A stretch of DNA of 64,000 bases, taken from Ruditapes philippinarum. Its lineage: Eukaryota. Location: the NCBI RefSeq assembly GCF_026571515.1, contig NW_026861540.1:186001-250000 (forward strand), written 5' to 3'. Each line of letters starts with the position of its first letter. Within the stretch, counting starts at the first letter, position 1. Shown here piece after piece: positions 1 through 64,000 of this stretch. The notes under the pieces were generated by a model. The model was not told where the DNA came from, made no database searches, and saw nothing but the letters and a program-made list of their open reading frames with translations. The translations under genes and the position numbers were made by a program.

Positions 1-182
1 CGAAAGTACGATGGTGAAAAGTCGAAATAACGATCCAAGGTGGTGGAAACTCAATACAATTAACGTTACGATTTTTTACCATAGTGGTATCGTTATTTCG
101 ACTTTTCACCATCATACTTTCGACATTCATTATTTTATCTTCGATTTTTCACCATGGTATTTTCATGTTTTCGTTGTTTCGA

Positions 183-213
<31 letters not shown>

Positions 214-248
214 TGTGTGTGTCGCGATGACCGTAACGCGGGACACCG
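1..248. mobile_element. Right part of a foldback-type non-autonomous DNA element (ends ...GACACCG|TA) in intron 1 of Kazal gene 1; includes a (GT)n tract at 183-222
   Basis: Internal inverted motifs (ATGGTGAAAAGTCGAAATAACG versus CGTTATTTCGACTTTTCACCAT). The last ~90 bp recur at 5972-6058 with a shorter GT tract. The CG|TA end resembles the intact element at 22436-22889. Confidence 0.55.
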
Positions 249-318
249 TAGAAAGGGCTAAAAACACACTAAATATAATTAGATAATAGCAATGATTGAC
301 TTGTAATATTGTTTCTAG

Positions 319-1514
319 GATGTTTTGGGGCAACATTTTACCGTTGTTTCTGGATCAACTCCCCGACTGTTATTTGTGACAACTTCTCCCCAGACCCAAC
401 ATGTGGAACAAATCTAGTTACATACAAGAACAAGTGAGTACTTATTTATTTTGAAATTGAAGTCCCTTTAACTTTGATTATACTGTTGCCAATTCTAAGA
501 AATCGTAAGATTTTCGCGGGAACTTTTGATGCCGTATCATACTTATCTTACAAAGAATGAGCAATGTGAAGAAGATTTTATGGTTTTGAGTTGCTAATAA
601 TGGATACTTCTGGGATTTAATATTTTGCATGCATTGTTTTTGTTTCAGATGTGAATTCAGTAGAGCACATTGTGCCGACAAATCTATTGATCTTAAACAT
701 AACGGAGCCTGTACCGCCGCCGACGGCACAACACCGGCACCCGTCAATGCCGCCGGTTCTGACGTTGTCTTCGACTTCCTGTGTACAAGTTTAAGCCATA
801 TGGATTGTCCTGCCGATGACGATAAAGTCTGTGCCGATGACGGATACACTTACCGAAACTAGTAAATATTTGCATAATATATCCGTTTGCTACGGTGGCG
901 AAAAGGTGACATGTGTGTGCTTTTATTTATCTCGTGCGTATGATCGAGATACTATGTCGTGGACACGAGTTACTATGTCGTGCGCACGAGATAATTAAGT
1001 GATGCGCACGAGATAATATGACATGGCCACGAGTTACTAAGTCGTGCGCACGAGATAATTACACCTTTGGGAGACATTGTATGCTATTTTCAAGAAAATA
1101 TATATGTCTTGGTTAACGAAGAAAAGCAACGAAAATAAGTTTTTTTAAAAATAAAAATACGCTAAAATAACTGTGGGTTTCTTATCGTCAAAATACAAAA
1201 AGGACAACCTGAATTTATTCAGTTTCCATGATAGCAACCGCAGCTCTTGTTGTAACCAGACACCGCCCAACATTTTTCTTCGCATCATTGTTAAATTTTC
1301 TAGATAATTATATGGTTTTACGTCTTATTCTTTGTTTTTAGGTTACTTACGAATAATAACTCTTTCTGGTTCTCTTTCTTGAAAGAAAAAAATGCCTTTA
1401 AGAATTTTTACTCATAAATAAGTAATGACTGTTTTTTGTTCTTTTTCCAGTTGCGAGTTTGAGAAACAGAAGTGTACTCACCGAGACCTTCAACTTGTTG
1501 CCTGTACCGTCTGA
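319..1514 (+). CDS. Double Kazal-domain serine protease inhibitor-like gene, copy 1 (partial; exon 1 lies upstream of the window). Exons 319-433, 649-861, 1451-1514
   Basis: GT-AG introns with compatible phases give ...GCFGATFYRCFWINSPTVICDNFSPDPTCGTNLVTYKNKCEFSRAHCADKSIDLKHNGACTAADGTTPAPVNAAGSDVVFDFLCTSLSHMDCPADDDKVCADDGYTYRNYCEFEKQKCTHRDLQLVACTV*. There are two 6-Cys units with the Kazal C-x3-(G/L)-x-TY-x-N-x-C-x6-C core. AATAAA at 1601-1606. Confidence 0.9.
893..1062. mobile_element. Truncated foldback/MITE insertion with CGTGCGCACGAGATAA subrepeats in intron 3 of Kazal copy 1
   Basis: Starts TA|CGGTGGCG and has tandem GCACGAG(A/T)TA repeats. It is absent at the homologous position of copy 2 (~7212-7220). 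Confidence 0.55.
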
Positions 1515-1984
1515 TAGTCTCACGTGACCTAACCACGTGATGTCTTTGTTGTTTCAATTCTGTTTTTATTTTGCACTGCTTTTCATATATGAAAATTTCT
1601 AATAAATTAAAAAAATGTATGTTTGTGCATATTTTCTTTTTTCCAAATAAAAGGAAGTATAGAAAAATTGAGTTAAATTATGCAGTTTTTGTGTTTGCTA
1701 TGAGTGTCTTTTTTAGCAGCATACATAGGTCCTAAAAGTCATTTTCTTGTTGCAAATGAAATTCACTGTAGGGTCAATGTTGCAACATATCAACCTAGTG
1801 TAACACCGGTTAGCCAAAACGAACATGCTCCAAATTTACGCTCATAACGCACATGCTCCAATAAAATATGGCGGATTTGAACAAAATACATGCTTTATAT
1901 ACTTGTAATGAATGTTTTAATTGGAGTTATAGTTAGTCTTACGGAAAGTTGTATACTTTCAAGTATACTAAGTACAATATATAT

Positions 1985-2135
1985 ACAGTATAGTGTCAAA
2001 ATCAGACTGAACATCCGCGCAGTCTGACCAGGCTCTTTACTGTTTGCTGACTTACTTTTTAAATGTCTATCTTGACAACGGACAATTCGAAATATGGAAT
2101 CTTGAAAAAATTCACAAAGTCAGCAGGTTGAGGCT
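1985..2135. mobile_element. Fragment of a dispersed MITE family
   Basis: ATCAGACTG...GCAGTCTGACC and CAGCAGGTTGAGG motifs are shared with segments at ~28080-28270, ~41820-41950 and 58014-58300. Confidence 0.4.
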
Positions 2136-3565
2136 TAGGCTTGCAAAATATGTATTGTCTTACCAGTCTCAAACATTGTCGGCTGCTCAAGTTTAATCTG
2201 TTTTTTCTTGCAGCCCAGTACATTTAAATACTTTCCGTTCCTTTTACAAGTAGGACAATAAAAGCATTGATGCAAAGCATCAAAGGGCGTCCAAGCAAGA
2301 AATGCAGCAAGTGATGTTGAACTAGTAGACATCTGATGACCAGATATCTTCATATAAACTTTCCAATGGTTAATTAGATTTTACCAGAATTGTATATCAT
2401 ACTTTTTCATAGATGAATGGGCGGAGAAAGACATTGTTCATCATGAACTTTGGTAGGCTTGCTAGAGATTAGAATATTAAATGTATTTTCTTTGAAACAT
2501 ACAAAACAGTACTCAAAATGAACAAAGTCTGGTTTTTATTATAAATGTAACAAATATACAAACAGTATATGAAATAGTATCAAAGGGACTAATTTCATTT
2601 TTATGTCAAATAAAAAAATGGTTTCTATTAATCCCAGGGACTTAAGATACAGTAGTTATAATTTAAGTCCCAGATATAAATACTAAAAGCAGAACACACA
2701 CTGGTATGAAAAAAAAATGGGATGAATTTCAAAGTGACCAAAAGCAGGGTTTATTTGTTGTTGTCATACGTGTTAACAAAAATAATGGTATATTCAAAAA
2801 ATCATGATTAAATTTGCATGTAATTTATGGTCAAACAGTATTTATCAATACAATTGAACACCTGAATTTTAGGCAGGTATGAGGAAATTCACTAACATCA
2901 TGTTCATGCGAGTCAATGATATAAAAGCTACCTGACATTGGTGATAAATACAGAGCTATTGATTAATTGATTTATTGGGAGATCAATCTACCATTTGGTT
3001 GAATTGCTTCAAAAACCTCGTCTGACCCACCTACTATCAATAAACCCATAACACCTCATGTTAAAACTACAGACGAACGTTTCTGTTGTTAAATGTCACA
3101 GTGTTCAGCAAAACAACTTTCTACTCATACCACCATTCAATCCATGCCTTGAAACAAAATAAAATCGGTAAAAAACGGTAAATTTGTCAGAAGTGCAATC
3201 AGGGCCGTAAAAAAAGAAAGAAGCAATTAATTTACCGAAAAGAACCTACGGAAAAGACAATTTCAGAATGATAAAATTATGTTATAACAATTCGTAAAAA
3301 ATGGCCGACATTAATACTTGAGATAATTTTTTAGATAAATTTATAAAATAGTTCAATTTATTGTTGGAAATGTTTACAAGTCAGGTATAGAAATTTAATG
3401 CGTAAAAATTTTGATTGAAATTTTAATTTCAATTTATATATTGCTTCCCTTAAATAAATGAATTCTGTTTTTAAAGTTCACGAGATGAAATATAATCACA
3501 TCTCACACAACAAACAAACAATTTTTTTTTATTTTATGCTTAAAAACAAGTTTCCATAATATTAA

Positions 3566-4174
3566 CCCATTACTTCATGAGCATTTTGTGAAAAATGGCG
3601 GTTTCCAGTGAAAAGTCTCTCGTTACAAGTTCAAATTGCTATAAAACTATAAAAACTGCTTCAATACTAATCAAACTTGGCACAAATGTTATCTGGACAA
3701 TTGCATTTGTAACAACATACTCAGGCTTAAATTTCCTGTTACCATGGCAACGAGGGGACATCTCAAAATTGCCAAAAATCATTATTTTGCATTGATTTTT
3801 TCCATCAAAATTGATTTCAAAGTGCTGCAACTTCTCAATGGATTGAGAAAGAGTCAGATGCTTTTCAGCGTTGGTTACACGTTACATTTTGATCGATCTG
3901 GGGTCATTTTTAGCCTCTCACAAGTCCAAAATTTTCTTGGCGATGAGGGGGGCTCGTCCCCCCTTCACAACCCCCAAACAGAAGGGGGCACACCCCCCTT
4001 CTGACTACCCCCTTATGAATCTTCTGGTTTGGGGGCCGCGCCGAAAACGTCGTCACTTTTTTACACGAAAACATGTGTTGGGGGCCCAAACAGAACATTG
4101 TTTCAATATTAGAGGCTTAAAAGAGGGGGGGGGGGTCGAAAATGCGTTGGTTCGCGTATATATGAGGTAAAGGG
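3566..4174. mobile_element. piggyBac-type MITE, 609 bp, TTAA target site duplication
   Basis: TTAA(3562-65)|CCCATTACTTCAT ... ATGAGGTAAAGGG|TTAA(4175-78). The 13-bp TIR has 2 mismatches; CCC/GGG termini; no transposase ORF. Confidence 0.8.
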
Positions 4175-5368
4175 TTAACAAAAAATGATGAAAATACCTG
4201 AAATTACCCAAAGTCGCGTTTTTCCATATCAAAACTTGACATAACATATAAATTTGAAGAAACATTGTTGTTTTGTAAAAAAAATTATTTTTTTATTAAC
4301 GTTTATATTAAAATCTGTTTTCCCCATTGAGAGTGTTGAGCTGAAAAATTAGTTCGACAATCAACGTTAAATGACGGTGATATTATTCATTTTATTAAAA
4401 AAATATGAATGATCGCTTGTTTAAATAATAAAAACAAACAATTCTTGTAGGAGATAAAGTCCAACCATCCATCCATATTTCCGTTACTTATTGCGAATTT
4501 ATATTAGACCTGGCTTTGTTAAATGTAAGCGGCAGCCATTTTTTTAAGTTGTGTATTTCACGGGAGGAAAATAATTGTGTTTGATTCAGAGGGATATTAT
4601 TTGGATTTGTTAGTCATACACCTTTTTAAAAGAAAGAAAACTTATTTGAGGATTGTAACAGACAAAAAATAAGTGTTGACAAATCATTCAAAAAGCAGCA
4701 AGGAAAATGGAAAACTTCAAAGGCTGGCTCAGGAACGCTGGGTTGTTTACTTGTTGGCTGTCTTTTCATAAAGAATACGGCAGTTATTGCTCGTAGGATA
4801 CTTTAATATGCCTAAATGTCATCAAGAGCAGTTTTGAATGTATTTTTCAGACTGTAAAATTGAAACAAAAAAATTTAGAGACGAAATTTGGTGATTGGAA
4901 TTTGAATAAATAGAACTGTCAAATTATCAAATATAATCTTCACGGATAAATCAGTTATGCACTGAAAAGCATAAAATAAAAAGCATATAACGGGCGTATA
5001 ACAGATAAGGACCATCAAAGACAAATCGCCCACCCATGCGATAACTGCCTATATCGACAGCAATTTCATTTCGGTTGGGTTACTAGTATTTCGGACGACT
5101 GTTATACAATGTTTTATCAAGCAAAGACACACTGGAGAGATACTTTGCATGCGTGACCCTAATTTATGTCACATTTAACTGGCTGAAAATAATTTTATGA
5201 AATGAGAAAACGAGTCCAAAGTGACCTTATATATATAGTATTCACCTTCAATGGACTGTAAGTCCACATCTAAATTTATATTGACCTTTCCTTAACTTTC
5301 TTTACATAATTCTTGTATAACAATTAAGCTGTAAATGTTGAAAAACGTGTGTAAATTTTAAAAATGCC

Positions 5369-5403
5369 TATAAGTAGTGGTTTCATTGGTTAGAACGTCA
5401 CAT
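5369..5403 (+). promoter_or_regulatory. TATA box and initiator-like site of Kazal copy 2
   Basis: TATAAGTA at 5369, TCACATT ~30 bp downstream, ATG at 5425. Confidence 0.55.
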
Positions 5404-5424
5404 TTTAGCTGTTGGATTACAACA

Positions 5425-7678
5425 ATGAAGGTTCTAGCAATACTGGTCGGACTCGTGTGCTGTTCCGGTAAGTGTTACATTTGCAATGCCCTGATTCAAG
5501 TCATTTAAGGCACATCAAACCTAGGATATTAAAGGCCCAATATGCCCTAATATACTTTTATTTTTATTGCTTAAAAACGATTTATTCTTGGTTTCTTGTT
5601 ATTGTTTCCCAAAATGTTACTTATAAGCAATTTACCTGAACCATTTTCTGCCTCTGTTTCTTTTTGAGAATTAGTACAGATATAGCTATTTAGTACTTTG
5701 TATGAAAGTTGAAATACTAAGCTGTTTACATTTTGCTATCTTTATGACAAAAAAAATATTAATCGCACATAACATGTAAATTATTACTTGAATATTGGAG
5801 CATTTTACTTTTCTAAACAGCTTAGGAACATTTTTTCCCAAAATTAATTTTCTTCAAATATTACGGCTCATATATTGTGTATTTTCAACAGTTTCCTGGA
5901 AAAACTATCCCCTTTTTCGTGTAAAAACACTGAGTATCTTATAAGTATTGATTGAGAAGAAATAGAGTAATCTTATCTTCGATTTTTCACCATGGAATTT
6001 TCATGTTTTCGTTGTTTCGAGTGTGTGTGTGTCGCGATGGCCCTAACAGGACACCGTAGAAAGGGCTAACAAAACACACTAAACGTTGAGGGATATAAGC
6101 AATTATAGTAAACTTATAATCTCGTTTCTAGGATGTTTTGGGGCAACATTTTACCGCTGTCGCTGGATCACCTCCCCCACTGTTAACTGCGACGACTTCT
6201 CCCCAGACCCTACATGCGGAACAAATCTAGTTACATACAAGAACAAGTGAGTGTTGTTCAGGCTGTTGGTAGCTTTTTGTTCATGTATTTTGAAATCGAA
6301 ATCCTTTAAACTTCGAATGTACAGTTTCAGATTTTAAGCTGGTGAAATCTATTATACAAATTCAGCAGGTAAAATGTTTGTATCGCACTTTCGCATCGCT
6401 AATTTTAAGGTACTCACAATAATGATGGATTTTCTTACCATAATTTAGCTCTAACGTCAGCTCTTACGTTGCGTAATCGTTACGTCAATATTTCGAGACA
6501 ATGATGGTTGGAGCGGAACTCCGTAGCTAATACAAGTGTATAAGTGCCAGAATAATTATTAGTAAACGTCGATTACACAATCATAGCATATATAGTAATG
6601 CTTTTTGTTTGTTTGCTTGTTTTTATCGACAAACTATGCAACATATCTGTCGAAGAAGCATCAACTGTAACAACTAAGCAAAGTTCTTAGTATTGGGAGT
6701 ATTTTTACAGAAAAAAAACTCGCACGATCACATTAGATTTGGTCGGTTGGTTACATTCATTAACAGTGAAAATAATTGTTACTGTATTGTTAACGTAAGG
6801 TTTTCGCGGGAACTTTTGATGCCGTATTTCATTTCTTTTCATACTGATCTTACAAAGAATAACCAATTTGAAGAAGTTTTTTAATGGGTTCGAGGTGCTG
6901 CTAATGGAAACTTCTGGAAAATAATTTCTCGAAAGAAATTTATATAAATATTATACATGCATTGTTTCTGTTTCAGATGTGAATTCAGTAAAGCACATTG
7001 TGCCGACAAATCTATTGATCTTAAACATTACGGAGCCTGTACCGCCGCAGACGGCACAACACCGGCTCCTGTCAATGCCGCCGGTTCTGACGTTGTTTTC
7101 GACTTCCTGTGTACAAGTTTAAGCCATATGGATTGTCCAGCAGATGAGGATAAAGTCTGTGCCGATGACGGATACACGTACCAAAACTAGTAAATATTTG
7201 CATAATATATTTTTTTTATCTTTGGGTGACATTATTAGCTTCTTTAAGGAAAATGTATATATCTTGGTTAACGAATCACGCTTAGAAACGAAATTAAGAC
7301 AATATAAATAAAAGTCTGCAAAAATTATCGTGGAATTTTTCCGTCAAAAGACTAAAAGGGATAACCTGACGTTATTCATTTGCCAGGATAGCACCCGCAA
7401 CTTTTGTTCCAACCAGACACCGCCCAACATTTTTGTTCGCATCATTGTTAAACTTTCTAGATAGTGTAATTATATGGTTTTACGTCTTATTCTTTGTTTT
7501 GAGGTTACTTACGAATAATACCTCTTTCTGGTTCCCTTACTTAAAAGAAAAAAAAATGGCTTTAAGAATGTTCACTCATAAATAAGTTAAGACTGTTTTT
7601 TGTTCTTTTTCCAGTTGCGAGTTTGAGAAACAGAAGTGTACCCACCGTGACCTTCAACTTGTTGCCTGCACCGTCTGA
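5425..7678 (+). CDS. Double Kazal-domain inhibitor-like gene, copy 2 (complete, 144 aa). Exons 5425-5467, 6132-6246, 6977-7189, 7615-7678
   Basis: Signal-peptide exon MKVLAILVGLVCCSG. The 435-nt spliced ORF reads ...FYRCRWITSPTVNCDDFSPDPTCGTNLVTYKNKCEFSKAHC...CPADEDKVCADDGYTYQNYCEFEKQKCTHRDLQLVACTV*. Intron phases 1,2,2; AATAAA at 7767-7772. Confidence 0.92.
5533..5960. mobile_element. Kolobok-like MITE (TTAA|AGGCCC...), right end lost
   Basis: Shares its left terminus and the TTAGTACAGATATAG...AAATACTA core with copies at 33444, 40450 and 49775. Confidence 0.55.
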
Positions 7679-9462
7679 TCATCTCACGTGACCTAACCAC
7701 GTGATGTCATTATTGTTTTTCAATTCTGTTTTTATTTTGCATTACTTTTCATATGTGCAAATTTCTAATAAATTAAAACCAAACGTTTGTGTTTATTTTC
7801 TTTTTTCTTTCTTCCTGTTTAAAGGAAGTATCCAAATAATGGTTAAATTGTGTAGATTTTTGTTTCTATGAGTTTCTTTTTAAAAAACACATATAGGTCT
7901 CAAAAGTCATTTTCTTGTTGCAAATTAAATTCACTTTTATAATTTTTACAAAATTTTTCTCTTTAGATGAATCGATGGTAAAGTAGTGTACAATGAAAAT
8001 AAAAAATCTAAGTAATTTAACAAGAGAAACCAGATGAAACATTCCGTATGCATCTATATGAGCACGACTTTAATTCAAGTAAAACCGTAACGAGATCACT
8101 TAGTAATTAAAAACAAAACATTCTCAAATGTAATATTTGGTTGGAAAGTTCATATAACAGCCTTATAATTGACCGTTGTCCTAAATCGAGGTTTAAATAA
8201 TTTCAAACGAATTATATTGTTGTTTTGATTCCTGGTGTTGCTTTAAGTTTGTAACACCCGAAGTTAGCCCAAAACCAACTGTTTCGGTGCCATAGGACCT
8301 AAATTGTGTTAGCTCGCCGTAAAACCAAACTAAATTAGCCAACAAAACAAACTTTCCTATATAGGTCTGCAATGATGATATTCTCTATCTGATAACAGGA
8401 ATTTTAAGATAAGGTCATAGATCTCATGGCTCGTTCACACAGTCTTTCATAACGTCATTACGAATCTCTTTCTATGCTTCCTGAGGGATATGGGACATGA
8501 TAATGAGCACATTTTAAGGTCAGATTGACCGAAATCACAACCGAAAATATTTCAGAAACTTTTACACAATTAGTATGCCTGTCTCTAAGCATGATTAAAG
8601 TGAATTGGTCTGTATTGTAAGGTTTGTAGTACTAATGAATAATAACGCTGAAAGTATTTAACAACAAATCACGCAGGAATTATACATGAAACTTATTTGC
8701 AAGTGTGAGATACATGATCCGATATAGCAAATAATAAAATGGTAATAAAATATTCTAGAACAAAATATTACGTTTGATTATATACATTGTACCTGTTCAT
8801 TATAAGTCACTTAGAAATATATCACTTTTCTTCCAAACAACTTTTTGTAAGAATATCCAAATGGTACATTTCTATTGTTTTTATCAATATTTGAAAAGTT
8901 TGGAGAATTTGTCTATTGTAGACCTATCCGCTTAAAAAAACAACAACAAAAAAACAACAACAAAAAACAAAAACAAAACAGCAAAATTAAAATATTGCCT
9001 TTTCGTTTTAATTGAGCCCATGTTCATAAATGCAAGCTTCCTTCTAAGCACCCTAGCACCGGCTTTAGCAGAACTCGACATTTATACAATTTACATGTAC
9101 ATGGTGAAATTTTGAATTTAGTACAAGCTGCAAATTTAGACATATCCGTCTGTGATGGTCAGCTAGTAACGATGGAACCTTCAATGTTACACTTTTTTTT
9201 ATTTTTTCATGAAAAGAGGCATATGTTCGTTTGAGTCAAATAATGCGCAGAGATAATTAAAATGGAATTTTGACAAGATATAAGAAGTCGCAAAACCATT
9301 TTTATATCAGACCGCAGCCAGAAGACAAATTAAAAAAAAACTAGTACAGAAAAGCTCTGAGCGTAAGTGGAAAAAAATCCCGGTTTCATAAAATGTGTCC
9401 GCGTGAACAGTCCTTTTATTTTATTTATCAAAAATACGGTCACAAACGTGATTTATTTTTTT

Positions 9463-9470
9463 TGACGTCA
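9463..9470 (+). promoter_or_regulatory. Palindromic CRE/ATF site upstream of Kazal copy 3
   Basis: Perfect TGACGTCA ending 67 bp before the ATG at 9538. Motif only; function untested. Confidence 0.35.
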
Positions 9471-9537
9471 CTGAAAAGGCCAAAAAGTGGTTCAGATAAA
9501 TAACAATTTGTCTGCTATAGCAAAAGTAAATACGATA

Positions 9538-12500
9538 ATGAGAATTTTATTCTTCTGTGTCGGCTTCCTTTGTTGTTCTGGTAAGCTTCATAATAATATT
9601 CATATTTCAGTGAAAGAAATTAAACTTATTCATTTCAAAGAATTATTGCTGGGAACCATGTCATTAAGTTGTTCGCTACTTTTTGACATTGGTACATGTG
9701 AAAAGAAAATAGCCCTGAAATTATGGAGGGGAATGTCTGCCATAATTATATGTATCTTGATGACATGATTATAGCTGAATGTTACAAATTAATTTACCGG
9801 TATGTTGATTGCATTCTTATTCATAGATTTGCTAACTGCCATGTAAATGTATACTCCGGATTCATTGCCCATTGCAAATACATGACATTGTTTCATTGCA
9901 CATTTCTATAAATTCTACAGAATTATAAAGCATGTATTCTACACAATAATTTGTCTTCTTTCACAAGACTTAAATCAAAAACAATGGTACCAATTCTGCA
10001 TTAACAATCTTCAATTCTATTCCTTGCAATGGCATATATGCATTTAAAATTATGCATTTCTGTATTTATATCATAGAAGTTGGACTAATGTAAAAACATG
10101 TATAATATGTATGCAATCAACAAACATAGACTGTAACATTCAGGATATGAACATGTTACATATACTTTTGGAGGATATTACTCTTCATACTACTCATCCC
10201 TTCTTTGAGCTGCATGCCTCTTCAATAAGACATATCAGGAACCGTGAGGCAGTTACGTTTTTTTTTACGTCACAGATGAAATCTTTGGTGTATTTAAAAT
10301 AGTTTGTAATAAGGTAATTTTGACTCATTGCGTAGTGGCATGCGCCATTTTAAAAGCTAGCAGAATGTCAACGAGCAAAGTATTTAAATAACGGGAACTG
10401 AAGTGTTTGATCAAACATTTTTACAGTGTTAAACAGAATATGTTGTTAAAATGCATTTTATATGTAAGAAAATGTGAATTCTGTTCTAACATTACAGCAT
10501 AAAATAGAGCACCTTCAGGGGGCCTTCACTGCAGAAATGTGCTAGATGACGCAATGACGCGCGCATTATTTTATTTGTTTAATTTGTGTTATAATAGCCT
10601 AAGTAAACCCGTCGCATTCAGTGCTTTCAGCGCTTTGATCTATACTGCAGTTTTAACGATTATATCAGTTTCTTTTATCATCAAATGAATTCAATGATAA
10701 GTTTCTCATGGAACTTAAAACGTTTCATTTCATTACTACGCAAAATATCCCGTTTATTTGCTTTAAATGTCTGAAATCGGCAGATTGGTACGTGTGCTTG
10801 CGATACCATAGCAGCTCTCGGAATTTTCGAAATTCAATCTCGGTTTTAGGAAAACTCTACAAGATTATCACACCATCTGATATACCTAGGAATTCCGGGT
10901 ACCCTCCACAAAATTTCTAGGGTATATTAAAATTAACAGCAAAGTTATTTATACAAATATTACTTTAATCGAGTAATATTCTCTTGACGATATATAAATC
11001 AAAGCACAGAAGGCGCTGAGTTTGTTTGGGTCTCAGAATGTAAGAAAGGTGCAGGTTGTGAGATTATATGTTTAGTGCCACCAATGCTTTCCAGCGTTTT
11101 ATATTGTAGTAAATTGGCTATAAGACTAATTGCAACACTGATATTCAATCCAATGTTTATTTGACTTTAACAATTTAAAAAAATGAGTAACCTTTACTGG
11201 GATTTGAACTCCAGACCTCTCGCTTCCTAAGCGAGCCCGAAAACCCTTCAGCCACGGTGAATTTATATGTGAACGGCATGAAGAAAACCATATTACATGT
11301 ATTCTAAATTAGGGCTTGTAACGACTTTAACTGTTGTTTAACACAGATGTAAATAATCCTGGAGCTTACTATAAGCATGTATATTTATAAAGAATCAAAC
11401 GGCTGCAAGTTCTGTGGTATTTTCTGATCTTTGCAATCTAAATCGTACTGTATATCTGTATGCATTTTCCTGCATAAGTTTATTTTTATGTATTATAATT
11501 CCTTTTGTAAGGCACCAGAGTTTGATACATACGGAATTCTGCATAACTAGAGTTGCATCAAAAAATCATTTATGTTCTTTTTTTTTACGACAGCCACACT
11601 TTATCTTTGTATATCATGGCTACTTCCTTAACAAAAACACTTAAAAAAAAGAATTTTAACAAAAAAAAAAGTTTCCTCGTCTGGGATTCGAACTCGGGAC
11701 CTCTAACTCACGAGGCGAGCGCGTTACCACTGTACCACGGAGAAGTTATACACAGTGTGTCTGAATAATATCAAGTCATTCTAAATTTAGAACTTCCGTT
11801 GCAGTTCGGGTTTGTAATCCTTATTAATTTCGTGGTATTTTTTCAGGGTAAACCTGTTGTTTGTAATTGAAGTAAATATTTTAGCAAAAATCCTCTCGCC
11901 CAAACGGTCCGGCATGTAGAATCTATATATTCCACTACTCGGTTTGTGTAGTATTCGGTAATCAACATGGCTAAAAATAATATTTTCATTGATAAAATCA
12001 TATTCATCCGCGTAATTTGTGATTGTGCATTTATTGACAATTCTATAAGCCAACGCTATTGTTTAACTTTAAATGCGTTGTAATTTGTTGGATACTTGTA
12101 ACAAAATAAAATATTTCTTTCTTTTAAATCGCTAGTTTTTAGCTGTTTTGAGAACTACTTGTTGTTAGGTTTGTAGCAAACTTCTGCGTCAGAGATTGAA
12201 TGTCCGCTTTGTATATAGTTATTTTCGATCAGAAAATACAATAAAACAATATTAGAAATCTTTGACCATTCGGGAATTACTTTGCTTGAATTGATGCGCC
12301 TGTCTTTGACCATCTTTACGCAGTGATCTCCCCTGAATTTTTCGGCTTTAGTGTACATACATAAGGGAAGTAACCGCTTCAAAAAAGTGGACTACTTTCG
12401 GCATTTGCAATTAACAACATTAGACTCTGAAATTTCGCTACCATTATTTGTTTGGTCTGACGACCCAAACAAATAAAAATCACGTGGGTCGACTTCCTAA

Positions 12501-15500
12501 GCAGAGGTGTTAAAATATAATTGCAATACATTATTTGTTAGCCATGAAAGTCAGTATGTATATAGGACTTTCAAAAACAGTTTTTATTCAGAGCGGGCGC
12601 TATGGTGCAGTGGTAACATTGATTGCCTACCAATCTAGGGATCGTGAGTTCGACCCCCCGCTACTCCACTAATATAATGAAATAACTACGAGACTGGCTA
12701 AACCAAAACATAGAACTCTAGAGACTAAACGAGAAGTACATACAAACAGAGACTAAGCAAAAGACCTAACGGAAAAGAGGAAAAGAGACAAACACGGAAC
12801 AGACAGCAAAAGACATAAGGTCGTCAACCGGCAGATAACAACAAATACTTAACGGAGCATTCTACAAGCCACAGAAATGAACAGACGACAAGACACGAAA
12901 CAGAACAGACAGGACACAATGGCATCAACGATTCAGCAAAGAGCAGGAAAGGAGGACCGATAACAGAAGGACTAACGGAACACCTAATGTAACATACAAC
13001 CAACAAAGAGCCACAGACATACCATACAACAGTCCACTACGGAGTAGTCTACAAGAAACTGAAAACAGAACGGAAAACTCAATACAGTACACATGACAAG
13101 GCACTTGACAGAACAGACAAGAAAAAACTAAAACAGGAAACAAAACGTAATATCCAACAACTAACAGAACAATATAGACGGGAAAGATACATATAATAAA
13201 GTGGTCATAAGAATGACTACGACGTCTAAGACGGATAAAAGTATTGTCACGGAACATATAGCAAGAATAATAACAAAAAATGGGTAACAATTACTTAACG
13301 AGGCTACATTAATTGCACAGACCAGACAAAAGACACGGTGGACGGCATATAAACAGAATAATAGAAGAGAAAACGAGTCACCGAATACGCAACTAAAACA
13401 TTAAAACGAAACTAATATAACTATAGATGATTAATACATGTCTTGACATAAAATAAAAGATAATAGAATAATAGAATCCCTCACGACCGAACAGAAAATA
13501 GGAAACATTAAACGGAACAAAGACACATACAAATAAAAACTTAAAGATATATATACTATGCTACTGAATATGTTTGAATAAAAATAATGAATAAACTATG
13601 TTCCCTGTTACAAGCCAAGTTAAAGATGGTCTTTTCTTTGAAAAAATGCTAGTTTCATAACAAATCTTCTTTGTGTGAGGTCAGAACATATTAATTTTAT
13701 ACTTACAAAGAGACAGTGTAACACTTTGTCAATATCTTTCAATACCAAATTTGAGCCTAGTATATCTTGAAATGACCAATAAGAACGGACTCAACAGAAT
13801 ATACAATTTAAGACTAAACGGGACTTAATATTCAGATAACTAGAAACTTAACTTTAATAAAAAATTAATTGCAGATGTGGTTTTACGTTAATTAATTGTA
13901 TTCTTTCGGGATGCAAAAAGGTTCTTCAATGCATCAACATATCAACAGTTGTACTGTTTCACTTGACACAGATATAAACCAGAGACATAGATAACTATCT
14001 AAGTTATCTACATCTCTGTATAAACACCATTATTATCACGCCCGTTAACATGTTGCGAGCAGGGCAGCTTGATGCAGGTAGAAATTACCATATAAATCTT
14101 AGTTCTTAACCTGATTACCAAAATATAATCTTTTTGTTGTCTCCTTTTATAGACATACTTTTCTATGATGTATCGGCAGCAGTCGATTGCAGAATACAAA
14201 TCTTACACAGCGCACAATTGTTCTACCCGTAAACAACTGATCTTAATGTAACCAGTTAACGGGTGTGTTTTAAGTAAATATTTACAAAATAAAACGTTGC
14301 AACGGTTTAAAATTACAGCAGTATAAACATTGCAAATACTTTAAGTTTTTTTTGTCGGACAAGACATGTATTAATCCTCTAGTTCCATATTAATGTGCGA
14401 GTTTGCAGGTGAAATTTTATCTTTTGATTACATTTTATTTCAAAAACGCCCGAAGAACAAATTGTGGGGTAGTAGCTTATTAATGTATTTCGTACTAATA
14501 ATGTCGCACCACTAAGACTGTGAATAGTTTATGCCTGATGAATGAATACAATCTTGAAAAAAAAAATTGTTTGCATGATTATCTTATTACGTTTTCAGTC
14601 ACTTCCGGTCAGGACTCTTACTCTTGCTACTGGATTATTCAACCAACCGTAGACTGTGACAATTTTGCACCTGAGCCCACATGCGGTTCCAATCTTGTAA
14701 CTTACAAAAATAGGTAAGTAAGTCATGTGCAGTTGTATAGCCCGAATTCCGTGTTCGTTCTAGGGTTAATGCAGCATGTGATCACAGAAATCGAGTATGT
14801 TCGTTTTGTCTGACTTCAAGATTATGTTTCTTTTTCTTGAAGGTCAAGGTCTTGTCTAGTTAGCTCATAATTCTATCCTAAAAGATTGTTTTGTTCAATT
14901 CATTTAAAATTAACAAAGGAATAGCCACAAAAAGCAAAAATCAGCAAAATTTAGACATTTGACCTTGAAGGTCAAGGTCATTTATAAATGAAGGTCAAAC
15001 TTAGTCTAGTCTACTTAAAGATATTGTCCAAAAGATTGTTGTCGCCAAGTATGTAGACATTACTAGACAAGAAACTAAAATTTTTAAAAGTTATGATCAA
15101 GTTATGATCAAGGTTAAACGCCGCCATGACTGTAATAATTCCTCTATTTTTATTTCGAAAATATGTCATACTTATAAATCTAGTTCATGTTTCCATAGCA
15201 ACATTGTGACCATCGAAACATTCACATTCCATATTGTGCAAAAAAAAATATGTAAAATCTACCATTGTACTAAGAGCTTACAGTTTATTTATTTGATAAA
15301 GTTAACAATAGTGCACATTGCAATAATGTAAGCAATTCGGCAAATCTCGCTGTTTTTTGCAGTGTCAAAAGATATGAAATTTTTTAAATTACCATGGAAT
15401 TTTTCGTTTATGAATTCATTTTGTGTTTAAATATCAACACCAACCTTACAAACTCTGGAAGGAAAATAAGTTGGCGTATTTGAGGATAAAAAAACAATAT

Positions 15501-16666
15501 TATGAGACCGAAACATGTTGAATTGAAAAACATGTTGAATTGAAAAATGCTGAATTAAGCTTGGTTGTTATGGTAACCAAATAAATAAAATAATCGCCAA
15601 GTGTGTTCTTGTTTCTGATAAAGCACAAAAATATGAACTTTTACTAAGATTTTGATGAATTTCTGACACGGCAGTTTTTCACTCTTGCTGAACCTAGCGC
15701 TTTGCAAAGAAATGAGCAATGAGGATTTCGCAATCGATCTCAGTAGAATGATGAAGCTCTTTTTTTAGAGGAAGTAGTCACTGAAACGAGAGATGCGCCG
15801 AGTACGTACTGCGTTGCTCCTCTGTGCCGCATGATGTTCTAAAAATAAATGTATCTTCTAAAAATAGATAATTAATTATTAAAGGTGCACGTATAGTAAG
15901 GCTCACTGCGCAGATCCGAAGATATCTGTGAAACATTATGGGGACTGTACTCCTGCTGACGGTACAACACCGACGCCAATAAACGTTGATGGCGTTGACG
16001 TCGTGTTTGACTTCTTTTGCACAAATTTGAGCCACATGAACTGTCCTGTTGGTGGTGAAAAAGTGTGTGCTGATGATGGATATACTTACGCCAATTAGTA
16101 AGTACATGTATAACGTATAAATCTTACAAAACATGAGTGGTTCTATTGTTATTTAGATATTTGATGACATTTTACCCAATGCTTAATGTGTGCATACAAG
16201 TAAACCGTATTTTGACTTATATTGAGATTGGATGTTCCTGATTCGGAGCTGCTCATGTCAAGTCGACAATCGCATCATCTCGGCCCTTTGATAAGAAGTT
16301 ATCATTAAGAATAATAGCCGAGATGTTCCGATTGGTCAAATGGCGACACAAAACGATATGAAACGATAATGAAGTAACACAGTTACTTAGAATGTCTTTT
16401 GTTAATTAAATTTTATTTGAAAAGTACTAGTATATCGTTTCTGGACTATTGTCTTGCTGAAATTGTTTACTTGATCTGTCCCACTTTGAATCGGAACTGT
16501 TCATTGTTCATACAAGGCAGACGATAAAAATGCACGTGCTATTGCCAATATTTCATAAATTCTGAAATAATTGTATGTTTCTTTCAGTTGTGAGTATGAG
16601 AAACAAAAATGCACACATCGTAGGTTGCAAGTTTTAGACTGTCCAGTGGCAGGAGCCACGCCCTAG
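9538..16666 (+). CDS. Double Kazal-domain inhibitor-like gene, copy 3 (149 aa). Exons 9538-9580, 14599-14713, 15885-16097, 16588-16666
   Basis: The first three exon lengths (43/115/213) match copy 2. MRILFFCVGFLCCSVTSGQDSYSCYWIIQPTVDCDNFAPEPTCGSNLVTYKNRCTYSKAHCADPKISVKHYGDC...FFCTNLSHMNCPVGGEKVCADDGYTYANYCEYEKQKCTHRRLQVLDCPVAGATP*. Intron 1 is 5 kb and TE-filled; AATAAA at 16725. Confidence 0.88.
11177..11261 (-). pseudogene. tRNA-Pro(AGG)-derived sequence followed by T7
   Basis: Minus strand reads CTCGC-TTAGGAA-GCGAG-AGGTCTGGAGTTCAAATCCCAG, close to eukaryotic tRNA-Pro from the anticodon arm to the T arm. The acceptor stem does not pair. Confidence 0.6.
11661..11744 (-). pseudogene. Second tRNA-Pro-like cassette followed by T10
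   Basis: Minus strand has A box TGGTACAGTGG and B box GAGTTCGAATCCC; 3' part GAGGTCCCGAGTTCGAATCCCAGACGAGG. Anticodon and T stems are imperfect. Confidence 0.6.
12545..13612 (+). mobile_element. Putative solo LTR (1068 bp) with an internal tRNA-derived head
   Basis: AGCCA(12540-44)|TGAAAG ... TGTTACA|AGCCA(13613-17): TG..CA ends and a 5-bp direct repeat. Two AATAAA lie near the 3' end, and the sharp A-rich/T-poor composition ends at the right boundary. Confidence 0.7.
12596..12668 (+). pseudogene. tRNA-like Pol III promoter cassette inside the putative LTR
   Basis: A box TGGTGCAGTGG (12603-13) and B box GAGTTCGACCC (12646-56) at tRNA-like spacing; cloverleaf stems are degenerate. Confidence 0.65.
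14830..15120. repeat. Degenerate core-repeat remnant (TTGACCTTGAAGGTCAAGGTCA motif) of a Helentron/pearl-like family
   Basis: Repeated palindromic GACCTTGAAGGTC motif; related GTGACCT motifs at ~24740-25140 and ~60640-60860. Confidence 0.4.
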
Positions 16667-16806
16667 TAATTATCACGTGGCACCGGAACAAAGTCACTTG
16701 TCATGTAATCGATGTATCTAATAGAATAAATATGTAAACAATTGTTAATTTGCTATACTAAATAATTTAACGCATTGTTTGATTTGTGTGTTTATAAAAA
16801 TGTCAT

Positions 16807-16999
16807 TTTACGGAGAAAGTAGTCCGAAATAAAGCCTCGGTTAAATTTGTGTATATTTGAAAATATCCTTTTACGCAGAAAGTAGTTCGAAATAATTCCT
16901 CAGTTAAATTTGTGTGTATTTGAAAATATCCTTCATGCAAAAAGTAGTCCGAAATAAATCCTCGGATTATATTTGTGTGTATTTGAAAATATCCTTTAC
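16807..16999. repeat. Tandem repeat, ~62-63 bp x 3
   Basis: AAAGTAGTCCGAAATAA...TTTGTGTGTATTTGAAAATATCC occurs three times. Confidence 0.85.
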
Positions 17000-18044
17000 C
17001 GATATAAATCCTAGGAGGTGGTAAGAAAAAATGTGATCCATCGGAAGAAATAAAAACAACAATAGTGTATGGAATGAGTCTGTTCATGTGAAATAATGTC
17101 AAAGCGCAATACCTTATCATTTGTACGCCATCAAGCACCGGCTTAAGCGGTCTGGAAATCTTCAACAGCCACGTGTGGAATAAATGATCCTGAAAGACTA
17201 GAAAAAAGTAACGTCACTATAAGGTTGTAAAGATCATACATTGTACTTTACAAAGAAGTTCTATTAACTGCTTTGTTATTAAAAACCCAGGAAAAGGGTA
17301 ATTCCGTCGAAGCATTAATCACATTAAAATTACATGAAATTTGCAGAGTCGGTTTGATTGAGTATGTACATAGGGATAGTGAAAAAGCGCATCATCCCCA
17401 TGCCTTTCTATCACCGGCTTTTGTCGTATATATTTTAATATATGTACACACCAATACTCCTACTTTGATAATTAGATTGAAAAACAGAAAGAAGCAAATA
17501 GCAACCAGTAGAAAGAAAAGTAGGTGTGTTCTTTTTAAAACCTTTCTTGACTTGACCTTACTTTGCGAGGACCACTTTATGTCACAAACTATTGATAAGG
17601 AAAGAAAGTTGGACTATATGAGAACTTATGCTCGCTACATAAAATACCAATTTTATAATAATAAAGATGCATTACCTCGTGCATTATGAGCAAATAAGTA
17701 AAAGTCATAGGAATAGTGCATTCTATACATACATGTATTTCCGTTGAATCTGTGTCAGGCGTTTTCACTATTTTATTTATTATTATTTTTCGTTTTTTGA
17801 GCAGCCATAGAATCCTGTCATTTACAGGACTTAAAATTTTCTATCCTTCTTCTTCTTAAAAAAAAAAGAATATTTGAGCGGGAACATAGACATATACAAA
17901 AATGTAGATGTGATTAAAATTGCTTTGCAGATAAATGATTTATGGAAAAGTACCTTTTAAAAAGGCATTTTAAGATTAATTGTTTTTGTAGCTATACAGC
18001 GATTTTTTGATAATACAAATGCATGGTCAACAAAGGTTAACCAA

Positions 18045-18235
18045 TAGACCGGGTGGTTATGGTTGTTGACATCAAACCACTCGTCTCTCACCGCTGTTGA
18101 TTCGAATCCCGACAGGAATGTGGATTCTTTCATGTGAGGAAGCTATCCAGCTAGCTTACGGATCGTCAGTGGTTCTTATCAGGTGTCCGTCACCATATGA
18201 CAATATTCTTTGTTGGTGTGACGTAAAACTCGTTA
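18045..18235 (+). mobile_element. tRNA-derived SINE, family A (internally deleted)
   Basis: B box GATTCGAATCCC, body GAGGAAGCTATCCAGCTAGCTTACGG...GTGGTTCT, tail GTTGGTGTGACGTAAAAC. Shared with copies at 22045, 42702 and 45920. Confidence 0.7.
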
Positions 18236-18864
18236 AAGAAACTTGGTCTCACAGCTAAGATTCATAACTCAAAACCGCTACGTTTGTAAATGAAAATGCA
18301 GTTATTTCCCTTTGACAATAAAAATTAATATAGCATTCGTTTGTAAATATCATAATCAATAACATGTATTTCTATATCCCTTATGCTTCACATTGTCAGG
18401 AAAAATACATGTCTGACCTATGTAAGACAGTTTAAAAAAATAAACATCTAAAGAAATTCCAAACTGTCCGGGATATGAAGTCTTATAAGTTTATGTCTGC
18501 CATTACACTTGCATGTGATATTTACTTTATTATCGCTCTTTTAATTACTTCTTTTTGAACGTTTCATCATCAGACGATAACTGTTAAATAAATCTTTTAC
18601 AGCTTAATCATTTTCAAGACAGATAATCGCCAGCATATTAGTGGTCGCCAACCTTATTTTGATAAAAACCGTCCAGGAACAAAATGGCTGCTGTTTTAAC
18701 ATTCAAATATAAAGTGTACATTTCAAAATTGGAGCTTTTTAAAATAAACAAATGTTATCAAGTATAAGAATTTTTTTTTTAATAAAAGGTTCAATAGGTT
18801 AAAGAATTGTGACTAAATATGGATTTAAAAACCCTTATCTTTAAGACTTATGGGATGAGATCTC

Positions 18865-18870
18865 TATAAA
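18865..18870 (+). promoter_or_regulatory. TATA box of Kazal copy 4
   Basis: TATAAA starting 49 bp upstream of ATG 18914. Confidence 0.55.
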
Positions 18871-18913
18871 GATAACGAGTTCAACACATTTGAACAACAG
18901 TTCAACAAATTAA

Positions 18914-21900
18914 ATGAAGTACGGAAAGAGGACGATGTTTGTTTTACTAGCTGCGATTTTGTGTTGTTTTAACGGTAAATATGAAAGCGTTTTTATATCT
19001 ATATTCAACAAGATAAAGTGTCACATAGTAAGAGACAGGGACTCGAATCCGAGACTATCGGTAAACCGTTCCGGAGCGCTAACAACTGGGCTATTTGGCC
19101 GCTTCCTTAATAAGTGAACTGTTCTATACCGTTGATTGGTCATTACCCACAAGTTGGTCCCAACCCCCGCTCCTTTCCCATAGCATATAAACTGAAATGT
19201 TTTTCATGTAAAAAACGGTGGTTGAACTGCACTCTGGTAAATTCAATGCGGCTTACTACCGTGATCCATAGTGAAAAATGCCAACACCACAACATGCAAA
19301 ATGCGTTTAAATATTTGGTATATGATATTTCATTTCCCGATTTCTTTTTTTTTAAATAATTATAAATTTTCTTTTATTTAGGACAACTCATTCAATTTTC
19401 TTCAACACCCCTACCATTAATTATCATATATCAAATTTTGCATAAAAAAAACTGCATATTTAACTTCTTAGGAAAGATAGGACTTAGTTTATACTTATTT
19501 ATTTTAGTTCGATTGTGTTGGAAGCTATAAGCTTATTGAAACACTCTCAAACCCACTAGTACTTAGCAATGGGTGTAAAGTGTATTTTTCACGGACAGGG
19601 TTTGAGCAATTCTTAGATTACTAATTTGACGCGTTTACCACTCGGTAGCACCGATATGTAATGCTGTGTTCTCACCGCCGATCAGATCAACTCGATCAAG
19701 TGATCGGGTACCGGTCTAGCTCGGTCTGCATGCGTGGTCAGGGGTGGTCGGAGCGGTCTACCTTGGTCGGCATGGCTCGGGCTTCCTACCAGATTTTTTT
19801 TGACATGTCAAAAAAACTCGAGTAGCGATCGAGTAGATAAGCGGTCCAGAAGCGATCGTATAGTGATCGAGTAGAAGATCTAGTTGATCGAGAATAAATC
19901 GTGTAATGATCTAGTTTGATCGGGTATACATGATATTACCCGATCTGTACACGATCATCTCGACTTCTACTCGAGCATTATCCGATCGCAACCCAATCAA
20001 CTCTACCTCTGTTCGATCTATTGTCCAGAATAACTAGACTACTATCCGACTGCTACACGACCACACACGATCGCTTCCCGATAGTTATTCGACCATACAC
20101 GAGTTTACGTGACCTTAACAATATATAGATGTAAACTTATTGTTGGTATCTTATTAGCTGTTACAAATTTGAAGATAGAGCAACTTCCAAATTCTGACAA
20201 CAAAAATGTCCAGAAAGGGCAAAAAGGCAACATGCAGTACGAGTAGTAGGACCATCTGGACCGCAACTGCAACTGCTCAATCTCCGCCATGAACTAATGT
20301 GAACTTAGATTGTATTCTAAACAATTCGATACACGACTATTCACGACGCAATTACGATAATTACGATCTGGTCGGATGGGAATCTGGCAACGATCGAGCA
20401 GAGGTCAAGTTAGTCTAGTTGAGATCGTGTATGACTCGCGTATAGGTCTGGGTGATCGAGAAGAAGTCGGGGTGTTGGTCGGGTTGTCGTCGAGATGAAG
20501 TCGTATTACATCGTGTAGGGTCGACTTGAGGTCGTGTAGGACTCGTGAATGTGCATTTAATCTAGCTTGGTCGGACTTCATCGGGGAATTAATGTGATCG
20601 GGACGATAGAGTTGATCTGATCGGCGGTGAGAACAAAGTATAAGGGTTGTAGGGGGTGGTTGTGGTAGTGACCGGTCAACGGGTACACAGTATTATGATT
20701 TATCTTTTTATTGAAGGAGTTGTGAACGGCGACATTTACTACTCATGTTCCTACATCAACACTCCCAGTGTGGACTGTAGTCGATTTTCTGATGATTTAA
20801 CCTGTGCAACCAACCTTGTCACATACAAAAACAAGTAATTTACGTCCTGTACTATTAATTTTGATTTTATTATTTTATTCGTTGATTCAAGCGATTTTAA
20901 ATTTAGGAAATGGCGTTACTTCCGGATATCTATAGCAACTTCCGGTACAGAAATAAATTACATGAGTTGGTCGTTTAAAAAAAGGTTTCCCGTATGATAA
21001 TTGTTGTCTGGTTCTCATTATCATACCATTCAAATAAATTAATAGGGACAACACTTCGTACCTAGAAAGTTTGGTGACTAGTAATAGATCATTTCAACGG
21101 GATATAGGTTCAGATGTCTGGATTCTAATGTACAACTAATACTTTACATCTCTAACATACGTTGTGCAAGATCTTTTATACAATTAATTAAAAGTGATTT
21201 TTTTCTTGAAACTTGAAACTTCTTCTTTTGTAGATGCGAATTCAGTAAAGCCCATTGTCGTGACAGCACAATTGATATAAAGCACTACGGAAATTGCACA
21301 AGTGCTGATGGCACAACACCTGCACCCATAAATGGAGCAGGGTCTGACCACGTTCTCGACTTCTTTTGTACACATCTAAGTCACACTAACTGTCCGGTCG
21401 GAGGGACTAAAATCTGTGCTTCGGACGGGCGAATCTATGACAACGCGTAAGATATTATTTTTTTCTGTATATTTAGAGCACATACACCTTGTGATTTTAC
21501 GTCTATCATTTCCAATCGTATTATTTTTATAGTGTTTTTTATTTGGTCTCCGTAAAAAAATATTTCGATGGCTAATAGGCGAACTAACTAAATGGCCAAT
21601 TTAATTTGCAAATATGTCGTGCAAAATTAGTTTAAATTTACAATTTTAAAGCTCTACATTTGTTGATCAGATATTGACAAAATACTATAGTGCTGCACGC
21701 GGTATTTTAATCATGTCCATTTAGGAATGGGATGATCATTTAGGGATGGGATGGTCATTTAGGGATGGGGTGATCATTTAAGGATGGGATGGGGTTGGGG
21801 TGGTCCAAAAACTGCATATTTTTACTCGAAGATTATCAAGCCGAATATCATATGAAGGCAATTTGTGTCCATTGTAGATGTTTATTGATTTTTAATCGTG

Positions 21901-23038
21901 ACATTTGAATTTTAGTTTCCTTGGACTGTGGCCAATTGAAGTTAGTTAGATTTGCCCCCCCCCCCCCCTGTTACTCACACCTTTGGAAGCCACAGTCAAT
22001 ATCCTCTCTCTTGATAGGCGGCTTTTACATTGTTTCTCCTGTACCCTTCATCACTGTAGGTTCGAATCCCGGTAGGGATTTTGAATTCTTACATCAGAAG
22101 AAGCTAGCTTACGGAAGGTCGGTGGTTCTACTCAGATGCCCCCTCGTGCCTGAAACATTGTACGAAAAGGCATCTGAGATCTTCCTCCACCAGTAAAGTC
22201 GCCGTTTGACCCTTAATTTCAGAGTCGAAATGACTTAAAATCTTACAGAACAGTATATAATATATCCTGTCTCCAGCTTTAAGTCACGTGGTATCAAAAT
22301 ATTCCATGATAGAAACGTACGGGATATAGACCTAATTTAAAGTAAGACGAAAAGTAGACTTCTATCATTTTTAAATGTATAATGTCATATGGGAAGATAT
22401 AAAAGGGAATGGAAGCACCCTATCGTCCAAAACTACGAAATACCGGTGGGGACATTTCAACTTCATGAATTCCCGATTTCATCTTCGTAAATACATAATT
22501 TTAATTTCGTGAATTGACGTAATTAACGAGTTCACGAATTTAAGTTCACGAATTCACGATTTCAAGTTCTCAAATTCACGATGTCAATTTCACGAATTCA
22601 AGATTTCAACTTCTTGATTTAACGATTTCAACTTCAGGAATTCAACTTCGTGAATTCACGATTTCAACATCGGGAATTCGCGATTTTAAATTCATGAAGT
22701 CACGATTTCAAGTCCATGAATTCACGATTTCATCTTCACAAATTCACGATTTCAAGTTCATGAATTCACTATTTCAACTTCACGAATTCATGATGAAGTT
22801 GAAATCGTGAATTCGTAAAGTTGAAATTGTGAACATATGAAGATGAAATTGGGAATTTATGAAGTTGAAATGTCCCCACTGGTCTTTCGTAAAAACCGAG
22901 TGATACACTATCTTTACCTATGAAAACATGTCGACCAGCTTCACAACTTTAATGTTTTATTTCAGGTGTGAATACGAGAAAGCCATGTGTACACATAGAA
23001 ATATCATGATCGTAGACTGTCATCTTAAAAGGCACTAA
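18914..23038 (+). CDS. Double Kazal-domain inhibitor-like gene, copy 4 (154 aa; alternative ATG at 18935). Exons 18914-18974, 20717-20834, 21234-21446, 22966-23038
   Basis: MKYGKRTMFVLLAAILCCFNGVVNGDIYYSCSYINTPSVDCSRFSDDLTCATNLVTYKNKCEFSKAHCRDSTIDIKHYGNC...FFCTHLSHTNCPVGGTKICASDGRIYDNACEYEKAMCTHRNIMIVDCHLKRH*. Phases 1,2,2; exon 3 is again 213 nt; AATAAA at 23055 and 23083. Confidence 0.9.
19030..19102 (-). mobile_element. tRNA-derived SINE head fragment
   Basis: Minus strand TAGCCCAGTTG (A-box-like) ... GGATTCGAGTCCC (B-box-like). Confidence 0.45.
19662..20640. mobile_element. PIF/Harbinger-type MITE, 979 bp, TAA target site duplication
   Basis: TAA|TGCTGTGTTCTCACCGCCGATCAGATCAACTC ... GAGTTGATCTGATCGGCGGTGAGAACAAAGTA|TAA. 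The 32-bp TIR has 2 mismatches. Confidence 0.85.
21718..21803 (+). repeat. 19-bp G-rich minisatellite x ~4
   Basis: CATTTAGGGATGGGATG(A/G)T units start at 21718, 21737, 21756 and 21775. Confidence 0.85.
22045..22240 (+). mobile_element. tRNA-derived SINE, family A
   Basis: GGTTCGAATCCCGG B box; GCTAGCTTACGGAAGGTCGGTGGTTCTACTCAG...TCTTCCTCCACCAG body. Confidence 0.7.
22436..22889. mobile_element. Foldback MITE with TA target site duplication and ~21-bp internal repeats
   Basis: TA|CGAAATACCGGTGGGGACATTTCAACTTCAT ... ATGAAGTTGAAATGTCCCCACTGGTCTTTCG|TA. The interior is (GAATTCACGATTTCAACTTCA)n, which switches orientation near 22790. Confidence 0.85.
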
Positions 23039-23354
23039 ACAATTCTGGTGCTGGAATAAAATTTGATGTAACATTATCATGTAATAAAATGTGTTGATGG
23101 AAATTTTGTAGAATGTAGTTCATTTTGAGGCCAATTTACAGATAAATGAACGAAAAATTCAAAACGAAGAAATGAAAATTTTGTGTGTGTATCTCTTTAA
23201 CGAAGGGTTATCGCTAAATTTGCTAACTTGGGACGTTAAAAGCTGGGAAGTAAAATCAGCTTTTTGGGAAAACTGCATGATTTTAAAGAAAATTACCGTT
23301 GGGGTGAGGTCTTTTATAGGTCCCTGTTATATAAGGTGAAAAATCACTTAATTA

Positions 23355-23530
23355 AGAAATAATATATCCCAAACAGTGATTTTATCGCTCATTAACATCA
23401 CTGTATGGAGTTCGAATGACGAAGGTGTATAGCCGGAGCGATATAATGATGAACATCCGAACGACAAACAGTGATTTTATCACGCGATAAAATCACCAAT
23501 TTGGATATATTATTTCGATTCTAACACGGC
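23355..23530. repeat. Nested-palindrome element end
   Basis: AAATAATATATCC...GGATATATTATTT flanks inner CAGTGATTTTATC repeats. A further 14-bp hairpin lies at 24356-24388. Confidence 0.5.
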
Positions 23531-23771
23531 ATCAACAAATATATGCTGCGGCACCTGATATAAACCTAAATTGCGCCGGATTTGTTTCCGTACTTATTTT
23601 CAGCGCGTCAAATTTTAGTGGTTACGTCACGTGTATAATGATTAATTCATATGTCTAACTAAAGAACGTCAAACTATGATTTTAGTAATAGAAAGAGCAT
23701 CGAAACACGAGGATATCTGATTTGTACGATCCCCCCCCCCCGAGTATTAATCAGATTGCCGAGTGTTTTGA

Positions 23772-24242
23772 TGTTCTTTCTCTTTGTATCATAGTCAAAC
23801 ATAAAAACACGTTCCCTGTTGTCACAATTTGAAACCCCGGGAAAAAGTCACAGGGACCCAGCAGTGTTAGGATAATGTAAAAAGGTAATTCTAGAAAAAA
23901 ATATACTGTATATACTGTATATATAATATATAGTGTTGGAATAGTATAAAAAGGTACCGGTAATTCTAGAAAAAATGTTCTTTCTCTTTTGTATCATAGT
24001 CAAACATAAAAACACGTTCCCTGTTGTCACAATTTGAAACCCCGGGAAAAATTCACAGGGACCCAGCATAGTGTTGGGATAGTGTAAAAAGGTAATTCTA
24101 AAAAAAATATACTGTATATATGATATATAGTGTTGGAATAGTATAAAAAAGTACCAGTAATTCTAGAAAAAATGTTCTTTCTCTTTTGTATCATTGTCAA
24201 ACATAAAAACACGTTCCCTGTTGTCACAATATGAAACCCTTG
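23772..24242. repeat. Tandem repeat, ~200 bp x 2.3
   Basis: TGTTCTTTCTCTTT(T)GTATCAT(A/T)GTCAAACATAAAAACACGTTCCCTGTTGTCACAAT at ~23772, ~23975 and ~24173. Confidence 0.85.
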
Positions 24243-26347
24243 ATAAAAAGAAACCAATGAACGAGCATCGGAATATGATATTTCTGTTGCTTTCCCTTTC
24301 TCTGCCTTAAAAATAAGTAAACCCCAGCAAAAATGAACCAATCAATGACCATGCTCTGGAGTGCGGGTAACTAATACCTGCACTCCAGTTACCGCACTGT
24401 GCATGTATATTATACGATTTAACTCTGACACATTTTCAACAGAAAGGTCCCCAAACTATGATACAATAATGTGGTAATACATAGGTGACCGTGATTATAA
24501 TGAACTCATTCTTATTTTGAAACCATTATTTCGGTAACATCTTTATCTTTTAATGTTGTATAACACTGACGCATTGGTACAATATGATACAGTACATAGA
24601 TAAGACACTTCCGTTATGCTTTAAATAGAATATTTAAGGGCTTTTAATAAATCTTAGATATCAGGCCTTCGTCTTCAAAACGTTACTGACCAACTTATTT
24701 CTGCCAGGTAATGTTATAAAGTTGCATTGTATAAAGGTCCCAGTGACCTTTACACTTAAATTACAAAATTAATTAAAAATTTCATGACAACTTTCCATAT
24801 CTTTATCTGTGTCACATGAAAAAGGAGAGTATTTCATATACACAAAGTCATGATATTGGCCTCGGACAGTGACCTACACCTATAAACTGTTAAGTTATAT
24901 AGAACTTGGATTAGAAAACTAGACTTTTCACTAAAATATAGTTATTACAAAAATATCAAAATTCATGTTAGAAGTATGGGTCCTGCACGTGTGACCTCAA
25001 AGACGTAATTAACATGATACCTGAAGTGGTTATAATGCAAAACTTTAACCAGAATGCCCTCAAAAAGAATACTCTTTAGTCATCATCCAGGAAAAAGTTA
25101 CTTTAGCATGGGTCTGGAAAGTGACCTTCAACTATGGCCTCAGAGACATGTGCTGAACTTTAATAAACATGTTATACAGGGTGTTTCATAAAATCTGTCC
25201 TCATTTTAAAACAGCTTTATTTGATCATTTCAAAACACATACAATTTGTTTACCTGTCAACTAGTCTCAATATTTCGACTGCAAGACCGACCGATTTTAC
25301 ATCTGATATTACCCAGATGTCGGTCTTTATGAAGGGCGACTATTGTATAGATAATAAAAATCTCTGACACACAATTTGTTGGGCAACCAGTCAACATGAA
25401 TTTGATGTCAGCAAACTTAGAATTAAACAAATTCATTCTTATGAGATCAACAAGTGTATGACAATTTTTATAATTAAATATCTCAGGCAAGTGGTGTACA
25501 AGCCCTAAATATCCATTGTCATGCACAATCTATCCTATGAATTTAATAGATAAATGGTACTGAACTTGTCATACATAAATTTTATATGCTCAAAACTCTT
25601 TCTTTCAAGTGTGATTCAAAAACTGGTTTTCATTCATTGCTTTATTTAAATACATGTATATACAAATGTACAAATATCTTTAATACATTGTTATATTGTT
25701 ATGTATTTCAGAAATTAAGTAAAATGATCAAAATTGATTACAAACAAAGCTCACTGACAAAAATTGTTAACAAACAATATAAACTTATTAACTTAAACCA
25801 TAAATTTCATTGTGGCTCAGAAAAAACATCCATGTACAAAATCCATAAACCATAAAGTTGATGGAACATCAATATAATGATAACATAAACATAAAATATG
25901 TTTAAACTAATATAATGATAAGATGATAATGTAAAACATTATCAGGCTTCTTGATATTCCTTACATTACATGATTTATCTTGAAACTGTCTTAAAATAGT
26001 GATTTTATAAGACATGTCAAAATATGTAATGATTTTAATTCATATTGCACTGTTTAACCATTTTAACTTTTAGACCATATGAACACATGGCTAAGAGCAG
26101 TTGCTAAAAGCGCTACCATTTCTTTCATGTAAGAGAACATATAGATTGTGTAATAACATTCAAAATGGCTACGTGTACCATTCACAATGTTTATGTAATA
26201 AAACATGCTTATTTGCAATAGCTAAGATGCTAATCCTGTACTGAAGTTTGTAAGGAGTTAAGAAATGAATGCTTACTGAAATAAACATGCCTTATTTTTT
26301 TTCTATAACTTTCATACATGTTTGTACGTCACTACACAATATACTGA

Positions 26348-29300
26348 TCATTCCTGGGACGATTCTTGTGACTGCAAGTTCCTCTCAAACATGTCTTTCA
26401 GTATCACTATACTATTGTTATATTTGAGTTCATTTATTCGTGCTGCGTTAATCCACGACTGTCGGATATTCTTCCATCGTGCCATGTGACGTAATAAAAG
26501 CTCCTCCGGTGCTGGGCCTAGGTCAGGATCCTGCAAATAGGAAATTTCACACCAATTATCTCCAAGCACTGATATTTTCTTTCATGAAAGATAACTAAAG
26601 ATCCTGTATGTTTTGTGATTGATATTGTTACTGAGTGTATACCACACTTGCAAAAAATAATATATTTATATGATTATGCAAATTAAATAATTTTCAAACA
26701 TCAAGGAATATGTAAATTGGGTACTGCAAATATTTATGCACATTATATTTAATCATTAAATTATACGCATTTATTTCTTATTGGAAAATTTGACTTAAAA
26801 TTTATAGAAAATAAATTTCTAATTACCTCCCTTTATTTACATGAAATGTTAAATTCGGTAATATCTTTATAAATAATGCTTATTGGAACTTACAATATTG
26901 ACAAATCTTAATTTGAGCATCATATTTATTAAACAAAACCATGAAAAAAATGTGTTACAGGATCTTTAATTTGTAATAAATATCTAATTAAAGAAGATCC
27001 ACTGAGAGTAAGGAAACATATTAAACAAGATTTAAAAGTGAAAATTGCAGACCCGTTAAAGTCTGGTCATGGCAGACAATGGAAAATGCAACTTATATCA
27101 TGCCCACCTAGCACCGGATTCAGAAAAATTCAATAATCCTAAACACAATAAAGGACCGTAAATAGAGGTTGCTGCATGAGTTTAAGTCCATTACTGAATT
27201 GATTGAATAAGTTGAATAAAATAATATTATGCAAACCTCTGGCAAGCATATTATTCTATTCAACAAGTTCAATAAATTCAGTAATGAACTTACATGATTA
27301 TAATATTCTATTTTTCACATACCCAAAATAAAAGACTATTTAAAGAATCCTTTCTCATTGACGCGCTTGAAGTATAACACTAACAATTAGCGTGTCTTTA
27401 CACTATGTTTGTATAATGCAAATGACATCCACATCAAAATATATGCACTGTCATGCAATACCATTTTTTTGGAGTTGCAAAAGTAGCATTGGTATGTGAT
27501 ATTAAATGATTCTGAACTTGTTGAATAGAATAATATTATGCAATCATAATAATATTTTCTTCAACACGTCCAATAAATTCAGTAATGAACTTGATTATCA
27601 TATTCTATTTATCATATACCCAAAATATAGACTACATGTATTTAAAGTGAAAAAGAATCATTTTCAATTGACGAGGTTATAGTGTAACACTATGTTTGTA
27701 TAGCGCAAATGACATTCATGTCAGAATGTATGCATGGCAGTGCAATACCATTTTTTTTGGAGTCACAAAACCGGCAAGGGTATGTGATATTAAATGATTC
27801 TGAAGGACCAGAAAATACATGTATATAGGCACTGAAGTGAAGTATGGGACATCTTTTTACAGTTGTCCTGCAGCATTAGGAATAATTCATCTAGAAACCA
27901 AGCACTAAACTATACCTTGTGAATATCTAAAGGTGCATCATTGGACAGAATAGGTGGTGGTATTCTCGTGTCTTGGTAACCAACTCCTCGTTCAAACTTC
28001 AGCTTGATTGGTGTGGGCATCTTGAACACATTAGTTGGGTCATCCTGAATTGTATAAGTTTAGATAACACTTAGCAGTTTGCTTAGCCCTTACTACACGA
28101 AATATCTTAAATAGACTTGTCAATTCTTAAATCTGGACTGAAGCATTCAGTGATTTTTAGGGAAAATTTTAAAATATGTACAGACTGAACAGCAAACAGT
28201 GCAGACCATGATCAGACAGCATAGATGTGCTTGAACTTGTTCTGCAGTACCACTAGGATAGAATCAGCTGATAATATAATATTTTTTTCATGATATCTTA
28301 CAATCACTTTTATTAATGTTAATAAATATGATTTTTTTATCCTTACAGAAAGTTCAAAAGTTTTTCATTTTGGATACAAGTTAAAACTCTTAATAACATG
28401 CATAAATAAATTAATTTGCTATCATACATAGCCTGTATTAAGTGAAAAACTATTAAGCTAATTGGAAATAGTCTGCTTCAAACCTTTTCATCGGCACTAC
28501 TTTCTCCTTGTGAAGACTCTGCCTCGTCGGTGGCAGAATTGTCCTTCATCCATGCTCGTGCAATGGGATATAATGGTGTGTTTTCATTAAACTGTGCTAG
28601 ATCAACGCTTCGGTCAAATAACTTCATGATATAAGTTGTATCTATAACAGAAAGTTTACCTCATTAAATAAAATTATACAAATGGGAATATATACCTTAA
28701 GAATTTTTGCTTTGAGAAGAAATTTACTACATGTGTCTATGTATTAACAATTTTTGTATGCAGATTTTATATGTGATTTCAATAAGGCTGCCATTGAAAT
28801 CCTAGATTTCAGATTCAGAAATCCGGTTGTCTGTCCAATTGAGGATTTCCTGATTTCTGGTGTTTTATTGGTGGAATTCCTATAAATTACATGGATTTGT
28901 ATTGCTATTAAGGCATTTTCTATTGATGACTTTTTTTATTATTTAATACCTATGTTGCTTTGGTTTCCTATCAGAAAAATTATTATGACTATCAAAATAT
29001 TAAAATAGCATCTGTTGTGCATTATACCTTGCAACATGTGTAAAATGCCAAATTAAATGACAGTTCTTAACCAAGCTAAAACTTGAAAAGATACAGAAAA
29101 CAGTGACAGATAATAGTTTAACTGTAAAATTCTTATTCTTGGTGTTAGGGTTTTACAGTAACACCATCAATGTCAAGGCTATATGGTATCTTTTAAGCTA
29201 TTTTTATGGGAAAAGACCTTAATGCTTATTGAGCTTTATTCACAATTTCATGAACCAGAATAGGAAAGGCTTCCTTAAACTCATTATGCTACTCCGAAAA

Positions 29301-31840
29301 TGTAATCATTTTAAATGCCACAAAGGTTTATGTTTTACTTCCAAAAGCACACATGAACTTACATTGTATGCCACTAGACACGTCACAACCAATGAACCCA
29401 CTAACACATGTACCTTTGCTGTGCAGTGAATATAATAATAACACTTATCACACAACAGTACCGGTTTTACAACTCCTTAGAAATGGCTTTGCACGGCTGT
29501 GCATATATTTTGACGTGACATCATTTTCTTTATATAAACATGGCTTCAAGATGCCCTAAGTAAGCGTTATACTATATGCCTGTCAATGAAAAATGGTTCT
29601 TTTCACTTCAAATGGTCTATATTTTTGGTATTTATAATTTGATAAATAGAATATTAAATTTGTATAAGTTTAATACTGAATTTATTGAACTTGTTCAATA
29701 AAATAATATCATGCTTGCTAGAGGTTCGGATAATATAAATCTATTCAACGTGTTCAATAATTCAGTATTAAACTTACACATATTCAATATCCTCTATATA
29801 CAGTTCTCTACTTACGATGATATTTTGACCCTGCGTCAGTGGCATCCATGCTATCATGTTTACGTTTTCTTTTCTTTGATCTCTGTGAGCTACTGGGGAT
29901 GAGGCGCTTCACTGGCGACGCTGCCGGGGATCCACTACTTCTAACAACTGGTACATTAATTGGTAACTGAATATCTGGCTCATCATCACTCTCTGCAGTG
30001 CTAAAATGGTCGAGCAAAATACAATCACTATCTAATGTGTATATACATAAAAATAATCCTAAAGGGTTTTTACTGAGCTTAATTTTGGCATGACTTGAAA
30101 ATAATTTTTCAAGATTAAACTTTTGAATCAATGTAGGTCTAGACCAATAACTAGTGTTATTACAATTTCAGCTCTTGAGGTCACATCTTTTTTCCATTAT
30201 TTTGATAGTGAAAAATTACCCAAAAGTGAAAAGTGTTGCAGAATCGGTCTAAGAGAAATACAAAATCATGATTTCCAAATAAAGTCGAAGTATATTTCTA
30301 CATTATCTTTTGCATACCATTCTGTTTTAAGTGCTCCAGCTGATAAGTGAAAAAAATTCAAATTTAATATTTTAGGCTTTTGTTTATCAGTGGAGTGGAC
30401 CTCAGTTGAGTTCTTTTATATAAATGTCTTGGCAAACCAATCTTTGGATTTTTGCAGGCCTGAAAATGATTTTACATGCCTTAGGCATCCGGCACAAACT
30501 GGGTAAAAAAAAATGTTGGCAACTTGGCATACCTTTCAGCACTTTCATCTTTTTTGTCCACCAGTAATTGTAAGGTGGCATCTAACCGTGTTCTTGCATT
30601 GCTCACCTCTGAAAAATTTGATAATGTCTCTTGAAACAGTTTCATGCTATCTGTGACATTCAGGTGCTTATTGTCAATTGTAAAAAGCTGTGTTAGTTTC
30701 CTTAACTGATTATTATTATATTTACAGGGCATTTTCACCCTATCACTAGCTGCTGAAATAAGGCCTCACTCTTATTTCAAAATAGCTGCCCTCTTTTAAT
30801 CTCCATTTTCAAATAAGTAAAATTCACAACAGCAGCCAAAAATATTGAAATACTGTATTTCTTATTTTAAAAAAAAGGTTGGTATACTTTGCAGACAAGT
30901 CAAACAAAGAAGGGGTTTAGCTTTTGCAGAAATAGATTGCAAAATGTGTCTTTGTTTAACTTACAAGATACAAGAAAGTTTATTTTAAGTCGGTTTACAT
31001 ATTACAAGAAACATTAGCTAATAAGCTATTTACCGACAATAACAAAGGCATAAAACATATTTACTAAAATAAAACAGATCTGAAAGTAAAAAAATATAAA
31101 ACTAGTAGCAGCATTAAGCATGAAATAAAAGTATCAAGGTTAAGAAGAACTTTACAATAAGATGGTAAATTAAGGCATAGTTTGATGACATGCACAGTAC
31201 ATATTGTATTAAAGGTAATAACAGTTTATAAAAATAATAAATGACTGTAGTCTAGAAATTTAAGTATGATACATGTAGCAATGTGAAATAAATAAAAATA
31301 ATAATAATAAAAATATAAAACTAATAAAGTAGTATTAATAGTTATAGACTTGCTTGCAAAGTCTATCTGCAAAGTATACCTACCTGTAAAAATCGTTGAA
31401 AAGTCATACATGCATCATGTAGTTTAATATTAAATACCTTTAAAATAAATTATCAAATTTCAAAACATGCTTAATAATTTTCCCAATTATAGATATGATA
31501 TTGCTTGGAAATACCCCTTTAACTAAACATGAACTTTTTAGTTTCCAGAGAACATGTCACGAGATAAAAGGTTAGACAATAACTATAATACATTTACAAG
31601 AGAAGGCAAACAAAACAATAGTTAAAACAATTGAAAATTAAACTAACATACGGGCCGAAGTGTCTCACGGAAAAGGGTCGGATCGTCTTGGGGCCGAGTT
31701 AGTTTGTGGACGAAACGTCCTGTTTGCTTGTTTATAAAACAGATAAATTTATATCAAGGAAACATTGTTCATGATATATTCGCATACTTACCTTTGGTAT
31801 AGAGACTTCTACCAGGTTTTGCCTTTGTCGACAAATACAT
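26348..31840 (-). CDS. LIN37: Protein lin-37 homolog (MuvB/DREAM core subunit), 259 aa. Exons 31840-31792, 30608-30533, 30000-29816, 28641-28484, 28044-27916, 26530-26348
   Basis: 780-nt spliced ORF with all GT-AG junctions in phase. Diagnostic blocks: [16 protein letters not shown], basic [42 protein letters not shown] and [12 protein letters not shown]...ILKDMFER, all matching recalled vertebrate LIN37 motifs. Exon 1 is less certain than exons 2-6. Confidence 0.93.
27180..27805. repeat. Palindromic dispersed element with a ~295-bp tandem duplication in LIN37 intron 5
   Basis: ACTGAATTT(G)ATTGAA...TTCAATAAATTCAGT hairpin. CATACCCAAAATA...GATATTAAATGATTCTGAA occurs twice; related copies at 29665-29800 and ~37565-37610. 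Confidence 0.65.
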
Positions 31841-32076
31841 AGTTCATTAATTATTTGAGAAAAAATTCACAGCAATTGTTGTTGTTGTTTTCAAAAAGAA
31901 CAAGGCTAATATGTCGTCAATGAAAAATTAACGCACGGACGTTGTCGTCTTTACATATCAAGTAGATGCGGGTCACAAAGTATTTAAATCTAAAATGTAA
32001 GCAGTGGTAGCTTTCCAAATCAACACAAAATATACCATATTATTGTTAGATCATGGAGTTTCATCTTCATGTCCGT

Positions 32077-32190
32077 CGCCCGGGTTGCACTAACGTTCTC
32101 AAAGTCAAAATCTCAGCTCAAATTTGAGATTTTTCTCAACTCAACTTAGATTGAGATCTGCTGTTTGAGGACGTTAGTTAAAGCAGGGCC
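32077..32190. mobile_element. Short Tourist-like MITE ~240 bp upstream of the LIN37 start codon
   Basis: GCCCGGGTTGCACTAACGTTCTCAAA ... TTTGAGGACGTTAGTTAAAGCAGGGCC imperfect TIRs. Confidence 0.55.
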
Positions 32191-32804
32191 AGCTAGTTAG
32201 ATGTATAACAGATATACATAGATCTATTTCTTTGAATATACAAAAAAAAGAAAGAAAATATCTAAATTTAGGAACTGATTTTTTTCAATGCAATTTAAGT
32301 AATAATTCGCTGCATATCTATATTTTATAATGCTTCTACCACAGATCTATATTTAATATCTGCACAGATATACATACATCTATAAAAAAGCTCCATGATA
32401 TCTGTTATTTAAGTCTTTGCTTCTATACAGATCAATGTTCACGTGCAGCCTGGGACAGTTTGACTGTGATAATTGTTATTCTTTCCCAGCGATTAATATA
32501 TCCTTCTTAACCTTGCGGGTATTTCTACTATAGACCTTTTCCTGTTATACAACTAACAAATATTCCAGCTCTAAACCATTTTAGTCACTTGTGGCTGTCA
32601 ACTTATTCATATTAAAACAACATTTGAGATAAGCGGCTAAAATTTCCCTTTGTGTTGGGTAGGGACAAAAACACAATTATGCCGATTTCTTTCCCCTAAA
32701 GCTCACTTATTTCTTCTATATTTTCTAACATATTAAAAATTAAAAGACAAAATATAATTTTGACTGTATTCAATAGCATTTACATATATATGCCTTAACC
32801 GGTC

Positions 32805-33032
32805 TGTTGGGTAAAAGACGTTTGACGTCTTTTTACAGTACCGCTCAAATGTGATTGGACGTCCTAATTCTGTCTGTGACGTAACAAATAGAGCATGGTA
32901 ACCGCAAAATGCGGCCACATTTTAACAGAGACGTAAATTATGGAAGAAAATGTGAGAATTAATACCAGACAACTAGATAAAAACACATATAAAGGTACTT
33001 CTATTGTATATTCTAACATTAGAAATCACAAT
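32805..33032 (+). promoter_or_regulatory. Promoter-like block A with candidate first coding exon 32940-32994 (MEENVRINTRQLDKNTYK)
   Basis: TGACGTC, ATTGG (reverse CCAAT) and TGACGTAA motifs, then ATG...AAAG|GTACTT. The block is duplicated at 37213-37452. Confidence 0.4.
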
Positions 33033-33443
33033 ATGTGATTTATGATCCGGTAAAATCCACTCGGCAAAAAATCGCCCGACGACTGTTTCATTCATGACCA
33101 CGCAAGGTATCAGATTTAAAATCGCACGGCGTCCACGACATCAAAAAATCTGCCGATTTTATAAAAATCGTTTAATCGGACGGCTCCCGTTTTATTTGTG
33201 ACCTAGGCATAATGCATAATTTTCCGGATATATAAAAAATAACAATATTTATATAATTATACTTATATCTGGGCTTTTATAACTGTAGGCCTATTTATGA
33301 TTCCTGAAACATGACGATTTGGACGAAAGTATAACAAAATATTCATAGTTTCTAATAAAGTAGACCAGTGTCTTATTGGTATTTCGTTTTCGATTCTAGA
33401 CTGTCAGTGAAGTAACCTACATTACCATATTCTCTATAATTAA

Positions 33444-33738
33444 TGGCCCATTTACCTGAACCATCTTTTGTGTCTGTTGGTTTTAAGCAATTAGTACAGA
33501 TATAGTCATTTAGTATTTTGTATGGTAGTCAAAATACTACTAATAACTTTGTTTACATTTCGTTACTTTTATAATTTCACATTCAGTGCTGCTTTCTTTA
33601 TGTTATAAGCATGTAACATACATAGAACCATTATTCAAACGTTATAAAACCTTTTGCTTTTTCCTGGGATACACGATTATCGTATGTCCCAGCTTTTTCT
33701 AAAGGGGGTGAAATTTTTTACTTAGGCATAATGTGCCT
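33444..33738. mobile_element. Kolobok-like MITE (internally deleted)
   Basis: TTAA|TGGCCCATT ... GGCATAATGTGCCT|TTTA; same family as the copies at 5533 and 40450. Confidence 0.6.
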
Positions 33739-33988
33739 TTTATGCTTTATATTGCAATTTAGACAAAAAGTTGAATGACTTGGTGACAGTGAATATGCAT
33801 AACCCCTAAAAATTAAAATGAAAGTAATACTGCATGGTAGTCATCATAATCAAAGAAAATATACAGTACCAATTATATAATATAACATAATGTAATATAT
33901 ATTTTCATATCTCAAACACCATATGCTGCTCCATTTAAAAAGTCGCCTGATGATATATTTTATATGTATGCGCACTTGAATCATTATT

Positions 33989-35471
33989 GTGTTGGTTTTA
34001 ATAAACATTGACAAAACATCGCTTATCTCAATCCGGGAAATGTATAGAGACGCTACTAGTTGTGTTAGACATAAAGGATTAATATCTCACAGCTTCCCTG
34101 TTCTTCAAGGTACCCGTCAGGGGGGCAAAACTTCTCCGCTCTGCTACCTCGTCTATATCAACGGATTAATAAAACAATTGGAAGCAAGTGATTATGGCTT
34201 TGTTATGTATAATATTAAACTTAGCTCACCAACCGTTGCAGATGATATGTATTTAGTATCGTTTTCCAAAGGAGGTATGGACAAGATGTTAGATATATGT
34301 TATGAGTACTCTCGTCAGTGGAGATACAGATACAATGCGGGGAAGTGTGGGATCATAGTCTTCAATGAGGATGAGGGGAGTGAGGATAGAACATTTTATA
34401 TTGGGCGTGAGCGTATTAATGAGGTCGAATATTACACTCACTTGGGCATCGAATGTGATAAGTATATGTCGACAAAGAAATTGTTTTATGATGCTGCTAA
34501 CAAACTACGTGGGACATTGCTTAGTATCGTTAATAGTGGCATTCACCCAGCTCATATAAACCCAATAACATCCAGAACTATCTACCGCTCAGTCGTACTC
34601 CCAAAGGCCCTCTACGGTTGTGAGTTATGGAATGTTTACTCAGCATCAGACATTCGGACACTTGAATTGTCTCACCGCTTTTGTGTTAAGTTTATGCAAA
34701 CATTTAAACGCCATACATCCACTGACTTTGCATTAAGTTCAATAAATATTGACAGTATTGAAGAATTTATAAACTACAGAAAGCTAAATTTCTTAGGCCA
34801 ATTATGTCGTCTGCTTTGCCAATATTTGGCAAAACAAGTGTTCATTACGCGACTGATAAAGTATTATTTTGAACTTTGACAATCAGAGTCGTGGATTTAT
34901 ACCCGATGTATACAGACTATTGCAGAAATATAATCTTGAAAGTGTCCTTTACTCATATTTAGAAAGTGGCGTATTCCCTTCGAAATATGCATGGAAAGTT
35001 ACTTGACGCTCAGCCATTACAAATACTGCAACTTACACGCGTGTTGACCGATTAATAATGTCAAGACGTGAGCTATGTGGAATAATCCAGTATTCATTGC
35101 CAGCGACGCTGTGGTATGTATCAAGAAACAACCCTAAAACGGCGTATATGTGTTCTTTTTTAATGGAAACTATAGGTAGTTTTATGTCCCAGTCATATGT
35201 TGTAACATGTAGAAAATGCAACAGGCTTTGCGAAAATCAAATCGTACACTTGATGTGCTTCTGTACGGTAAACAACAACAATATAATCAGATTGTGGGAC
35301 TCAGTCATTGAGGAATGCGGAATGACAACATTTATAGACCTTCTTGCGTTGTCACCTGAGGAACAATGCTGGCAATGTTTCCGGCTAGCATCTGATAATG
35401 ACAGTCTAGCGTTGCGCAATTATAGAGTTGCGAAGTCTATTCGTAATCTCTTAAAGATCCGCACAAACTAG
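33989..35471 (+). pseudogene. Reverse transcriptase ORF2 remnant with one frameshift (~34875) and one premature TGA (35004-35006)
   Basis: ORF 33989-34879 continues in another frame as DNQSRGFIPDVYRLLQKYNL...FPSKYAWKVT*RSAI..., which is in frame with ORF 35058-35471. Confidence 0.85.
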
Positions 35472-36660
35472 AAAAGATTGGTACCTGGAGGGTGACTGTG
35501 AAATCTTATAGAGTTCCAGGTCTCTATAATGAACAAAAAGCCGGAATTAACTCGGTGTAATAAATACCTAATACAGGACTTGTAAAACTAACAAAATAGG
35601 AACCAACTCTAAATAGTATAACTATATTTATATATAACATGATATCATGTAATTGTCATCTCATCAGTCTATACGTTTTCGTTTTCGTCCGCATAGACTT
35701 TTGTCAAATATGACAGATATGCCAACATAATGTTATAAGGATAAAAATTAATGCTATAAGCAGTTTTTTTATTTCTAATTTAAATTACTGTAATCTATGT
35801 GACATAATGATGTTTATCACAAGAACACGGATATATACCTTCTTATAATATTTGGTTAAATATATACAATTTCATGTTAACTATTATAAAAATTCAACTA
35901 TTACATTCAAACTATATTGCAATCCACACAACACAACCTGTATATCTGATACTAGTGACTTTCTTTTTTCTCTAATTTTTGTTTGTACATTTGATACTTA
36001 CCTCTTGAGATATATGATACCTTGATAAGTATACTAGTTAATTTTTGTCTGTTCATTTGATACTTACCTCTTGAGATATATATGATACTTTGATAAGTAT
36101 ACTAGTTAATTTTTGTTTGTACATTTGATACTTACCTCTTGAGATATATATGATACCTTAATAAGTATACTAGTTAATTTTTGTCTGTACATTTGATACT
36201 TACCTCTTGAGATATATATGATACCTTGGTTAGTATACTAGTTAATGTTTGTCTGTATATTTGATACTTTCCTCTTGAGCTATATATGATACCTTAATAA
36301 GTATACTAGTTTATATTTGTCTGTACAGTATACTAGTTAATATTTGTCTGTACATTTGATACTTACCTCCTGGGCAATATATGATACCTTGATAACTGTT
36401 TGTACATTTGATACTTACCTCTTGAGCTATATACGATCCTTGATAAGTATACTAGTTAACATTTAAGACAAAATAACACCTCATGAGACAAATTGTATGT
36501 TAAATTAATTTTGTTATATTTGTTTTATATGAACGATGCTAAATTGGATATACTATTTTGTTAATATGTATTATACTTGTTTATGTATATTTCTATGTTC
36601 ACCTCTGTAAATATGTTATGCTCTTCAATATTGGAGGAAATAAAGGTATTTATTTATTTA
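33990..36660 (+). mobile_element. 5'-truncated non-LTR retrotransposon (RTE-X/L1-like ORF2 C-terminus)
   Basis: RT motifs GTRQGGKTSP, PTVADD, YNAGKC and YTHLGI; C-terminal C-x2-C-x9-H-x4-C knuckle; ~1.2-kb 3' UTR ending AATAAA plus (TATT)n at 36638-36660. Clade assignment is from motif recall only. Confidence 0.85.
35973..36460. repeat. ~68-bp minisatellite x 7 in the LINE 3' UTR
   Basis: GATACTT(A/T)CCTC at 35993, 36059, 36127, 36195, 36263, 36358 and 36410. Confidence 0.9.
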
Positions 36661-37212
36661 GTGAAACACATTTTTCGTATTTTCACTGGTGTCTTACTGG
36701 AATACTTCCTTCTAAATTCAGTACACATAATTTAAGGGAAAGCATTTCAAATTAACGTAAAAAGGAAAGAAGAGAATATAAAAAATCAAAATATAATAAA
36801 CAGAAAATTCAATTTTCCCCTATAAATGAAATATACTGTTATAAATATCAAATGATGCGCTTTTAGTCATGTCAAGCTTCTGTTTCTGGGTGACATAACT
36901 TAAAAAATCACATAAGCCTTGAGTGCGAGAGTAAAAAGTGAATAAAGTCCATAGGCTTCTAAATAAAGAGTTCAATGCTGTATGGCTTTAGCCTACTTTC
37001 GCACATCTTTACCGAGTCTCTTTTTTTATAGGAAGTTGTGTCCCAGTTAAGCATTAAAATGACACTTATTTAAATACAAGAAAGAGTTAATTTAATTTTA
37101 CTGCTGGTAGAAAATGTTTCGTTTTATTTTGCTCTTGGAAATTGCGCACGCGCGAATTGCTACTTCCGTTGCTAGGGAAAATCGCATTGTAAAAATGTCT
37201 TTTAATAAATTT

Positions 37213-37452
37213 GTTCGGTAGTAGATGTTTGACGTCACATACAATAACTCTCAAATGAAATGGGATTGGACGTCTAAGTTTTGTCTGTGACGTAACAAAT
37301 AGAGCATGGTTACGGCTAAATGCCTCCACATGATAGCAGATACGTATTTATTTAAGAAATGGAAGAAAAGTTGTAAAATCATGACGGACGTTTAAATAAA
37401 TGCACATTTAAAGGAATTTCATTGTATATTTAAACATTAGAAATTACAATAT
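37213..37452 (+). promoter_or_regulatory. Promoter-like block B (diverged duplicate of 32805-33032)
   Basis: Perfect TGACGTCA at 37230, GATTGGACGTC, and an identical TGTCTGTGACGTAACAAATAGAGCATGGT. The ATG frame is closed by TAA and the donor reads GA instead of GT. Confidence 0.4.
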
Positions 37453-38653
37453 TCGCGCCTTTTTCTCTATTTGTGTTTTAGATGACAATTGTGAAACACA
37501 TACTGAATGAGTCAATCTAAATTAAATTAATTTCTCGTTAACGCTTCGCACTACTGCATGCAAAAATAGAGGATATTGAATGAGTGTAGGTTCAATACTG
37601 AATACTGAATAAAACAGTTGTATTTTGACTTCCATACAAATTATTAAATCACCATAACTTAACTAATTGCTTATAAGCAACAAAACAAAATATGGTCCAG
37701 CTTATAGGTCAGGGAGTTATTTTGTTGGCAACTACTACTACCGCTCTAAATCCACCAGTTCACTTTGTAAAACAATGTCTTGTCGTCTGCTATTTCTGTT
37801 TTACACGTACATGTCCACGTAAGTCTTTTCGATAGAAAAGATGATTGGTAATTCCTGAATGACTTATACGACATTCACATAATTATATTATATGCAATTC
37901 TTGAATAACTTATTCATACAACGTTCACATATCTATGCAACTATTGAATATATTTGTACCTCGACATTCCTAATAATAAAATATTTAAATATTTATGGCA
38001 TTCTTAAATAGACAAATGTATATAGAAAACTAGGAATTTCTTATTCTTATATTATAAGGTTTACATATTTATTGAATTCTTGGATTCAATAAAACAAAAC
38101 TTGACTTTGTAATTCAAATCATGTTCATATATTTAAGCAGTTTTTGAATACATCTTGAAAAGAAAATGGATATTCCGAAAAATAAAACATTAATATATTC
38201 ATCACATTTTTAAATATGTGTAGAAAATCCGACTTTCTTATAATATTTATCAACTGTTTAAATGTTCATGCAATAATTGAATATATGTAGAAAACCCCAC
38301 AATCGTATACGTAGTTCTAGGATATATGTAAAGGAAAATATATGTTACGTTTTGCACTAATTAAGGTATCTAGTCGAAACGTCTGCAAGATGCAATATGC
38401 AATTGTTCGTGTGTGTGGGGCTTGTATGTAGAAAGCTCAATTTTCTTATCTATACAGCGTTCACATATTTATGCAATTCATGCGGACACTGGGAATTTTA
38501 TATACTAATGTTGTTTTTATTATTCTAACAATTCGCTTCCATTCTTTTTACCAGATCTTTACGTTAGTTGTGAATAGTTTAGTCATGTTTACACTTTTAT
38601 TTTCATGCATTCCAATATAAAGTAAAAAAATGCAAACATATTTTTGTTTTCAG

Positions 38654-41386
38654 ATATCCTCATAAGTCCAAACAATGATGACATAATTATTCCAATCAGT
38701 GCCACTTTCGACAGAGTTGCATTACATATTGGTATTGGAAATGGACGAGGAATCTTTATAGAGAAGCCTGATGTTAAAGATGGGAAAGAAATCAAAACAT
38801 CAGTCAAACGTGCTACCCAGAAGTTTATGAAAAGAATGTATAAAGGAATAGCTAAAAATGAGAATGCTATAGAAAGTAAACTTGAAGAATTAAGAAAGCC
38901 TTTGGTCGAAGATGAAGATAAGTTTATCGGAGACATTTCAAACAGACACGATATTGACAGATACTTGCTTCGGTATGTTTACTCATTTTATGGTAAGACA
39001 ATATCGAAAGCTGCAAAGGGATTGTCAAAAAATGGACTACTTTTAAGACAAGCTCAATCCGAAGATGTTAGAAGTGTCATTGACAGCATGCATGCCGCAT
39101 TGGAAATGGAAATGGTTTCTATACCAGGTATTAGAAATATTTCATTACTAAAACCCAAGCAAGACTTTAAAGGCCCGACTGTACCAAATATGAATATTGA
39201 TATGAAATTGTACTCGCGTCCTAATTACAGTTTCAATGCAACAAACGCCGCTGTTTCATTGGACAGACAATCTTTAGATACAATTGATATAGATTATCAA
39301 AATGAAATGTTAGCAATTTTAATTGACGCTGAAACAGGTATAAGTCGAGCTTTTTTGAATTTTTTGACACCTGAATTTCAAATTGGGTCATTTTCGATAA
39401 ATGCAAACGACACGAACTTTGAAGAAGATTTTGAAAAGTCAATGCAAGATTCCCAAATGTTTAGTGAAGTAACATTATTGACAATAAAGGGACAGGAACA
39501 AAACTACAAAGGAGCACGTCAAAAACTGAGAGAAAGACGTCAAAAACTGAGAGAAAGACGGAAAAATAACAAAACCTACACAATTAATGACGTCTCATTT
39601 TCAAAGCAGCCCTGCTTCATTGAGAAATATGTTATGATTAATTATCTAAGCGAAGGCCGAGTTGCAGAAAATGACGATATCGACGAAGCCTACATTTCAG
39701 AAACTGACAATGTAGAAATTGAAACAGCAGAATATGTCACTTTACTATCTGAAGGAGCAATACCAGCGGAAGTTGATGAAAAGGATAGTGGTATACTATC
39801 CATTGGAAGTGATCAATCAGAATTCTTAACATTTGACACATTTCAAACTGTGTCAGGTGAAGCAATTACTCACAAAGAAGAGAAAGGAATGACATTAGAC
39901 AATGTTCCACAGACTAGTAATGCAAATTTAGAAGAATTGTCACATGGCATTGTTGTTGAGAAAGAGTTATACAACAGAAAGGAATGCATAGAATCAGATA
40001 ACGCAAATAAAAATTTCGTAACTGATGAGGCAAGAGTAAATATAGAATTCGAACCAGAAGAAGCAGCTGCCGATATAGAACGAATAGCTATCAGAGATAA
40101 TATTGAAGCAGATGAAACAGCTGAACAGAATAGAGCCGTTGATATTTCCTCTGACGAAGACGATGAGTGTGACGATGATGATAGCATCTTTGGTATCTTG
40201 ACAATCTACAAACAGAGTGGTCTTCACTGTGAACTAAACAAAGCTAACGAAGACGATGAGTGTGACGATGATGATAGCATCTTTGGTATCTTGACAATCT
40301 ACAAAAGGAGTGGTCTTCACTGTGAAATAAACAAAGTAAGTTTTGTATACTCAGATGACTGGTGTTTTTAACCTTTAGTTCCGAAATTTAAGCTCTCTCT
40401 ATATATATAATGTATTTTGCACTTTAGCAAATATTTATTCAATTTTTGAAGGCCCATTATGCCTCAGAAATTATATCATTTTTATTTCTGAAAATCTGTT
40501 TATTTTTGGTATCTTGCTACAGTTTCCAAAAATATACTCATTTGTTATATATCTGAAATATCTTTTGCATCTTTAGCTCTGTTGGCAGTTATTATAATCA
40601 TAGGGAATTAGTATTTTTTTACGGAAGTCAAAATACTACTTCATTTACAATTTGCTACCTTCACGACACATAGCTGCATGTTCAGCGCTACTTTTTAGGT
40701 TGTAAAACATCTAAACATGCTCTTAAACTATAATTTAAACATTCTTAAAGACATTTTTAAAAAACATAATGTGCCTCTAAGCAATTTAATAAAGCATATC
40801 TTTTTTTCGGAAAACGAAAACTTACAGTTAAACACATACCTGTATAACAATCTTTATTATAAACATGTACTAATAAATAAAATAATGAGAAATATTGATG
40901 AAATAAAATAGGTATTTTCATTTTCTGTATTTTCACTGTAAAAATCTGTCACTGCAATGAAACATATTTTCCGTATATTCATCGGTGTCTTGCTGGACTA
41001 CTTTATCCTTAATTCAGCCAAAACTCAAAATTTTAGTGAAAAGTTTTCAAATTATGATGTAAAAAAGAGAAAATAGACAGAAATTTATTCTTTTCTATAA
41101 ATATAGGATTTATTTTCATCTTGTGACACGAAAATCATCATATTTCACTCATGGCTACAACCACTCGTGAAATATTTATTTTCATGCCACTCGGTGAAAA
41201 AAATCCTGTATTTATAGAAAAAAACTTGAATATGCTCTATGTGTTTTATAGACGTTGCAACAAACAAATGACCCCGATGAGTTACCGTAGATTTAAATAT
41301 TCATCATACATTCGTTGTATTTTCAGGCTGCAATAGATAAAGACTTCGGATACAGATTCTTTTCTTTGTCAACTTTCTATAGATAA
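38654..41386 (+). CDS. Uncharacterised protein gene: large exon 38654-40335 plus terminal exon 41327-41386; 5' exon uncertain (best candidate 32940-32994, giving 598 aa)
   Basis: 1.7-kb open frame in AT-rich DNA, bounded by acceptor TTTTGTTTTCAG and donor AAA|GTAAGT (phase 0). The next acceptor TATTTTCAG gives AAIDKDFGYRFFSLSTFYR*. No family recognised. Confidence 0.65.
40450..40776. mobile_element. Kolobok-like MITE
   Basis: AGGCCCATTATG ... CATAATGTGCCT TIRs; family core GTCAAAATACTAC. Confidence 0.6.
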
Positions 41387-41514
41387 ACTAACAATATATA
41401 TTGTACTAAAATAATTAGAAAGATTAAAAGCTGATGTAAAATTTGAAAGCATGCGTTTGTTTCATTTGTATTTAATGTTAAGAGGGAGTCTTAATCAGGC
41501 AGTGGTGGTATTGG

Positions 41515-41765
41515 TAGTTTTCACTCCGGATCACGACAGTAAGCCAAATTGAATTTACCAGAGCAAAGTAAAGTCACCGCGTCGTTCTTGGACAGGCTGT
41601 CAAGCTGTTAACCAGTTGCCTTCACTTTCACAAGGAACTGAAACTTCTGTATATGCCAGAGCGAATGACCGTAGAAAGGATTTCATGTTCAACCACTAAG
41701 AAATTGACTTGCATCGTCTTGGAATCGAACCCGGGTCGCCCGACTCAAAGTTCAACGCTCTATCT
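41515..41765 (-). mobile_element. tRNA-derived SINE, family B (Meta-domain-like)
   Basis: Minus strand CCCGGGTTCGATTCC B box, then CATGAAATCCTTTCTACGGTCATTC...ACTGGTTAACAGCTT...GCCTGTCCAAGAA. This resembles the recalled MetaSINE central domain. Confidence 0.55.
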
Positions 41766-42701
41766 ATTGAGCAATTTGTATTTTTAGATTTATTTATTTT
41801 TGGCTGTTTAGATTATTTTTTAACCATTATCACGCTTATTGCCTATCTTTCAATCTGGACAAAATCATGTATCATTTTATGGAAAATGCCAAAATATGTA
41901 CTGACTGAATAGTGAACAATGCAGATCATGATTAGACGGGGGGAGGGTTATACGAGTACTTTTAAATAAGAAACTTTGACATTACTTATAACTTGATGAC
42001 TCGAGAAATACATTCTTGATAACTTCATTTATCACTTTAAACTCTTATAACACTTGTCCTTGTTTCAAAACAACCAATTTTCTGACAGGAATAATTAAAA
42101 GAAGAAACAATGAACGTCGCCAAACGCGGCGAAATTTAAAAAAAATGTTGCATATAACTTGTCAACCAAAGCTACAAGGCATTGAATTTATCAACTTTAA
42201 CTCGCATGTTAAACAGTTGCTAGTTAATTCGCTTTCGGCACCATTCAAAATGAATGTTCCATGACTGTGTACCAACAAATGAGCTTGTTATAGCAAGAAT
42301 TACCTCCCATCGTTCTTTGCCACTATATTATAGGCCTAGGATTATATAAAATCTCTCGATTCAATTTTTTGAAGATAAAAGCCTTTTAAATTCTTGTGCT
42401 ACATGTATAATAACATGTTTCTTTATATACATTAAGGAATTGATGATTTACATAAAAATATCATTTAGTTCTATATATTGAATACTTGCACCACAAAGGG
42501 CAGCCGCTTTTGCCAAGGGAGCGACTGTTGTAAAATTCAGAATTGTCTATAATTGCTACTTTGTTCGAGAGTACCTATTTTACGTTCAACATAAATCTAC
42601 CACGTTGAATTTCAGCCGTTTGTAGACTTAAATGTGATCGGAAAAAATAAAAATACAATGTGTATTTTATGGTACTTTCTATCATCTCTCAAACACATTT
42701 C

Positions 42702-42822
42702 TGTTAGGTTTTACGTCGCATTAACACTGTTAATCATACGGCGACCTTAGACCTTTGAAAGAAACCAATGCCCCTTGCGGGATTCGAACCTACAGAGGGG
42801 AAAGTGATTTGAAGCCAACCAC
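42702..42822 (-). mobile_element. SINE family A remnant (head and tail, centre deleted)
   Basis: Plus strand GGTTTTACGTCGCATTAACAC (tail) and GGGATTCGAACCTAC (B box, reverse). Confidence 0.45.
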
Positions 42823-43545
42823 AAAAATAATCTCACAATCAGGCACAGTCTCAAAGAAACGGAGTACTGTGAAATTTTTTCTTTGAACTAAGAGAATCAT
42901 CCACTTTCGACACTTTTAAATGAATATTTTCCGACAAAACGTACTTCAAAATTTATATGTTAATGATGCAAGATAAATAATAAGTTTCCTTTTAAAGCGT
43001 GACCAAACCCGTTATTCAGTTAAAGTTAACATTAACGTTTATTGCATATCCTAGGCAGATCATTCTTCAAAACTGACAGGGGAATTCCACACACGAAATG
43101 ACGAAGACATAGATATGGAATAACACACTTAAATGGATTTCATAGCATTTTTTTGAGAACTATTTTACGACATTTGAACCAGCCTTGAAAAGTAAATATA
43201 ATTTTTCCCCTTATTACTTTATGATGTTACACAATTTCTATCCATATATTTAGGTTTCATAGTTGACTATCTTGTTTATTCCCTCCCTCCATTATTTTTG
43301 AAGTGCAATGGGATGACAATGGAAGGTCTTTTCTACCATAGTGTTTCTATATATAACAGATAATCAATTCTGAAAGAACAAAACATTATATGTCCATACA
43401 AAAATCTCCTGGAACTTTATCAGCATTGTTTTAAATATCTTGAATATATGAAGTTTAAGGTTCGTAAACTTTGGTTTGTTTTATGCTGAATTTCAGCCAA
43501 GTCAGTTTGAAATACCTCAAAACAAAACGAAAAGAAACAAAACAA

Positions 43546-45009
43546 AACAAGCAAATTCGTTGAAGTTATGTCCCCCGCCGAGTACTGGTTATTACTAACA
43601 CACTAACACAACAACTGAAGACATAAGGCTTTATTTATATATTTATCATGGCATAAACAGTAATATTTTTTGTACTTGATAAATATTCAGGGCACTAACA
43701 GAGCCATAACTGTGTTAAATAGTAATATCTGGACATGCCAATGAGATGTAAATTGCCTTTGTGTATCCATGGTTGAAATCAATACAGCAGTTGCAAAGAA
43801 ATAGCAATATTGCTTTATATGCATACTACATAACTAATCAAGGGTCATAACTCTGTAATGAAGGGTCTGGTCTGAACAACTTCAACAAGGCAACAATATG
43901 CACATCTCCTCTTGGTATTAATGGTTCCCATAAAGTTTAATTGAATTCCAGCCAGTAGTTGATGAGAAGTCGCGCGGAAACAATTATTGCTCTATATGCA
44001 TACTGCATAACTAATCAAGGGCCATTACTATGAGTTAAAGTGTCTGACAGGAACAAGGCGATGATATGCGCATCTCCTCTTTGTATTGAAGGTTCCCATA
44101 AAGTTCGCTCTATATGCATACTGCATAACTAATCAAGGGCCATAACTCTGAGTTAAAGTGTCTGACCAGAACAAGCCAACTATATGCGCATCTCCTCTTG
44201 ATATTGATGATTCCCATAAACTTTTGTTGAATTCCAGCCAGTAGTTGCAGAGAAGTAGCGCGGAAACGAATATTGTTCTATATGCATACTGCATAACTAA
44301 TCAAGGGCCATAACTCTGAGTTAAAGTGTCTGACCGGAACAAGGCGACGATATGCGCATCTCCTCTTGGTATTGAAGGTTCCCATAAAGTTTTGTTGAAT
44401 TCCAGCCAGTAGTTGCAGAGAAGTAGCGCGGAAACGATTTTTTGCTCTATATGCATACTGCATAACTTATCAAGGGCCATAACTCTGAGTTAAAGTGTCT
44501 GACAGGAACAAGGCGACGATATTGGCATCTCCTCTTGGTATTGAACGTTCCCATAAAGTTTTGTTGAAGTCCAGCTAGTAGTTGCAGAGAAGTAGCGCGG
44601 AAACGATCTTTGCTCTATATACATACTGCATAACTAATCAAGGGCCATAACTCTGAGTTAAAGTGTCTGACCGGAACAAGGCGACGATATGCGCATCTCC
44701 GCTTGGTATTGAAGGTTAACATAAAGTTTCATTGAATTCAAGCCAGTAGTAGCAGAGAAGTAGTGCAGAAACGAATATTGTTCTATATCCATACTGCATA
44801 ACTAATCAAGGGCCATAACTCTGAGTCTAAGGGTCCGACTGGAACAAGCTGACGATTTGAGCATTTCCTCTTGATATTGATGATTTCAATAAAGTTTCGT
44901 TTAATTCCAAGCAGTAGTTGCAGAGAACTAGTCCGGAAACGAAATTCGGACGGACGGACGGACAACGCCAAAACAATATCCCCCTCCCAATTCCATCGGC
45001 GGGGGATAA
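43546..45009 (+). mobile_element. pearl/Helentron-associated (HINE-like) element with a central array of 168-bp repeats
   Basis: 5' TCCCCCGCCGA is the inverted complement of 3' TCGGCGGGGGA. AAGGG(C/T)CAT units at 43840, 44017, 44135, 44303, 44472, 44640 and 44808; (CGGA)4 microsatellite; 3' hairpin ATCCCCC...GGGGGAT. Confidence 0.8.
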
Positions 45010-45919
45010 CAACAACAACATATGATTCTTAGTTCAATCGATGATAATCCCTTTGCACATATTTAGGATATTAAAGGTAAATACTTTTTGAACAGATTTT
45101 AACCGGTTAAATTATTTCATAGAAAAAATGATCATGATAGTTATTTATTAATTATCCACTACCATGCTAAGTGTGATCAAACACATTTTATTAAATATAA
45201 ACAGTATTTGTCACTTTTATTTTAGTTTTGATTAAGTTTCCAAAATAACCAACATCAAAAATACGGTTGACATAAGATTTAAATTCATACCATCAGTTTT
45301 TGTTTCCCACAGTCAGGACGCACACATCCTTTCCCCAAAAATACTGTATTGAACGTAGCCAGACTGCACCAATGTGTAACAGACTGAATTCATTTCTCAC
45401 CGCCTAAATAGATCAGTTTGAAGATACATTAGTCTTAATCCATTGTTCATTGCAGATTACAAAACTGTCAGAGAAAATAAGACAGTATAATACACACAAA
45501 TCGTTCTAAAAGCCACATATCTATAATCGAGATGGCTTTACAAGTTTAATCAAATACAGTGTAGTGTCTGTGTGAATCTCTAGGGAAATCATACCACTAC
45601 AGTTTTTTCTTATGTTTGTTTTTCTCTGGAAAAAATGAGATTATGTTTGCAATATGGTTTAGTACTACTATGTCAATATTTAGAGACTATCTTTTAAGAA
45701 ATAAGGGTTCTATTTTCTAGAATTGTTTGAACAATATTGTTGACTTTATGTCATGACATTGTTACATGCAATGAGCCGCCTTGGAAATGGGTTTATAGTT
45801 TTAGAAATTAACATACCTCTTGTCATGCAGACAGGAATGTATCGGAATATTAAGGTTACCTTTTTATTTTCTCATATTTAGGTCAATAAAATTTCGTCGA
45901 AAATAATTCGTTGACATTG

Positions 45920-46122
45920 TTGTATATGCGCCAACACTGTCAGTGCCATATGGCGACTTTCCAGCTTAACTGGTGGAGGAAGACATTAGTGCCAATTTGT
46001 ACATTATTTCAGACACAAACGGGCATCTGAGTAAACCACCGACGTTCCGTAAGCAAACCGAATTGTTTATGATATGAAAGAATCCGAAAGATCCGATGGG
46101 ATTCAAATCTACATCGGTGAGA
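45920..46122 (-). mobile_element. tRNA-derived SINE, family A
   Basis: Reverse complement of the 22045 body (CTGGTGGAGGAAGA, ACCACCGACGTTCCGTAAGC, GGGATTCAAATC). Confidence 0.7.
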
Positions 46123-47232
46123 CGATATAAATACTAAAGTAGTATTAAGATTTTTCTTTAGTACAGCCGAAAAACCAACACATACATGTATATATCCAAT
46201 TGACCACAGATTAATCAATTATTTTTGATAATGTAAAATCAGATATATTTCAAGCAAGTCATGTATACTGTCATACCGTATTTTATGCACTGTAAATCTA
46301 TAAGGAGAAGGCCTTTATAAGCTCAGCTTTCGGACCCAATCCCTTTTCAACAATTCATGTTTGTATTGTGTACATTATTGTCTGTATATATATTGTGAAT
46401 TTGTTCGAAATAAACTAATAAAAGTATGTTTAAACTAATTATTTTTAATATATTCAGCAGATTATATGTTATATAACCACTGGATTGTTTAACATCATAA
46501 AAACTCAAATGCTACTTTGAATAAAATATAAAAATAATCAAGGAAAGTTTAAAACAAACAAAGATTAAATAAACTAGCTTTAGCTTACGAAGAAATGTTG
46601 ATTCAAACAAGATACTGTTACAGAAAAGATATCACAATTTATAGAAAACTACATTTTTTTTCAAGTAATACTGTGAATTATAACATTTGTATAAGTTTAA
46701 ACTAAAATATTTTTGAATGTACAGTTATGTTTTTAAATTTGAAGGTACATATTAATTGTAATTATGTTCAAGTGTTTCAAAATTCTAGAAATGATCCGTC
46801 TTCATTTGCGAAAATTGTTTGATCAGCAGAACTGTTATGAGAAAAATGAGGGAGAAAATTCAAAGATCAGACATTTCTGCTGTAAATCAAACCAAATTTT
46901 TCTGACACTTTCCTTATATATCAAGGGCTGATTATTTGCATTTTAGACAATAATACCACAGTGAAAGACATAAATTTAGGACGCCGCGTTGATAATTTGT
47001 CGGAAAAGATTCCACAAAATGTCGCAATATATAAATCACCAACCAATCAAAATACCGTAAATGTCACTTACAGCAAAAACAATGTTTGATAGATCGTGAG
47101 AACAATTGTTTGTGAAATTGTCTCTTCCTTGTTCCAGACCGAAAGTTAATTGCCATCAGAAAATAGAAAGTAGAAAATTTTATAAGATACATCTTCCAAA
47201 TTCAGGTCCATTCTATATCGATTCAATACAAT

Positions 47233-47400
47233 NNNNNNNNNNNNNNNNNNNNNNNNNNNNNNNNNNNNNNNNNNNNNNNNNNNNNNNNNNNNNNNNNNNN
47301 NNNNNNNNNNNNNNNNNNNNNNNNNNNNNNNNNNNNNNNNNNNNNNNNNNNNNNNNNNNNNNNNNNNNNNNNNNNNNNNNNNNNNNNNNNNNNNNNNNNN
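47233..47400. other. Assembly gap (168 N)
   Basis: Run of N. Confidence 1.
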
Positions 47401-49774
47401 AAAAAACTTTACATCTTTACATGGAGTTTAAAACATGCCAAATGCTTTTGGTTCTATTTATTTGCTTTGCGTATTTTATTTCACTTTAATTTGATAAGGA
47501 AGTGTTTGTTTTGCACTCGAAAGTAAACGGTTCGTAATCTTATACAAGGGTTCTCTTTTCAACATTTCTACGGGAGTTAAAATGATAGATTACGCAAACA
47601 ACAAATAACCAATAAATGAATTTCTATATGTTAAGATCTTTCATAATCATTTTGTGCAAATATCATTAGGTCAGTTTATATATCTATATATCAATGTAGA
47701 AAAAAAGTTCTCCTCGCCTTATTGGGACGTTATGTGAAGGCCACAAGCTTTCTAATATAAAGAAATTGATGTATAGTGATGTATAGGACAATGGACGGTT
47801 GAGCACGCCACAAACTTACAAATTAAAAGTGTATGCTTAAGGAATATAAAAGTACCACCCGTATATGCCTATTTCACTCTCAAATATGTAGGTGAGGTAA
47901 CACAACTTATGGCCAAATGCCTTATATAGGCTAAAAGTTGAGTTGCTAAGTATTCCATCGAGCTTTTAAGCAACATATGTGTAATGATTCATAAGCAATG
48001 TGCTGCAAACATAAGTGCTGATTCGGGCAATGAAATTGTTATTTTTCTAGGGGCCATGGACAAGTGTCTGGTATTGCTGAGCCGTAGAGGCTTTTATATT
48101 TCGAACAAACATTAACATATATATTCGAAAGAGTTTAATGAAAATACGTTACCTACAAGGGAACTGCATTATACATATATTGATAAAAACACATTATTTA
48201 TTTATTCATTTTTATTATTATTTCAAAAAGAACGCAAATTGTGTATATCTTATTCATAAGCAGTCACTGGTGATTTTATAATTTATGCATGAGTTCCCTT
48301 TATGGTTACCGAACAGACACAATATGAGAAAAACTCTATCTAAAGCCGACATAAAAGATGTCCAATTATCGCGAAATTACCATAACCTATGCATAAAGTA
48401 TTTTATGTCCGAATAATTTGATGAGACATCTTCAGACATCTAAACACTTTCGAAGCAAAAAAAAATGAAAATAATTGAACATGACGCATCACTAACCTTA
48501 ATAAAATCTACTACGTTACGTTTATGTTTCGTCTCAGATGTCAACATGACCTTATCTTAGTTTTTAAAGACCCACAGGATTCGAATTCGATGCTTACCCT
48601 TTTCAGCTAAGCACAGGCAGACGTCCATAACCGAGTGACTATCTTTGACAATAAATGGTTGAATCTTTATATCAATAAAACATGCGAGATGTCCATTGCC
48701 TGAAGATAATAGGGTTGAATGAGGAATAATTTTTGATAAAATTAGCAACATGTAAATAAGTACCGGTAGTATTTCGACTTAGTAAATACATACACAAATA
48801 TCAAATCACTAATAATTGTTTTTCTTTCCAAAGCGCAGAAGAAATAAAAGATGGCTCAGTTATATGGCCAATGAGTAACCTTTTTGGACAATATGACAGG
48901 GCAATTTTGAAAAAAATAAAAACAGCATATTTTTAGACCTAATGAGTTTTAATATGCACAACTCAAGATAAAAAGCTACACGATTGAAAGACATAAAACA
49001 AAATTATTACAGAACATTACATTACAATTTTGATTGATTGATTATAGATTTCATTCTAATTTAACTTTTTTAAGATTAATATTAAGCACCGTCCGGCTCC
49101 TTTATTACGTATAAAACTTTTAATGCTAAGTTCTGAGTAAAAACGTTTTAACGAAAATAAAAAAATAATTCATTTGACCTTGAGATTATACATTTATAAA
49201 GTGCAATCACGTTATCTGTTATTTAGGTTAAAACAATCAAGGATATAATTTAGAGACATACGCACATAAACATTTGAATCAAATAAAGTCATAACATTTT
49301 GACAAAGATGAAAGCGATAATAATTTACAAACAGGATGCATTTTGTTTTTCAATCCTCCTTCGGACGTTGACCTTTAAGACAATCAATTTTGATAAATAT
49401 ATAGTTAAGATGATTGATTATTATTGAATACTGTTCATATCAAAATATTAGTTCCACCAGTATTTCTATTATGCAGTTAAAAAATGATGGCTTTTGTAAA
49501 TGTATAAAAGTAAACATATGTTAATTTCTTTTTTTGGAAAAGAATTCTACAAAATTTTATATATTTCGGTCTAATACATTCCCTCAGTGTAAAGTTGAAT
49601 TTATGTATATCTTGTGTTGTATATGTTCTGGAATGAAATATGTTTAAACTAATTTAACGTTTTTCTTTTTCTGTCTTTCATAAAAGAAGATAAATGGTTA
49701 CACTAAACCAAATATCTACATATTTTTAAGTAACATTTACAGACATGTTTCAAAAGGTTTCAAAATCGCCATAA

Positions 49775-50090
49775 AAGCCCATTAAGCTTTCAATATGCAG
49801 AAATGTATATTTGTCATTATGATATTTGGTATTTTGATACAATATCTAAAGCCATATAGATGGACTACATTTTCTCCTTTTTGCTTTTTGGACATTGGTA
49901 ACAGTCATTTAGTATTTTGTATGGTAGTCAAAATACTAATATGTTTATATTTTGCTACTTTAATGACACATTACTGCTCATTGAAATCTACTTTCTTGAG
50001 GCAATTAACATCTAAAATGCTCGAATCCATTATTGAAACATTATTAAACACATGTTTGACTTGTCTAAGGAATAAAAATTACGCGTGCCT
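49775..50090. mobile_element. Kolobok-like MITE ~125 bp upstream of the dermatopontin-family TATA box
   Basis: AGCCCATTAAGC ... GTGCCT|TTAA; core AGTCATTTAGTATTTTGTATGGTAGTCAAAATACTA is identical to the 33444 copy. Confidence 0.55.
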
Positions 50091-50214
50091 TTAAAATATG
50101 ATATGAATAACCATTTTTACACATGAAACGATATATTATCATATATACAAAAACTAGTTTTAAAAGTTAAAATGAATATACTGAACTAACCTGTAATGTT
50201 AGTCAAACGCAAAC

Positions 50215-50226
50215 TATATATATATA
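50215..50226 (+). promoter_or_regulatory. TATA element of the dermatopontin-family gene
   Basis: (TA)6 70-80 bp upstream of ATG 50295. Confidence 0.45.
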
Positions 50227-50294
50227 GGACGAAATAAAGATGTGAGTATGGACAGAAATTCAAACAAAAAGCTGAAAACATTTGAAACATTGCT

Positions 50295-53053
50295 ATGGTA
50301 AGTAAAGATTATTTTAATTCATTCAGCATAATATGTTGTAAAAGTAAACGTTGTTTTGCTTAATTCAAATGCTTATTCAGTAAATTATTTCATTTAATGT
50401 TTAAAGACGTTAGATTTTACAACAGTTCATATTAAAATGAATTACATTATCTAAATTTGAATTTGTACTGGTCTATTTCTTAAAATTCAGCAACACGTTT
50501 ATTGTATATACCTTAAGAGCGTTTCTTATAAAGTATAAAATGCTTTAGAATGCCTTCGTGTTATCATTAAAAACTCGATCTCCAAGTAAATGATTTCTTT
50601 AAAATCTCAAAAGTGATATTATTTTAAAATGCTTTCATGTTATCACATAATTAAACACGATCTCCATGTAAACTACCCTAAACCGATCCATTTAACAATA
50701 TCACTAATAAAAAAACATTTATCTGTTTCATTGTATTCATAGACGCTTAAGTTTGTTGTTGCTCTGTTCGGGTTGTACTTCTGTCCAACACTGCTGGCCT
50801 GCAGATGGGCCAATGATTGGGATGGTCCGTTAAATTTTGAATGTGGGAGTGACCAGTTTGTATCACATATCGAGAGTGATCATAGAAATGATAAAGAAGA
50901 TAGAAGGTACAAAATGTGCTGCAGACAAACACCTAGATATGTCAAATTCGAAACAACAAGATGCCATTGGACAGGTAAGCAACTTAATTTAAAACACTTT
51001 ATTAAAAGTAATAATGCGTGCCATGAATATAATGTCATAAACATTATATGTCATTTTTCGTTCTAGAACATCAAAAAGTAGTCACAATAAGAATGATAAA
51101 ATATTTATAAGCCACTATAAAAGATAAATAAATGAAAACTCATATACGTTACAGAAAAGTTTAGAAAGATATACAAATTGTAATTTTTTAATAAAAGTGG
51201 GTCCTGGTTTTACTGAAAATTGTGTTATACATTTTTGCTCGTTTTGTCTGTTTTTTCCCCCTAATATTAATCACTCAATAAGTAACCGAATAGGTGTGTT
51301 CACTAAACCCAGGAACACTTTTTTCAGTTTTCTAAATTTTTTTATGGCTGCAAATAGACCTTTCACTTTTTTTTACTCAGAAAAAACTGCGGATTAAGAA
51401 AAACAAGACCTCAATTTTGGTGATAAATCAAAATGATTTAATTGTTACGGTATTTCAAGACATATTCTAATGTTATATTTAGATTACCTCAACAACTATG
51501 ATGAATTTCTAACATTTACCTGCGGGAACAGTGGTTACATAAATGGGTTTAAGAGTATTCATAGCAATCATCACGAGGATAGGAAATGGAAAATTCGCTG
51601 TTGCACGGTTCAAGGTAATATCCTTTGTTTCATATTTTATTTGTCTGTCTTTGACACTTATTTCATCATTTCGGCGGCTTGTCAATTTAAAAGGCTTTTA
51701 TTGAATACTAATCAGAAATAAACAATTTCTCCACAAATAACCGGCTACATATCCAACATGATTTCTTAATCAGCAGTGGGAGACAAATGCCCAAAGGTGA
51801 TGTCAGAAATCAATGGAAACAAAAAGTATCTTTCAAAAAATATACTCGACCGAAGTAAAACTGGTTAACTTGAATATGTTATTTTTAAATTTTACATATA
51901 GGAAATTTAGGAACGCATGAATAATTATGACATAATCCATTGTAATTTCTTGCAGTTAAGAAAAAAAATTAACAAACTTTTAATTATAAGCAGTGTATGC
52001 ATGTTTTGTGGGTTGCAGAACGGATATTTAGAACTATCCTGTACATTTTATTTTATACCTATTATAGTGAATATTATTAGTTACGTTGAAAATATGTTTA
52101 TGACAAAAGTACATACATATATCTGTATTGATAGGTTATAATATCATTTTATTCACAATAATTTTTCACTAAAATCTTAAAAAACGTAAAATTGTTTACA
52201 ATACGGTACTTAAATAATGACTGTTTGTGTTTTCACCATGATGCTTATTTGTTATACATGATGACATATTGTGTGAATGGCACATAACTGCAAACGGAAA
52301 ATCTATAACCAATCAAAATAAACAAGGAGTCGCCTCTCTTTGAACAAAAAACAGTATAAATTCATATGCTCTTTTGATTTTAGGCTTGTACCTTCCTTCT
52401 CACGAATTCACATTCACTGGATGGACAAACAATTGGGATGGTCACCAAGACTTTACCACCCAGCATAATCATATAACCGCAGGTGTTTGGTCAGAACATA
52501 GCAATCACCACGAGTATGAATCTCATTCTTCATAAATGATAATGAATACTGATATGTCTGTTTATTGTAGACGTTTTCAAGTGTGTCTATGTAATGGGAT
52601 CATTTGAAGCTAAATCTCCTATTTTCTCATATAAATAAGAAGAGGATCTCAAAAATTTCATCCACTGTAGTTTCATGTTCAAAATTACAAATTTGCTCCA
52701 TTTAAAAGGTCACAATTATTCAGATATCTTTAAAGAAAGCATTGTTTTATTAATTATATGCTTATAATTATGAGCATGCAGTGAGTAATTATATGATTTC
52801 ATAAATATATTTAAGAAAACAACATATTTTAAAATCGATTGCAATGAAACTATGATTCCTATTAACTAACTATTTCAGTTTAATAATATTGCTTTCGGAC
52901 TATCTACATTATATTGTTTGTTTGTTTTTCATTTACATATAATATTTCAGGGACAGACGTTGGAATTATCTTGTTTGCAGACCGAGTCGAAGTACACTGA
53001 CAAACATATTGCAACGCCAGAATGATACTTCATTATACGTGGAACAAAATTGA
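50295..53053 (+). CDS. Hemagglutinin/amebocyte aggregation factor-like protein (dermatopontin family), 199 aa. Exons 50295-50297, 50743-50974, 51483-51614, 52384-52513, 52951-53053
   Basis: 600-nt spliced ORF with signal peptide MTLKFVVALFGLYFCPTLLA. Three repeats begin N-x-(W/Y)-D and end S-x-H-x-N-x-x-EDR-x-(W/Y): WANDWDG..SDHRNDKEDRRY; YLNNYDE..SIHSNHHEDRKW; WTNNWDG..SEHSNHHEDRRW. AATAAA at 53118 and 53133. Confidence 0.92.
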
Positions 53054-53607
53054 TTCTGATTTTTGATAAAAAGTAGTTACCAGTTGATTTAATTCACCAA
53101 TGTTTTGTAATGCTTAGAATAAATATTTTAGAAATAAAGCAATGCAAAATATCATAAAACATTTTGTTACGTTATGTTATACACCTTTTTGAATTGATTT
53201 ATTTATATCAATTCTCTCTTATATTCTCTTCAAGATAAGCAATAGAGAAATTTACATTTCTGTTTTCACTATTGATTGAGAATATAAGATAAAAGTATCA
53301 ATTTCGTTAATTTCTGAATTACATCTTTCTATATTTGAATACAAGACTTGATAGATTTCTCTACATTGTACTAAAGATAGATCGTTGAAGATTGTAATAA
53401 AAATATTAGATATTTCACAAATAGCATGTTAATTATCTATTTTTATTCCATTCAATAAATGTGGATGTAAAGGTAGACGGAGTGCATTTGGTAGAATTAA
53501 TCTATCAGACTTATATTACTGAAAATTACTTTGTGTTTTGAGAGAAATACATGTAATGTTCGAATAATCAACTACTTTCTGTTGGTAATTGAGGATTCAC
53601 GTGAATA

Positions 53608-53640
53608 ACCATCACCGCCACCACCACAACCACCACCACC

Positions 53641-53677
<37 letters not shown>
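53608..53677. repeat. Compound (ACC)n-(AAC)n microsatellite
   Basis: Direct reading. Confidence 0.9.
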
Positions 53678-53678
<1 letters not shown>

Positions 53679-56600
53679 ATAAATATAAATTAATTTAAAT
53701 AAAAATAAAATAAAAATGACATTGAGCGGTTATATATTACGCAAAATAACTAAGCAGCATCTAATCTATGCTTTGTATTATTTTGAAATGTAACTAGTAC
53801 AACTTCACAGACCTGCGACTTAATTATTCTTAATTATTATTATTATAGCTATATATGTATATAGTTTTGTAATTACCGCCAAAAACCAAAGTCACTGCAA
53901 TAAACAATTATCCTCTCCACTCCTCTCCTCTCCTCCTCTCTTCTCCTATCTTTTCTTATCTTACAAAGGTGTAACTGACATAATGCTAACACTGGTTCAC
54001 AGATTTTATATGGTAGAAGACCATGTAACGCATGCAATTTTGGCGATTGTAATACATATGTATGAATATTTCAACGAGCTTATGTCGAATCAGTGTGTAA
54101 AGTTAAAGTACAATTTACAATTATTTATTTTTCAAATCAGAAAACCCAAATGAATGTTCAAGAATGACTATTTTATATAAGCAAATGTTATTATCCTAAA
54201 TAATAACTGACAAATATTAAACACAAAAAGCGAATTTAACAGCAAAAACCCAGACTGCTAAAACAGACATATATAATGAGTAATGATACAGCAAAAAAAC
54301 ACAAGAAGGTCGATGAAAACAGAAAAACACATTAAAAGGCAGATCTAATTTCCTGTGGACATTTGATCATTTAAAAAAAACTCTATACTGCCATTTTCTT
54401 ATATTAAATATGTTATTTTGCTTCACACAAATTGATAAAAGACAGTCTAAGAAACTTCAGCTGGACAAGAACATATGGGTGAAGATTAAAGAAATGTAAA
54501 ATAAGAATGCGTTTTCCAGCTTAAATTGTTTCCAAAAATAATTTTGAGGAAAAAAATGACATACAAAGTGCATACGTCAATAAACAAAAATTGTTTAAAG
54601 TTTTAAGTAATACTTCTTTGTATGTAAGCAAAACTTACTCCTCTTTTTATACTGTGCTCATTTTATACTGTGAATGCAGTTTTATTAAAAACTGAAACAC
54701 GTCTTTTGCCTCTAGAAAGAAATCAATTAACAAAATTTTGTCCGTATTATTTTTTTATGATTCGAAATTTTATAAAGGAGGATAAAGAGTAAATACCTTA
54801 TCTAAAAGTGCTTCATTTCTCAGCTCTTAATATATATCTTAGTACAATTTTCGAAAAGGGAGGGGTTATGTCTTCACGTGTACAATATACATACTTTGTC
54901 AGGTCTCATATTCAGTATAGTTTAATAATTGCAGAAACGTTTACTCTAAAGGTTTACCTTATCTGATAGTGTGGCATAATTTATACAGTATGTAATTACA
55001 TATCTTAATATATGTTTTATAGAGTATTTGCATTAAACTCATAACATTAATTTACTTTTAGAAAGGAGGATCATTGGCCCAAATTCACTTATTTGAGGGA
55101 CATATTGGTATTAAATGTAAAATGTTGTAAGCTAATGAAACTTATAAACTTGTCCTGAAGACTTTTAGAGGTAAGGTATCAAATTGTTGCATTGAAAAAT
55201 GTCTCACATTATTTCCCCTGCAAATCGCCCTCACTCATCTTTTTTTGTTTAAAGATAAATAGACGCTGATAAGAAAAAAACCCTTATTAAACAGGATTTA
55301 GCAAGGGTTACTTTTATTTTGGAATAAGTGAGTCCTTACTTGCGACTTGGTACAAATAATTAATTTCTTACTTGTGTTTATCGAAACAAATTTTTAATTA
55401 AGAGTATTTAATAACACAATAGAAGAAAAATCTCATGACTTTGAATAGTACTTATAACCCCATGATTATGAGCTGCAAACTCCTATTTATGAGTAAGTTT
55501 CTTAATATAATCTATGAATTTGTTCTATAAAGAAAATAAATCAACTCTTGAATAATAGTTATAATAGCCTAATGAGGGCTTAATTACTTCAAATTAGAAG
55601 AAATTAATTTTGTTACTCTCTTTAAGGAGTTAAAAAAGCTAATTATGAAAATTTTAAACAAGTAAGGATTTCAAGTCATACATGTATTAGAATGGTAATT
55701 TGCAAGGTGTGCCTTCCGAATATAAATTTAATGAGTCCGGGAACTTAATAGGAAATGGAACGAAATTAACCTCCACATGAAGAGCAGGCAACCTTATTAC
55801 GCAAAATTTCCCTGTACTTCCGGTCTGCTGTACGAGCTCGCTATTAAAAGATAGTGAACACCTTTTAACTGATTAGGAGGAATGTTTTTTCTTTATCTTC
55901 TATTCTAAACATATATACCGTGAAATCATGGTTTGCACTTTTCGTCCTACAGTCAGAACTTGTTTTGAAACTTTCCCGAAATGGTTTTGTTTTCTTTGAC
56001 AAATGAACAAAATCCATTTAAGGGGTAAATACGATTAAAATACGTATTTTGTTAAATTTTTACGTTAATCGCATGCTGTAGTATTGTTTGAGAAACAGTG
56101 GAGGAGTCAAAATGAACATAAATTACACGGTTTGTCAAATGTACTTTACATTCCATCATTGTTTATCGTGAGAAAATTACTTGCCTTTGAATTGCAAATG
56201 ACTGTCGGGCAGGAAATAAGTACTAAAGCTGGAATTGTTTTTTCCTTTTATATTTTCGTAAGCAAAATAAAAGATGTAAGATATATAACACCATCCCTGA
56301 AATTAAAAGTACACTAAGTGTCATTGGTCGTTATTGAATAACGACAGTCTTATTGGAACACAAAATTGTCAATGTGATTCAAAAAATGTCATTGGACTAT
56401 TTATGTCCTACATACACTATAAAATGTGAAAAAAGAAACATCCATCGAGAGCAATGGCTACAATAGCAAATAAAAATCTGGATAAAGTGTGATACCTCAG
56501 AAGCATAAATCACAATAAAAATATATGAAAATTGCAGACCCGGTTTGGGTCTGTACATAAGGAATAATGCAAAATTGTAAGATCCCTCATGCCCTCTAGT

Positions 56601-57526
56601 GCCGGCTTGAATGGTACTCAATTTTCAATACTTAAAAATGCTAGAATCAATAATTCCGAAGGACTTAAAAAAATAAAAATAAATAAGTAAATAAATAACA
56701 ACACAGAAGCGAAGTACAAGCTGAAACACAACACTTGAACACTGTTGTTGTGAAGTAAAAGACTCGGTTTGACTGAGATTGTTCACAAGAAATAAATGTA
56801 AAGTGTAACATCTACACGTTCCCTTCATCTGAATTTGCCAAAAGAAAAGATCATTCAAATAAATACAATGTGGTTCTTTTCTATATGCAACTAACATTTT
56901 AGCTAGATTGTACTGTTACACATAATCAAATTGTTTTTTTACCTTAAAGGATATTGTCTAATTCAAGGTAGCTAACAAATATTTCAATTTTCAATGTTGC
57001 AATCATTGATTTTGCTTAAAAAGGACCTATTCAATATGTGTTAATAAACATTTTAGCAGAAACAAAAGTCATTGTTTTGTTGTTGTGACATTCATCTTGC
57101 ACTTCCTTTGGGGAAAAAAGACTTGGGCATTGAGCCGTGGTATACCAGTTGGTGATATATCAGCAGCTAAATTTGTCTTTATAAATTACCCTTAAATAAC
57201 AATTACATTGTGTTAAAACGTAAAAATGGTCAACAGTTTCTAAAATTACTTCTACGAGTATTGATTTGCATTCTCTATTTGACAGCTATTCTCTTCCGTT
57301 AACGAATTAAATTATATTAGCAAAATTAATACAAATTCGGAGCATTCAATTACATTTTTCGTCTAGGATTTAAATCATTGTATCCCCCTTGAGACCTTTG
57401 CAGAACAAATGACTTGATGAAAATTTATGACGAAGGAAATAGAACATCATTCGATGATACGGATGCAACAGAGACAAATATGCTAGAAGTACATCAAAGT
57501 AGATAAAAATATTGGGTGGTGTTTAA

Positions 57527-57866
57527 AGGAACTCTGAGGTCCATAAGCGTAAAAAATGAATTTCACTCAAAGATCAGTTTTGGTACTTTCAATAGAAAGA
57601 TATACAAAAAATTATTTAAAAATATACTAAAAATGAATTGAAAATCGTATTTTTGTGCTGTTTTTAGCCCGGTTTGAGTGGAAAGAGTCGCAATACTTTT
57701 CAATTTTGGGTCATTTTTCACAGTTTGAATAATTATTTTTGAAAAAATGAAGTGACCAAATGATCTGAAATTTCGCACACAAGCTATTGGCCTACACCAA
57801 CTGGAACACAAATATCGAAACATTATTTTCAAACCCGTCATGTCAAAACACCTACATGGTGTCCCT
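57527..57866. mobile_element. Possible Kolobok-like MITE
   Basis: TTAA|AGGAACTC ... GGTGTCCCT|TTCA; TIR and TSD are imperfect. Confidence 0.35.
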
Positions 57867-58013
57867 TTCAAATATCATTCATTTATGTAATAAGACTATA
57901 TATTTCAGTTCCGTTATTTATATTTTGGGTAAAGTGCCATTTTGTCTCTAGTTTGTTTCGCGGATAACATACCGTATAATAAATAATTCATTGATTTTAA
58001 CAATCAATATTAA

Positions 58014-58300
58014 CACTGCTAGAACAGAGAGTTTATTAAGCTTTTGCCATCAGTACAGAGCCAGACAAACCAGCACATCCATTGATTCTATACTTTTGAC
58101 TGTACAAGGGTGCGTGAACCGGAGCTTCCAGTTTCCAGTAACGTCCATGAACATACTCCGTCAAATCGAACCTGCAACATTTTGTCGATATGGGCGATCT
58201 TTACGGATTCAGTTTTTTTTCTATTTTAGTTTCTTGACATCCCGATAGGACAGTTCCAAAAATGGACGTTGGGCATTAAAGAAATCCAGCAAGTTGAGGG
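58014..58300. mobile_element. Degenerate piggyBac-like MITE
   Basis: TTAA flanks; right end CAGCAAGTTGAGGG|TTAA is similar to 2120-2135. Confidence 0.4.
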
Positions 58301-60639
58301 TTAACCATGTCTAAATGTGATAAAGCATAGATAAATAACTGTATTTTTGATAAGTTCATTTGATCTTGAAATAAATTTCTCTTGATATCAATGTTTCTGA
58401 AATATTCAGGTTATGCTTGTAATTCAAAGTATTCTTGGACACAATAAAAACGTGACAAGAATGAAACAAATTCGTTGCAAATTTGTATAGTAATTGACAT
58501 GAAATACTGAAATTACCACATAATACACGGGGAATTAAAGATGTAAGGATCATCAAAATTAAAAATCATTTCTATAAAATTCAATCATATCTTAGTGTTA
58601 CATAGGAGAAGTTTACAATATAAAAATCGCTTTAAAATACGAATCTGTTAAAAGCATTGCTTCGAAGATAGCACTAGATTAAAATTTAACGATTGTCAGT
58701 CATGCACAAACCTTTAAAGAATACAGGAAGTTAATTATTTATGGTATACCTTCCATAACGAAACAACAAACTTTCAATACAAAATTACTTTGCATATCTT
58801 TTTGATTGTTTTTGAAGATTTTTTTTCTCGCTTTACACATTTATAACAGACTTCTTTTCATCCAAAATGTCTTAAAATATATATCAAGATAAAACATTTG
58901 AAATGTTTACACTTTAGCTTTCAACTGTGACTGACAATATTAGATAAAATCATTACATTTGGATTTTGAGACTGATTCTTTTGATGCAATTGATTAGTTC
59001 ACACATGTGAAATGTGGTACTAGTACATTAAACACGATAAAGGTTCATTAAGATTAATAGAGAATTAACTTTGAAACTAAAGGTCTAAGTATTTAACAAA
59101 TATGAAAGTATAAAAGCTCAAAACAATAGGAGAAAAAATCATTTCAAATAATACTTTACTAATATTTGTATAATTTTTAATTTTTGTTAACATTTTATCA
59201 TGGTCATTATTTATTTTTTTTGCTATTGCTAAGAATATCATATTATCAATTTTTCCAATGTTTACGATATCATTTATCCTTTTTTTCTGTTGTTTGTCAT
59301 GTATTTGAAATATGTTCATTGTTATCTTAGATTCATTCCATATAGGAACGTTGTGTTTCCCCAATTACATCTATGAAATCTGTGAGTTTATCAGACACAT
59401 CCCAAGATAAATACTATTCATATTTGAAATTTTATTCTATTTATATTGTTTTCAATGAAGAATCAAGATAAGCATATGAAAAATTAATAACAATTTCAGT
59501 TTTCAATATTGATTGTCAATATCAGATCAAATCTTTACTACTGTTCTAAATCTATGCATATTGAATTTGAAACTTGAAATGTCTAAAAGCATTTGGTATA
59601 TTTATTAGGAAACATATTTAGAATTTGATAAAGAATGCCGAGCCGAATTGTTATGAATAAATGACCATTTCAAACAAATACTATTTAACCGTGCGATTTG
59701 CTTGATTGTAATTTGGAATACTAAAATCGCATCATGTAAAACTTGATCAACTCTTGTAAAATTTATAGAAACAATTGTTTTAAACAACTGGTTTTAACTC
59801 AAATTTGTTTGAAAAGAAAGTTTTTTTCATAAAAAAATATCTAAAATGAATATACAAAACAGACGCTACATGTTGCACTTTATTGAAGCTCTTTTAAAGC
59901 ACACGCTCTCTAGATAATCGTTGTATTTACTGTTTGAAAATAAGCAAACATATGCTTACAAGGCACTTCATCGTTCCATTACAATTTTAAAACCAACCCT
60001 AAATGCAACAAGGAAATCAAATGAATATGCGTTTTATTGTAATATTACATTAACACAATTCCAAGAATTTTTCAAACTTTGAATTTTTGCAAAATTTTAA
60101 TTTGAAAGTATCTTAATGTAATCAAATATTAACAACTCCATAACACTACACATTTTGAAACACATAAAAGATTAGTTTTTCTGGATCACATCTTGCGAAA
60201 TATTATTACTCTTCATTATTCCATAAATCGTCTATACGCATTATATGAAATATGATGCACATTTTATTGCGAATAGTTACTAGCTTTTAGTTATTTCATA
60301 AGCATTGTATAAATAACACATAGGTTTGTTGGCAACCTGATGAAAATACTGTACCCAAACCGTTAGCCGACGTGCTTTTGGTTTGTTTAGTGACACCAAG
60401 GTGTGTTAAAATTGTTGCATGCTTTTTTAAGATGTCTGTTGTTATGTTTATTAAAAGAAAGAAAGGGTAATAACGGGGCGTAATATACCAATACACATAT
60501 AAATTAAATACATAGTGAGGTAGTATATCAATAATGTTCATACATACAATGTTATCTCCCTTTATTATCTAAAATCTTATACATATCGTCTCAGTTCTAG
60601 TGATATTGTTATCCAATATTTTTAGTTTACTCCGATCGG

Positions 60640-60860
60640 TTTAAAAAATACAGAGCGGACATGAAATTTTGAAATTTATACATTATGGCTAATTGTGACC
60701 TTGACCATGACCCGAGGAAGGTCAAACTGTTTTCTGTACATCGTCTTATTATGGTAAACAATTCTGAAGTGTAGTTTCAATGAAGGACGGACAGAGGGAC
60801 AGACAGATGGGCGGACTGCAAGCCAGGTGCATAACAATATATACAGATTTTTCCCCGGAT
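60640..60860 (+). repeat. Remnant of a pearl/HINE-like element
   Basis: TGTGACCTTGACC motif followed by a degenerate (GGAC/AGAC)n tract. Confidence 0.4.
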
Positions 60861-63800
60861 GTTTAGGATCTTCGTTGAGGCTTACAGACTAATGAACGAA
60901 TAATTGTAATGTGTGTGTTTTTTTAAAACAAACATTTTTCGACAAGAATATTAAATTTGATCTACAATTTGATCTACAATGATACAAATGTATGTATTCT
61001 TTTAAAAGAAATGTCAATGTCCTTTAATCTTTCGACAAAACATGTACAAAAGGTTCCTTATTTAACCTCTTGTATACATGTACATGTATATCTGTCAAAT
61101 TAGCATTTTCATTATGCTTCTTGTTTGAGATATGAGCTTTCTTAATTTGGTATATATTTGAAATAATCATAAAGTCATTCTCCAAAACAAAAATTGTATC
61201 ACCGTTATGTTGTAGAACTCCTGTATGTTCTTCTATGTGTATTGTTTCATTATTACTCATTGTTTAGTGTCTTGATAAATTTACAACAGTTTTATCATAC
61301 TTTTCCTATCCATTTTTTGTTATAAAAGGTCACAATGTTACTGATATAATCAAGATAATAGTGTCTCCAAAGTCTCGAGACAATACTATTCACTCGTGTC
61401 AAGAATGATTTAAATTCGTCTGTATTTGGTTGGTAACTGACATGATATACTTTTTAACGATGCAATGGAAAGGAAATTCAAGAGAAAAAATACGACAGTT
61501 ACAATGGCGTTTTTCTCAATCAAATCATCATTACAATTATCTGGCCCGAAGAAATTTTAAATGCAATTTTACTTTAAAAAACCCGCAAAAACTTTTTTCT
61601 GACAAAATACTTAGAAATGCGGTGCAAAACGTTTTTTTATGATTTACATCTTTCTTTACAGCAATATGAACGCAATTTTGTGGAAATGAAGTCGTTTAAA
61701 GCACACAATTTTTCTTACACGGGTATATAAAACAAGTTTAGAACCGGTGTAAACCGTATATAATCATGTGATATACTAGAAACAAAGTGTGTGAATCTTG
61801 TTCAAAACAATTCAATTTATCTATATATAGTGTTCAGACGTTTAGCATTAACAAAAATATTATGAATAAGCTATAAAGCGTATAATGTAAGACAACATTA
61901 TCCATTTCCATTTTAATGTTTGTATTCTAAATTGATTTTTAACTTTTAAATTGAAGAAAAGCATGCAACTTATCGTTATCATATTATAAGGAAAGAAAGA
62001 CCCAATAACTACCGTAATATACAGGCTTCGTTACCTCTGATCACCTTTCAAAATTCTACTTTCTTTAGTTTATCGGAATGTTTTCTCATTTAGGGCATAT
62101 GCACTCTTTTACTTTCGGATCATGCGCCGTTTTTCACTGAATAGCACGTATTTGTCACATTAAAGGTTTCATGATAACCGCCGAATGAACACATCTGTGG
62201 AGGATGTTTCTTAACAAACAATTTACCATTTCTTGTTTTAATGTTAAATACTGCTTAAACCTCTGCTATGGACGTGGACGGAAGCTTGCAAATACGAACA
62301 CGGTCAGTCAGTCAGAAACCGAGCCTGCAACATTATCAATTTTGCCGTTTTGATCATTCTTTAGGGAGTCTCTTTTGGCTATTTCATGAGATTTATAGAT
62401 TTATTTACAAACTGTGCAAAAAAGAAAAGAAAAAACTTTTATCAAAGAAGCAAATGTATGAATTGTAATAATATTGTTTTTCTCTATTTATACTAAGTTT
62501 TTAATTTTATTTAAGGAAGTTCTCAATTTTAAAATCGAATACGATCTTTAGATATGATTACACTACCGGGGTAATGTGAAATCAATTATAAAAGTCGCCG
62601 CACTTATTATACGAGCTAGTACTTGATATAATACACTCTAGTATGAAGTTTAATTTTCTTAATTGTCCTGGGAAGAATTTTGAAATATCAAATTAATTTG
62701 ACAGAATAGCGTCTCTTACTCGCCATTAGTTCACGAATGTGTCAAAGGTAAGCGATTGAGAGACAATAATTGATTATTAATTATCTGTTTTGGGATGTCT
62801 TATTTGATATGCTATTCTCTTAATTCTGTGTTAATACTATGAAGATTATCCTTAATTGAATTAGCCTAATAGACGACTTTCTCCAATTAGATTTACTACA
62901 ATGTTTTTGTATGAACAGTATGTGGCCATTAAAGTTTAAAATAAGCCATCCATTCTTTAAATGAGTAGATCTCTAAATAAATAAAAATAAAAATAAATTA
63001 ATAAATAAATAAATAAACATCACTGCTATATTTTGGTAGTTGTCTCCGAAGTCTGCTGAGACACTATTGAAAAGTGTCAAAAATTTCCTGTGTTTATTGA
63101 CGTGAAATACTAAACGAACGTTGTAATGCAAAGGCAAAAAGGCACATCGTTAATTATCAATCATTTTCGTTTGAAACAAGCGTAAGAAAAACATACAAAT
63201 ACAAAAATTTAAACTTTTTTTAAAACTGAATTGGAATAAATAAATGTCTGTTTGTTTTACAAATCATTAAATAGTCACAAATAAAATACTTTATACAATA
63301 TGTAAGAATTTTCATGTGTCAAAATTATTGAAACATCTAAAACATGTCTTCAATGTTTTTTAATGTAAACCAAGGCAAACAAAAATACACTTAAACACAT
63401 AGAAACATACAATGAAGTATCTTATTTTTATCAGGTTGGATCTTTAGAAAAATTATGCTATACTTTCTTAACTCATACATACGCGATTCAATACCAACAA
63501 ACATTGTTTCATGCGTGCATTTCCTTCTCAATGTCTTAAAATATGTATCAAGATAAACAGTTGAAATATTTACTCTTTATCTTTCAATAGTGATTGATAA
63601 TCAGATTGAATCATGATTTTTGAAACTTTAACATTGCTTTTTTATGATTTGAAAATTTAGAATTCTTACACACGTGATAGGTTTAAGGCCAAAGTTTGAG
63701 AAAGCAACGAACGTGGAAGATACAATGCTGTAAACTATCTTCTCTATCTAACATTTGATCATTTCGGTTAAACATATTTTTAAAGTTCGATTGTGTCGGG

Positions 63801-64000
63801 AAGCTTATAGAATATGAAAACAAAGATCAACAAGGAAGGGCGGCACTCCATTAACGCCAAGGAGCCCAGCAGGACACCAAACAAAAGCAAGGAATGACAC
63901 AAGGACAAAGAAAGACGGGTAGTAATTATAAATATATGGGCCACCCTCGCAACCAATACTTAGCAACAACGGGCTTGTCTTTGACATGGTTTGAACCCAC

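What the first reader, a model, noticed from the sequence alone, without database searches (positions are those of the whole stretch)
12545..13612. Solo-LTR-like element with a tRNA-derived Pol III promoter and ~1 kb free of Pol III terminators
Seen: TG...CA ends flanked by a 5-bp direct repeat (AGCCA), and an A-box/B-box tRNA-like cassette ~50 bp inside the 5' end. After the cassette there is no TTTT in the element and no TTT until 13573, although T-runs are dense elsewhere in the window. A T5 run lies just upstream of the cassette (12581-85), and the first downstream T4 is outside the element (13632). Known: Pol III stops at runs of four or more T; small-RNA-bearing LTRs exist in short TRIMs (Cassandra with 5S; Helenus with tRNA-like sequence, recalled as 4-bp TSD in animals). 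Inference: this is an unusually long LTR with a 5-bp TSD whose strand bias was shaped by Pol III read-through, i.e. a possible Pol III-driven LTR retroelement or ~1-kb Pol III RNA family.
Basis: partly seen in the sequence, partly recalled or inferred. Interest (0 to 1): 0.75.

Follow-up and report, generated by a model that had tools for sequence, protein, structure and literature searches.

The report
tRNA-promoter repeat, not a solo LTR
The stretch is not a self-contained terminal repeat: its supposed left end lies inside a common repeat of this mollusc (likely a clam) that carries a tRNA-type promoter look-alike, and a minority of copies continue into a long thymine-poor tract that would let RNA polymerase III read on, which is untested.

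Summary
The letters are as described, but 12545-13612 is not an element. Contigs from other loci (84-87% identical) run straight across 12545. Nearly all read AGCCA-TT there, not AGCCA-TG, so the left "TSD" and TG end are internal family sequence. The same 5-mer also closes a 322-bp pseudo-LTR at 12866. The upstream T5 is private to this copy. The lack of TTTT is expected from 15-16% T (P 0.5-0.9). What is real: a high-copy repeat with at least 115 bp of shared upstream sequence plus an A/B-box cassette. Most RNA reads leave the alignment right after the B box; a minority of copies run on into a fast-evolving A-rich, ACRG-rich body. Its T-poverty starts at the cassette and ends in an LTR-like ...CCCTGTTACA. 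The true left end is likely cut off by nested Helentron-type insertions (11000-12479). Best reading (0.4): a long variant of a Helenus-like Pol III-promoter LTR. Membership is not shown: no TSD, second LTR, PBS or PPT. RNA depth tracks copy number and shows no discrete transcript. No genome was held, so the ends remain open.

The parts
12480..12593 (+).
   Evidence: bridging contigs; 151 RNA reads loose before 12503, agreement 0.95
12540..12546 (+). AGCCA + TG: internal family sequence, not TSD plus LTR end; others read AGCCA-TT
   Evidence: 12546 G>T at 390 of 422 depth (21 contigs, X3); T put in after 12544 at 721 of 923 depth (X9) and in 167 of 295 RNA reads
12581..12585 (+). T5 private to this copy
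   Evidence: 12583 T>A at 10392 of 10637 (X3), 3467 of 3601 (X9), 859 of 905 RNA reads
12594..12669 (+). Decayed tRNA-like cassette; A box 12603-12613, B box 12648-12656; the high-copy part
   Evidence: fold z -0.66; no ARAGORN or Rfam call; depth peak
12670..13561 (+). A-rich, T-poor, ACRG-rich body; shared in patches by tens of contigs up to about 12920, near single-locus depth from 12924 to 13553
12830..12911 (+). Conserved block in the body, joined to the post-cassette region in other copies across variable spacers; holds a second CA|AGCCA at 12866
   Evidence: tables 2, 5
13562..13612 (+). Terminal block: TGTTT (13571), AATAAA (13590), LTR-like ...CCCTGTTACA; shared to about 13600 by a few other contigs; link to the cassette in other copies not shown
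   Evidence: depth 130 against a mid-body mean of 31 in X3
13613..13617 (+). Right AGCCA; no matching AGCC(A)|TG left end between 7100 and 12544
11000..12479 (-). Outer Helentron-type (HINE) insertion abutting, and likely interrupting, the family; subTIRs 11021-32 and 12462-73; carries its own A/B cassette (11254, minus strand) with a T-run
   Evidence: (61 contigs loose behind 12479, agreement 0.4)
11393..12239 (-). Inner HINE-like insertion with its own A/B cassette (11737, minus strand; ARAGORN tRNA-Thr 11671-11744) and T-run
   Evidence: inverted arms 11409-29 and 12227-47; loose ends before 12240 match 11363-92
9581..14598 (+). Host context: inferred intron 1 (about 5 kb) of the third of four tandem Kazal-type inhibitor paralogues
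   Evidence: exon calls from sequence pattern only

Best explanation
The stretch is the right-hand part of one decayed copy of a high-copy repeat with a tRNA-type A/B-box cassette, likely the long terminal repeat of a non-coding, Helenus-like retroelement, whose true left end lies left of 12480 and is likely cut off by a nested Helentron-type insertion. Shown: copies share at least 115 bp upstream of the cassette; most diverge right after the B box, apparently into a T-run; a minority continue into a modular, indel-rich, T-poor body. Inferred mechanism: Pol III would start at the cassette of one LTR, and the RNA would be copied by a Gypsy-type partner. [quoted passage not shown] In the long variant the piece between cassette and LTR 3' end likely grew by slippage of ACRG/A-rich simple sequence. 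Only expansions without a T-run would have stayed transcribable, which would explain why the bias begins at the cassette. This copy is likely dead (B box C at 12654 where others have T, broken T-stem, interrupted upstream part).
For: Shared upstream region and continuity across 12545. Change point of T content at 12688 (range 12624-12720), i.e. at the cassette's 3' end; upstream T is normal at 33%. Spacers of other copies are T-poor too: 23 T in 148 letters and no TTT over the 8 distinct inserts in the 9 rows table 5c (hand count; one may be an allele of this locus). Right end ...CCCTGTTACA: 15 of the 31 bivalve Helenus LTR ends visible end in GTTACA, and 17 of 31 have T4 or longer after the B box (hand counts), like the majority variant here (652 RNA reads loose behind 12653, T-run in the majority line, agreement only 0.48). 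AATAAA followed within 30 nt by TGT[T/C]ACA occurs once in the window, here (chosen after the fact).
Against: No LTR 5' end, TSD, second LTR, PBS or PPT was found. Bivalve Helenus LTRs are 104-193 bp with 4-bp TSDs (51 of 51 families); the longest of all is 323 bp; this unit is over 1130 bp. None of the 15 joints shown (of 43) links cassette or body to the terminal block, and depth there fades near 13600, before 13612. T-run depletion does not exceed composition. AATAAA occurs 5 times in the body, 4.1 expected. RNA depth follows DNA depth (Spearman 0.90, 30 bins), reads run across the predicted Pol III start, 4 of 1521 reads are 99% or more identical, and no start or end pile-up is seen. Two neighbouring cassettes ride in DNA transposons, not LTRs.
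Confidence: 0.4

Rival explanations
1. A non-autonomous DNA transposon (Helentron/HINE or TIR type) that carries a tRNA remnant as cargo; the body is a long eroded GTCY-type microsatellite read on the minus strand, and T-poverty is a by-product of simple-repeat expansion, unrelated to Pol III.
For: Two adjacent HINE-type elements carry A/B cassettes plus T-runs. The body holds 30 ACRG and 0 CYGT in 769 bp, against a background mean of 3.7 and a maximum of 9 in 81 tiles; ACGG z 4.3 and ACAG z 3.4 against dinucleotide shuffles. Oyster HINEs carry eroded GTCY/GTCC microsatellites (PMC7492417 passages). 13424-13458 matches the start of another HINE-like repeat at 14347-81 in reverse (83%, E 1e-4). 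DNA transposition also explains the shared upstream sequence.
Against: No subTIR pair or 3' stem-loop framing the unit among the 25 longest of 402 inverted pairs listed. HINE microsatellites are described as short. It does not explain the LTR-like right end.
Confidence: 0.25
2. A long Pol III RNA family (SINE-like or gene-like): the cassette drives a transcript of about 1 kb that ends at the weak TGTTT (13571) or at TCTTTT (13630), and T-poverty is kept by selection for read-through.
For: The bias starts at the cassette. The only TTT is in a TGTTT context inside the shared terminal block; TGTTT gave 20% termination in mammalian cells (PMC8466645 passages).
Against: A SINE would not share at least 115 bp upstream of its promoter. 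No poly(A) tail or long TSD. AATAAA lies after, not before, TGTTT. Mid-body RNA depth averages 0.57 in X21, and X23 gave 7 reads in all; these libraries may miss Pol III RNA.
Confidence: 0.12
3. Terminal-repeat region of a tyrosine-recombinase (DIRS/Ngaro-like) retrotransposon that includes a tRNA-like segment.
For: A frameshifted stretch at about 9630-9780 reads ...LWRG.../...MYLDDM..., like reverse transcriptases of this group (recalled). These elements make no TSD (recalled). An earlier unchecked note reports Ngaro-like elements in this genome (e1-8652761).
Against: Pfam gave no hit for either frame at E up to 1. The fragment is 1.2 kb and several other repeats away. No split or inverted terminal repeat was found.
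Confidence: 0.1
4. One reading: a solo LTR at 12545-13612 with a 5-bp TSD.
For: TG, CA and AGCCA are present; 12545 is the only TG preceded by AGCCA left of the right end.
Against: 5 of 16 pieces shown and 4 of 32 (two records likely the same in both) are other loci bridging 12545 by 31 or more letters on each side. TG is not conserved. A second CA|AGCCA lies at 12866. The right flank after AGCCA does not continue the family, so it is not a nested self-insertion. No empty-site joint among those shown (15 of 43; 15 of 157).
Confidence: 0.04

Closest known systems
Helenus (TRIMp3), bivalve families (Kojima 2024, PMC10886601)
   Same: tRNA-like A/B boxes inside a repeat with shared upstream sequence; non-functional cloverleaf; T-run often after the B box; ...GTTACA 3' end; hundreds of copies
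   Different: Helenus LTRs are 104-193 bp in bivalves (at most 323 overall), the cassette sits near the LTR end, TSD is 4 bp, and there are two LTRs with PBS and PPT. Here about 950 bp follow the cassette and none of these marks was found. No focal-specific motif matched the Helenus consensus file except a generic B-box word in fungal LTRs and one A-rich word near the end of Helenus-1_MiYe. The paper kept only TRIMs under 1000 bp and says further Repbase LTRs hold tRNA-like parts.
Cassandra and Ajax (5S-derived TRIMp3; as described in PMC10886601)
   Same: Pol III promoter inside an LTR; Cassandra is transcribed from the 5' LTR cassette to the 3' LTR cassette; Ajax makes 5-bp TSDs
   Different: 5S-derived, 421-860 bp in total; no long T-poor segment described in the text read
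HINE / DINE-1 non-autonomous Helentrons and oyster Cg_HINE (PMC4067079, PMC7492417)
   Same: Fits the neighbouring nested elements (subTIR plus IR, 3' stem-loop, T-rich site); GTCY-type microsatellite resembles the body's ACRG enrichment
   Different: No subTIR or stem-loop frame found for the focal unit; 'tRNA' does not occur in the main text of PMC7492417
T+ SINEs B2, Dip, Ves (PMC8466645)
   Same: tRNA-type promoter, AATAAA and a short terminator near the 3' end
   Different: Short, mammalian, AATAAA precedes the terminator, poly(A) tail, no shared upstream region
biv-TRIM (PMC6934838)
   Same: Non-coding repeat of clams with solo terminal repeats
   Different: 202-218-bp repeats; no tRNA-type promoter in the repeats in the part read; no sequence comparison made

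Membership tests
Solo LTR at 12545-13612 | Both ends shared among copies, flanks differ | tested here: not met
   Left end bridged by other loci; TG not conserved
Solo LTR at 12545-13612 | TSD varies between copies and is not element sequence | tested here: not met
   Left AGCCA is family sequence; same 5-mer after CA at 12866
Helenus (TRIMp3) | tRNA-like sequence with A and B boxes in the repeat | tested here: met
   conserved across copies, B box GTTC; paper criteria
Helenus (TRIMp3) | LTR with TG...CA ends | tested here: inconclusive
   Right end LTR-like; left end not found among 59 TGT starts in 8300-11000
Helenus (TRIMp3) | 4-bp TSD (animals) | tested here: inconclusive
   No AGCC|TG between 7100 and 12544; true left end unknown and possibly decayed
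Helenus (TRIMp3) | Two LTRs with PBS and PPT between them | not testable with these tools
   None at this locus; no genome held; contigs too short
Helenus (TRIMp3) | Short: LTR at most 323 bp, element 311-1263 bp | tested here: not met
   This copy spans more than 1130 bp from 12480 to 13612; length of the majority variant unknown
HINE (focal unit) | SubTIR pair plus 3' stem-loop at the ends | tested here: inconclusive
   None among listed inverted repeats; left end unknown; one 35-bp match to a HINE-like start
HINE (neighbour 11000-12479) | 12-bp subTIRs, IR next to the 5' subTIR, 3' stem-loop, T-rich site, high copy | tested here: met
   criteria (3' stem-loop weak, -2.6 kcal/mol)
tRNA-derived SINE | Element begins at the tRNA head | tested here: not met
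   At least 115 bp upstream is shared by copies
Pol III transcription unit | RNA starting at the cassette, one strand, ending at a T-run | tested here: inconclusive
   No start or end pile-up; both directions equal, library strandedness unknown; depth tracks copy number

The most novel reading that the evidence does not exclude
A Pol III-driven LTR lineage of clams in which the segment behind the tRNA promoter has grown to about 0.9 kb under a ban on T-runs, giving an LTR over 1.1 kb, at least six times any bivalve Helenus LTR: a transposon whose base composition is written by the Pol III termination signal.
Probability: 0.2. Interest if true: 0.6.

Novelty: new variant of a known kind. Interest (0 to 1): 0.3.

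Why it matters
If true, it would break the length limit proposed for Pol III-promoter LTR elements (PMC10886601) and give a clean natural test of terminator avoidance: short variants with a T-run after the B box against long T-poor variants in one family. As it stands it is mainly a caution: TG...CA plus a 5-bp repeat is easily found by chance in nested repeats, and a T4-free kilobase says nothing beyond low T content.

Tried and rejected
No whole genome was held. No second copy in the window (BLAST). Pattern scans: viral contigs 0, genome contigs 0, metagenome contigs 0 and 1; the one hit, L001, is an unrelated 171-bp tandem tRNA-headed repeat with no BLAST match to the cassette. Rfam 0 at E up to 1. 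Motif searches of supplements: Helenus file 0 of 6 terms and 3 of 6 generic ones; 8 files of PMC11481361 0 of 4 terms. The shared word TGAAAGTCAGT with Helenus-4B_SaGl was rejected, as those letters differ in other copies. A real LTR start at TG 12508 was rejected: copies continue left of it. The body as a TRIM internal region: no PBS after the cassette, no PPT before the end. Reverse-oriented LTR with the T5 as part of an AATAAA: that T is private to this copy. ORFs in the body are low-complexity; the longest (120 aa) had no Pfam hit. The sigma-70 scan is irrelevant to a eukaryote. No periodicity in the body. Paper searches for tRNA-type promoters in Helentrons (0), DNA transposons (0), DIRS (2, not read) and Ngaro (6, listings only, none on point) found no description; Repbase and Dfam could not be searched. 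Earlier-finding look-ups by place, sequence, relatives and words gave nothing for this stretch.

Full report
Setting. The window is animal DNA of about 32% GC. The runs that hold the stretch are of one coded organism, with small shares in mollusc metagenomes. Earlier unchecked notes call it a venerid clam; I did not test that. No genome was held, so other copies were seen only through short contigs and reads laid on the stretch, whose tables are cut to the best rows. The stretch lies in the inferred 5-kb first intron of one of four tandem Kazal-inhibitor paralogues.

Observation. TG (12545), CA (13612), the two AGCCA, T5 at 12581-85, TTT at 13573 and T4 at 13632 are all there, as is an A/B-box cassette at 12603-12656, too decayed for ARAGORN or Rfam (fold z -0.66). 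The missing TTTT carries no information beyond composition: P(0) is 0.52-0.67 (mono) and 0.78-0.90 (di) over three boundary choices; zero TTT in 12670-13572 has P 0.058 and 0.23; CC is more depleted (15 against 25, P 0.002) than TT (14 against 17.5, P 0.16). The T-poverty is real: AT skew 0.54 against 0.01 +/- 0.06, with change points at 12688 (12624-12720) and 13540 (13412-13552). The body is enriched in ACRG (30 against 0 on the other strand; background maximum 9 in 81 tiles).

The left end is not an end. Of 16 pieces shown (738 more hidden), 5 are contigs at 84-87% identity that bridge 12545 by 39-72 letters on the left; one search shows 4 such among 32. The locus's own allele has 1 difference in 399. 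In other copies AGCCA is followed by TT: G>T at 12546 in 390 of 422 depth (X3), or an extra T after 12544 (721 of 923 in X9; 167 of 295 RNA reads). The T5 is broken by an A in 95-98% of depth or reads. 151 RNA reads clipped at 12503 continue leftwards with one shared sequence (agreement 0.95) that matches 12480-89 and puts a TATA-like word in front. In the window, 12479 is the end of a very high-copy HINE-type element (61 contigs loose there, agreement 0.4; subTIRs, IR and stem-loop; criteria from PMC4067079 passages). Its other end, at about 11000, is preceded by TATATAAA, as expected if it inserted into the family's TATA-like word; this link is inferred from 6-8 AT-rich letters only. The 'TSD' is then a chance match: such frames arise in 2-16% of random window pairs, and CA|AGCCA also occurs at 12866.

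The family. Depth falls in steps (X3): 5,900-19,500 over 12546-12671, 90-450 over 12672-12923, 14-48 over 12924-13553, 130 at 13554-95, where single-locus pieces have depth 8-16. The tool warns that depth is no copy number; as orders of magnitude this means hundreds, tens, one to three, and several. Contigs with other letters number 12-30 per run at 12673-12733 and 12877, but 0-3 at 12943-13382. Joints link the post-cassette part to blocks at 12794-12948 in colinear order across variable spacers, and these spacers are T-poor as well (23 T in 148 letters, no TTT; hand count, table 5c). In RNA, 910 reads cover 12641 but 136 cover 12654; 652 are clipped behind 12653 with a T-run in the majority line. 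Agreement is 0.48, so this may be a terminator, variable sequence or simply the element's end among T-rich flanks. The terminal block 13562-13600 is shared by a few contigs (6 loose before 13562, agreement 0.85); no shown row tests 13612 or links this block to the cassette.

Expression. X21 (about 4% read) gave 1521 reads, 4 at 99% or more, both directions equal, no start or end pile-up; X23 (about 6% read) gave 7. RNA depth follows DNA depth (rho 0.90, 30 bins); the RNA/DNA ratio is lowest in the mid-body (0.018) and highest at the terminal block (0.25). This fits intronic or background signal from many copies. Such libraries may miss Pol III RNA, so it does not exclude transcription.

Mechanism. 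Shared sequence upstream of a Pol III promoter excludes a plain SINE and leaves LTR regeneration or DNA transposition. I favour a Helenus-like LTR (0.4): the right end resembles bivalve Helenus LTR ends (15 of 31 end in GTTACA), T4 follows the B box in 17 of 31 (hand counts), and the bias starts at the promoter, as read-through would predict. Every step beyond the anatomy is inferred, and the defining marks (left TG, TSD, second LTR, PBS, PPT) were not found. A HINE or TIR carrier with an eroded GTCY-type microsatellite (0.25) is a serious rival, since the two neighbouring cassettes ride in such elements. A long Pol III RNA (0.12), a YR-retrotransposon repeat (0.1) and the original solo LTR (0.04) follow; the rest is unassigned, including a chance composite of several repeats. 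The cassette's loop reads CT-ACC-AA and resembles tRNA-Gly (recalled, not tested).

Literature seen. PMC10886601: parts 1-5 of 6 of the text and supplement parts 1, 6 and 11 of 11, plus term searches; it confirms 4-bp TSDs for animal Helenus, lists bivalves only from Pteriomorphia, and says longer tRNA-bearing LTRs were left out. PMC6934838: part 1 of 5. PMC4067079, PMC7492417, PMC6238403, PMC8466645: passages only. PMC11481361: listing and supplement term search. Other papers: listings only. Searches for tRNA-type promoters in Helentrons, DNA transposons, DIRS and Ngaro found no description. Repbase, Dfam, unread supplement parts and bioRxiv supplements may hold this family.

Verdict. Observation partly confirmed; the solo-LTR and 5-bp-TSD reading is refuted; a tRNA-promoter repeat family with an unusual long T-poor variant remains. 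New variant of a known kind, membership unproven. Interest 0.3; most novel reading 0.2 likely, worth 0.6.

Noticed in passing
window 327-21444: Four tandem paralogues of a Kazal-type protease inhibitor gene on the + strand (51-70% exon identity); signal-peptide-like exons at 5425, 9538 and 18935; intron 1 is about 0.66, 5.0 and 1.7 kb in copies 2, 3 and 4. Pfam Kazal hits are below the curated cut-off.
   Followed up: partly
window 11000-12479: Two nested HINE-type elements on the minus strand, each carrying a tRNA-like A/B cassette followed by a T-run; with the focal one, three Pol III-type cassettes lie within 1.5 kb.
   Followed up: partly
window 9630-9780: Frameshifted stretch resembling a reverse-transcriptase YLDD region of DIRS/Ngaro type (recalled); no Pfam hit.
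   Followed up: partly
window 10598-10644: Inverted match to the 3' end of the outer HINE, probably the end of another copy on the + strand.
   Followed up: no
   Followed up: no
window 13656-13762, 13925-14167, 14249-14990: Further multi-copy repeats right of the element (depth), including HINE-like starts at 14346 and 14800.
   Followed up: no
window 12545-12573: Perfect 8-bp inverted repeat TGAAAGTC...GACTTTCA in this copy; its left arm differs in other copies.
   Followed up: partly
window 39300-40340 and 43544-44970: A second, weaker T-poor tract (T4-free for 743 bp), and a 1426-bp A4-free tandem array of 168-bp units.
   Followed up: no
L001 408-750: Two head-to-tail 171-bp copies (95%) of a tRNA-headed repeat ending in T-runs; resembles a plant SINE (recalled); unrelated.
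   Followed up: no
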